Positions 1 through 64,000 of a DNA stretch of 64,000 bases are shown one piece after another (position 1 is the stretch's first letter; each line of letters opens with the position of its first letter). A program made the position numbers and the translations under genes. Under the pieces are notes generated by a model, which worked only from the letters and a program-made list of their open reading frames with translations, was not told the origin of the DNA and made no database searches. The stretch comes from Pavona decussata. Taxonomy: Eukaryota. The stretch covers positions 124,001 through 188,000 of the forward strand of contig CDRNST010000137.1 in the NCBI GenBank assembly GCA_977016875.1. Direction: 5' to 3'.

Positions 1-3000
1 CAATTAAACATCGTTCAGACTCAAGTAAAACTTTGAGGTAGTAATATGTAAGGTTTTCTTAATCTAAAGAAAGAAAGCAAAAGCTTAAAAATCAGCTCAG
101 TTTGCACTAACCTGTCACAAACTCTCAGTACGCCATCTTCCTTGCGGTGAGGCCGAGAAGAGGTCTGGTAACGAAACTGTAATGGGAAGGGGAGGGTAGG
201 GTAGAAAAGAAATAATTGCATGGCCCCCGGAAAGCTAGGAAATGGAATAATCGAATAGTGGCCTCGGATAGAATGGAATACAGCAAAATCTTGAGCATTT
301 ACTTTATAATGATTGTGAAAAAGGATAGAGAATGTATGATGAATGCTGGGGGTAACGTAACATTGCTCCCAGTGTACTGTAAATTCTCACTAAGAACCTG
401 AGTCATAAACGATTGTAGTCTCCACGGTTGTGAATGATTTGTAAGTAAGCAAGTTTATTTTGAGGGGGTACCACCTGACAGGTGAAGCTGAAAAACCTGT
501 GCCAAATGTTCAAGTTTAGAAAACAGTCGAGGGATTACGAATATGTCAATTATTCCGCTTCATTAGTAAACACTGTACTTCTAGCTAAGTGAAACAAATC
601 ACGCTGGAAAAGTTTAGTGATATTTTGGTGGATAGTGCCTTTAATTGAAATCCCTTGATTTATGTAGGTGAACTTCAAATATTTTCTGTAAGTTCTGCTC
701 AACTCAAATTATTGTCCGTTAATTTTAGTGTTACAAAATCCTCATCTTTGAACAACCATAGGTCATCTGACGCCATAACCACTTAGTTATTCATACGTTC
801 ATCACCATTCTTCTATCGCTCGGTTCGACTTACTCAGATTACGAGACCGCGCTCCTTGTGGTCAGTGGCAGTGTAGTTGCTGACCATACGGAGTGCAGGC
901 TCCAATGCACCGATCTTTTCTCATTCGTACCATGCGGTCGTTTGTAATACTTTATAATTCTTATTTGTTTGCAGACATTTCCAAGTTAGAGTACTGAACG
1001 TTAACAGGCTTTTAAAGTGAGTTGAACTATGTAAAAAGTTAATGGTGCATAGAAAATAAGAGCATGAAAATGTGTAGCAGCTGTGGTTAAAGCTTGCAAA
1101 TGACTTATGGTTGACCTTGTGAAACCTACCCCGTGACAAATTCTTGAGTGAAAGCTAATTTACACGTACTAATTTATTGGGTTCAATCGTATGGGCCAGT
1201 TTATACGTTACAATTTGTCGGCCGATTTCTTTTTGTTTGCATTGCGTGAAGTGAAAATCGGCCTGATTTAAAAACATTCAAACACTATCACGAGCCGATT
1301 TTGGACCAAATGGAACCGATTTACTCAAGGATTTACCTGTACCTTTAAAATAGCCTTTATCGGATCAGCGTTCGATAATTAATGGTTTTTGAATTTTAAA
1401 ACGTTGGTTTAGAACGTGTTCGTCGTTTCCCACTCAAAAAGGCAAAAAGAAACGTCTTTCAGAGAACTTAGTTAGCAGTCAGCCAGGCCATGACGGCAGA
1501 CCATTGTAGAGTTGTTCGTTTCTAAGGGCGTCTGAGAGTTTTGTAAGTTTTTTTTGTTATTAGCACTCTCACCCGAATTGGCCTCGTAGCATGAAGATAC
1601 ATAGTGTCTTAAAAGGACTTGATGTCCAATATTTATTTTCATTATAACGGATTACTGAAACGACCAAACGCAGTTGATTAGGAAGACGTGATAATGGGTT
1701 TATTTAGATTTGTTTGCCGAGGTGGGTGAAGTTACGTTTTTCCGCGGGAAAATGTCAAGATCTATGTGAGCAATAGTGAAAATCTGGTCAAGTAATTCAG
1801 TACTAATGTCTCTAAGGTGTTCAAATGTGATAAGCAAAACCTTTCACCGAATATCTTTTATCAGAGCTTGGATGTTTCGGACGGCAGAAATGATGAGTTT
1901 TTAAAGGCATTATTGGACGTAGAATTTCCTTACAAACACTTTCTATATGTTTGCCCCAATTCAAAATGGTGGCAGCTTCATGTGGTTTACTTCTATGCCA
2001 ACTAGTATTAATCATCCATTCGTGTTATCAGTGGACCTTGTAGGGGAGCAAGACAGTTAACCATTCTGAGTGCCATGATATTAGCCGGCATAAAAATCAA
2101 GAGTTCGTCCGCGTGAATTTCCAACCAAGAATGATACTCGTGTCCTAAGAACAGCCCCTCTCTTGCTAGTTTGACATGTGACCTGCAATACGGGATTAAA
2201 ACACAATGCGTAATCTGTGGCACCCAATGGTTCGTTTCGGCGGAATATCAGTTCGGAATGACATTCCCGTCTGAGAAAACTAGCGTTGTCTTTAGCGAAA
2301 GGTCACCCCAAACTTTCACCAGCTGGTATTTTCGGTTAGCTAATAGCAGTTTGTAAATTCGGGGAATAACTGAGATTATGCAAACTTGCACAAAAAAGGC
2401 CATTCAATGATGTTGGAATACGGGAAATAATGTGTTAATATTTTGTTTTCCCTTCCTCGTTGAGTGCCTCTGAATAATCGAAGTCAACGCACCGTTTTGC
2501 GGTACCTCACTTACGAACTCACTTTTGTGTTGGGGTTCCAAGGTCTGGGATTCGAAAAGCCATATTCTGGCCACTTTTGAATTTGACAGCCATGAAAAGT
2601 TTTTATTGGCGAAACGGAGGGAACGCCAACAAAGTGATGTAATTTTGGTCCGATATTTCTAATGTTTGTTTCTGTACAGCCAAGTGTTTTTTATTTCGGT
2701 TGAATGAGATATTACTTTTCTCTTCAGGATCACTGCGATTCAGTTGCGATCTTAAAGATCAAAGAAAGCATGCAAGAAGAAGCCAGAAGATTTGAAAATA
2801 CTGATGGAACGACGGACCATCAAGGAGAGTTCTTCATGCAATAGCAGCAAGAGAACTTTTCTCTTTGTATATTCACCGACCATTATCCAAAGATTTGTAG
2901 GAAACAAAGGTACTGCCACGAGGTTTGTACTTCTGTAGAAGAGCAGCCTCACCAGTGCTAAAGGCCCGCTTCTCTTGTGCCCAGCGGTTGAGCGTCTTAA

Positions 3001-5940
3001 AATACCGTCCGTGGAAATGACGTCATCGAACCGCAGAGCGCAAGACAAGACGAGTCAATATAGATGTCTCTAAATTAAGGTTATATTATATAGAAAGGGA
3101 AAATATCTTTGTATAGTTCATTTACTTACATTGTGGCTTAAGATATCGACGGTTGTTGGGTTCACGTTCAGTTGTAGAATAATTGGCGAGTTATGACAGA
3201 TAACAAAGCTTTCATTTCAGCTTTGTGCATCTTCGCTAAGAGCAAAGAGCTTGATAAATATGAACAATCAACGGCGACTCAACATGTTCACCTGCCGCAA
3301 TGTTCTTCCTTCACCGACACCCTTATGGTGACGTATGGCCGTTTTACAGACAGTAATCCAGTTGTGGACACTGTTGAAAACGAACCCTCGGTGTTAAACT
3401 TGCGAACAAGTTGACAACTAGACTGCTCAGATTGGTTATGTCAATATCTGTGTCTCTTATTGGAGAGAAACGTTTTTATTTTTAATGAAATGACAGGCCT
3501 TTTTTACAACAGCCGATTTTAGTATCCTTTAGCAAACATTCACAACTGCAGACGATGAATGATAATTTGAATGTATTATTTTCGTATGTCTACGGAATTT
3601 CAGGAGGACATGTTGCGTCACCATTGATTTCTTTTAATCAATAAAACTATAAGTGAGTGTTATTTAAGGAAACAAAAGCAGCCGAGGTCTTTCTCGGCAC
3701 TGTTCGTTTACTGGCGAAATTAAGTATAACATGTTTTGTCAGACTTCAGTGTTGCCGACATTTTATAAAGGCACCACAGCGGATCAAATCCATGTAGTCA
3801 ACAATACAATGCGGCTGGGAAACCCGCAGCAAAGGCAAGTCAAACCACATTAGTGACTGTTAATGGTGCTGTACTTGGTTAAGGTCATTACATTGGTATA
3901 ACCCGGCTCACAGTTCCCCAGTTAACATGCCTTTTCTGTTGGTTATAGACTGCGAAGCGATATTCGAAGCGTTCAAAGGCCATATCGACTTATCCGTCAT
4001 TTTCGAGTTGCTGTGAACCTCATTATGAAAGCGAGGCTTGATGCATAAACTAGTTTCATTCATTTGCAAACAACTAATTTTTACATGAAAAGCTTTGGAT
4101 CTGGCCTCTCTTTCGTAATCAGCTTCAAAACAACTCGGAAATTGCCTATAGCAGGCTACATTTTTGCTTTGTCGTTATACCGCGCTTCTGTAAGAGTTGC
4201 TTTGCAGTCTGAATGGAAGTTTTAATCTGACTGTTTTGTAGCACGCATTCATCTCCGTCCATATTTAAGCTGACCGCGAGGTAGAAATTTATTAGTCTTA
4301 CGTAAGAAATTAATGAAACCTATAAATTTGACGTTTAGCGGACCCAGTTATTTTTGAGCTTTGATTGTATATTTAAACTACTGAAATGGCCATTTTAAAA
4401 AGAAAACTGAAATTCACTCAGCAACGCAATGGAAATGCTCGGTTTTAGTTCCTTTTTAATATTATTAAACTGGCCGGCTAGTTTCCCTGCAGTTCACTTT
4501 CAGTTCTCGTGTGAAACAAACCTTGTTGGTTCAAACACGTTTATTATCGTAATAACTAGAGAATATGCTTCCCAGTTGTCATGGCAACGAGTTTATGGTT
4601 CTTTTTGGCTGTACAGAAGGCGTTTCGCGGAGCCCAGTGGTCTTACCGCGAAACGTCGTTTGTTTTCTCAGACTACTCGTTTCTACGACCTTTTAAAACG
4701 GTTCAACGTAATCCAGCGTAAAACGGATACTGAGCACTGCTGAAAAGACTATTTTAAACGCTTCGGGCTCACAAGGTTTGAGCTGATTGTGCCAAGCTCA
4801 CTATCATGATTTTGCCACCCAACAGAACCATAAACTCGGTAGGAAAATAGTAGATAAATTAAAGTTGTGTTTCTGCAGCGAAATACTAAGGGAGACTAGG
4901 GGGTCCACAAAACATTGATATATAATTGATATGATAAAAAATGTGAGAAAATTTCAAGAACTAATTTTAAAAGAAGAGCTATCTTATGAGCTGATTTCAC
5001 GTAACCCGTGAAGGAAGATGTTATACGCAGTAGATCATCGGCCGAAACTACACCAAAAACAGTACAAAACAAAAGGTTTAGGGATATCATGTATTTTAGT
5101 CCATAAACAATCTTTTCCATGGGTTACGTCAAATCACTTGTCTTTCCCGTGAATAGCGAGATGATTCTGTATAAATATCTACCTCGATATGTAATTCGTC
5201 TGACAAGTATGCTTATACAGTTTGTGATCATGTTGATTAAAGAAATTGCCGATAAAGTTTAGTATAATGTTATTGGATCTCTTCCCAGATGCTGTTTGGG
5301 TGGACACGCGAGGCTTGGGAATGTTGTGCGACTCAAACCTTTTGGCTTCCTGCCGGTAAAAGGGCAGAGGTTTGGAGTCGAAAATAGCACGACAGGAAGT
5401 CACAGTTATTATATAGAAACGTGCTTCAAACGTTAATTAGAAACTGCATGCAATAATAGAGGGTTGAATGTTCATGCTTAATGCCGCGGACATTAAATTG
5501 GCCAAAATTGAGTACACGTTATTGTTGCGGGGAAGTCAATATCGGGGCGCTTGGTCGAGGAAATACGGTGGTTATTATTGCCTCGCTCCTGACAACATTG
5601 TGTGGAATACTGGCCCTTGAGAATCATCGATATCAAGCATTCAGGATCCAGGAACCGAACCATTTGTCACAAATGGACGGCCAGATTATACAATTGGAAT
5701 ACGCCATTTCTACAAATTCTCTTAAATGGCAGGCTCTGTACGGGTGATGTGCCGGGTGTGCGCCACTTTGAAGTCATGAAATTGGTACCTTCCCACTGTA
5801 ACCGACACTTTCGTGACAGCTAGTTGGTCTCCGTAAAAGAGAAAGTAATAGGAGATATTACAGTAATTCTTGAACGCCAAGGACTTCAACTGCTGTCGCA
5901 ACTACAGGGTTGACCGTATCGTAGAGGTGTCCGCAAGAAT

Positions 5941-6178
5941 TAAAATTTTGGTACCCTGTTTTGATAATCAAAGAAAGATTACCAAACTTTTCAAACATTT
6001 TTAAAATTTTTGTTCCCTGTTTTAATAATTAAAGAAAGATAACCAAACTTTTCAAAAACGTTTCAAATTTTTGTTCCCTGTTTTGATAATCAAAGAAAGA
6101 TTACCAAACTTTTCAGAAACGTTTAAAATTTTTGTACCCTGTTTTGATAATCAAAGAAAGATTACCAAACTTTTCAAA
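5941..6178. repeat. Minisatellite, 4 copies of a ~59-bp unit
   Basis: Unit aaaatttttgt(a/t)ccctgttttgataatcaaagaaagattaccaaacttttca... Confidence 0.92.
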
Positions 6179-7030
6179 GTTTGACAAGAGAAGTACATCA
6201 CACATTCGATCGATTGCGCGAGTACCGAGTAGACGTTCGAATTTGCCTTTATGACGTTGCTTTTTCTACACTTTTCACGAATTTAGCCGAGTCGCCTCCA
6301 TGAAGAAAAAAAGTAGCTCGTGAGATGACCAAGGCGTATTCCTTATTCGCGTATATACCCCCAACGTTATTAGGAACTTCATTGGTATTCATTGTTACAG
6401 GAAATAATACAAACAGTGGGCAAGGTAAGAGTTTTATTTCGAATTACGAATCCTCTGGGATTTTCTGCATGGCCGTTAGCTAGCGCAGGATTCGTCCATT
6501 AAACGTCGTTATTTAACTTACTCTTAAAGTTATTTTTCAAGCTTAAATTATCAAAGGAATGTCCAATTTTGATCAAGTATATGGGTTCTTTAATTCCAGT
6601 TAAACTGTTCTCTATCAATATTTTCCTTCATCGCTCACTCAATTGAAAATTTCTTTGTTTGGTTTGTTACCATGGATACCCGCGCGCGTGCTTAGCTGCG
6701 TCCGTGGCACTTAATAAAACACATGATGATTGAAGTCAAAAGGAAGAAAAGTGCCACAAAAGTCCAAATGTTTCGTGCTTTGCCCTTTTTCAATGGATTT
6801 CACACAGAATGAGCCTGCTCCACTAGCTGAAGGTAATGCTTGTTGTGGGAATGACGTGACATTCAGATTTAGTCTTACCTTACGAATGAAAATTTTAAAA
6901 ACCGCAAAAGATCCTGCTTGCTTGTACGTTGGATCTCCCAGGAGATCTAATCAGCCAAACTTGAAAAATAGACGATGAGAAGTCCAAAGACTACTGCAAA
7001 GCTGACACAACGTAATATATTTTAAAACAA

Positions 7031-7062
7031 TATTTCGGCTGGCCAAACCAGCTTTCTTCAGG
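7031..7062 (-). mobile_element. Hammerhead-like motif, probable Penelope-type remnant
   Basis: Minus strand reads cctgaaga-a-gctgg-tttgg-ccagc-c-gaaata (CUGANGA, stem II, GAAA). Confidence 0.55.
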
Positions 7063-8235
7063 TTTAGATGTTTAGAGGTTTACCTTACGGCCTATTTTCT
7101 TCAGTTTTCTTGAGATATTTCCCTCTAAATATCGCTGAGGAATACTTTAGTACACATTTTGACTTCCTATGGACCGCCAAAGTTTCAATTATTGACAGAA
7201 AGATATTATTTGCCAAGTTTGAAGTGAGCGCTAATTCAGATTATCAAACTCAACTTTACTTCCTATTGGCTCATATTTCTGTCAAAAATTCCTAAAAAAA
7301 AATTCGCTCCAAGAATATTTGAAACAAAAGATTTTGACTTCGTAGGGAAGCAGTGCAGGGTAGTAATTTGTCTAATAAACCGGTTAGTTGACGTATTGCT
7401 ATTTTCCAGTCATGTAATTGTCTGTCTTGCGTCGCAATTTTTTTCCATTTGTTTTTGTTCGTTCCATTTTGTTTTGGTCGTTGTTTGTTCCCGTTCGTTT
7501 GTTGTTTGTTAAATACGGATAGAAAAACAAGTTGAATGCAATGAACCCTATCTGTGATCACCCTCAGTGCCAGTATTTATTTATTACTTTTAATGGCACA
7601 AATATAAGTATGTGGTCGTCTTTGTATGATTTCTCTGAAAGGTTTCCGAGCGAATGCGTTCACAGCACAGTATAATTGCCGCAAGCCAATGGGACTTTGC
7701 TGGAAACACTGAGTGCGTCAGTGTCCTTTTTCTCCCGTTTTCTTAACACATTTCCTTTCAAATACTGGTCAGAAAATAGCTATAAGGCAAACAACTCGAT
7801 ATTCAACGGACTTTGCCTAGTGTACGCATTCAGCTGCCTCTTGCACAAGACATTACATCTTTAAAATCTTCTATTAAACTCAAAGGTCGTTCAACATGAC
7901 TAGGAATTGTTCCATCGAGATGTCACGATCAATTGCTTCAATAACCACGCCACTGTTTGCTCTTCTAGTTTAACAGGATTTTTGCATCGCGCAACGGTTA
8001 TTTTCATCTTTGCCGACTCTGCTGTTTGTGGTTTTCCCACGCAATATCTCTCGGTCAACCCGTCACTGCTTCCACTTACACACTCTTTTGCTTTCGCGCT
8101 CGTTAACCCCACTGCCTCCCTCCCCACCCCCGCAGTTTTTATAGCTCTCGCGCGTATGCTGATCTTATGAAAAAAGAGAAGGTGAGTAAACAGGTTGAAA
8201 GGAGATAGAAAACTTATCATGGTTAAGATGATTTC

Positions 8236-8241
8236 TTTATT
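8236..8241 (-). terminator. Candidate polyadenylation signal AATAAA for Vtg
   Basis: tttatt on the plus strand about 400 nt past the stop codon. Confidence 0.5.
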
Positions 8242-8640
8242 TGAGATGCTACAAATACATTGCTTGATTATTCCCAGGGTACCCACTAACATGACATTAC
8301 ATTGCCACTACATTACATCGTCATTATTATTAGTATTAGTATTATCCGATCGACAGTCCGACGGAATAGCTACCACACCATCGAGACTCCACAGCGTCTT
8401 CATGTGGACGAGTAAAAACAATTTGTAAACGATCACGGATGAAATAATAAGTAAACGCATAATGCGGACAGGGTCTAATACTATTACTGATAGCCTGCCT
8501 ACTCTTCTTACACAACACAAACATCTAAACAATCAGAGCGATAATTTCAGTTTTTGTTCCTAACAATCATTGAATCATTTCAAAGCAAGTAAGTCCATTT
8601 TTCAGTCCATGTCAAATCCAACGTAATCCATTTAGGAAGT

Positions 8641-8930
8641 TCACTGGCCACAAATACTGCAGTCGCATTCCACGTGTTCAGTGAGATTCTCAGTGTAGAT
8701 GACCTCACTTCCGGTCAGATCAAGAGTGCGCTTCTCGATGTCTTTCAATATCTTCATTGATTCAACACTTCCGGTCTTCACGCAGGTCATTGGGAAGTGA
8801 GTGGTCTTTGTCTTGGTAGCCCGGCATTCGTCTAGGCAGCGGAGGACTGGGGTGGTTGGATAGCAGTCGTAGTTAACTCCCTCGATCTCCTGGCGTATTA
8901 GGACGAATTGTTTCTTGAAATGACAGCCAA
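8641..8930 (-). CDS. Vtg: Vtg exon 30, Cys-rich C-terminus (...PVLRCLDEC...CDCSICGQ*)
   Basis: PV..C...C pattern of the vitellogenin C-terminus; TGA at 8641-8643. Confidence 0.92.
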
Positions 8931-11900
8931 CTAAAACAGACAATTGTGCGACAATTAGACTCCAAAACACAAAACAGTGTTCCCCACCAGCAGATAAGAG
9001 TAAGTAGGATTGAAGGCCATTTCCGGGTTGCTTTGAAATTCATTATGAAAGCGAGGCTTCGTACAAAGCTTTTCACGTGAAAAGTAGTTTTGTTTGCATA
9101 TCAATGAAAACTAATTTTCATAATTAAAAAAAATATATCAACAAAGCCTCCCTTTCATATTTGGTTCAAAGCAACTCGGAAATGGCCTATTACAACTTTT
9201 ACAATTTTTCCGAATTTATGCAATTTTCGTAAAATTCTTTCGAAATTCTTGTCTAACCTGAGTATAAGAAGGCCTGACACCCAGGTTAACTTCTGTCTGA
9301 CATCTTATGAATTTATAGATTTGCAAACTTTCAACAGCGGTGGACGAGAACAGCGAAATAAACCAAAAGTGTGAAAAATGCAATTCCAGAAATTTGATTG
9401 GCCTAGCGGCCATGGTATATGAGCCATTATAATCCATCAAATATTTTCGCTCGCGCGCGATTGGTCTAAACGCCTCACGTGACCGAATATACCCCAGCTA
9501 AAACTGGGGAATATCCGATGATATTCCCCAAGTGATATTCCCCAATTTCAAAAACTTCAAGGCGCGTCTTGTTTACAATTAAAATTAATGTCAAGATGGG
9601 GGAACGGTTTGCTTTTGTGACAGAAGGAGAGATAAACCTGCTGGTCGATAAAGCAGTATCAGAAAACAACATACGCTCTCAACGTTTTTGACGGTCAACT
9701 GTTCTTAAACGAAATGTTCAAATACTCAAGCTCGTTGCTACATGTTGCGAAAAATATTTGAAGGATAATAACCACAATAGCCTCCATTTGGCTTTAAAAA
9801 TATGCTCAGATATTTGTCTGCGGACATTATCTGCTCCTCAAAGCTCACAGTTTTCCGCTTCTCGGAACAGATAATGTCCGCAGACAAATATCTGAGCATA
9901 TTTTCGCGCCAAATGGCGGCTATTGTTTATTTATACCATGCCCAAGGAATAGCGACCATTAAATTGTCTTATGGTTGTTCTTACAAAGCGAAATCAGCAA
10001 GATCTAGCAATATTTCCTGATTGTGTTTAATGAACAATCATTCCACTCGGGCTTGTTGGAGATGAGATGATTATAGCCAACTCGATGCTAAGCTCCTCGT
10101 TGGCTATCTAGTCATCTCCTATCCAACGCGCGTTCGTGGAATAAATTAGGCTGATTTAGCAACAGAACGGGAACGTCAGTTGACAACGGCGCGCGCATCA
10201 AGAATGCCCAAATATAGTCGAAATAGACTCGTGTCCAGACTATTCCGCGAGCTCTCGCGTCCTCAAATGACGTTCTGTTGCTAAATAGCCAAAGACTGTA
10301 AAATACCTTGTCTGCAGGTGTCCTCAGGTACCATCCACATGTGTCCGTACTTCAGTTTGTTCAGAGAGGTGTATGGACGGCCCCTCGGTGTTTTCAGGTC
10401 CATGTACTGCTCAGCATTGCAATCGCCACACATGCCGCACGTACGGTTGAAAAAGAACGGAGAAACACGAACGTCAACCTGCCAAGAAAAAAGGCACAGA
10501 TATTAATATGGATATAGTAAAGATAACTTTTTATACTTATCGTACACTCTGCGTTGCCTACTTATATTTAGGATTAAGCAATCACGATTGCTTTGACTGT
10601 CAAAAGTGGCGCAGAAATTTCACCAGGGAAGGCTATGTTCCTAAATACAGAGATTTGATAATTGATACCTTTTGCAAACATTGTTACATTGCTTTCAAAT
10701 CATCCTGCAATACATAGCTGAATACGGTAAATAACAAATTATTAAGGTTCTTTCTTCAGCCCACCAATTCATCGTTAATTCTCATGCTCGGCGCCCCTTT
10801 TCGTTCAAAAGAGGCCTCTTAAATCACCAAAGGTACAATAAATGACATTCGGAGGAATAAGCTCTCCACTGGCCAACTTAGGAAAACCGGATTTTAGAGC
10901 CAAGGTTGGCTTGTTTTAGTCTACAAATTCAATAAAAAGAGAGGTCTAGGATAGGAGGGATGGGGGGATGGGGAAGGGGGGTTATGAATACCTTGTTTCC
11001 TCGAACCATCAGCACTTGCAAATGTTCACAGAACACGTGCAGTTCTTGCTTCTCTGGGATCTCCACAATGGTGGCAACGGACTTAAGCTGGAATGTCCGT
11101 TTTGGCATATTGATTATAGCTCCATTAACCTACAAAATAACAACATCCGTGGTTTGAACATTTCAATAATCGCATTTTCTGTCAACTTTCAACCCAGGCG
11201 GTGGGAATTAGCTCATTTGACGCTTGACACAAGTTCAGCGAATGAATTCCTAATATTTTTTTCTAAGCACACTTTCTGAGAATTTGAAGGTACGTGAGCA
11301 TCTACTAACTACTTTTAAAATTCATCTGAGAAGAAAAGTTATACTAACTGGAGATCTGAAATCAGTTCATGGGAATTTGCTATTTTTTGTCTCCTTTGAA
11401 CTTGCCTACGCACCGCAAATTTGACAAGCGATGAACTTTTAACCGTTGCCATTTGGCAAATTAATTTTGTTGATAAATACATGGCATGTATCTTTTCGTC
11501 AACTTTTTGACGGCGTCCATTTCTACCGACCAATCAAAATACACGAACTGGCGAGAAAGATTTGATTGGCCAGTTGAAACTGAAGCCATCAGAAAGTTGT
11601 CAAAGAGATGTCAAAAACTAATGACGAAAACTTTATGGTGGATATAAGAAAAATTACATTTTGAATAGCGGCTGAAAGATTTAAATACAAGGAAGACCAT
11701 TGAGCAGCTGCGAAAAGAAAGCCTGACAAAACATTCAGGCTTGAACGGGATTCGAACCCATGATCTCTGCGATGCCGGTGCAGTGCTCTATCAACTGATC
11801 TTATGAAACATATATTTTGAACTGCAGATGGAAAATTAAATAGAAGAAAGATCCTCGCCGGTCAGTGCACAACTCAAGCAGTTGTGAAAAGAAAGCCTGA

Positions 11901-14900
11901 AAAATTCAGGCTTGAACCCATGACCTCTGCGATACCGGTTCAGTGCTCTAACAACTGAGCTATCAAGCCAACTGGGAGCTGGTCATATTGTGAGTTTGTA
12001 ATAAGACTATGTGTAATGAACAAATTAGACTGAATATATGAAATATCATATTTTTATTTGAGGTTCTGCTAGTGAGTGTTGGTTTATCCTTGCTCCCGAT
12101 ATTTTGAGGACGGTCATCCTTTGTGTCAAAGACACCTCAAATCACTAGGCTTTTAATTATCAGTAAAACTACTGCTTAAATTAGAGCGCTTTTCAACTGA
12201 GTATCGAAAGCAATTTCGCGTTTGTTTTTAATTTCCTTTAGTATTCTCCGTGATTGGTTTAAAAAACTCGCACCACTTTCTTAACCAATGAAAAGCAAGA
12301 CCAAAACCGAGTGCGCCTCGCTCAGACGCATTTTCCCGCGCTTTCTCCGAATTCTGATTGGTTCATTGTGCTGTTTACTTTTGTTGCGATTACTTTGGTT
12401 TTGGTTTCACGACACTCATTTGAAAACGCTCTATTCTGTAAGTGATACCTAATCGCTAAAGCCCTAAAAGAGCCTCATATATAAAATGCGAGTGAAAACT
12501 TTGTAAACTGGCAAAAGTACAGCTTGCAGTGATAATTATATTAAGAGCCGTGCATCAAACCTGTATCTGGTAGCGGCCGTCATCCGGCAAGTATTCAATT
12601 CGTATCTTTTCCTTCTCAACAAATATCTCAACGATTTTGTCGTCGGGGTTTTCGGCTTCTTTGGACAAAAGTACCATAAAGGTATTGTTGACGCAGTCTT
12701 TGGCCAGCACATGCGCACAGCGGTGCGGTAAGGAGTACTGGAATTCCACATTGTCGAATGTTTTGAAGGTGTCATAGTCCACAGTACAGACCGCTGAAAA
12801 CAAAGATTGGATTTGCCATGATTTGCCGTGAAATTCCCAATATTAAGTCCTCGGACCTGTTTCTCGAACTACCGATAACTTGAAGGGCCCGATAGGTTCT
12901 CTGTGCACAGAGCTTCTCGGATGGAATTCATTTTTATTGATTTTTGAGGGTAAATTTTACGGAATACACAAAACAAGTTCGGACAAATCGACAAGAATTG
13001 ACTTCAAATAATACTTGTTGGGCCCGAAAAGTTATCAGGGCTTTCAAGGAACGGGTTCCTGGGTTTACCTTATTCAAAGGATATTTTTAGAGGCCTGGTT
13101 TTCAGGAAGGGTGTATTATGGGAGGGACAGTTGCGTTTCCAGACTGGTTGGATTTGACAGTAAAAACAACTTGAAACAATAACCTAACAATTTAAAAACA
13201 TCAGTAACCATAACAGTTATAGTAACAGCGGGAAGGAATGTTATCAGGTAGAGTTTAGCGAATGAGAATAGGCTTGAGATTTGGAGGGCTCAAATTCGGG
13301 GGAGATGTGGGGAGGGGAGGGTTATATTTGGAATTTTTCATTCTTGTGTAACTGAATAAATATGGTGCAGCACCGTATTTTCAAAATTCAACACCCCTTG
13401 TAATTTAAACACCCCTCAAAATCAAGTATGCTTAATGAAAGGGTAAATATGATTTTAATTTAAAGTCGTGGATGTTTACAAAGAGCTCAGGGAATGTTAA
13501 TTAAAACCATTACGTTAAGAAAATAAAATAACGGTGTTTCTGTAGGCCTGAGCTGCCTGGCGTTTATTCAAGTATGGACTGCTACCAACTACTTTTCCAA
13601 GTCTACAACGTAGCTAACGCTTCGAACGCAAGAAAGTATTTATGAAACTGTAAAGAAATCACATTTATTGTATAAGCAGTAGTGTTTCACTGGAAAATAC
13701 ACCGCTCATAAAATTCATACGAGACTACATCCGGGACCTGAGTGGCGTATTTTCCATATCCTCACTAGTGAGGATATTGATGACGTCATTCCCGCTTTTT
13801 CACGGCTGTTTGTTCAAACAGTCGGTGAAAAATGGCGAGCGAAAGATTTGTCTATATATAAAAAAAGAAAATTACATATGGATTTTATTTTCTCGTGTTA
13901 AAAACAATACTTTACTCGCTGCGCTCGTTCGTAAAATACCGTTTTTACCACTCGAAAATAAAATTCACATCTTCGCACCGCCGTGTAATATCCTCCATCT
14001 ACACTCCACGCAAATCACGTAAGCATACTCACGTGCAGACAGAGCCATCAAGTGCATCAGTGGGTTACCACGTGGTATGAAGCCATCAGTTTCGATTCTG
14101 ACGTCATCCATGGTCAACACTCGCGAGGGCATGATGTATTCCAGGTCAACAAGGTCCTTCGTTTTGAATTTCACTACAAATTCAACTTGGTTCCTGGTAT
14201 TTCGCATGATCTGGTAGCGGCTCAACCTGGGCCAAAGTAAATAACCATAAAGCATCATCTTCATATGAGAATTAAACACAACTGCGACAGTCGGGTCACT
14301 GGATAGCTCCAATAATCATAAAACTTAATACAAAAGCCGTGTTTGAACTCTCATGGCGAACTTTTTTTCAAGTTGTGGAGTGTAAGTGCGTAGAAGGCCT
14401 CCGCCTTTTTTGGAGATTTCGGCGAATCTGCTTTATGTTAAAAAACACTACGAAATATGTAGGGTTGAAATGGAAGAAACCTGTGGAACCTTGACTGGAA
14501 AAGTGTTTTCATAGTTCTCCAGAATGTTTTCATCACTTATTGGAAAAAAAGAAGGAAAATCTTCTATTTCGTTTGAGAAGTAAACACTTAAAAATAATTT
14601 TGTTTGCACAGAAGTATTGTGGTATTTGCTTTTTGTAGACCAGTGAGGTTTTCTGTTTTATACCTGTCGCGATAATGGCTGCTTAATGTCTTGAAAAGCT
14701 TGTAGGATAACTTCATCACCGAAGATGGCAGCTGATTGTATGATGCCATGATGTTCAGCTGACGACGTCCTGGTTCCTTGATGGTGATGACCGACTGAAG
14801 AAAAACGACAAATATAATTATTAAGGTCGTTACAGAGCAGTTTTCAATTGAGTGTCGAAAGTAATTACGTGTTTGCTTTGGTTTTACTTTAGTTTACTAC

Positions 14901-17900
14901 GTTCTGTGATTGGTTAGCAAAACTTGTGTCACTTTCTCAACCAAAGAGAAGCAAGACCAAGACCAATCAGGTCGCACGCGTTTTCCCGCGCTTGGCGTCG
15001 GTTACAAGCATTGCTTTGAGTTTTGATTGGTTCATTGATCTGTTTACGTGTGTTGTGATTGGCCAGAGGACGTACTTTGGTTTTACGACACTCAAATGAA
15101 AACCGCTGAATACCAATAGACATCCAAAATCGCGCGCATGTTTACATGCGAGATGGACTTTGGGATAATTTAAGTGTACCCGAGTTGCAAGCAAGGAATT
15201 ATGGAAACGTAGGTACTTTCAAAGTCTCCCAAACTCCTTAGTGCTTACATCAAGTTATGCAAGCATAAAGTTTGTTAAAAAAAAAAAATAGACGCCAAAC
15301 AAATGTCATGTGGCATCATAGCCGTGTCATATTATCTCGTAAAAAATGTAACGATTAACAAACAAGAAACGCTTTTCTAGAGTTATGGTGATAGCTGAGG
15401 CCCTGTTAGAGGTAAGGGGGAGGGGGGTCTGACTTATCTCATCCCTCTATGGCTGAAGACAGTTATGCCTACAATTAGTTTGTTACCTAACCCTTAACCC
15501 CGAAACCCCTAACAGGCCTCATTCATGTAATCTTCACTTGTTTCCCTGTAATAATAATCACGGTACATGAACTGTACACTTACTTGGATGCGGTATTGCT
15601 GACAATCCTCGCCAAACTTCAAGTGGAACCTAGCTTCAGCTCCACTGATCACGTGACTGGTAATGCAGACTTTCCTTAGCCATGGCAACATGTTGTGCAT
15701 ATCAACAGTGACGTCAGTTTGCATGTTGTTTACGTCATGCGTTATGTGGGTTTCAATCTTCTTTTCTGGTGTTGTTCCCACCAACGACAGGTCTGCTTTC
15801 CATGTTTTGTATTCATCATTGAAACGGTCGCCCTGGCCAAACTGAAAAGAGAAAATTGAAGTAGATCTTTAAAGCAAGTTACTTCACCTATTTAACAAGG
15901 AAAATCTGAATAGACAAAATTTCGTTGTAATAATCTGCAGTTTACCAAACACACACGCCTCAATGAACGCAATGGTACTTGGTGTATATCAACGAAAAGT
16001 GGATAACGATTAAAATTCGACGGGATTCCTGAGCAACAATTTTCCCAGCAAAAGCTGAAATAAAACCAAAGTTGAGCTTAAATTTTACGAAAATCAAATT
16101 CTAAGCCAGTCGGAATTTAAAGAGAACAAACTGTTCAAAGAACAAATTTAAATTGCATATGATGACCTTATAATCTGCCCATCGGCTTGAGCCATTTATG
16201 CATCAGTGATCATTCGAATGGGCATTAACTTGTAGCATAACTTCTACTTTAAATTAGAGCGGTTTCCAATTGAGTGTCGTAACACCAAGACCAAAGTAAT
16301 TACTCTGGCCAATCGCAACAGATGTAAACAACACAACGGGCCAATCAGAATTCGAAGCAAATACATGTAACCGGCGCCAAGCGCGGGAAAACGCGTGCGG
16401 CGAAAACACGATTGGTTTCGGTTTGGATTTCCATTGGTTGATGAGGTGGCGCGAATTTCGTTAACCAATCACAGAGCGTAGCAATGCAAAACCAAAGCAA
16501 ACGCGAAATTACTTTCTACGCAATTGAAAACCGCTCTACATACGATCTTCTAAATTCCAGTGACTTAGAGTCGATTTTCATAAAGCTTTCGTTAATTTGT
16601 GCGTGTACTTCACCTTGAACTGGATCTTCGTAGCTGGATTTACGCCTGGTTTGATAAAGACGTTGTACTTGCTTGGACCACAGAATGGATAAACACGTTT
16701 ATCAGGTTGTGACTGCTCAATATATTCACCTCTTAAACACACGTCCAGACCAAGTATCTGCTCGCCATAACACACCTCCTGACAGACAAAAATATTGATA
16801 ATAAAATACTTTATTCCTTTCTAATTGCCTTTATATTGTCTTGTATAAGGGCTACGTTTTGACATTGAATTTTTAAAACAAAGTTATCTACGCACAGAAG
16901 GGCACTTACAGTACAGGACTCAGCCCGATTAAGCTAATCCTGGGTTAACGTGGAGTTTGATTCGAGTCTACTTTTAAATTAATTAAGATTCTTCAAAAAG
17001 ATTTTGTGCCCCATGTTTAACTTAGACCTTTCTCTACCATTAGCTTTAACTTAACTTATAAACACTTTTTTAACGAACGAGATCAAAACCTCGGTTAAAT
17101 TTTAATCGGGGATAATCGTTAATCGGCTTTCGAACACCGGTCCCAGGAAATGCTAAAAGTCTGTAACATTGCTCGTTATTTAAGATTTCATTGGTTGCCA
17201 TGAACGCGAGCTGGTGAATATTTGAATGTTGCAATGAGAAAAGTTAAAAGTTTTAACTTTTTTCATGGCCAGATTCAAATTTTTCACCATGTGCCAAAAC
17301 GAAGAAATCTGAGGCGGTGAAAATATAAAAAATGTGTCTAAAAATATATCACAAATTCAAATAAAAAGCAAAGCAAGAGAGAGCATTAATTTAGCGGTCA
17401 TCATTGCTAAGATACATGTAGCTCAAAACGTTTCCGATTATATCGGCTGATTTCTGCCAATGTAATTATAGATTTTTTTCTGATTCATTGGACAAATTAA
17501 TAAATAATTGAGACTTACGCTGGTGTTTGTGTGATGTCGCTTTACAGTGAACACGGACTCATCGCTCCTGTTCGGTCTCAAGCAAACTTTCTCGCCAACT
17601 GGTGTAATAAACACGATCTTCATGTGTCGTGGATGCAATCTATCCTGGCTTGGAATATCATCTAGAGGCAAGTCAGTCACATATCTCCATTTTTCTTCAT
17701 AGCCAACTTGGGGCTCGATGTCTTCGATCATCTTCTTAAACAGCGTTACTTGCTCTGTGTTCATGGGTGCGGTCGTTTTTGTCCATTCTGTGGGGTTCCT
17801 GGCTGTATCAGTTGGATGAATAAACACAACTGTGGCCAGACGAATGTGGCGTGGACCTTTGACGTACGTAATCTTGAAGAGTTTTGGATAACGCTCATCC

Positions 17901-20900
17901 ACTACAGTCTCCAGACAACCTTTAGAATTTGGCTTAACCTGGTAAACAATTGCTCGAATTAGATGAATTAGATCATTACACAACACTCTAGGGTGAAATG
18001 ATGGAATGCATCTTTGTTTACAATTTGTCCAAACATTTTAACGTTCAATATTCTGAATAGATATTATATTATATTATTATGATATGATTATACGATAATT
18101 ATATAAGTGCAGGGTTTTATTTTTCTCTCTTGGCAGAAGTGAACATAAGCCAACTGGATAGTGATAGCTCCAGCGGGCCAATGTGTTCTTGTTCTGTCGA
18201 TTTCTTGAGATAAAAACGTCCGACAGCTTGCCACTTCATTTGGCCAGGACTAGAACTTGTGATGACTTACGTTTAATTTGATCGAGCTCAAATGCGCACG
18301 AGGCCAAGAAAGTTGCTCAAACTATTTATTTATTGGTGCGGACGCAAGGGTGCGTCTCCTTGTAAGTCCCTTAAGCCAAAGTTTATTCAAGAGTATCAAC
18401 CTCGTTTCCAGGGTCTCTCCTCTTCGTGAGAGAACCTGGGAACGAGGTTGCCTCACTATCGAGCTTTTCACAGGGAAGGCCTAAGGCCTAGTACTCAGGT
18501 TACCAGGGGTTTGGCATATGTAACGCAAATTGTGTGATCATCAGTTGTGTCTGGAAACTAGCCGGTAAACATTACCTTCACATATCCTTTTCCAGGAATA
18601 TAAAGCTTGACAAACTGGCGATTCCTGCCGATAAACATCACCGTGAAGACAGTGGGTTGGTCGCCCAGGATCAGCTCATTTTGTTCATTAACCGACAAAT
18701 ATTTTCCTTCGCGCGTTTTCAGCGTCCAGGTGGCATAACGGTGGTCACGATGTGTTTGTGTAACCTGCATCAGAAAAAAGAAAGTGTTTCCATCAAGTCA
18801 ATGAACGTTCTCATTGAGGCAAAATAACTTTTGAACGTCAATCCACACATCCATACACTAAGGATATGAATAAACCTGGGTTTGAGGCTAAAGATTAACC
18901 GTTGCCAGGGTACAGACAGTAAAATATACTTAAACTACGCAGAAAAAAGCTGTTCTTTTTCTTGTGCATGAAATACTCCCGTATTTTCATCTAAAACACA
19001 GAAGAAAAGATGAAATATTGCACAATTGCTGAAGCTGCAACCCATTTGTCTCGACATCCGAAGCCAAATACACGTATTAGAGTAGAGTCATTGAAAACAA
19101 GGATTAACAGTTAGTTTTGAGTTTCCCTTGATTCCCAGATATCATTCCACTTTATAAAGTCATAATTAAGGTGGCATGGATAGTTCAAGTTGCTTTAAAA
19201 GCACTGTAATAGTATAACCGGGGAAAACTGCTGTCAGTTCGTGCAGCGGCGAGAAGGTCAAATTATGGAGTCTCGTAAAATCACTATTCCACTGTGTGAT
19301 CATACCTCAAATAGTTCAGATATTCAAACCATTCAGACCACTCACACGGTACCATTGAATTTTCCCAATTGGCCCTCTTATCAGAACAAATATAAACAAC
19401 AATAAAGACAACGTATATACCTTAGACAAATCGAAATATTCTTTCGTGAATGTCGCCACTTCTCCGATTTCCAATCCATCCAGTGGTGTGCTCTGGTAAA
19501 GTGACTGCCAGTCACTTGATTGTCCCGGGACTGGTTTGGTGTACATCAGGAAGGTGTAGCCTTGTTTTCTGCCAAGGAAAGGAAACATCAACAAAACGCA
19601 TCGTGAAGAAGTCAAATCTTGACTAGCAGGACAGTTAATTTAGCTACAATTAGTAGGCGGAATATTCTGTCGGCTATTATTACTGGCACGTTAATAAAAT
19701 CGTTCGTTCATTCGTTCGTTCATCTCAGACTCTCGAAAACTGTTCACGAAAAGCCGACTTTACTATGAGTTTTCACCCAAGGAAACTGGCTTTCATGTGC
19801 AGGAAAGTTACAACAACCAATCACTTGTTTCAAGAAGCTTCAGCAGTTGTAACTGTTTACGTTTAGAATACTTAACGTCCGATTGTCTTCCAGAATTTCC
19901 ATGTATGTTTGGAGTGTCTAAAACGTTTTTTAATTGTCAAGTGTAAAAAATCATACATGAGAAATATGTACAGAAAAGAGAGAGACAGAAAAAACGGAAA
20001 GTTGAGTTTTTATTTCACGAAGCGTATCACTAACAATTAAACAAAAATAATGTAAAGATAGTTGGATGCCCACCACAGCATTATTAGTTTTTAAAAAGGT
20101 TTGGTGGGTGTAGAAAAAACAATTCAGAATTCAAAACAAACACAAACGAATGAAACAGAACAACAATGGAACTGTTCTGACAGTTTTAAGGAAAAATAAC
20201 AAAATAAGCTTGACTGCTTTTTTTTTTTACAAAAACTAACTCAACTATTTGAATTTTTATTGGAGCAATACCATTTTCCTTTCTTTCGGCTAAGCGATAA
20301 CGCTTCTCTGGAACTCTTTCTTTTCTTTAGTTACCGCCAAACGTACAAAGACCGATCAAAAATTGCTTTAGCTGGTTTTAACTAAGGGTTAAAACACTCT
20401 AAATGTTTACTTACTCTGTCGAGAAAATCTGCTGTTTGTGTTGTGGCAGATCAACCTCTGTGGTGTAACTGCGCTGTTTGATGTCGCACTGTACTCTGCC
20501 ACCCATCCTAGCTGTAATATTGATATCTACCTTCATCTTGCTGCCGGTCTCCAGTTGAGGCAGACAGATCTTCATTTTACCCCACATGGAATGTAGAACA
20601 CTGCAAAACAAGTTAGACAAACAAAGTTCGTACAGGTACAGGCTTTAGGACTTGGACCTCCTTTAAGAGGGCTTTTTTTCACGATTGGGTTCCCTGGATA
20701 CTTCCACTACTCATACAGATCATTAACGTTCAAAAACTCATTAATAATTCATAAGCCCATCGACCTATCAAATGGTCGATAATACACCACGTGCAGTGAC
20801 TTTATGTCGATAAACCTCCTACTTATTAGTATGTGGTGTATTAGGCTGCTGATAAAACACTCCTCATTACTATGCGGTGTTTTTCTCGTATGCTAATTTC

Positions 20901-23900
20901 CAACGTTCACAAAAGTATAATTGTTATGAACTCTATTGACACACGCTTTTCCAGGAATGTTTTTGAAGCCGTTCAAAAACTCGCAGCACGTGTTTTATCG
21001 GGTCTAAAACCACTCGGCTGCGCCTCGCGGTTTTAAACCCGATAAAACACTCCTGCTCGTGTTTTATATGTTACATAAATTGGTGGTGCAAAGTTAATAT
21101 TTTCATTTATAACATGCTTTTACTGTGCGTTTCAACAACACATGGACTATATGAACTTCAACCACAACTGACGATTTGCGTGTATTAATGCAGTCAAAAA
21201 ATACAGAAACCGACAAAGTGGAATGAAATTCGCCAATGACAGTGCACGAATTGATTGATGGAAGTGAAAAGCATAACGATTGGTTTAATATTGAACTTCA
21301 GAGTTCGCGTTTTATTGAAGGCACAGAAAAGCAAATTGAATTTGTAACAAAGCGTTTTCACGTGTGAAGTGTAGAAAAATTTCAAACAATGATCATGTTC
21401 ACAAATGGTATTCAATTTGTCACTCTCTTTGTAATAGGAACGTGGGTTTCCTTAGTGAAATTTTCGCGCCAGGTATATGCGCCGATATTTTTACATGCGG
21501 TAATCCCTGCATTCTAGAATAAACACCACTAAACCTGTATCGCTCGAAACCAGTCATTAAAATTACAAAAGAAAACAGCAAAGATGCGACTTTGATGGTT
21601 GCTGGGAGGAATGTGATTGATCTGGAATCCTTGGGGAAATTTGTAATAATATTTTTAATGACGATATCTTGAAAACCACTCTAAAAACGAATTTGCGAAA
21701 AACACAAGAAAAACAAATAAACAAACAAACAAACAACAACAAAACACTGAGAACTGACAACATTTTGAGCAAAACACAACAAACAGCAACACACAAATCC
21801 GATCAAAAATAATATCGTTTCCTATTCGGAAAGAAGTGTTCGGAATCGGAATCTAATGACAACATTAGTTGGAAGTTTCTAGCCGTCGGCTCTACGTTTA
21901 GAATAATTATAAGAAACCTTAACCCAAGGTCCAATCATAGCATATGTTGCTCAACATATCAAACCGTTTTATATTCACAAACAAACCTGATGTTCATTGT
22001 GCCGTTGACTGTCACGTGATCAGGCAGAGGAATGAAGAATTTTGGGTGCACCTCGGCTTTGATTGTAGTGTTGACACGTAAGAATAACACGCTTTGTAGA
22101 TTGAACTTCAGGGGAATTCCCACAGCTGATGGCTGAACAACCTTCACTTCCACGGGCACTAATACCTTCGTCAAGTCAAACTTTTTGCCTGAAGACAAAA
22201 ATAAAAAAAACAATGGGTGTAAATAATTGCGTGGCACTTTGGTTTTTTTTTTAAACTAAGCAAGACTTTGTTAAACATGAGAATTTGTTAAAAACAGAAA
22301 CAAAATCAAAATGAAAAATATGTTTGAATTGCCGTGACACAACCTCTCTTCCTTTGCCAGAAAATGAAAATGGTAAAAAATGGGTTTTTCCCGATCAAGA
22401 TAAATTACGTTAAGTAATACTTGGCTTCGATAAACTGATTTTCACGAAAATGGCGCATGTTGACTTTATAATCTATTTCAATTCCCTGGAAATATCTTTT
22501 TCTATATTGAATTGAATCTTTTGGATTTTTAATTGACACTGAGACACTGCTACTCTCTCAAAGTTCATTTCATATGCTTGAAATTTTTGTTTTTACATTT
22601 AATTACTGAAATATTTCACCTTTCTTAAAGAGGTTTTTGATATCTTCATCAACTCTGAAAACTCCATCTTCAATCAACTCTCGAACATCATCATAGGTGA
22701 AGTAATTGTACCACAGTTCCTTGCCTAGAACTTTGAAGTAGAAAGATCCTTTGGTCTTTTCCTCTTCATACTCGGTTGTGATAGGAAGCTATTAAACAAG
22801 AAAGACAGCTTATCAAAGTCAATTTTCAAAATTTGGGCCTTGTTTGTAAAACCCATAAAATTTTCCACTTAATAAAAAATTTCCCCAGAGTCAGAAGGCA
22901 GAAGATGTTTCATCTGAAACATGCTTACCATAAAAAAAAGTTGTAACCTTCACAAAAATTATGAAAAATGACATGGCCAAGGTGTTTTAAAATAAAATAT
23001 TGAGCACTACATTGTTTCCAATCCTTTCATACCCTTGTATGTTCTTTTTAATAGATGACTGTGCCATTGCTTATAGAATTAACCACTCGTTAGACTGATT
23101 ATAAGCTCGCTAAATCGTGGCTTAATCATCAGCTGCTAAACGTACTGTATCTCAGTGTTAAAATACTCTATTGTTTCTGGTTTTCTTTGGGGATAGAGAT
23201 AATATGCCGTAGAATTACTTTAGGCCTATTGTAATCGAGAAAGGTTTACTAATCAGCTGCAAAATGGCTTAAATGTACAGACTTATAAGCATAACAGCTT
23301 TGATAAACTAACAACAACAGTAGAAGACAGTGGTGATGGTGCATAATTTAGAATGTTTACCAGTTTGTTTATTTGGCGGACTTCCTTGTCGTACAGGTTT
23401 GAGCTCTTTGATTTGTCATGTTGCTTTACTCCAACAACACGCTTGAGAAGTTCTTGAATTCCTTCGCCTCTGATACCAGTCTAAAGGAAGAATTTATAAG
23501 ACATACAAAAATAATAAACTGGGCATTTTAGATTAAGGTAAGTTCCTCTTTACTGTATTATTTTTCATATCACACAATTCCAGATAAATGCCACGCCCAC
23601 CCACACGAATCTCAGACAAAAACACCCTAAAGATAGCTATCCCTCCCAATATAAATTATGTACTGTTCCTGAGCTAAGACAAAATAGTGACCAGCACGTA
23701 AATTCTCCTTACACTGCCAGTGCTTTTTAATAAATGTTCACAACATGAGAATAAAAGAAATTATACCCAAAGATGAAATGTCTAAATTATCCTGACTAGT
23801 AACATAACAAAATTATGATGTACAGTAAGGAGAATATTTATGTTGATAATGAGGATTGGAAGGTTAACTGAGTGTTTTAATTAAGGATGGTGCCTTCTAG

Positions 23901-23966
23901 TACCGAAGTATTTTTGCGCAGTTTATGACTATGCGGAAAAAGCAAATCTTAGCAAGGGTTATTGGA

Positions 23967-24002
<36 letters not shown>

Positions 24003-27000
24003 TAGAAAAAATTAAGCAACAATAATTATTATTATAAAAAGCTGTAAAATACAAAGCAATGTATGGCATTTTTTTCCAAAATTGAATCTTTATTATCTCT
24101 GAAAAATGCATGGCTACCCCCAGTTTTCATTTAAATTGAAGAGCACTTGCTGAGTTCTGCTTTCTCTGCATAGTTTACAACGGCACAAAAACTTCCCTGT
24201 ATTAGCAGGCACCACCCATAGGAAACCCGAGTATCTTGAGATGCACAGAACATATACACAGTAGCAAAAGTAGGCACCGTTCTTAAGCTGCCCTAAGCTA
24301 TTTTCATTCACAACATTACTGTAACCAAATTTCCTTGAATAATTACACCTCCTTCCCTCTCCCCGAAAAAAAAAAAAGCCCTCACAAAAATACGTAAGCT
24401 GTCAGACCTCATAAAATTATTCCAAAATTTTATTGTATAATACAGAAGATGAGATGGAGGTTGTCTGAGTTGCATGCTGCACCATCTCCTGACTTTCCCC
24501 CCTCATCATTCCATCTGTCTGCACCCTGGTTAAACTTGTGATTGCCTTGGTGGATATTTGGGTCTTGATTATTAAATTCAAAATTATTGGTCTTTTTTAC
24601 TCACCTCAAATACGTTCACAGATTTTCCAAGGACATGTACTTTGACTTTAGAGTTGATAGCTCTTGGGATGAAGCTTGATGGCGTGGAAATCATTTGCAA
24701 ATCAACTGTTCCACCCAACTGAAGAGGCTCTGAAAAATGATGGAATACATTATTCATCCATTCAGTTATTTCTAGAAGTGCCTATCCCGTCACGGCTTAA
24801 ATAACTGACAGACAACCAATGACATCACTACTTCCATTGACCAATGGCTCTTTGCAGCTAATGGTCACATGGTACAAAATCCGCCATGATGGAGAGCAAG
24901 TTGTGCACTGGGACATCCAAAACAAAGCGACTAAATCATCCAGTCAAACTTAAATTTTCTTTGTTTTGATTGTCCCAGTGGGTAGCTTGCTCTCTAGCAA
25001 GCAAGGTGGATTTTGTATCATGTAACTGGTAGCTGCAAAGGGCCCATTAGGCAAATAACCAGCAACATTTATATCACCCACTGATGATCCACAATTTACT
25101 TGACTCTGGTTAGCATGCCTGCTCAGGTTGCCAAAATATCAGTCAATGTCACCTCAAATGGTCCTTCTTAGGACTTCAATCACCCATATGATCATAACTT
25201 ACAGACTTTTTAAGAGAGTAAATATCTCATAATAAGTACAAAATACTGGAATGAATACTTTGTCTTTTTAAAAATGTCCTTGTTTGTTGCTGTCACTGTG
25301 CCATACCTACTGTATTTCCTACTTGACATAGCACAATTTAAATAAACGATGATTGATTACATACGTTACTTACCAGAAAATTCACCCCAGTGCAACCATT
25401 TTGAAGTCAGGAAATGTAACCTGTTCTTTCTGATCATTTTGAGAGCAACCCTGGCTGTTCTAGCCCTAACAGAAAATAAGATATAAGAATTTAAAACTTA
25501 AATTAACTAAATTAACATAAACTGCTCAAAAACTCCCAAGTTTAAAGACTAAACTTACATCCTCTCGTCACAAGGATATCTAGAGAAGGCCATTCCCTTG
25601 ATGTAAGATACCACAAATGATCGCACTTGGTTGGTGCGCTCGTGATAGAGCTGCTTAACAATCAGGTTGAACACAGCTGGACCTGGCTTGCTGTCACAAA
25701 TAACAACAAAACAAGCCATGCGAAGTTCGGCATCATTGTCAACTTGACGGAAGATCTGTAACAGCACTGGCAAAACCTGAAAAAGGTGAATAAATATTGG
25801 TCTGTTGAGCTAGCCACCAAAACTTTAACAATATTATACATCACGAGTTCATTTTTGTAAGTAGTTAAAAGGGTATATTAAAGTTTCACTTTCAGTTCAC
25901 AGTGCTGTCTCTAAAGTTTGGAGAAGTTAGCTCTGCAAGGAAAATAGCTGGAAATAAGGTAAAGAAAGCCTCCAATGTCTGTTGCCTTTTAGTCATTGTA
26001 AGACTCTGTGTACAGCAAGATGTCAGATAAAGGGCATAACCGTCTCATGTTGAATTTTAGGCAGATTTTCATTTTGTTCAAAAGTGTCTGAAGTTAGATG
26101 TAAGTTGCATGTGGTCTTCAATTTAGTCAGTGATCATCGCTTTGTGTCCCTCCCCCCCTCCCCCCCCCCCCCCTTATTTACTGGTTTATGCTCAGTTTTA
26201 GAGACAAATGAGGCCAAAATATCGAGACAGCAAAAGAAAAAGGTGAGTGGGACAACAGACATTTTGTAAAAAAAAAAACAGAGCCAAATTCTTTGATTGA
26301 ATTAAAGGCTGCATGTAATTTAAATTCAGGCACCTTTGAGCAAGAAGAAATTTAATTGGCCTAAAATTTGACATAAGGCAGTTATGCTCCCAGCCCTTCA
26401 ATTGTTCACTGTAGTGGCAGGACATAACCAGCCACTTGTTAGTTAAGAATGACTGTCCTGAGTTCACAATGTGCATATTTACAGCTGCAGTAAACAGCAC
26501 TTATTTGAACACTGTGTCTCTGCACAACTTTATTACTGATGTACCATATGTAATTACAGGACAAAAACAAAGTAACATTAATTAAATTCTTACATTAAAC
26601 AGTGTGTGAAACAGAGCAAATGGAATCACCTTTTGTGGAATTTTTGGTATAATTCTCCTCAGAGCATAAACTGCTGTAACACGCAACTCCAATGTGTTGC
26701 TGGTGTCCTGAATGATGTCCAGAAGAGGTCGGTACAATGTCCTATGGCCAAAGTTTCCAATGCACTTCAGAATGAACATCTTCTCTTGGTAACTGGAGGT
26801 TACCAAACGGTTCTTGATTTCCTAGAAAATGAGAATGACATTAAAAATAAGGTAAAGAAAGCACAGAGGGAAACTTGTCACAGTTTAAACTACGTAATTT
26901 ACAGCTAAACATAATATATAGTTAGTCAATCAGATCAAAATCAATTGTTGGTCAATCGATCATTTATTTATTCATGTAACGTCAAATGAGCTATATGTAA

Positions 27001-30000
27001 CAGCTTGCTCAAAATACATAATTTATGTGAAAAAATTTGAAGTATAAAGAAAAAAGTCCACTTTGATCACTTGTAAAAAGATTCACTTGATGATATAATG
27101 ACTGTATCATTATCAAGATCGACTTGCTTATCTAGCTACAATAGTAAAGAGTGAATGTTTTCAAAGCTTAAGTTGACCGTTGAAAACAGGTGTGGTTGAC
27201 GTTTGTCACCGGATAAGTTCATCTCAAAATCTGGACATTTCCTTGTTCCTGTTTACATATACATGGTTTTGTCCGGAGATGAGTTCATCTTGGGATGATT
27301 TTATCCTTGTCTTAAGCACCAGGATGAAATGTGACCAATTTGTATGAACAGTTGATGTAAATACTGTTTCCCAGGTTTCCAGTTTTGTGGATCATTTGAT
27401 TGTACATGTAGCACTCAGAAGTTCAAGTTCAGCTCATCATAGTGATAAGGAAAAACCTCATTTGCATTTACTTTCAACACACTTTTACATTCGCGACTGC
27501 AAAGTAGTTTTGTCAAAAGACCTCGTCAGTTGGTAGCCACAGTTTGTGGCTACCAACTGACGAGGTCTATTGACGAAACTAGTTTTGCAGTCGCGAATGT
27601 AAAAGTGTGTTGAAAGTAAATGCAAATGAGGTTTTTCCTTATCACTATGATGTTGAGTAACACTTTCTTGGCTTCGACAAGCAAAATTTCACAAACAAGT
27701 TTAGCTCAATAATCCACAAAACAATATTCAACTTCATTTTCAAAATAGTTGACATGTACATGTACGTACACATATGTGTTCTTCTTATCCTTATCAGACA
27801 GTATTTAGCAGTTGACTTTTGACAAATTTTATCTCAAGAACAGGATAAATTTTGTCTTGGGTCAGAGAGTGATCCAGGGATGAAATTCTTCCTTCCTCTC
27901 ATATAAACATGCCCTAAGTTGCTAGTAAGTAAATGCTCTTACTGTATAATACTAATATTATTGTAAGCAATGTGATCTGCAACATGGATTGCAACAACAC
28001 TATGAGGTAAAGTGTTGATTAGGGAGGAAATACATACAAGGGCTTTATCATTGAGGCAGTCTGCATCCTTGTCTTTGCAGTATTCATGCATCAGAGCTCC
28101 CTGGGTTAGATAGCAGGTCTTCTTCAGAGTTTCATCTTCTTGTACAACAGAATGGGAACACAGATCCTTTAAAGGAAAACAATAACAAATTAAAGAAATT
28201 ATTTGTGAAAATAGCTTGATTGACAATAATTTTGACAAATAAATTAATAATTAAAATTAAATTACTAAATAAATTATTATAATTTAATTTGTAAATTTGT
28301 ATAGCACATAATTCCATGACAAGATAATCAAAATAATAAAATAATGTGCTTTACAGTATGAGGACACTCTCCAGGTCAAATTAGAATTTGGAAATGCTGA
28401 TTTTTGAGGAGAAGGGAAAACAGGAGAAAACCTAACATTGGTGGGAGGCTCAAGTGCTCTCACCACTGCACCATCCCTGCACCCATAGAAGAAGGATTTT
28501 ATTTAAGGACGGTGCCTACTATTGCTACTGCGCATACGCTCTGCGCATCTCGAGATACTCGGGTTTCCTATGGGTGGTGCCTGCTAATACAGGAATATTT
28601 TTGCGCGGTTTAAAACCATGCGGAGAAAGCAGAACTTAGCAAACGCTTTTGGTATCTCGAAAGAAAATTGGGGGTAACCATGCATTTTTCCGAGATAATT
28701 AAGCTTCAATTTAGGAAAAAAGCCCTTACATTGCTTCATATTTTAGGGCTTTTTAGAGATATTATTGCTTAATTATCTCTGAAAAATGCGTGGCTACCCC
28801 CAATTTTCGTTTTGGATTTCAATAGGCCTTCCTAAGATCTGCTTTTCCTGCATAGTCATAAACCGCACAAATATACTTCGATATTAGTAGGCACCGTCCT
28901 TAAAAATTTACAATTAAAGCTGTAATATTATTTTGTTTGTTAACTGACCCTTACCGAAATTTCCTGGCACATTCTCTCAGTTGGATTGGGGGTCAAGGCA
29001 AGGCGGCGCAGAACTGGTACTGCTTGGTGCGCTTTTAGATCTCTAGACCGGATTTTATCGGTAATAACTTCGAAAACTTGTTGCTTGTAGACAAATGGCA
29101 GAGCCTCCAAGAGCCATAGCCTATGATGCAAGTGGTAAAAAAGGTACATAAAGAATAAAATGTAAGTGGCTTCACTACTCTTGTTTTTAAAATGTTTTTA
29201 TTGGGCTTTGTTTTCCACTATGACCTTGAAGAGTTTCAGAAGGTATTTTTAATGAAACAAAAAATAGCATCCACTCGAATCGAAGCCTCTAGAGAATTAC
29301 ACCTCTTTCTTTAAATACATCATACAATTCATTTCTTTAATCACTTCAATTCATTTCCATGTTAATACTCCTAATTAGCCTTGATATATAACCTGTCCAT
29401 TTGTTCAACTTAAAAAAAATGGCTATGACTCTGGAATAGAGCAAAAATATTGTGAATTCAAACTTTTTTTCTCGTATTTATAAGTAATAAACTAAAAGTT
29501 GTTTTTAAAACAATGAAAGCCATCCTCGGTCTTGTTTATCTCATTTTTCTATTCTTAATTGTCAGATTGCACTGGATTTAAAGTTTCCTAAATTTATTTA
29601 ATTTTCAACCATCAGCTAAAAAAAAAAAACTGAAATTCCATGACTATACCAAACCAACAAATTTTTCTAATTTCCATGACTTTCCAGGTCTGGAATGCAA
29701 ATTTCAAATTCCATTCCTTAATTTTTATGACTTTTCCATGACTGTGTGGCAAAAATAAACTTGAAACTTGGAACTTAAAACTAGTGTGAACCCTGAAGAA
29801 GTGCCATGCAGAGTGGCAAGATCTAGCGAACCCTACCTTACAATATTATACAACTACAAAAACTAAAATCACATTCTGTACATATTATATTTAATAATAT
29901 TATTGCCAGTCAGAAAATCTTTGCAATAATAATATTATTATTATTTTCTTCTCTCAATTCTTTGAACAGAATGTCAGTTTGCTAAATCTTATTTGAAAAC

Positions 30001-33000
30001 TAATATCCTAAAATCACAACCTACTAAAGAAAGATCACTTCATTTAAATGCTATTGCAATGAAACCACAACACTATAAAGTCCAAATTTGAAACACCAGT
30101 ACCTGTGCCGATCGTCATTAAGGCAGTGGTTCCAGATCGTGATAAGCGTCTCCTTATCCACTTTGCGTAACATTTCCACCAAAGCAGTGAATTTGTATGA
30201 CATCCATTTCTTCTCATCCACACTCTTGATCAGGAACTCAATCATCTCTTCTATCTGTATAAAAATGGAAGGAAAAACAACTCAAAACACTGAATATTGC
30301 ACTTAAATTAATGCCAAAACATGCTTTGTAAACTGAAAAAGCTTTTACTTAAATTATTTTCAATTTACTAACCAAAGTGTATTAACAGAAAAAAATGCTG
30401 TAAGTTGTGATACATCAGAGTGTCATTTTCTGTTGAACAGATCCCAGGAAATATATGTACAGCCCCCACCAGGAGTGGGATTACACATGGTAAGCTAAAT
30501 TTATTTGGAATCCCCATAAGGGTGGGGCAGGGGGGGGGTCCCCCTATAGGCACAGGGGCATGGACATTTTTTTGCAATAACATTATAAATCAAATTTTTG
30601 TTCACCAAGGGCTGACACCTTATTGTGGTGGCCAAGCTAGCATGCATTACTGACTGGGACTTTGGAACTATGCTGGCTGACACCCCAGCCCTTGGTAGTT
30701 CAATGATGCTGATTTGGCTTGGTAAAAGAGACCGGCCTGATGAAGAGCAGCCCCTGCTCCTGTCCCAGTTGGAGGTTGGGTGCTGGGCCAATCACCCACA
30801 CCCAGAATAAAATCCTGTTACAGAAATAATGTAAAACACCCAGGGATCTAAACTTCAACTACCTCATGTGTAAGCTTTTGGCATGAGAGAGTCTGTTGGC
30901 AGGTGAAGTTAACTAAATGTTTGCTTTTGTCGTTGGGTCTCTGTGCTCAAAAAGTGAAACCTTTTAATCAATGAAATACAGTCGAACCTGTATATAACGG
31001 CCCTGTATAAGTGGCCACCCTCTATTAAGCGGCCAGTTTTCAAAGTCCCGATTTTTCGCTCATACAAACGCTGTATTTGTTACCTGTATTAGCCAGCCAC
31101 CTCTATTAAGTGGCTGCGGCCACCCTGTAGCAGTCCTATGTTTGTCTTTCTTTGTTATTTTTACCTGTATTAAGCGGCCACCCTTGAATGGAAACTAAGC
31201 TATATGTTATTTTATGCGGTAGTTTATTGTGTTTAAAATGCGATCCATTTTTACTATAAAGAAATAACATGTACAGCTGATCAGATATTCGGCCGTTTAA
31301 TATCGTTAATGCCTTTCAGATGTCCGCATGGTGCTGAAGTACAGTACCATATCCCAAATGTTAAAAAAAGTTTGTTTTGAATATGCTTTACTCTATAGAA
31401 AGAAATTCCTCTTTAATTGGCTTGTTCTTCAGCCATGTGACATTGAACATTGAGCTGTAACAACAATGAAATGACGGAATAAGATATGGTGTTGTGAACT
31501 GTAAGTCATAGAAATAGAACACTGCATACCATAGAAAGGTAGAGGACAATTTATTGCATGGTACTTTTACACAATGTTACGTATATTATATACCGTTAAG
31601 TTACAAGTTGGCACTGAACTTTGTTAAAGTATTGATCGCTTGAAAGAGTGTTGATTGTCCTATTGTTTCCTTGCATGAAGTGTTTTTGTATTATACGCCA
31701 TTAAAATTGACATTAGACAACGCCCAGTGAGTATTTTTAGTGATCCTGTATTAAGTGGCCAGTTCCTCAAGTCCCGAGGGTGGCCGTTTTATACAGGTTC
31801 AACTGTACTACACACTTGTGTCTTTGCAATGTAGATCTTGAAAATCTCTGTGCTAGGATTTCACTGAGAAAGTTGGATGGCACATTTTAGGATGTAATGA
31901 TAAAATTAATAGTACTGGGATCATGATGAGATGAAAAACTGGAGGGGATCAATAAAAAAACTCTCACCTTTGTCACCATCTCAGTTTTCTGCCTGTCTGT
32001 CAGTGTTTTGTTGTCCTCATCATAGCCTGTCATCTCCAGTTTGTGCGGAGTGTCACTCACAACTGAAACTAAACAAAAATACAAGTAGGCACCGTTACTA
32101 AGGATGAAAAGGAGTACTGCAACTAAGTTTTTGTAACAACAAAAAAAAAGAAAAAACAAAAGCTGGCAGAAGAGTTGCTAAGTACATGTATGTAGGTGTT
32201 ACTTATTCCAGATGACAAACTAATACTTAGTATTGTTAATATCTTAGTATTGTTAGAAGCCATGTTTTCCTTGCCAATTCATTTTCTGTATAGCCCATTT
32301 GCACTGTCTATGTAACCCCCTAACTTGTGTTAAGTTCTCTGGATCCATAATTTACAAATTAAATGCTTCAATATCATTATGGATAATAGTCTCTGTCAAT
32401 ACTTACAACTTTCAGATCCTGCCTTAACCTCCTTGAATTTCAAAAATTGCCTGAAGAAAAACAAAGTAAACATTTGGCAAAACATGTACTAGATTTTGTG
32501 TTTGAAGGAGGGATACATGTATATGCTTGATCAGAGACAAAGAGATCAGTGTTTCACTTTGCTCTCACTGAAGCAGGGACATCCCTTGTGAAGACCATGA
32601 CACAAAATCCACAATAGTCAAACAATTAAAGTATACCGCTGGTTTATTTTACAAAAAGTCAGGTACTATGTGATCAACTTAAATTCTCCTTGATGATGGG
32701 CAATAACATACGGTGTAAGCGGTGAAAGCGATGGCCCGGTGCTACAAAGAATTTTTTTTAACTTGGTCCTTGGGTTCAATATGTATTTTCCACAGTATGT
32801 TCCTTTCACATTGGTTATATTCTTTTGTTATTTGACAATTCCACACAAAGAAAACTTATCACTGATGCAAGATGCAAACTTTTAGACATGTCAGAAAAAA
32901 TGCATGTACACATCAGGCCTCTGTTGTGTCAGTGCATTGTTTAGTGTCTAGTTAATTGAGGGGATGAACTGAAACAAACAATGAATTATACATACTTAAC

Positions 33001-36000
33001 CATGGTAGCTGCACTGCCTTTCATGTGTGCTGGTGCAAAGACGTATTTGCCCATTGTTTTGCAAATCTTTACCACAAACTTGCTCTCGCTTCCTAACATA
33101 TCACATGATGTTGAAAAGGAGATCTTCAAAGGCTGTGGGCAAACAAAAAAAAAAGATCTTTTTTATGCACGAGTCTGTTTGGTTAAGTTGCCATTACTTG
33201 GCCAAGGATTCACATGACTTCACTGCGCGTACTAAACCTTATAAACAGGGCTCACTCGTTCAAAGCATAATTACGCTACCCCAGGTGGCCAGAAATTGAA
33301 AATTGTGCAAACAAGATGTACCATAATATACAATTTCAAATATAGCCCTGGGCTGACATTTCTTCAAAGAACTTTCTAGGGTTGCATTTTTGGGGAGGTG
33401 GGGGTTGTTGTTGGAGGGAATTTTGCATTTCAAAGCCAGTTAGATTATACAGTAAAAGTTAATTACAGCTCAAAAAACTAAGCGAACAGTTTAAAACAGA
33501 TACAGTGTAGCTGACTCTATTTAAGTGATAAATTATTTAATGATTTGACTTTGAATTCAAAATTGCCCAAAATTAACTCTATTCTGACAGACTGGACATC
33601 ATGAGTAAAATAAAAATAAATTAATGTTAAATGAAGTCCCACATGATTGTAGTTTTGGACCCAAAGGCTTAAAAAATAGATCACTTAAATTTTTGCTATA
33701 GCCTGCAGAAGTAATTAATTAAAATCAAGGAAATGATGATTTCTTTCTTAATAATAATTATTGTTACCTGTTTTAACCATTAAACAACAGAAATTTGCTC
33801 CCTTATGTTGGAATTGCTCACATTAAAGGAAAAGTAACAGGTAACAGACCATTTTTGAGTTACTTTGAACCTCATTATGAAAGCGAGGCTAAGTGCAAAG
33901 TTTTACAAAAATTAGTTTTCATTCATATGTAAAACAAAACTGATTTTCACATGATAAGCTTTACACCTACCCTCCCTTTCATAACTGATGAGGTTTACAG
34001 TAAATCGGAAATGGCACATTCTTAAAATTAATGTGCTTAAAAATAAATACAGAACTATGGTTCTAAGATAAAATTCAGTCTGCAAGCCAAAATAGAGCTC
34101 AATTTGGATTTCAAGGTGAAATCAACATTTATGCCAAGTTCTTAGGACAGTAAATACCTCATCAACTGTGGTGCAGTTCTTGTTTTGGCAGCGGACACCT
34201 GGGACATTACTGAAGACACGTGGTTTTCCAGTGCAGTTATTCAGGTTTAATATCTTGGAAATCTTCATTCCACTGATCTCATTCCTTTCTGGTGGGGTGT
34301 ATTGCACGTCATACAAGTTTTCACACAGACCATGTGAGCCATACTATATTGAAAAATAGAAACATGTTTGTTGTGAGTTTGAAATACACAACAAGTATCT
34401 TGTCTGATTAGGTCAATACAGTACCTTGTACTATATATAATCCAACATGTCGATGATAATGGATTAACTGGATGCAGGATTTCATCAACAGCCAGGCCCA
34501 GTTGTTCAAAGCCCAATTAAGCTAATCCCGGATTAACGTAAACTTTGATGGAGTTTAATTCAAATCAATAAAGATTCTCTCAAAAGATGTTTGTTCATCA
34601 GTTTTGCCTTAGACTTTTCTCAACCTTAAGCTTGAAATTAGCCTTTTAAACATTTTTAAACTAGCGAGATGAAAACCTCAATTAACTTTTAATCATGGAT
34701 TAGTGTTTTTCGCTTTCGAACAACCGGGCCCAGGCAAAAAATGATCCACTAACAAATTAACACTTCAGTGTATTAAAATAATTATTGCTGATCATAAGTG
34801 TCTCAAGGCACAGATGGACTGCCCAGAGGACAGAATGGATTTAAACTTCAAAAACAAATAGGCTAACTTTTCTCAAGTTCTCGCATTTTGTTTGCAACAT
34901 GTGGCAAAACAGATTGGCTGAATATTCTTTCTCTCAATGTTGTTGCACTGTTTTCACCAACATAGGTTAAATTAAATTCACGTGACCGTTCCACTTTTAA
35001 AATGGTTTGCTCACAAAGAACCAATTGTCCTCCAACTCAAAATCTCAATGAAGCTCCTCTGTTAATCTTGGATAGTTACTTTTAGAGTTGATCAAAGGGT
35101 TGACATTAATAATATTACCTCCCAGTTCTTGTACATTCTTGGCTCACGACCAGTTACATCATCATCATCATTAGTTTGCTCGGGCCTCGTGAAGTTGTGA
35201 TGAAGAATTGCCAAGATTCCTCGTTTGATGTTAAGGATATATTCTGGTTCATCCTCGTTGCAGTAGATCTCTCCAATCTTGCCGTCCACATACTTAAACT
35301 TGATTGGCTGTTCAAGCAGAGGAACCAGTTCCTCAGATACTGGGGAGACCTTGAGTGAGTCCGAACTGCAGTCGTAGGAGGTGCCATTCACTTCAAACAG
35401 CTGGGGATTTCTGATCTAAAAACAAAAGAAATATGAGAAATAGTGAATATTCATCAATCTTTCAAATTCTCATTTCTTCAGTTCCTATGCTGTTGCTCAA
35501 AGCTATAGTAGTTTTAAAGCTTTAAGACTTTTGTAAGATATATACTTGAACCTATCCCCTCATTAATCTCAGTTGTTATGCCAACTTTATATTGAGTTAT
35601 CCATAAGAAATTGGGTGCTAATCATGTTTTAATGCCTTTATACTTTTCATGCTACCAAAAAACCAAATCCGGCTACACATACCAAATTAAATAGATTACT
35701 TCAAGTCCTAGGACAAACTGAACTCAGAATAAGTTTATGTCCCCATATAAAACGTCTTACCTACTCCACCCGAGACTAACATCCCTGTTTCCAGTATAAC
35801 TGTGTACATCATGACCAATAGCAGGTTTTCCACCCGCTCTGAGCACTGTAAAAACTAATCACTCGGCTCTTGAGAAGATTCAAAAGTGTTTAGCATGCAT
35901 GCAGCTAGAAGCACTCTGTTGAATCATGATGGCTGCCACGACTCAAGGGTAATCATTTTAACTCCAAACAACGCTATGGCGACTTTAAAATTCAACATGG

Positions 36001-39000
36001 GCCTTATTACGACAAAACCAAACTGTCTACAGTTCACATAAACCAAAACAACCACCAAATGCCTTTGGGCAGCACCGTCCGCCATCTTGACAGTGCTCTG
36101 TTGGGGACTGGGGAAGAGCTAGCTGCAAACAACTCTCCAATCCCAATCCTTTCTCTTTTTCTTCTCCTTGTCGATTTTACCAGTTCATCCTCTCCCCATT
36201 CTTTAGGGGTTACGGTGGTGAACTGAATAGCGAAATTATATTGTAAGTAAGTTGATACTGACCTTGAGGTAAGCCCACGAATCTGACTCAATGTAGAACT
36301 CTGTATCACATGTGATCTTTAAGCCTGCATACTGCTGTTCCGTATCTGGGAACCCACTGGTCAAACAAGCCTCATACTGGTACGTATAGGTGTTCAGTGG
36401 TTTGTAGCCTAAAAAAAAAAAACATTGATTATGGTGAAAACTGTCACAGGAGGGGAGGGAAAGTTTTTTTTACATAACTCTGAGTTCACCCCCTCCCCAT
36501 GGGGTCTAAAAAAAGGCATTCAATCCCTAAAAAAAAATTGGACTCTCGTACAGTGGGAGTGGCTCGAATTAGTCTTTCACTAGTATTGTCACCAAGTCGA
36601 ATTTTGCTCTGTCCTGTACCTTCTGAAGGGCCACACCTTTATAGCTCAAACTGTGGTCATTTCGATTTAACACTCCACCAAAGTAAACGTTACCAAAACC
36701 CAAATTTTAACGCCTTCAAGGTACGATCAACATTTCCATCCGTTTTGCATGTGATTCTACAGGGACATTACCTCTGCTGTGTGAATTTGTCTGAAAAGTC
36801 CCGTAAGAAATGAATTTTGCCTCACATTGTTTAATAGCTTGTTTTTTAAAAATTGTTGAGCATTTATTTGCTTCACTAAAGAGTCAGTAAATGAAAGCCA
36901 TTCTTTTCTTTTTATGTAGAAAGATTTAAATTTTTTACGTTCGGCAAATTCCGTACTGATACCTTCGCTAAATACGATAAAACCTGTTTTCCGCGTGATT
37001 TATGTTTTCAGTGTGAAGATCTTACTCTCTCGCTTGACATAAAACAATGATGATGGCGTTGACAGCCAGTAAAGATTTTCTTTTTGCTAGTGAAAGTGTT
37101 TATACCGACAAACTAAAATTTGACAGGAAACTTTATAGTTTTCTCACACCGTTATAACCGACTCAGACACAATAAAGGCACAATAGCTTATGAAGTATTA
37201 ATAAAATCCAAAGAGGATTGGTTTATCAAAAATAACAAACAATTATATCACAGGCTTAGGACATGCAATGCGGATAAAATGCCCAACAGTTCGTTAACGC
37301 GCCCAGGCAAGCAATTCGTAAGGTCAAAAATGCGTGCGTGAAATTACTGATTGTGTTAAGATACTAGAGTATTAAATTATATAATTAAAAATTCAATTCA
37401 ATTAAGAGATTGAACTCCATTCTGTTGAAATTCCAATATTTTATCGAAAAAACAACACCACACTCATGAAAAATTTGTTCTTCAACGCCTGATTGTTTGC
37501 GTAGTCGAAAGTTCAAGTAGATATTTAGGAACTCTACTCTTAAAGGGGTCGCACTGTCAAGGGACGGTTTATGCTTAATCGCTGACAGAAATTGCTTAAA
37601 TGTTTGACAAATAACCTGTTTTACAACATGACATTGCCCTTAGAACACCAGGGAGACAAATATTAAGGGATTTCGGAAAGGAAGAACAAGCTAGTATCTG
37701 CTATTAGTAACTTCTCTAAAATACACAGGAAGAACTTGAAAAAACATTAGTTGCAACCACTTTCATCCAGCCATCTGCAGCGTAACATATAAATTATTAC
37801 TAGTTTCTGAGCACTAGTACCAAGACTGGCCCATAACTTTAGGGATTCCATGGATTCAAATACGTTTTCTCTCTATTCAAAGTGGCACAAAAATACTTGA
37901 CAATGCCACCATAACATAGCCCATGGGCTCCTGTTATGGTGCAACGTTCACGGGAGGGGAGGGAACGTTTTGTTACATACATCTGAGTTGACCCCCTCCC
38001 CTGGGGGGCTAAAATGGGCTTTTAAAATGTATTGGACTCTCGTAAAGTGGGAGTGGCTAGAGTTCGTCTTTCACAAGTTTTGACACCAAGTCGAATTTTG
38101 CCCTGTCCTGTACCTACTGAAGGGCCACGCCTTTATAGCTCAAACTTTGGTCATTCGGATTTAACACCACCAAAGTAAACGTTACCAGAACTCAAATTTT
38201 AACGCCTTCAAGGCACGATCAACATTCATGTGATTCTACAGGGACATTGCCTATGCTGTGTGAATTTGACTGAAAAGTCCCGTAAGAAATGAATTTTGCG
38301 TCACATCGTTTAATTTCTTTTTTTTTTTAACTGTTGAGCATTTTATTTGCTTCAGATAACAATAGGTAAAAGAGTCACTAAATATAAAGTCATTCGTTTC
38401 TTGTGTAGAAAGATTTAAATTTTTTACATTCGGCAAATCCCGTACATACCTTCGCTAAATACGATAAAACCTGTTTTTCGCGTGATTTATGTTTTCAGTG
38501 TAAAGGTCTTACTCTCTCGCTTGACACAATTCAATGGTGATAGTGTTGACAGCCAATAAGATTTCCTTTTTGCTACTGAAAGTGTTTATATCGACAAACT
38601 GAAATCTGACCGACAGGAAACTTTATGCTTTTCTCTCACCGTTATAACCACTCAGTTTAAGACAAGTTTTAACGAATTGAAATCTCTGCGAAAACAAAAG
38701 GCACATTAGCTTATAGAGTATTAATAAAATCCAAAGAGGATTGGTTTGTTAGAAATAACAAACAATTATGTCAGAGGTTTAGGACACGCAATGCGGATGA
38801 AATACTTGACAGTTCAAACGCGCTCAGGCAAGCAATTCGTACTGGGTCAAAAAGGCGTGCGTGAAATTACTGATTATATTGGGATACAAGAGTATAAAAT
38901 TATAAAATTAAAAATTAAATTAAATTAGCAGATCGAGCTCCTTTCTGTTGAAATTCAACCGAACATTTTATCGAAACACAACACTACACGCATGAAAGGT

Positions 39001-40873
39001 TTGTTCTTCAATACCTGATTGTTTGCGTAGTCGAAAGTTCAAGTACTGAGATTTTAAAGAATTCCGCTCTTAGGGGGGGGGGGGGGGGGGGCACTGTCAA
39101 GGGACGATTAATGCTGTGTTCTGCTGAAACGTTTGACAAATAACCTATTTTCTAACATGACATTGCTCTTAGAACACCAGGGAGACAAATATTAAGGGAT
39201 TTCGCAAAGGAAGAGCAAACTATTTTCATTGACTTCTCTAAAATACACTGGAAGAACTTGAGAAACTGGCTAATTTTTTCAAGTTGCCATTCATTTCCAT
39301 CCTAGCCATCTGCAGTGTAACATATTTAATACTAGTTTCTGCGCACTAGTAGGGTTATTTTAACAAGACTGGCTCGTTACTTTAGCGATTCAAGGGCTTC
39401 AAATACGTTTTTTCGCTATTCAAAGTGACACAAAAAATTCCTTAATGGCCAATGTAACGGTACACCAATAGTAACTGCAGTTAGTAAGAGTTAATTTAAT
39501 TTGCTGTGAAAAATTCTGCTTGCTTATAGCAGTCATTGGCCTTAAGGCCAAGTCCACAATTTTTTCGTTTCCGGAGGTTTTCACCGACGTAAAAAATGTT
39601 TTCAATTGTTTCCAAAACGATTAAAAACGCACACATTTAGACGAAAATTTTGCTGATGAGGATCTCGCGTCTTTGGTAGTGAACTGTTTAAAACAAAACA
39701 AAATCGAAATCTTAATAAACGAACACTGGTATGTATGGACGGAGTGGTAAGTCTTCAAAAGATGTTGTTGCTTACCTTTGAGGCGAGGATCCGGTGTGAC
39801 TTCCAGCCTCCGGGTATCACCTGTAACCGGAATAATTAACGAAACTGTGGACACGATTCTTTTAAGTTATACAATGATTTCCTTGTGAGAAAAAACCGCG
39901 TTATTGGTAGATCTTAAAGGAAAGCTCAGTCATTTCTTCCGCGTATAAAGTAAAAAGCCAATATGAAGACAGGGGCACCCAACGGATCGTTTAGGTAAAT
40001 TATCTGTTCGGAAGACGCTTAATCCCCTACAATTTTCTTAACGGAATTTTCACCTCGAAGGCTTCGTGATATGGGAAATTTAAGGCCTAGTGCTCTCGGA
40101 TTGATAAAAATGTCGTTTCGGGTACCGAAAAAAGGTCAACTAAGATTTTCGCAAAGGAAATAAGGCCTAAGGTTTTCGGAAAGTGGACAAAAATGCCCAA
40201 GGAATTTCGAAAGACTCGTGTAAGTTCCCCTAGAATGACCGAACTGGTAAAAATATTATAGCGCGACCTTAAATGAACCAACAGAGCTTTAAAGGCACTT
40301 CAGATAACCTAACATGTCAATAGTGTTTCAAAGGATCTGAGAGAGAAATGTCGTTGGGTCCCTCTGTTAAGTGCTCAGCTAGGACGAGAACGTAATTTCT
40401 TTCTTGAACTGTAAACCACACAAATAAAATAAACGCGTGAATAGAAGAAAAGACGACAGTGAAAATGTTTAATTTTAAACGTTCTTCCTCGAAGAGGTCA
40501 CGGATTTTAAATTTGTATCAGTTTTGAGTTTTAACAATCAACTGAAAGCGGCTTAAATTTTGGACAGTTTTGTATCCCACGACACTCTACTTCAGCTGGT
40601 AAACATTTCTAGCTTCTTATCATTTTTGAGGGATGAGAAATTATTTTGAGTTTGCATTGCACAAAAGCGATTTTAAAAAATGATCCTGATATTTCCTCTT
40701 CTGTTTATCACCAATTGTTTCTAGTTTCAAGCACTTGTTGAATTTAGTTGAACCCTGGGTAGCAGGAAATAGAACCCTCCCATGAAGCTGTTCATCTGTA
40801 AGCAGTAGAAATTCTAACCTGGGAATGAAGCAAGAGAAATCCCAGCCAACAAAAGAAGACCCAAAATCTTCAT
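8641..40873 (-). CDS. Vtg: Vitellogenin / large lipid transfer protein, 30 coding exons, about 1697 aa (whole-gene span)
   Basis: Exons 5'->3': 40819-40873, 39776-39820, 36263-36408, 35119-35415, 34158-34343, 32996-33132, 32407-32450, 31968-32062, 30103-30254, 28955-29120, 28038-28166, 26630-26821, 25559-25776, 25374-25465, 24605-24729, 23361-23480, 22620-22788, 21987-22188, 20415-20600, 19421-19568, 18576-18764, 17519-17938, 16614-16778, 15584-15841, 14664-14794, 14033-14226, 12561-12793, 10992-11129, 10307-10478, 8641-8930. All introns are GT-AG with matching phases; total 5094 nt. Motifs: signal peptide, YTYQYE..SG, ILNIKRGIL, CIGNFG, ELRMAC, SFIPR..NVFETGIRGEG, YPFCGP, VWD TFDN and CGMCGDCN. 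Confidence 0.93.
9014..9189. mobile_element. MITE family C (TIR aggccatttccg.gttgc); further copies at about 3996-4148 and 33846-34015
   Basis: Inverted termini and a shared core tcattatgaaagcgaggct in three copies. Confidence 0.75.
10307..10478 (-). CDS. Vtg: Vtg exon 29 (NRTCGMCGDCNAE)
   Basis: VWD CG(L/M)CG motif. Confidence 0.93.
10992..11129 (-). CDS. Vtg: Vtg exon 28 (VNGAIINMP...)
   Basis: VWD VNG motif; 138 nt. Confidence 0.88.
11652..12050 (-). repeat. Two tandem copies of a tRNA-derived repeat
   Basis: Minus strand has A-box-like tagctcagttgttagagc and B-box gggttcgaatccc; the unit gaaaagaaagcctga...ttcaggcttgaac occurs twice. Confidence 0.75.
12182..12433. mobile_element. MITE family B copy 1 (TIR tagagcggttttcaattgagtgtcg)
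   Basis: Inverted termini; internal ttttcccgcgct and gattgg motifs shared by four copies. Confidence 0.8.
12561..12793 (-). CDS. Vtg: Vtg exon 27, start of VWD (VCTVDYDTFKTFDN...CAHVLAKDC)
   Basis: VWD TFD and C.HVLA.DC motifs. Confidence 0.93.
14033..14226 (-). CDS. Vtg: Vtg exon 26 (LSRYQIMRN...MALSA)
   Basis: Phase 2-1, |gtgagt donor. Confidence 0.85.
14664..14794 (-). CDS. Vtg: Vtg exon 25 (SVITIKEPGRR...)
   Basis: Canonical splice sites, phase 0-2. Confidence 0.85.
14834..15107. mobile_element. MITE family B copy 2
   Basis: gagcagttttcaattgagtgtcg...cgacactcaaatgaaaaccgct. Confidence 0.8.
15584..15841 (-). CDS. Vtg: Vtg exon 24 (FGQGD...KFGEDCQQYRIQ)
   Basis: (W/F)G..C..Y.I motif; 258 nt. 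Confidence 0.88.
16255..16538. mobile_element. MITE family B copy 3 (inverted)
   Basis: tagagcggtttccaattgagtgtcg...caattgaaaaccgctcta. Confidence 0.82.
16614..16778 (-). CDS. Vtg: Vtg exon 23 (EVCYGEQILGLDVC...YPFCGP)
   Basis: C....LGL..C and YP..GP LLTP motifs. Confidence 0.88.
17519..17938 (-). CDS. Vtg: Vtg exon 22, remainder of the inserted module
   Basis: 420 nt open, phase 0-0, accag| acceptor and |gtaagt donor. Confidence 0.85.
18576..18764 (-). CDS. Vtg: Vtg exon 21, beta-trefoil-like repeat (WTLKTREGKYLSVNE)
   Basis: tgcag| acceptor, |gtaatg donor, 189 nt, phase 0-0. Confidence 0.82.
19421..19568 (-). CDS. Vtg: Vtg exon 20 (KQGYTFLMY...DLSK)
   Basis: ggcag| acceptor, |gtatat donor, phase 2-0. 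Confidence 0.8.
20415..20600 (-). CDS. Vtg: Vtg exon 19 (VLHSMWGKM...IFSTE)
   Basis: Canonical splice sites, phase 2-2. Confidence 0.85.
21987..22188 (-). CDS. Vtg: Vtg exon 18 (PSAVGIPLKF...)
   Basis: P...G.PL motif; phase 1-2. Confidence 0.9.
22620..22788 (-). CDS. Vtg: Vtg exon 17 (GSFYFKVLGKEL...)
   Basis: Y.K..G.EL motif. Confidence 0.9.
23361..23480 (-). CDS. Vtg: Vtg exon 16 (TGIRGEGIQELLKR...)
   Basis: G.R.EG motif; 120 nt, phase 0-0. Confidence 0.9.
23881..24286. mobile_element. MITE family A copy 1 (TTAA-flanked, Kolobok-like termini)
   Basis: ttaaggatggtgcct...aggcaccgttcttaa; internally homologous to the copies at 28503 and 63442. Confidence 0.85.
24605..24729 (-). CDS. Vtg: Vtg exon 15 (SSFIPRAI...NVFE)
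   Basis: SF.PR motif at the start of the open beta-sheet (DUF1943-type) region. Confidence 0.92.
24843..25049. mobile_element. MITE (TIR aatgg..ctttgcagcta...catg.tacaaaatcc.cc)
   Basis: Imperfect inverted termini of about 45 bp. Confidence 0.65.
25374..25465 (-). CDS. Vtg: Vtg exon 14 (ARTARVALKM...SKWLHWGEFS)
   Basis: Phase 2-1, canonical splice sites. Confidence 0.85.
25559..25776 (-). CDS. Vtg: Vtg exon 13 (ELRMACF...NQVRSFVVSYI)
   Basis: E.R.A and NQV.SFV.S motifs. Confidence 0.92.
26630..26821 (-). CDS. Vtg: Vtg exon 12 (LKCIGNFG...RVTAVYALR)
   Basis: LK..GN.G and R..A..ALR motifs. Confidence 0.92.
27424..27708. mobile_element. Penelope-type remnant: 218-bp palindrome with a minimal hammerhead motif
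   Basis: Arms span 27435-27652; ctgacga..gaaac core at 27554-27587; flanking 13-nt near-direct repeat caagtt(c/t)agctca. Confidence 0.7.
28038..28166 (-). CDS. Vtg: Vtg exon 11 (DLCSH...CYLTQGALMHEYC)
   Basis: L..G.L...YC motif; 129 nt. Confidence 0.9.
28370..28480 (-). mobile_element. Internally deleted tRNA-derived SINE fragment
   Basis: Minus strand begins gcagggatggtgcagtggtgagagcact (A box); no B box. Confidence 0.55.
28503..28903. mobile_element. MITE family A copy 2 (opposite orientation)
   Basis: Perfect TIR ttaaggacggtgcctacta / tagtaggcaccgtccttaa. Confidence 0.9.
28955..29120 (-). CDS. Vtg: Vtg exon 10 (LWLLEALPFV...EIS)
   Basis: W.L.ALP motif; phase 2-0. Confidence 0.9.
30103..30254 (-). 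CDS. Vtg: Vtg exon 9, helical domain (IEEMIEFL...FTALVEMLR)
   Basis: F..LV..LR motif; canonical splice sites. Confidence 0.9.
30977..31807. mobile_element. pogo/Tigger-like non-autonomous element
   Basis: TA|cagtcgaacctgtatataacggcc ... ggccgttttatacaggttcaactg|TA; subterminal tattaagcggcc repeats. Confidence 0.85.
31968..32062 (-). CDS. Vtg: Vtg exon 8 (VSDTPHKLEM...MVTK)
   Basis: Phase 1-0; an alternative in-frame acceptor lies 6 nt upstream (32068). Confidence 0.8.
32407..32450 (-). CDS. Vtg: Vtg exon 7 (QFLKFKEVKAGSES)
   Basis: ttcag| acceptor, |gtaagt donor; phase 2-1 bridges the neighbouring exons. Confidence 0.8.
32996..33132 (-). CDS. Vtg: Vtg exon 6 (PLKISFSTSC...YVFAP...)
   Basis: cacag| acceptor, |gtatgt donor, phase 0-2. 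Confidence 0.85.
34158..34343 (-). CDS. Vtg: Vtg exon 5 (YGSHGLCENLY...LNNC...DE)
   Basis: G.C...Y and K..NL.NC motifs of LPD-N. Confidence 0.9.
34492..34734. mobile_element. MITE family D (TIR ggccc.gttgttc.aaagc); second copy at about 16913-17147
   Basis: Inverted termini; shared attaagctaatcc.gg.ttaacg. Confidence 0.75.
35119..35415 (-). CDS. Vtg: Vtg exon 4 (IRNPQLFEVNG...ILNIKRGILAILH...NWE)
   Basis: Conserved LLTP NIKRGIL motif; 297 nt, phase 0-0. Confidence 0.93.
36263..36408 (-). CDS. Vtg: Vtg exon 3, start of LPD-N (YKPLNTYTYQYEACLTSGFP...AYLK)
   Basis: Typical vitellogenin N-terminal motif; poly-T/AG acceptor, GT donor. Confidence 0.9.
36429..39450. repeat. Tandem duplication of a ~1.5-kb segment in Vtg intron 2
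   Basis: Unit 1 about 36429-37907, unit 2 about 37934-39450; collinear blocks such as ttggactctcgta, ccttcgctaaatacgataaaacctg and agaacaccagggagacaaatattaagggatttcg. Confidence 0.9.
39776..39820 (-). CDS. Vtg: Vtg exon 2 (GDTRRLEVTPDPRLKG)
   Basis: ttacag| acceptor, |gtaagc donor, 45 nt, phase 1-1. Confidence 0.75.
39970..40366. mobile_element. MITE in Vtg intron 1
   Basis: caggggcacccaacg ... cgttgggtccctctg inverted termini. Confidence 0.55.
40819..40873 (-). CDS. Vtg: Vtg exon 1, signal peptide MKILGLLLLAGISLASFP
   Basis: ATG at 40873 in context acaagATG, hydrophobic core, donor ccag|gttaga; phase 1 matches the next exon. Confidence 0.85.
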
Positions 40874-40930
40874 CTTGTTAGGTGCTAGCTATCCTCCAAC
40901 CAGTGGAGCACTTGGCCGATGTGTCCGAGC

Positions 40931-40937
40931 TTTTATG
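40931..40937 (-). promoter_or_regulatory. Candidate TATA-like box (CATAAAA) of the vitellogenin gene
   Basis: About 60 nt upstream of the ATG, compatible with a short 5' UTR; supported by position only. Confidence 0.4.
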
Positions 40938-43900
40938 GAAGAGCGGGAGTTACTGAAATTACATCTGACGTTTGAATTACTCGGAAACAAAAGGTCGCTT
41001 TCTGATAAAATTAGAACAAACGGGCTACAGGCCAAAACATACATTAGTTATCAGAAATTCTCATGTTACTTCAAGGACGTGTTACTAAACCATCGGAAAA
41101 AGAGTCTCTTCTTACAGCGCCGATACCCAATACGGGCAATCCCTGGATATATGTACCTCGTTAGGCAAAGGAGATGATCAAATGCCCCACTAGAAATATG
41201 GCCAATTCTTCGCTAGACAATGCTGATAATAATCCATATTTTTAATACACGACACACAAGGTCATAGAGAAGTGCTCCATCTCAGTATTCATCCGAATAA
41301 CGTTTGTTTATCTTGCCATCTCTTTGTCGGTTATCCCTTTGAACCAATTGGTTTGGCCGATGAGCCACCGAGATCGTCAACTTCCCCATATAAGATACTG
41401 ATTAATTAATGCCCTCGGGGCTGCACTGCCTTACCCGATTGGGGAATCCACTTACACTGAGCTCACGTTTCTTTGGGTCGGCCGATCACAATCTTTGGAC
41501 TCAGAAGGAACACTGTGCTTTATTCTCACAAGATTTTTTAATCTGTTAAACTTGATATTTGTTCGATAACACTTGACCTAAATAATCCAATGCATTAATT
41601 CAGAAGATTCTTTGTTCTTTTTCTTGAAATTTTACAAATAAACACGTTAGTCGTATGTCGTAAATACTTTCGTGTCTTTCCTAAAAGTGGATTTTGTATT
41701 ACAAAACGTGTTTCGCCAATCCGGATCCCTGCTTTCATGAATAGCCCCCTTTTCTAAACATGCAAACCTCAATCGCTTGAAAATGAAATTCGCGTTGCAT
41801 TAGGCTAAAGCAAAATTTGCCCAGTTTAATACAAGCCACGTACTGTGTTAAAAATTGAAATTTCTGATTTAATTTTGTTTCTTTGGTTGCGTGTCTGTGT
41901 TTTTAAAAACGGAAGCGAGATAGTTTTAGAGCTTCCTGCATTTTTGTTCACCTTTCTGGGCCACTAATTTCCAGATATTTTGTTTCGTTGATTATCATTG
42001 ATATTCTCCTGCTCTCCTACGTTAATGCCAAGGTTATCATTGCCAAGGACAATAGTCCTTGATGCTTTCAAGAATAACAACACTCAGGGCTTGGGCTCGT
42101 GTAACACTAAAATAAAGCCTTGCAAAACAATTAGGACAACATGTAGTTGGTTGAAGAAAACAAACAAACAGAATAGAAAGAAAATAGTGCAAATGCTTGG
42201 AGCCTGTATATCAAATCCCTCTCAGAATGACCCGCGTCTTTATTTCTCTTCCGGTGCTAATGAAATATAACATTATCTAGTTAATTACTTCCAATCTTTG
42301 GACCAAGGTATTTAAATTAAATTCTAAAAAATACAACATTGTTCAATGTTCAGATGGTTTTGTTTTATAAGCTTTTCCGGGTCAAGTTTGATTAGGTTAC
42401 GACTGACTTTGTTCGTGGCCAAAGTACACTTTTATAACTTGTTCCTTTGTTTATTGAGCAGCAATAGGACGTGACATAAGCTTTTAATTAATGGGCCAAG
42501 TTCGCTGAGTTGAATTTTTATAACGAGTATAGCAGCTTGATTTTCATTACACGCTAATCGTACCATTTAGCTGAATCTTTGAACTTGATAGTCTGTGGTG
42601 GGTTTATTTTTGCTAGCGCTAGGTAAACAGCGATTCATAGCTGAGTGAGAAAAGGTGATTAGTGTTTCCATTTGCTTTCCCCAAAGGGCTCCGCTTTGTA
42701 TCAAACCATTTGAGTCTAAAGTAAACAGGTGTTTGAAATGCCGACATCCCATGGTACTTTTGTTGAATTAATCTCCCAAGTTAAAACCAGCCAAAAATCG
42801 CAAACTTCGTTTGGCGAAATGTGCACTGACCTTGGAAAGATTTCCAGTCAATATAGGCTAATTTGCAGATCAGATAACGTGAATTTGTGTAAATCTATTT
42901 TGAAAGCGAGATATGACGGACAATTTACAAAATGTACTGCTCAGCAGTTTTCATTTGCGTGAATGGTCAAACTTTAGGATTATATCCCCCAACTCAAACA
43001 ATGAATCCGCTTAACAAGTATAAAAAAGATCCTAATGGGATTTCAAGCTGGATTTCGACGATTGCGGTATCTTTCCTCCGAACTTTCCCATCATTTGGAA
43101 TCTGCTACGAGACATTAGAAGGAAAAGAGCCAGATTAAGTGTTAAATGTTTTCCAAGCACTTCTAGAAGAAAGTTGGATTGGAAACGCAATGGACTGTGC
43201 TTAAAGAGGCGTCTTTATTAAGCAGAAATATCTGTCATTTTATTACCTCTTTACTCTAAAACTTAGTACAGTAAACAGACTAAATGCAACTGCACGAATC
43301 TTCAATAATATTGATGAAAAGGAAGCTACTGGCCTGCGAGCAAGAGACAGCGGGGCCACAGAACACTTCTTGTTCCGAAAGGGCGTGAACACATCTTGGA
43401 ACAAACGTGTTGAGAATTTGGCCTCTGTAACTTAACGCATTATTCAAATTGTATATGAAAGGCCAAAAGCTTCGAGACAGCTTCTATGCTAGTTTGTTGA
43501 TCTTGTAATATTGAAAATGGCGATTCAGTTTGCAGGTCCTTGCCCTCACATGGAACGACAGCGCGTCCTCAAATGGTCAGTACACGACGCCAAGGCGCTA
43601 AACTCGTGAGCATGGCTCACTGTAGACAAACAGTTGGATTTACCTTCTGTTAACTAAATTTTAGCGATTTGCGTGCTTGAAAATAGTAATTTAGGGAAGA
43701 AAGCTTTGTCTCGTTACACTGAGAATGCAAAAGATATCGTGCTTAGAGAAATCAGTCAAAAGAAAGTAGCTTTTGTCTCAGCTAAATTTGTAATGGAAAA
43801 CTCTGCTTTCCTTCTTTCCACTCGAAGGCGAAGATTGAAGATTCATGAAGTCCCGGCTTCGTTTTCGCTACCATGTTAGCCGCCTAGTGTCCTCAGAAGA

Positions 43901-45429
43901 GACCTGTTACAAGAATAACATCGACACAACAATTAGTAGTTCGACATTCAAACTTTGATGCAAGATATTTTAGATTCACCGAGAAAAGGATTCATTATAG
44001 TTTATTCATAACAATCAGCTTTCTAAGAGCAAGAACAAGACAGTGTAAACCGGCGGAAATGGTCAATATAACCAAGTAATTTGACGGGCCATAAGCAAGT
44101 AAATCAGTACAACGAAACAAAATTCACCAACCTTCGTAGAATGCCTCGTCCGAAGCGCGTTTGTGGAAGAAAATAAGCCAATAAATATGTTAAACGCAAG
44201 AGCTGTTTTCGGGCTGAAATTATATCTTGAACGCGGAATGTGTAAGGATTAAGGGCCGTGCGAACCAGGGGCCACGTACCTGTATCAAAAATGTATCAAA
44301 ACTGTATTATGCCTATTAAAATTGACTGGAATTGGTTAGCCTTGTGACCTACGAATCCGCTTAACAGGGGCTACAAATGTGTAGTATTCGCGGGTCGCTG
44401 AGCCCATGAATACACGTCTCGGTTAACACTGAAGAGGCGTTCACTTAAGAGGCTAAAAATGCAGGATTAACTACTGAGACCATCATGATCGAGCATCTGC
44501 CTGCAGGAAATTAGAGGTTGGTTGGTTAGGAGAGGCGTTCACTGTTAGTATTTTGACGTGTTTCTGTTTAGCTTGGACTAATACCGAAGCCCTGTCCATA
44601 CGCATCCATGTCAATCGTTGTAATTTTAAAACAATTCTTTTTACACGGTTAGGCCTTCCGTTGACATGGAAACGATAAAAATTATTGTAAACGGAAAGAC
44701 GTTTTTCTAAGGCATTTTCGAGAGAGAGATTAAGAGATTTTCGAAAACGGAGAGTCATGCCTTCCGTCCACACACAGGCGATTGAAAACCGAGTTTAGAC
44801 AAAAATGGATCCAAAATGAGTATCTGTGAACAATACTTCGATCGGTGCGCGAAGAGTGTGCGATAATGGAACGGGTAAAAAAATGAAATGTTTACGAGCT
44901 CAAGATGCTGGGATCCTTGTCCATTTGTGTAGGTGCGACTGACTTTTTATTTATTACTTGAAGCGCTTCTATTTAAAATAATATCTAAACATATAGATAC
45001 AGGTTAAAGAAAAATAAGAAACAAAGACAGCCGAGATCACAGGACACAGCAAAGCTCTGCCGAGTGATATCCCAGTTGCACTTTGCACCAGTTCTTATAT
45101 GTTGATCCTCAATAAATTGTAAACAACAACAAACCTTTGAAGTTTAGTTTAGTTTAACGCATTCGCCACAACAATTTCAACGATAATAAGAGATAATAAC
45201 AAAATTAAACAAATAGCAAATAAATCAAAAGTAAGAGGGAGAAGTTGGGGGGGGGGGGGGCAGGAGAAAGAGACAGAACTTTCGTCTCAATTGTGACCTA
45301 AGTCCCTCTAGGTAAGACAATCTACAAATTACAAATAGTAGAAGAAGACACAATAGACAATTAAAAAGAATCACAATTAAGGAAACGGAGGACTGTAGGT
45401 TTCTCGTTTTGACAGATAAAACTGGAGAA

Positions 45430-45570
45430 AACTAGTTTTAAACGTAGTTAACGAATTGTTAGTCGGATTTAAGTCTGATGGCAAAGAGTTCTGTCGTTCA
45501 GCAGACCAGTAATAGAAAATGATTTTCTATAGTAATCTTGATTGTGTTCATCAATTAGATTATAATTAAT
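45430..45570 (-). mobile_element. Degenerate CR1/L2-type LINE ORF2 3' end
   Basis: Frameshifted YYRKSFS...NSLPSDL...SLTTFK resembles the C-terminus of CR1/L2 ORF2. Confidence 0.45.
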
Positions 45571-45792
45571 AAACAATTGAATGACTCAGAGTGATGTTCG
45601 TTTGTTTGTCCTTGTTAAGCAATTTGGACAAGCCGTTAGGAACGTCACTTATCTTCAGCCCAGATGGCCACAAGTTACTAATTTGAACTAACCACCAACA
45701 GCGAGCTGTTATCTCACAATTATGCTGATGCGCGTTTTAGCTGAATATTATGGTAGTTTTTGGAAATACCGCTGGCTTTGGGTGGCCGCGAT

Positions 45793-46347
45793 TACAGCGG
45801 TTACCAACAACACGCGACCTATCGCCTTCAAAAGACTCCGATAAAGTTGCGTTTAGGTGGACGTCAATCAAAGAAAAGCCGTTGAAATTAATTTGAATTC
45901 TGAGAGCATTTCAAGGCAACAGAACGAAGAAATTGACAGTTTTATCCGCTGACGGATGGTAAACTTTATGAAAGTTGATTTCCAAGACAGACTATCTGAA
46001 AAATGCGCATTGTTTCGACGAAGCCGTATTTTTTTTATGAAAATTTGAAATCGCCACACCTGACAATTAAATCAGCGATGCGTGCAAATGAGCAAATTAT
46101 CACGTGCAGTGAAAATCGAAATTTTTAAAACATTTTATTTGCGCTTGATCTGGCTGGAGAATCAATTTAAATAAAGTTTACCTTCTCTAAGCGAGGTAAA
46201 ATTCTTAGTTTCTTGCAGGGTTACCTTGGAATCTTGTCAGAATTCAAAATAATTTCAACGGCTTTTCTTTGATTGACGTCCACCAAAACGCAACTTTATC
46301 GGACTCTTTTGAATGCCGTAGGTCGCGTGTTATTGGTAACCGCTGTA
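45793..46347. mobile_element. TA-flanked MITE with ~120-bp TIRs
   Basis: TA|cagcggttaccaa...ttggtaaccgctg|TA; arms at about 45795-45915 and 46225-46345. Confidence 0.88.
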
Positions 46348-47827
46348 AGAAAAATAAAAAAGTAAAGCGTGAAGTCAATGCCTCGATATATTTGACAAAA
46401 GCATACTCAATACTAACAAGAGATTAGCTAGATCTCTCGAGCTTTCCCAATCCACCGAGTTTTGTTTTCAGCATTTGAAGACAAAAAGGGGCTTTTTTTC
46501 TGTTCTCGTATAAAATAAGGGTAAACGAGTGTTACGTTACGTTGCTTTTGGTTTTCAATTCCCCCAAACTTATTGAAATGTTTTCTATTTCGGTTAGAAA
46601 ATAATCCATGGAAAAATTTAGTGTGTTTCAAGTGTCATACATACGGCTTTAAACCCCAAAATAATTTGGCAAACGAACAAAAGTCTCTATTCGGGACGAA
46701 TAAAACATGACACGAAACGGAAATGAAACTCAAGCACATAAGTACCAGAAATAGTGAGTACAAGGTATTTGTACAAATGCCGGACTAAATCTGCTGGAAA
46801 TTGAGGTCCCTCTAACAAATCCCGAGGACCTTTTAGCCTAGGGGCCGACCTGGGGTGTCACAGTTACGTAGGACCAAAAAGGAAGAAGAGTGCCCAACTT
46901 TCTTGAGTCAGCTCAGTTCTTAAAAGCATAGAAAAGTTGCTGCTCCAGGAAACAGTATTAAGTTTACCGAATTTTGGGCTGACACGACCGAGCATTTGCA
47001 ATTGCAGACATTGCTGTCAGGGAACGAGCGAGCCTGGTTCTGAGTTAGGACAATAAGAGGTCAAAGATTCGTTTAAAGATCCTCGTTGATCGAACGAGGG
47101 TAAAAATAATTCGGTCCCATCGGCTGTTTAGCCATTTCTATCAGGGCCAAAGCATTTAATTCTGAAAAATAACTGATCGCCAACTAAAAATAAAATAAAT
47201 CCGGTCGAGTGTTACTAGAGAAGCTGGTCACAGTGACCACCAGAAAACAACGTCTGAGTACACCACAGCCACCGCTCGCGGCGAGCACCAGGTTAAACTC
47301 TGAATCTGTTGCTATTGGCTGCGTTTACTGGCGTAGTTTATCTAGCTCGCCTCTAGACTACCAAAGCTAGAAAGGTACTGCTATGCGGATGTGAAGCTAG
47401 TAATACTCGTTTAACCGGTTTTCCTGGTCACTACGCGTTCAGTATAAGTACTGCTGGCAAAGCTTGAGGTTTTATCAGGACAAGAGAATGCGAATCTTTT
47501 TTTTTTTTTTAACCGAAATTTAAGTTTCACGCATTAATCAATTCACATTTAAAAAATTTAGTGTAAATTACCTATCGCTATGTACAACTCTCTAACTCAT
47601 CTTACTCCAAGTTTTCATTACAGGCCCAAGGAATAATCATTTTCTGCTTGTAACAACCAATGGCGGTTACTGTTATCTTGAAGTCACGCGTACAAATAGT
47701 AATATTAAGTTGTTAGGCCTTATCTTTTTGTCACATTCCAGCGACGTCTAATGCAAGTCAAGTTACACATTAAGGCTATTCCCAATCCCCTCTCAAAGTA
47801 AAGTGTATTATTTTCGTTAGTGTTATC

Positions 47828-48111
47828 AGAGAGGTTTTCAATTGAGTGTCGAAAGTAATTTCGCGTAAGCTTTGGTTTTGCATTGCTACGCTCTGTGATT
47901 GGTTAATGAAACTCGGCCACTTTCTCAACCAGTGGGAATCCAATCCAAAACCAATCGTGTTTTGCCCGCACGTGTTTTCCCGCGCTTGGCGCCATTTACA
48001 TATATTTGCTTCGAATTCTGATTGGATCATTGTATTGTTTAGATCTGCTGGGATTGGCCAGAGTAATAACTTTGGTTTTGGTTTTACGACTTTCAATGGG
48101 AAACCGGTCTA
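47828..48111. mobile_element. MITE family B copy 4
   Basis: Same TIR and internal sequence as the other family B copies. Confidence 0.8.
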
Positions 48112-48331
48112 TTGAAACGAGTTAGTTATTTTTGGTCTAAATTAATGCTGTTTTTGCTAGAGTTAGCGTGAGCAATGCTATCATGTTGTTGTAAGGTATC
48201 TTGTACAAGGATTCATTCCCCCCTGAAATAGTTCGTTCCCTTCAAAGGTAGCGCAATGTTTTTCGATGTTTTAATAGCGCTGGGAACTGAAAACGCTATT
48301 ATATTTAAGGTTGCCACTCTTAGCAGTCGAT

Positions 48332-48804
48332 TTACCCTCTTAAGGCTCTAATGCCATTGTTCCCTCGCTCAAATCTGCTAATTCTGTCCTTAATCCACGG
48401 CGTCAACACCGTTAAATTAGCATAGACACCGTATTTGTTCGGCAAAGCACATTGTTCACCCCACGAAACTAATCCAGCCGCGTAATGGCGTCCGCACTTC
48501 GTACAGACCAGCGGACCACCACTGTCGTATTCACACGCATCAATTCCTCCCTCGGGATATCCCGCGCACATTGCAGTGTCATGAATGGTTCCGTTGTACG
48601 ACTTTTCCAGGTTACACACTTCGCGTGACACAACTCTAACTATAGTCTCACGTAGTATGTCTGGTTGGGTACCATTCCACTGAGTATGGCCCCAGCCCGC
48701 CACATAGCACTCCTCATTTGGCGCGAAAACGTCATCTGGACGAGGCAAGCACAGCGGCTGGACGTAATCAGTGAACACAAGTGGTTTGTCGAGCTTGAGA
48801 ATGG
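48332..48804 (-). CDS. Protease last exon: Ser195
   Basis: [26 protein letters not shown]; TAA at 48332. Confidence 0.94.
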
Positions 48805-51800
48805 CTGAAATACAACATGAGATTTCCATGTTAACACCTAAAATACCTCAGGTCATGGCTATTCTTACCAGTTCTTGGAGTGCAGAGACATGCAAAAATT
48901 GACGATAAAAACCGGCGTTTCGGTGTATTCAGGACGCCATTGTCAAGGAGAAATTAAAAAAAAAAAAAAAATTTCTCCTTGACAATGGCGTCATGAAGAC
49001 ACCGAAACGTCGGTTTTTATTATTGGTTTTTATCGTTAATTTTTGCATGTCTCTGCATTACCAGTTCTTGGAGTGAATAAAATAAACACAATATTTTCAC
49101 AAAAAGTGATACAGTTTTTCGAGCCCGGCTAAGTGGCCCATAATCTCAGAACTTAATCTGGTTTATTTTCCATGAAAGGGCCGCTGGACCCCACAGGGTG
49201 GGGGTCGGGTAATTAACCAGGAATGACTGTTTCCCTGAGTAGATGGGATGCTTGTTCCCTTTAGCATTCAGTTGTCGTCAATACCCATTTCTACACCTGG
49301 GTAGAGTCCGAGACAATGTGGGCCAATATTTTTTGTTTAGGAAAGAACACACTGACAATGAGGACAATGTAGAGACAGACCAAGCTGGTTCACATTCGGT
49401 ACCTTAACCCCTGTCACTCCCAGGAGTGATCAATGTGTAATTTCTCCTTACATTATCAATACATTGCCGACCAGACAGGTGATGAAAATAAAGACAATCA
49501 TCAACTAGGTGATATTGTTTTATGTAACACCAAATTGTGTGAACTAACTTTAAAAAGAATTGTATGACAGTTAGTTGGGAGAATTAACATTCAGATAATG
49601 GGAGTGAAAGGGTAATAGACAAAAGATCTGTAGATAAAGGGCCTGGTAGTCACAGAAATTGTATACAGACTCAGTGGCCCCTGTGCTAAACTCAGTGGCC
49701 TAGTACAAGGTACACCGTGCTCTAACATTGAACGCCACCTACCGCTATACATGCAATACTAAGGCCAAACAGATAATTTTCATGGAAACAAAATAAAACA
49801 CTTAAATGCCATAACAGAGTAATGGCTGGACGTTATTTGAGTATTGTAATACTTACAGATATCGTTCAAGGGCGGCGTATCGTATATCCCTTCAAACCAC
49901 ATGGATTTGTAGTTTTCGTGTATTGTGATGTTCACAACTTTACGTCTTTGCTCAAAGCGATCATCCCTTTCCTTCAGATGGTGATCTCCAAGAACCGCCG
50001 TCCAGTCTGCTGGATTACTGGACGTAAAAGGGTCTAAACAGAATAAAGAAAACTTGGAACCTAAACATGTCAGGAGTAAATAAAAAATAACAAAAACAAC
50101 AATGGAACAGTGTGATGGAAAACTTTTGATGGCGAGACGAGAGGAGAATGGGGACGAGGTGTAACGCGGACAATATTCTTTCCCTTGGTTGAAACAATTA
50201 AAAGATCCATAGCCTCGATTAAGGGAAAAACAAAAGTCTACAAGATAAAAATACTGCTGAATGTTAAAACGTTTGCCTCTAATTATCATTAAGTAAAAAA
50301 AGCCCAAAACAAACAAAATGGAGGTGGTTGTAAGGGGGGGGGGGGGTGGGGGTTGCTCTGGTTCAAGCCGTTGTTGTGGTAAAGCAAACAAACAAATAAA
50401 ATAACCAAAAAAGGAAGTTTATTGCTTTATAGGTTGAACTGTGAGGTTAACAAGCAACGTGAGTTCTGACGGTGTAAAATGTTTCTGAATTCTAAACGTA
50501 AGTGAACTGCGCTATCGAGTTGTACAATTGGTTGGGAACATTGTCCGATGAAATCTTTATTAAATCCAGAAGATATACTATTTTTCTTGTGATTGTAAGA
50601 ATGTGAGTCTCAGCAGGAAGAATAATGGTTGCTGGCATCGGTTTCCATTACTTTTCAGGACTTAAACTTTGACGCATCATTACCACTGTTTATCAGTTCA
50701 TACAACAACAACGGTATCCTACAAATCCTACGTCAACTGACAGCATTATCGTTCGCGGTCCTTTGCAGTTTTCACGTCTATCCAACAAATGCCTAAACAT
50801 TGGCGAACAAGGTATGGTTATTCTCTCGATCGAACTGTAATCAATATGCGGCTTTTACCTTATTGTAGCTTATAAACTGACGATAAATATTACAATACTC
50901 ACTAAAACAATGGGCTGTTGTCACTATCCACGTGTTTGATATGACTGCGCCGCCGCAGTAGTGACTTCCTTTAAACAACAGCGCCGCCTGCCATGGCCAC
51001 TTTCCTTGGGAACTCTGGGAGCCACCCACAATCCTTTTCACCCGTCGGCCTGTAGTGTTCTTGTTTCTTATCTTTCGGAGGCCGCATTCTTGAGGAAAGA
51101 CTAAAAACAACGGACATATCAGCTGGTATGGAAGCCGCTAAACGGTGTCAAAAACGACTTAACGCTTTTGGTATATAGAAGACCCCTATTTTATCTACTT
51201 TAATATTTCGCTTTATTATTAAGCAGGCTCTTTCATTACGGCTTTATTTAGTTTTTTCATATTGAATGGTATGTATTACAGGATAAGATTGCTAAAAAAG
51301 ACAGCTTCGCGCTTTAAAAACTATTAGTAAATCAACTATGATAGAAGGTTACGCAGTTGAATCAAAAAATCAAATGTGGGAGAACGCATCATTTCGAGAA
51401 CGTTACAAGGATCGCAAAAAAAACAAAAAAAAAAAAAAAAAAAAAGCGAAACCGGACCCTGAACACGACAGGAAACTACTGCCAACTGCTTGATTGGATT
51501 TTCATTTCACAGTGCTAATACATAGGGCCGTGTCTACTCACGGGTCCTCGTGGTCTAAGGCTAGCAATCCTGACATAACGTTTGTGTCGTCAAAGGAAGT
51601 TTATTAGAAAAAGTAACTACAACAAAGGTAGTAAAAAAAAAGACGTACTGGAATCCATAGAGGGTGAAAACGACGATGGCCGTGCTGAAAAAGAAAGAAG
51701 AAGAAAAAAATGACGAGCAGGTTAATGATAGGTTCTTTCAGCGTTGCTTTGTAATAAAGGAGTTTCTTAAAAAAAGCTTTACCTGTCGTGTGTTGTGGTG

Positions 51801-53309
51801 TCGATGCATCTGCAAATTTAAAAGAAATATACACACAATAAGAAAATAAGATATCACTTTTCCAATTCAGTTATTCTCCTGGAGCAATTTGTTTTGAGTT
51901 ATCTCAGGAGCGGACCGTTCACATCTTCTTAAATTTCCAGCTGTTAACCTTTAAGCCCTAACAGTGATCAGCATCAAATTTCGCCTTGTAATATCAACGC
52001 TTATTCAATCCCTGAGGTTATGAGAATTAAGGATATGATCACCCTAGGTGAATATTATTTAAACTTCCCCCAGTACTTTTATAATAAAAGTATGGGGACA
52101 AGATAGGAGAATTTGTTCTTTGATATTACGGTCAAGAGACTACAGCTCTTCTCCAAACGTTTGTTCCAAGAATCTAACCTTAAGGTCCAAAAAACGTTTG
52201 ATAGTGATTTTATTATATCACCCGGGTACATCAAGAATCAAATTCCATGACAGCGGAAGTGGCACAGCGGACATGAGCGGAAAATACGGCTTACGATTGA
52301 AATTAACTGGAGTAAAATCAAAAACAGCTGCTAGTGAAAAGGAGCAACTGTGGACAGGAGGATCATCACATCACCAATATCATTGATCTCCGCTGAAAGA
52401 GCTGTTCCGCTATCTAATCCCCTTCCCTCAATACACGGCCGTCGAAAATATTACCTTACCTAACCTTAAGATGAAGACTATTTTGCCCGCTATCAAAAAA
52501 AGCAAGCTAGAGAAGCCATTCTCGAAAGAGCCGCCTGACTTTACAAATAACATAATAACATATGTACTGGTGTAACAACCTGTTTCAGCTTTTGGTTGCC
52601 ATAGCAGCTAACCACAGCCCTTGCACTACATAAAATGATAAATATAAGGTGTTATAATGAGTCTGGTATAACTATGAGGTAAAGAGTCAAACCTTTGTTT
52701 ACTAGAGTATCAGGTCTTCCTCAGGGGAGGGGGCAGAAATGCCCTTTCCCCCTCCCCCCCCTCCGAGAAGCCTGATACTCAAGCTAAACCTTTTTTGACA
52801 AAAGGTCTTATATGTAATACCTGGCAAAGGTGTCACTTCCAATTCCAGTGGTGCAAAATCTGCGATAAAAACAAAAAATAAAAAAAACTTTTCGAATGAA
52901 TTGCCATTGTTGGCTTTCGCGTCAACAGTTCTACCATCCTTCAAGGCTGCAGGTGCGTGAAAGCATGCTGTTTGTTCTGCTTACATTATTTACGTCGAGT
53001 CAGGAAGAAAAGAAGGACAAATCGCTTATAACAGAAAGCCTTGTTTTTTTTCTTTATTGCAAAAATTCATAGGTGGGTGCTTTTTCTGTCAGCATTACGT
53101 CATGCGCTGTTTTGTCCATTTTCGCGCAAAACTTTCACCTTTTTTCTCCTGTCTCCCTTCCCCTCATGTCGTTAGAGATTTGTTTTGCTGATTGCGTAAG
53201 ATACGTGGATGAGAACAACGAATAATAACCGTGTAAAATAATATATGTGACTGAGCTTACCACACAACGTAATCACACTCAGACAAATCAAAAGCTCCCC
53301 CAGCAACAT
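48332..53309 (-). CDS. Secreted S1A trypsin-family serine protease, 7 coding exons, about 328 aa (whole-gene span)
   Basis: Exons 53261-53309, 52821-52859, 51783-51809, 51649-51684, 50903-51088, 49857-50033, 48332-48804; all junctions phase 1. Signal peptide [23 protein letters not shown]|[35 protein letters not shown]. Confidence 0.88.
48865..49075. mobile_element. Penelope-type remnant: palindrome with a variant hammerhead motif and an 18-bp flanking direct repeat
   Basis: ttaccagttcttggagtg at 48865 and 49058; inverted arms 48881-49057 around an A-run. Confidence 0.7.
49404..49615. mobile_element. piggyBac-type MITE; related degenerate copies at about 23660-23867 and 51944-52130
   Basis: ttaacccctgtcactccc...gggagtgaaagggtaa (TTAA followed by a CCC terminus). 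Confidence 0.7.
49857..50033 (-). CDS. Protease exon: Asp102
   Basis: VLGDH...IHENY...NDI. Confidence 0.92.
50903..51088 (-). CDS. Protease exon: activation site and His57
   Basis: CGLRK...RVKRIVGG...WPWQ...CGGAVI...TTAHC. Confidence 0.93.
51649..51684 (-). CDS. Protease micro-exon ([12 protein letters not shown])
   Basis: Long pyrimidine tract plus ttcag| acceptor, |gtacgt donor, 36 nt. Confidence 0.55.
51783..51809 (-). CDS. Protease micro-exon (DASTPQHTT)
   Basis: ttgcag| acceptor, |gtaaag donor, 27 nt. Confidence 0.55.
52821..52859 (-). CDS. Protease micro-exon ([13 protein letters not shown])
   Basis: tcgcag| acceptor, |gtatta donor, 39 nt, phase 1-1. Confidence 0.6.
53261..53309 (-). 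CDS. Protease exon carrying the signal peptide [16 protein letters not shown]
   Basis: ATG at 53309 with an in-frame TAA upstream; donor |gtaagc; the exon's acceptor is at 53351. Confidence 0.7.
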
Positions 53310-53842
53310 CCTGGATACCGTTGAACGATGCCGACGTTATTTTTGGATCACCTATAAAGGGTAGAAAATATTGAACAATGCCAGTGAAAAACGTGCGTGT
53401 TTTTTTCTTATAAAACTTGCGTGCTTGACAGCGCACTCTAGTCTGATTGTAACATGGAAAAGTTTGGACGATCTTGTGAGCCCCATCAAAAATTTTGCAG
53501 ATTTAACTGATCCGAGGCTTAGCAATTTTGTATTAAATTTCTGGAAAAGTAGCGCCTTTTCTTCTTGAAATGTGGTTTAAGACCGGTGTTTTGATGGCCG
53601 CGTTCACAACGCCCAGCCAAGATTATTGCTCGGCTGCAGCCATCTTGTCATTAGCTCCCCCGGGCATTAGCTCTCACAGTGTGGTTCTTCATTTTGTGTG
53701 TTCAATCTTTGTATTCTCCATTGAATGGTTCTTGGTACTTTTCAGTTGTGAGGGTTGAAAACTTGACGAGTGCTCCCCCCTCCCTTCCTTCTAGTTAATG
53801 GAATCGCTCATTAGAAGAAATCAGGGAAATCGCTTACAAGTG

Positions 53843-54145
53843 CAGTTGACTCCCGAGTAACTAGAACCACTGATTAGTTTTCATCGACTTCTTTTGCTGC
53901 TTTGTATTGTTTTGTACACTACTGTACTATCTTCAGATCTGTTTTGGTTTGTTAGCAAAATATCGTTCCGTATTTAGTCTTTCTGATTTTAAAAACACTT
54001 TCTTCAGTTTCTTTGAAAAGCAGTCAAACGATGTAAGCATGAAAACACTGTTTTATTTCTAATTTTCAGTTATTTGTTGCCATCTCCCGATAAATCGAGC
54101 CTTTTCTGATTTCCCACAAAGATTCGAGTTATCAGGAGTCAACTG
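53843..54145. mobile_element. Tigger-like MITE
   Basis: cagttgactcccga...tcaggagtcaactg. Confidence 0.7.
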
Positions 54146-56181
54146 TTGTCCCTAAGGACGGGGCGGGGGGGGGGGGGGGGGTGCTGGTGTAGGAAGAACT
54201 GGGCTGGGAAGCCACTTATATTAGTATCCTATTATTAGCGTATTAAAAACAGCAGTAGACGAAGTCCCTCTTGCTCGACTGATCCTTATTGGCAAACTCC
54301 CAATAGACTTTGTTACCTTGCGCAATTTTTGCGAGTGAGTCAATTTGTGCCTAATCCGACACTGGATTACTTGAGTCAGGGCTCCGTTTAATTTTCACTG
54401 TACCTCTAGGACAACTAAGGCGATTACTTTGATTGATTCTACATCTGCTCTCTTTTTATAGGTATTTAATCTGTGACTCTGATCGTTCGAGTTGGAAACC
54501 ATGCACGCAAATGCTGTGCCTAATTATGTCATCAACACTTTTAACAAGAATATGTGAAATAGCAATCCTACCTCGCAAACTGGTGATACTGACCAAATCA
54601 AAATAAATTGAAAAACCAAAATTGCCATTAAATGAGACCAAGAAATGCTGTCAACAGTTACAAACGACTCTTGAGAATAGACAGATGCCTCGCCCGGTGT
54701 AAACTCCAGTCTTCTTGGCTTGCATTCCAAAAGTCTGGATCGTTTGTAGTGTGTTGACCTGGGAAACTTAAAACAACGCAACTCTTCTTGTAATATAAGA
54801 GGGACGTTGTGGCCGAAATCCTGATAGCGCTTTCATCAAACACTATAATACGGTGTAATCCGTGCGCCATACAAGGTACCGAAATATATTTGAGTCTTGA
54901 GACACAACCGATCATAACATGCCACTAACTATTAAAGAAAGGTAATATGTTACCTCAAATAAAAAACTCTTCTCTTTAAAGCTCAGTTTAGGCAGTTGTC
55001 TTGGTTATGCCAGATGGACCAGCCGAATGTCCGTCTTGTCCGAACGTAGCCGCTCCTGAAAGCTCCCTCACATGCACAACACCTCAGTGTTGGAGTATTG
55101 CGCACCAGGGCTACAGACTTGAATAAAGAATTTACAGCGTTTTATCTGTCAGTATTTAACCGGACAGGAAGTAATTTAATTTGCTTATCTTGACAGTTTT
55201 GTATGACTTGATGACGCAAGCTGGGACAGACAGTAAATACGAGGTGAGAGAATCACCTTAATATCTCGAGAAATCTTTAAAGATGGCACTCAGAGGTGAA
55301 GCAGAATGGTTGTAAATAAATAAGAACTTACGGGAAGGTTAGTCGCAAGAGACATGGTGCGTCATCACTGATCAGTACCAGCCACGATCTCGTCTTCACC
55401 GCAGACGTGTCCTATTTCATTTGAGCGGTAAGATAACAGACGTGTGGACCTATTAAGTGTTAGTTATTAACTGTTTAATTTATAGTGACATCACAACTCT
55501 CTAGACAATTTATGAAGAACACAGAAAAGCTGAATTCAACACTGAATTAAAAGTGGTGTCAGTTGAAACTCACACAAAATCGTTGCGGACTAGTCGAGTG
55601 CTACCACTGCACTTCGGTATGGAGAAAAAAATCAACTACCCTCTCTGATCTCAGTCCGCCAGAGGTAATCAATATCGATTATCAGTATCGCCAAAGGTTA
55701 TAATCAACAGGAGCCCATGAGTCATCGGCTCCTGTAATCAATCGATATTGTAATCAATCGCCGATTTCTATCGATTGATATCGGTAATCGATAACAATCG
55801 AACTCACAGAAATTTTTCTCTCGATTGGCAAAAATCGATAATCCATCTTGTCCTGACTGCAATCGATAGTTTGGAGTCTTGTTTTTTCAAGCATATAACT
55901 ATTTTTCTGAACAGAAGATGGCAATGCTATTGTATTGTTTAACAAACAGTTCGTTGTCATTAGTACTACCGTATTGATACTTATTTTCGCGATTTTAAAA
56001 CCCGCGAATAAAAATCTTCGCGAAATTTAATACCCAACTGAGAAAATTCAAATCACGGAAAAAAATGATTAACATGTAATAACAACAACACATACAGTAT
56101 ATGTATCGACAAATATACAAATTATTAACTGGTTTTACTGGTAAGTTCCATTTTGTATCTTATGTTGTGATAATTTTTAAA

Positions 56182-56670
56182 TACAGTAAAAACCCACGTA
56201 TAAGAACCTAGAATTTTTGGGTCCAGGCTCAATGGGTTCTTATATTTTGGGGTAGTTTTTCCGAAGTCAGGCTGATTAGGTTCTTAGTAGGTTCTTATTT
56301 GTAGGATTTGTCATAGTGATACAAAAAGTCAGGGCACTATACAGATTCAAGTCCCAAGACTACACCAGTACAATTTTATACAGTACTACATATTCTATAC
56401 TCTGTATTTAAAAGATTTTCAATTTTGAAGTTTCTTCATTGTACTACATACTGTATTAAACAAGTAATTTTCATGGTATATTTCTCAGAAATTTCACAAT
56501 TTCCAACAAAATCCAGTTTTTGGCCTTACAATAAGTGTTTTTTTTTTTTGTATAAGAGCCTATTTTACTTTGCCAGGCTAAATAGGTTCTTATATATTTG
56601 GGTATTAAAATGCCCAATTTCAGCCTGTAGGTTCTTAAATCACTAGGTTCTTATACGTGGGTTTTTGTTG
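56182..56670. mobile_element. MITE (TIR cagtaaaaacccacgtataagaaccta)
   Basis: Inverted termini and internal ggttctta repeats. Confidence 0.78.
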
Positions 56671-57129
56671 CATGCGTTTTGCTGGTTCCAGTTTACCTTA
56701 AAAGCCAATTTTCAAATATGCGTTTTGCTGGTTCCAGTTTATCTCAGTAGAAATTTTTAAGGTTTAGACTTTTGAAAAATAAAATGAAGTTAAGAACGCT
56801 TGAATTGCGAAATTCAATGCTCTTTTTTCATATGTGCCTTTTGAAATCACGAAAATAAAACCCCGCGAAATACTTTCTCGCCAATATCGCGAAAGCTCAG
56901 CTGTTTGGTCACGTGTGCTGTTGAGTTTTCGTGAGTTTTTCGTCTCGCGAGGCCTGAGGAAAATATCTGTCTTGTTTGATATTTGAGATTTCGCCTCGCG
57001 AGGCGAAATTCTCACGAAAACTCAACTGCACACTTGAGGAAACAGTTCAGCTGATTGCCTCGCGATGTCTCGTAAGGCAGTTTGCTCAGCTCTTTCCTCA
57101 AGTGTGCGGCAGGCTTTACCCCATCTTCT

Positions 57130-57344
57130 TAGTCTGCGAGCAGTCTCCTTTCGTTTGCTCGAGAATCCGCGAAGAACACAAGACATTTGAAGTGCGAACG
57201 GCAAAGCCGCGAGTAGCGCGGGCAGAGGAAGGCGCGGCTTTGCCGCTCGCGTGCGCGACGTGCCCCTTCGAATATCGTGCTCGCTCAGTTTTTTCCGTTC
57301 TTCCCCGTGGATTCTCGAGCAAAGGAGAGACTGCTCTCAGTCTA
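57130..57344. mobile_element. TAG...CTA non-autonomous element with a 9-bp target-site duplication
   Basis: ccatcttct|tagtctgcgagcagtctc...gagactgctctcagtcta|ccatcttct. Confidence 0.85.
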
Positions 57345-58822
57345 CCATCTTCTCTATGTTTAGCAATACCCAAAAGAGCGTCTGCAAGGGAGGCTACCGA
57401 TACCCAGGAAATCCTTGAAGACCTCAATTAACGTAGTAGATAGTTTGAAATGTACATTCCAAACAAAGATCGAGATATGCCATACTGTGTACGATTATTG
57501 GGGACATTTTAGCCAAACGCGTTGTCACAAAACAGTCTAAAACTGTATTTTATTAAATTATGTTTTTGTTACAATTTTATAAAATAAATAAACGTTTCTA
57601 TGACTTCTGTACAAGGGAGTTTCTTCTTTTTCGTCTTTTCCTTTGAGAGGTTCATTTTTTTCAAGTTATTTATACAATACAACACTGGAAGGTCAAGACT
57701 TGGTTGCACCTTTGAAATGAATACATTGGGGTTTAAAAACGAACTCATGCTAACCACCTAATGCACAAAGATTTAATTTGCTGTTTTGCAGACATCAGTA
57801 TCACACTATAGTCACCACAATTTTGGATTCTCCCATAACCGAGGTAAAACCACAAAACATTGTACGTGTTTTTTCAAGAAGCGACCAGACCATGGCACTG
57901 ACGATTCAACTCCTCTCCGTCAGAAGGATGCTTGTTGAATCAGTTGTCTGCTTTATTTTTGCTTGGTGATCCGGCGGAGTTGTCTACTGATCTGATTAAC
58001 TTGGTCAAAACCTGCGCCTGATAAAACACACAAACAACGTTTTTAAGTATTCATGGAAGGTATTAAGACAGGTCTATTCTAAAAGGTGGCCCGCCTACGC
58101 AGATCTTTTAGGGTCATTTTTCATGAAAGGAAACCGAAGACATTTTATACCTATCAAAATTCGAAGCAATTTGATTGGCGAGTGACAGTCCTCCAAAAAC
58201 GGACCTATTCACATGTCAAACATCTATGTAACCAGAGAAACATAGACGTTATTCAAAAAATTTTCACCACGTTGGATACTTTTAAAAGTGCAAATTCAAT
58301 GCGAGAAATAGGTGGTAATATTGAGTATCAGGCCTGCGGGAGGGGGTGGGGGAGGGGGGGAAATCAGCCCAATTACCACACAAGCAAAAACTAATACTTG
58401 TTTGGAAATTGAACCTCTGCTTTGTGAATTTTAAAATCCGACGTATTTTAAATGGGTGTTTGGTTTTATCGACAGAGTTTATAAGGTAATTTGGCCGATT
58501 TCTTTTGTGCGTTATTGTAAAATTTGCATCTTGAATAAAGTATGTTATGATAAAATGATGATTCACGATAAAACACTAAAAAATTGAAAGCTGTAACGGT
58601 CAAAAACTGAGACGGTGTACAAATATGAACATAATCTGTGAAGATTTCCAATGGTGCTCATCCCTCCCCGGGCATTAGGATTACTTGAAAACAAAGCCGC
58701 AAATACCTCACAGCCGGGACAAATAAAAGCGTTCAAATGCCCTGGGGGACCGAAGTTTATTTTAATGAAAGTTAATTAAACGGTGGAGTGAATTGAACTG
58801 GGGTGGACTGCACTGGGTTTCT

Positions 58823-59092
58823 AAAACAGGGATTTGTAAACATGGATTTGTAAATATGGATTTGTAAAACGACGATTTGTAAAACATGGATTAGTGAAAC
58901 GATGATTTGTAAATTGTAAAACATGGATTTGTGAAACGCGGACTTGTAAAACATGGATTGGTAAAGCGTGGATTTGAAAAACATGGATTTGTGAAACGTG
59001 GATTTGTAAAACATCGGTTTGTAAAAATAGATTTGTAAAACGTGGATTTGTAAAACGACGACTTGTGACATGAACTTGTAAAACATGGATTT
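58823..59092. repeat. Minisatellite of a ~15-bp unit (ggatttgtaaaacat), about 18 degenerate copies
   Basis: Directly visible; it also explains the repetitive ORFs in all three minus-strand frames. Confidence 0.92.
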
Positions 59093-60057
59093 TCTGAGTG
59101 GACGCGGGCACACTGCTTCGTTAGGTATATGTTGATTGCTAAATAATCACTGTCTCTCTTGCGTGAATATAAAACGATGCGACCTGATGGATTATGTAGT
59201 GATCTAATCAGCATGCGCATATTTCGTATTTATTCCTTTGTCCACGTGCTTATATTTTCTACCAAGAGGAATGCAAACAAGCTGATTGCTCAAACATTTT
59301 CCAGAAAGCTGTTGAGTCTTATTTTTAATTGACGTTTTTTTTTGTCAATCGAGTGTATATGGTTTGCCATGGTTTTCTTGAAGCGCATGATCAACGTTGT
59401 ATCCCCGGCTTTACCCGAAAATTTATTTCAATACACATGCAATTCATGGGAACAGAGTTGTGCCGGACAACTCGTACTTGTCCCGACTGGTTTTCATAAT
59501 ATGATGGCAAACAATCGCAGTCAATCACAAAATCAGCCGTCGAAAAATTTGCAATGATTGTTTCGGTGAAAGAACAACGAGTAGTTACCCTTCGGTCCAA
59601 GTTTACAATGTATGTATTTTCATTGAGCACCAATTCAAAGGGATTTCCACAAATTAGATAAACTAAGTAAACAGTATAAGGTTATTCCAAACCATCGCAG
59701 ATGTTCTTCAGAGAAAATTTGTATGCGCGCCTTTTTTTATGGAAACCCTAGAAAACTATATATCAGTGTAAAGCTTATAAATTGTAGGATCTGAAATGAG
59801 GCTACTTTTGAACGTCTTTGCTTTGGTGGGTGCGCGCAAGCCCTGAAATGCAAAACTGACGGTGTGTGTTCTTTGACTGAATTACCAGCCCTCACATTAA
59901 TGAAGACATTCCATACATGGGCTAACAAAGTGTGTCAGGCTTTTCCGATATTGCAAAGTTTGACAATGGAATACTTTACAATGAGTCTCATGGGCTGGGA
60001 CGCCGCAAGAAAGCTATTTCGAATTTCGCAAAAGCCTGACACGCTTTGGTGCATTAA

Positions 60058-60293
60058 TAGAGAGCTTAAGCACCACGTTTACGGCAAACGGCAAACGTGA
60101 GATTATGTTTTCTTGAAAATATGAGTACGTAGATGAAAATAGAACAAGATAATTCTGGCCCTTTAATTCTAACGCAAAAACACTCAATTTTTCTGAGAAA
60201 CTTAAAACAGCGAGCGGCAAATGAAGGATAAACATGGTCACGTGGTCATTTCTGCCGTTTGCCGTTTGCCGTAAACGTGGTGCTTAACCTCTC
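60058..60293. mobile_element. MITE (TIR gagag.ttaagcaccacgtttacggcaaacggcaaacg)
   Basis: Near-perfect inverted termini of about 38 bp. Confidence 0.82.
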
Positions 60294-61249
60294 CAATGTG
60301 TGACCAACACATTGGCTAAATTTCGTCAAAATCTGATAACTTTAGATACCCTATAAATTCATTTGAATGGAGGCAAAACTCGCAAAAAACTTGTTACTTG
60401 TGGCAAAACAATCTACCAAAGGCATAGTTTGGTCACCAATGGGCAAAACTAAAGGAAATCGGTGTTTCGCGCTGTGCCTCTCTCGATTCTTCTCTGATCT
60501 GTGAAGTTGAAGGTTGTTTAAACCATGAGCCCTTGTCACTCCGGTTTGTTTCCAAGCCTTTCCGTTCTTATAAAACGTTTCATGGCGACAAAATACCTCC
60601 TACCTCAACGAGAATTTTCTAACAAACATGACACTAACATTGCCAATTAGATGAAAAAGAAGCTTCTGGATAAGCCTATTTGCCGGGAAAAGGTCAGTGG
60701 TATTGTTCATGCCTTTTGGAGATCATGACACTTCGATGGTTCATTAACTTTTATTCAAAAAAATTATTTTCCTCAATATTCAACTTGCGCGGATTTTAAG
60801 GTTTACTTTTTCTGCGTTCGGAAATTGTTTTAATGAATGAACTTTAATTTGGCAAAAAACTATTTTTCATAAAACTAGCCCAGCGAACCCTTGCAATAGC
60901 CTTAACTTTTCCTTCGCTAAAGTTATATTGTGGCTAAATCGTCTCCTTTCAAATCCTCGTTTCTTGGTTACCGTTATACAGTGAGTGTTGTGACGCATTT
61001 CTAATTCTCATGTATACAAAAATTTTAGAGGTTCTTGAAAATCTAGTTGTGCTGAAACTGCTCCCGCCTGTGCAAAAGCTTTTGCTGTTAAATGTACGCC
61101 ACATCCCATCGGACAGGTGGACAGCAAATTATCGCAAAGAATTGTGAAAGATCGTAAAATAAAATGTGTGTTCTACCTGCCTCCTTGCAGAATTAGCCGA
61201 ATATGAACTTTTATGGTTCGAGATACGGTTGCACGGCTGTAAAAGTGAA

Positions 61250-61431
61250 TAAACCTTATTCCAAAGTGGCTTCCATTTTAATATTCTTTTGTTTGCATTC
61301 AAATTAGCTCTTTTGCCTCGTTCAAAGTAAAATACTCTTCTGAACTTTGAGCTTAAGAACGAGGTGAGAAGGGCTAATTTGAATATCAACAAAAAGATAT
61401 TAAAATGGTAAGCATTTTGGAATAAGGTCTA
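61250..61431. mobile_element. MITE (TIR accttattccaaa..g...ccattttaatat)
   Basis: Inverted termini of about 40 bp. Confidence 0.75.
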
Positions 61432-62172
61432 TGGTTTCCAAATTATCGCAGGATCGCAGTTGATCACAAACGATCGCAACAGTTCGGTCACGGTTGTATA
61501 TACAAGCGATCGTAAAGCGTCAACAGCACAGAAAGATTCCGCACAGCCTCCAACATTAATTACACCTGCCCCCACTATCATATTAACCCTCTTCCTAAAA
61601 CGGCAAGCGTGCTGAGTAGAGTTTGAGTCGCAAAATGTGAACGTAATTAATGTATGAGGGTGTGCGAAAATCTTGCCGAATAACTTTAAGAAGGAAGTCG
61701 AAAGGTTGCATTTCACGCCTGGAAGTTGTGAATTTGGAAAAAGTTGCTCAAATGGCTCGATTATTTTTGTAATAAAAGCAAAAAAAAAAAAAAAAAAACT
61801 GAAATCTCCATCAAATAGAATTTTCATACGAAAGAAGTCGAAATTTTGCATTTCACACCTGGGAGCTGGAAATTGGAAAAAGTTGCTCGATCTTTTCATA
61901 TCAAAAGTTATTGTTTTTAAAAGAAACAGCCGAAAAATACCTAGAATCTCCATGAAAAGGAAGCCTGCTACGAAAGGAAAGAGAAGCAAACATTTCGAAA
62001 TATTATAATCAGAATAAGTAAGTGGACTCCTTGTTTGCTTAGTCAAACAAAATTAAAAGGACATTGAAAACAAAGCTCTTTACACCGCAGAGTATTAACA
62101 TGTTTGTTTCTTAGAAACTGAACGCAGGTTGAAAAAATCCTTTCCGCGTTGAAATCAGATCGGTAAGAATCG

Positions 62173-63390
62173 ATGCAAACAAAAACAAAATGGAAACCAA
62201 TGTCTTGGACTCGGTACAGAAAGACGTTTGCTATCCTTAGCATTTTTCTAGGAAGCTTGCTCGTAATCGTTCAACAATGGCTTCTGCAAAACAAAGTTTC
62301 AAGAGATAATGAACTTCATCATCTTTCGATCGTGAATGGACAATGGAAAGAAAATTACGCGAACAAACGCCGCTTGAAGGTCGTTTTATTTTACACTACA
62401 TTATTCGGTCGCTCACCATGGCCTGGTCTCGCAAATGACTACAATTTCACGCACTGGAACAACATTGGCTGTCGTGTACAAGCGTGCAGAATAACATATA
62501 ACAGAAGCGAACTCTCGAACAGCGATGCAGTGTTATTCCATGGCAGAGATTTACCAGATGTATTACACATGAGGAACATTGTAAAGAAAAAACCTTCAAA
62601 ACAGCGATGGATTTACTTCATGCATGAAAGTCCAAAATTCACCTACTACGACCCGGCTTTGTACAACGGCTTCTTCAACTGGACGATGTCGTATCGGAAA
62701 GATTCGGAGTTTTTCGTACCTTATCGAACCTACACCCGACTGGAACCCGACGAGATTGCACTCAGACAGACGGTGACTACGAACTATGCCAACGGTAAAG
62801 ACAAATTGGTTGTTTGGATTGTAAGTCACTGCGGAGGACTCAGAGAAGAATTCGTAAGAAAACTAACAAAATACATAAAAGTTGATGTTTTTGGATCATG
62901 TTCAAGGCGTTTCAATCAAACTGAAACTTGTCGGAGGTCGTCTCCGGCCTGTCGCCAAAAACTACAGCGCTACAAATTCATCATTGCGTTTGAAAATTCC
63001 TTCTGCGTTGACTACATAACAGAGAAATACTGGTATACACCGTTTGAACACAATGTCGTTCCAGTTGTGATGGGAGGCGCCTCGTATGACTCACAGCTCG
63101 CCATTCCCGGCTCATTTATTAACGTGGCAAATTTCCTGTCAGTCAAAGCACTTGCTAATTATTTACTTTCCTTGGACTCAAACGATAAAGCTTACAACGA
63201 ATATTTTTGGTGGAAAAAGGAGTTTAAACCCGTGCTACCCGAATCTTGGACTTGTAAGATATGTGCGGCTTTAAATGACGATTCCTTGCCAGCTAAAGTT
63301 TATAACAATATGGACGATTTGTGGGGTGAGGAAAAGGCTTGCGGGAAAAACAAAGAAAAAATACAAAAACTTGTTGAGCAACTTGATTAA
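62173..63390 (+). CDS. Alpha-1,3/4-fucosyltransferase (GT10), type II membrane protein, single coding exon, 405 aa
   Basis: N-terminal TM segment (FAILSIFLGSLLVIV); motifs SDAVLFH, HESP, FNWTMSYRKDS, WIVSHC, YKFIIAFENSFCVDYITEK, VPVVMG, YFWWK. The start could be the second Met (62200). Confidence 0.95.
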   Translation: MQTKTKWKPMSWTRYRKTFAILSIFLGSLLVIVQQWLLQNKVSRDNELHHLSIVNGQWKENYANKRRLKVVLFYTTLFGRSPWPGLANDYNFTHWNNIGCRVQACRITYNRSELSNSDAVLFHGRDLPDVLHMRNIVKKKPSKQRWIYFMHESPKFTYYDPALYNGFFNWTMSYRKDSEFFVPYRTYTRLEPDEIALRQTVTTNYANGKDKLVVWIVSHCGGLREEFVRKLTKYIKVDVFGSCSRRFNQTETCRRSSPACRQKLQRYKFIIAFENSFCVDYITEKYWYTPFEHNVVPVVMGGASYDSQLAIPGSFINVANFLSVKALANYLLSLDSNDKAYNEYFWWKKEFKPVLPESWTCKICAALNDDSLPAKVYNNMDDLWGEEKACGKNKEKIQKLVEQLD

Positions 63391-63441
63391 AGTAATTATA
63401 CAAAGGAAAGAAGAAATAAGAATTCAATTCAGTTAGAAAGT

Positions 63442-63842
63442 TTAAGGACGGTGCCTACTAATACCGAAGTCTTTTTGTGCGGTTTATGACTATGCGGGAA
63501 AAGCAGATCTTAGCAAGGCCTATTGGAATCCAAAAAGAAAATTGGGGGTAACCACGCATTTTTCAGATATAAATAAGCAACAATATCTCTAAAAAGCGCC
63601 AAAATATAAAGCAATGTATGGGATTTTTTCCTAAATTAAAGCTTAATTTTCTCTGAAAAATGCATGGTAACCCCCAATTTTCTTTTGAGATACCAAAGGC
63701 ATTTGGTAAGTTCTGCTTTCTCCGTATAGTTTTAAACCGCGCAAAAATATTCCTGTATTAACAGGCACTACCCATAGGAAACCCGAGTATCTCGCGATGC
63801 GCTGAACGTATGCGCTGTAACAATAGTAGGCACCGTCCTTAA
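63442..63842. mobile_element. MITE family A copy 3
   Basis: Same perfect TIR and TTAA flanks. Confidence 0.9.
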
Positions 63843-64000
63843 AGCAAGGTTTGAACAACTGTAATAAACAAAAACGAGGAGGAATAGTGGGAAATTTAGT
63901 GCGAAAAATTGCCAAAATTGTGCATTTTGAAAACAGACCGGCAAATGTCGCACGGTGCAGATAAAAATACGTTGATGTCTTCGCTTTTGTGCTTACTTTT

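Follow-up and report, generated by a model that had tools for sequence, protein, structure and literature searches.

Few animal lipoproteins have been studied as closely as the secreted vitellogenins, whose domain plan of N-sheet, helical domain, C- and A-sheets and vWD is considered fixed. A beta-trefoil is built from twelve strands in three pseudo-repeats of ~40 residues, which form a six-stranded barrel with a hairpin cap; the trefoils of fascin, hisactophilin and FRG1 are cytosolic and actin-binding, and fascin has four of them in tandem. In solved vitellogenins, the lineage-specific loop inserts of the region considered here are phosvitin, a lamprey Gln-rich mini-domain and a bee helix (1144-1189), and none of the solved vitellogenin/LLTP structures is described with a trefoil (PMC12214520). 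In Acropora, domain shuffling has been reported for a skeletal matrix protein that resembles vitellogenin and has gained a protein kinase domain (PMC4890752).

The vitellogenin described here carries a conserved extra module of ~200 residues, encoded by two exons, A and B, within a 64,000-nucleotide stretch of DNA from the stony coral Pavona decussata (the window). An earlier note on this DNA had read the two exons as an exon-shuffled, fascin-like beta-trefoil of three similar units.

Host gene and position of the two exons

Exon-by-exon Pfam searches identified the host as a vitellogenin/LLTP gene, with Vitellogenin_N, PF09172 and VWD following one another on one strand (Table 1). The domain order (Vitellogenin_N, Vit_open_b-sht, DUF1081-type motif, Vit_b-sht_shell, VWD) is the usual one for LLTPs. 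Exons A and B come after the last Vit_open_b-sht exon and before the DUF1081-type motif exon, in agreement with the earlier location between the open beta-sheet and the LLTP motif, and the splice borders and translations confirm two exons of 63 and 140 aa, both phase 0-0, with the same peptides as given before. With phase 0 both at the end of the upstream exon and at the start of the downstream one, removal of A and B keeps the frame, as had been claimed.

The upstream exon bridges the open beta-sheet domain and the module, and is orthologous in five loci (L003, L005, L007, L008 and L010); its donor in the window lies 30 nt downstream of the donor used in the orthologs. To locate the insertion site on solved LLTP structures, the flanking exons were searched against PDB sequences, without a useful match. 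Judging from the order of the Pfam models, the insertion interval would be the one in which vertebrate vitellogenins carry phosvitin. The N-terminal part of exon A is a His/Arg-rich linker that precedes predicted strands b1-b6; of the six orthologs in which the linker is covered, four have RxxR and others have His runs, and it could serve as a convertase or metal site.

Table 1. Features of the host gene and of the two-exon module (window coordinates)
Feature	Position	Strand	Details
Vitellogenin_N (PF01347) exons	36469 to 25558	minus	Pfam, profile positions 1-590
Vit_open_b-sht (PF09172)	24781 to 20414	minus	Pfam, profile positions 5-303
Last Vit_open_b-sht exon, within open frame	20414..20644	minus	PF09172 profile 241-303 of 303
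Upstream exon, 49 codons + 1 base	19421..19568	minus	Ends phase 0; without family match
Exon A, 63 codons, 189 nt, phase 0-0	18576..18764	minus	Borders cag/GTT, AAG/gtaatg
Intron A/B, 637 nt	17939..18575	minus	Borders gtaatg ... cag; inside repeat 2, between inferred b6 and b7
Exon B, 140 codons, 420 nt, phase 0-0	17519..17938	minus	Borders cag/GTT, AGC/gtaagt
Downstream exon, 55 codons, phase 0-0	16614..16778	minus	Starts EVCYGEQILGLDVC; LLTP motif, weak DUF1081 match
Vit_b-sht_shell, weak	15868-15512	minus	Pfam
VWD (PF00094)	12842 to 10284	minus	Pfam, both profile ends matched

Conservation and selection in other corals

The order, splice sites and phases of exons A and B are shared by at least five other coral contigs, one of which is from Desmophyllum pertusum. 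Both exons occur with the same borders in the orthologous loci L003, L005, L007, L008 and L010, and exon B was found additionally in L004, L006 and L009. Upstream exon, A, B and downstream exon follow in the same order in orthologous loci with AG/GT at the same codons, and the intron at the A/B codon position is kept in all of them. Compared with the window, dN/dS was 0.07-0.27 overall (0.07-0.16 for exon A and 0.07-0.27 for exon B), with synonymous sites near saturation (pS 0.57-0.84). The recurrence of the same exons with the same borders, together with low dN/dS, means that A and B are not chance ORF material: they are genuine conserved coding exons under purifying selection.

The phase 0-0 exons could nevertheless form an optional cassette, alternatively spliced so that only some vitellogenin isoforms contain the module. 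Skipping would preserve the frame, and no transcript-derived protein across the exon junctions was present in protein collections; these are almost wholly genomic ORF calls, however, so missing spliced matches say little. Purifying selection is strong, and the splice sites are both strong and conserved, which implies that the included form matters. The Desmophyllum gene model also probably runs into exon B, as it stops at 9993, at a stop made by the first frameshift inside that exon. We therefore regard optional inclusion as improbable. An apparent alternative splice from mid-exon B to the next exon (P0010) was rejected as a gene-model artefact of frameshifts in the Desmophyllum assembly, in which exon B has two +1 indels that may be assembly errors. 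A word-index search with the exon B region of P0002, a 388-residue genomic ORF from another species that reads through the A/B intron, for spliced fragments of 213-679 residues returned P0002 alone. At least one published coral annotation, that of Desmophyllum pertusum, either misses the module or has it broken, which hides it from domain surveys.

Paralogs, copy number and origin

In two LLTP paralogs of the same genome (contigs C78 and C125), the distance from the end of Vit_open_b-sht to the DUF1081 motif is 636 and 857 bp, and no ORF similar to A or B was found between those two motifs. In paralogs L017 and L018, the equivalent motif exon comes directly after Vit_open_b-sht. Because two other LLTP genes of the genome carry nothing similar, the module is an extra in this vitellogenin, and we consider it very probable that the conserved insert is real and absent from the paralogs. 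The previous statement that canonical vitellogenin has no such domain agrees both with these two paralogs and with the described structures (PMC12214520).

A contrary reading would be that the supposed domain is no more than normal sheet sequence of vitellogenin, or noise from non-coding ORFs. In many LLTPs, Pfam covers the PF09172-PF09175 region poorly, and the flanking exons are equally devoid of PDB sequence matches. Against this stand the paralogs without the segment, dN/dS of about 0.1 across species, and a structural comparison with 48,161 chains (VIA-wide search) in which the model of exon A matched trefoils and not lipovitellin, bee vitellogenin or MTP. The paralogs and this comparison also uphold the prior view that the segment is unlike ordinary LLTP beta-sheet, and we judge the contrary reading extremely improbable.

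Searches of the 602-Mb genome for further copies of A or B returned the self match only, so both are single-copy. The 28 database relatives are all exon-B fragments; contigs of eight of them were read, and wherever a contig extends far enough to reveal what lies beside the fragment, vitellogenin exons are there. No distant relatives were found in a profile search with 16 orthologs. The proposal of an exon-shuffled module is consistent with phase 0 at all four borders, kept in orthologs, but no donor or sister copy was found in the 602-Mb genome or in the databases, and shuffling is unproven. A tandem trefoil ORF family on contig C214 was rejected as donor: the GKYLS motif alone aligned with exon A (probability 47%), and nothing aligned with exon B by hhalign. 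P0009, a 523-residue tandem-repeat protein, was discarded as a spurious repeat match.

Exon A and the proposed fascin-like trefoil

The evidence for a fascin-like beta-trefoil, as suggested before, comes from exon A. Its match to Pfam Fascin (PF06268) reached 14.4 bits (E 0.043), below the gathering threshold of 23.1 bits, while the genome's own fascin gene scores 84 bits against the same family. Among orthologs of exon A, six of seven matched Fascin and three of seven matched FRG1, all sub-threshold. A PDB profile search with exon A returned hisactophilin (1hcd) only, at E 0.32.

The AlphaFold model of exon A (pLDDT 84.7, five to six predicted strands) had human fascin-1 at Foldseek ranks 1-10, with probabilities of 0.82-0.99 (at least 0.91 for ranks 1-9). 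On fascin-1, the model gave a TM by query of ~0.6 and an rmsd of 1.7-2.0 A over 49-52 residues, at 25-28% identity. In the VIA-wide search, the top 50 matches were nearly all beta-trefoils (best Z 5.0), and an Atlas search with the model recovered ricin-B and Fascin/FRG1 clusters (TM 0.54-0.67). The Foldseek E-values of 0.3-1.4 fall short of formal significance; with a model of just 63 residues, neither they nor the best Z are strong on an absolute scale. The model may also simply echo the fascin-like GKYLS motif. Overall, the sequence and model matches support exon A as trefoil repeat 1 and the first half of repeat 2, with a predicted fascin-like shape.

Exon B and the probable completion of the fold

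Exon B, in contrast, matched no Pfam family at E up to 10 across 16 orthologs and no PDB sequence in a profile search, and gave no usable match in an Atlas feature search. In the P0002 model, the sole one with both exons (mean pLDDT 43, helix predicted), exon B had a pLDDT of ~30. The trefoil claim consequently stood for exon A and found no family, PDB or confident model match in exon B. The P0002 fold was itself discarded: the intron read-through had become a confident long helix, and the VIA-wide search matched coiled coils only, via that helix. As a side observation, MAFFT put the second half of exon A onto exon B in a misaligned alignment of P0002 with exons A and B, which serves as illustration only and was unused for folding.

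Of the three similar units described in the earlier note, a repeated short strand motif survives. The motif [VL]F[TK][VI] occurs at A39, B20 and B129, and three occurrences were obtained in 1 of 200,000 shuffles, for a motif picked post hoc; hhalign also pairs b4-b5 of exon A with b8-b9 of exon B in a weak match. For the third unit, a strand (HIRLATVVFI), an excursion of ~63 residues and then three strands fit better than the earlier parsing. From its sequence, we infer that exon B runs as strands b7-b9, a ~63-residue excursion with a helix, and strands b10-b12. Two exon B cysteines, C8 and C119, are invariant (alignment A2, 16 orthologs), and the N-x-S/T sequons NRS and NTS are conserved.

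Exon B could alternatively belong to a composite insert, in which exon A is a trefoil-derived remnant, exon B is a separate alpha/beta fold and the trefoil is incomplete. Its predicted helix and low model confidence would suit such a reading, as would the absence of trefoil-family signal in 16 orthologs, the lack of a PDB profile match, and the failure of hhalign to align it with a trefoil family of this genome in which three repeats are clear. A barrel could not be closed by one and a half repeats alone, however, and exon B has exactly six strand-like segments, two of which repeat the b4 motif of exon A. Matches to the exon A model by Foldseek and the VIA-wide search include 3ogf, a designed half-trefoil that trimerises, which makes other completions conceivable but unneeded. 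We consider a composite insert unlikely, though less so than optional splicing, and favour completion of the trefoil by exon B, as the thrice-occurring strand motif suggests.

Proposed module and its significance

We propose that A and B together encode a globular module of ~200 residues that other LLTPs lack, located where the open beta-sheet domain (PF09172) meets the DUF1081-type motif, with which the next sheet opens. Exon A would provide the opening one and a half repeats of a beta-trefoil like those of fascin, and exon B would most likely add the remaining six strands, with the helix-containing excursion placed between strands 9 and 10 and the two invariant cysteines in a probable disulfide. 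N-glycan sequons in exon B are as expected for a secreted protein. We assign this explanation as a whole, complete trefoil included, a probability of roughly 0.6.

The module would probably be exposed at the surface near the rim of the lipid cavity and, by analogy with extracellular trefoils generally, is most likely a putative ligand-binding appendage (glycan or protein) on a yolk lipoprotein, although a search of its sequence for binding motifs identified none. A broader proposal is an ancient, anthozoan-wide, complete fascin-type trefoil (in stony corals and, per the L004 sample SAMN12856799, octocorals) that acts on the lipid-cavity rim as a putative glycan- or protein-binding head, for example to dock with oocyte receptors, to pack yolk, or to bind microbes or symbionts destined for the egg. 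We hold this to be a long shot; if true, the protein would be the first LLTP to contain a lectin-like domain of its own. Coral eggs must cope with microbes, and some species inherit symbionts via the egg. For the non-nutritional roles claimed for vitellogenins, among them pathogen binding and receptor recognition, the module would be a candidate handle in these animals. If coral vitellogenin does carry a globular insert that is conserved and under selection, this would be a clear case of domain gain for the family, and exon B, without recognisable relatives outside its orthologs, is a target for structure determination.

Comparison with known systems

Literature searches found nothing relevant on a trefoil or fascin domain in vitellogenins, those of corals included. 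The Acropora protein differs in both gene and added domain, and the trefoil-like module is unmentioned in PMC4890752, in which "trefoil" denotes the P-type domain of another, unrelated protein. The ricin-B/CBM13 lectin trefoils share with the module a fold class found among its structural matches and an extracellular location; of the ricin-B signature (QxW)3, no QxW was found in the A or B translations, and there was no Pfam RicinB match at E up to 10.

Likeness to fascin, hisactophilin and FRG1 (PF06268, PF06229; 3llp, 1hcd) lies in exon A, in the strand motif LK..GKYLS followed by the second, third and F-x-V strands. Unlike that group, the coral module scores below family thresholds, is intron-split and sits in a secreted lipoprotein; it also has an excursion of ~63 residues in repeat 3, a pair of invariant cysteines and sequons for glycosylation. 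Whereas the Fascin family comprises cytosolic tandem-trefoil actin bundlers, this is a single module within vitellogenin.

The canonical LLTPs (lamprey lipovitellin, honey bee vitellogenin, MTP and apoB/apolipophorin) have the same domain order as the host gene. Like phosvitin, the Gln-rich mini-domain and the bee helix, the coral insert is extra, lineage-variable sequence in the loops of the lipid-cavity sheets. Unlike those inserts, which are low-complexity or helical, it is conserved under purifying selection, and is probably globular and beta-rich.

Gene structure and conservation

The two phase 0-0 exons A and B, which together encode a module of 203 residues, are a real and conserved insert in the vitellogenin encoded on the minus strand of the window. 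Direct reading returned exactly the peptides quoted in the earlier note, whose exon coordinates and phases were correct, and its placement of the module within the vitellogenin was likewise right, in agreement with the order of Pfam matches and the phase 0 of the flanking exons.

Features of the vitellogenin gene, in window positions
Feature	Position	Strand	Description
Vitellogenin_N	exons 36469 to 25558	minus	Pfam exon by exon, profile positions 1-590
Vit_open_b-sht	24781 to 20414	minus	Pfam exon by exon, profile positions 5-303
Upstream exon	19568-19421	minus	3' end in phase 0
Exon A	18764-18576	minus	63 codons, borders cag/.../gta, phase 0 at both ends
Exon B	17938-17519	minus	140 codons, borders cag/.../gta, phase 0 at both ends
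Downstream exon	16778-16614	minus	opens with EVCYGEQILGLDVC, start in phase 0
DUF1081	downstream exon (16778-16614)	minus	Pfam, weak match
Vit_b-sht_shell	15868-15512	minus	Pfam, weak match
VWD	12842 to 10284	minus	Pfam exon by exon

Exon B was searched exhaustively with HMMER against 1.84 billion representatives. Of the 10 matches, nine are exon-level ORF fragments, all short (52-81% identity), and the remaining one was dismissed as a spurious repeat protein. With word-index and profile searches the relatives total 28, every one an exon-B fragment, and no long annotated protein with the module was found in any search. The order upstream exon, A, B, downstream exon, adjoining Vit_open_b-sht and VWD exons, was found in five contig loci of other corals (L003, L005, L007, L008 and L010; L005 is Desmophyllum pertusum GCA_029204205.1, as given in PMC12250223 and in the name of P0010), and exon B was found as well in L004, L006 and L009. 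The window is accordingly from a stony coral. AG and GT lie at identical codon positions in every locus. Synonymous sites are close to saturation, and dN/dS relative to the window was 0.07-0.16 (exon A) and 0.07-0.27 (exon B). Judged by these ratios and by splice sites kept at the same codons, A and B are coding exons under purifying selection.

Compared with the window and L008, exon B of D. pertusum (L005:9865-10283, MU827828.1) carries one inserted base in each of two short homopolymers (TTT for TT, CCC for CC). Assembly errors or real lesions could account for the extra bases. Because of them, the vitellogenin appears in the published annotation as four separate gene models of 977, 81, 91 and 308 residues, the one of 81 residues being 'hypothetical protein OS493_034983', which explains why this species yields no long annotated protein with the module. 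Separately, an 81-residue NCBI protein fragment from a 245-nt contig (P0007) is 70% identical to exon B. Its record reads 'hypothetical protein, partial [Herbidospora sp. RD11066]', and the bacterial assembly it comes from is most likely contaminated with coral DNA.

Several local features were also observed. In the window, the upstream exon ends at a donor (AAG/gtatat, 19421-19457) that lies 30 nt downstream of the one conserved in five other corals (GAG/gta after ...EIGEVTE), the ancestral site being mutated here; the shift lengthens the linker by ~10 residues and keeps phase 0. Within the A/B intron, a near-perfect inverted repeat of ~23 bp with an 8-nt loop (18388-18448; stem of type aacctcgtttccagggtctctc) could be a fragment of a MITE-like element. 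Neighbours unrelated to the module are trypsin-like serine protease exons (48335-51137, minus strand) and a 407-residue open frame (62167-63387, plus strand).

Comparison with paralogous genes

Two further large lipid transfer protein (LLTP) genes occur in the same genome, on contigs C78 and C125, where 636 bp and 857 bp, respectively, separate the end of the Vit_open_b-sht match from the start of the DUF1081 match. In both, the last open-sheet exon is followed by one intron-sized gap and then by an exon with the equivalent motif (LGL/FGL..C ... PFFPL.GP), and reading the gap between these exons revealed no ORF similar to A or B. In the window's vitellogenin this interval is 3.6 kb long and three exons lie within it; compared with the paralogs, the protein thus has ~200 additional residues, to which LLTP Pfam models gave no match.

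Giant open frames of 5002 and 1231 residues follow the DUF1081 motif in the two paralogs (G000:C78:620133-623068 and G000:C125:558232-561054; L017 and L018), which are presumably apoB/apolipophorin-like genes. Vit_open_b-sht also matched weakly at a third locus, C78:146913-149877.

Predicted fold of exons A and B

Fold and structure searches were done exon by exon. Pfam Fascin matched six of seven exon A orthologs and FRG1 three of seven, all below threshold (for exon A, Fascin E about 0.04, 14.4 bits against a cut-off of 23.1), and the exon A profile matched one chain among all PDB sequences, hisactophilin (E 0.32). AlphaFold, given exon A and its seven orthologs, predicted five to six strands (pLDDT 84.7). 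Foldseek ranks 1-10 for this model were all human fascin-1 (probability 0.82-0.99, at least 0.91 for ranks 1-9; TM by query about 0.6, rmsd 1.7-2.0 Å over 49-52 residues, 25-28% identity), followed by FGFs, IL-18, ricin-type lectins and a designed half-trefoil, with E-values for this very short query of at least 0.3, short of formal significance. With an independent aligner run on 48,161 chains, nearly all of the 50 best matches were beta-trefoils (best Z 5.0), and the ESM Atlas returned ricin-B-bearing hydrolases and a Fascin/FRG1 cluster (TM 0.54-0.67). These weak, concordant signals give good support to exon A as one and a half predicted fascin-like trefoil repeats, from a model that may echo the GKYLS-type motif. 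The fascin-like trefoil proposed in the earlier note is partly supported: exon A resembles one in model and structure matches, and the rest of the module is unproven as such.

Exon B had no match in Pfam (16 orthologs), in the PDB by profile, or in the Atlas feature search. The sole model with both exons used P0002, a 388-residue ORF from a different species that continues across the intron; exon B had a pLDDT of about 30, and the intron translation became a confident helix, making a fold search on this model useless. A trefoil barrel cannot close with six strands, and indirect evidence suggests that exon B would complete the trefoil begun by exon A. Six segments of exon B look like strands (around CLETV, LFKITYV, IRLATVVFI, KIVFIT, KVCLRP and VFTVKR), and hhalign aligned the b4-b5 segment of exon A to exon B residues 17-34, a match that MAFFT also made 'by mistake'. 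The motif [VL]F[TK][VI], picked post hoc, is found at one site in A and at two sites in B, and at least three occurrences arose in 1 of 200,000 shuffles. In a trefoil so completed, the A/B intron would split repeat 2, and in repeat 3 a helix-containing excursion of ~63 residues would join strands 9 and 10.

Origin and spread

Exons A and B each matched only themselves in the 602-Mb genome, and no donor of the module was found there. The Fascin model, searched against this genome, matched a true fascin gene (C176), one locus on C87 and six tandem trefoil ORFs on C214. On C214 at least six open frames of 144-149 residues lie in tandem (C214:2585756-2680734; L016, L020-L024), and each encodes a textbook trefoil of three repeats (LKADNGKYLSR ... 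NIEA ... F, three times) with Fascin scores at or just under threshold. They are a separate family and were ruled out as donor: their match to exon A is limited to the GKYLS motif (probability 47%), and no part of exon B aligned with them.

The most distant relative (L004/P0006, about 50% identity, downstream LLTP exon adjoining) comes from sample VOHS20-1_SAMN12856799. The next numbers, SAMN12856800-807, are Callogorgia delta metagenomes of PRJNA574146 (PMC11535214), a project that also holds Paramuricea metagenomes (bioRxiv 10.1101/2020.02.27.968453). Given this adjacent numbering, the host is probably an octocoral, in which case the module would be anthozoan-wide.

Possible function and comparison with known vitellogenins

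Exon B cysteines C8 and C119 are invariant and, in a completed trefoil, would lie on equivalent strands of repeats 2 and 3; the sequons NRS/NKS and NTS/NSS are conserved. From sequence, these features fit a secreted, exposed domain. The linker before the first trefoil strand (window 18735-18764; columns 1-10 of the exon A alignment) is His/Arg-rich and variable (HRDHR, RQDR, HHHHR, RRHRHHR, HRHAR), with a convertase-type RxxR motif in four of the six orthologs covering it and HHHH in two others; speculatively, this could be a convertase or metal site. Extracellular trefoils typically bind glycans or proteins, and the ricin-type QxW signature is absent from the module; by analogy, our guess is a putative binding appendage near the rim of the lipid cavity.

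Since sequence searches with the flanking exons against solved LLTPs returned nothing, it is from the order of Pfam models that we infer the module's interval to be where vertebrate vitellogenins carry phosvitin. Lineage-specific inserts are known in loops of this part of the protein in lamprey and bee (PMC12214520). Full-text literature searches found no trefoil or fascin-like domain described in any vitellogenin, and coral vitellogenin papers list Vitellogenin_N, DUF1943 and VWD only (PMC7303178). An Acropora vitellogenin-like protein is reported to have an added domain, which, unlike the coral module described here, is a kinase (PMC4890752).
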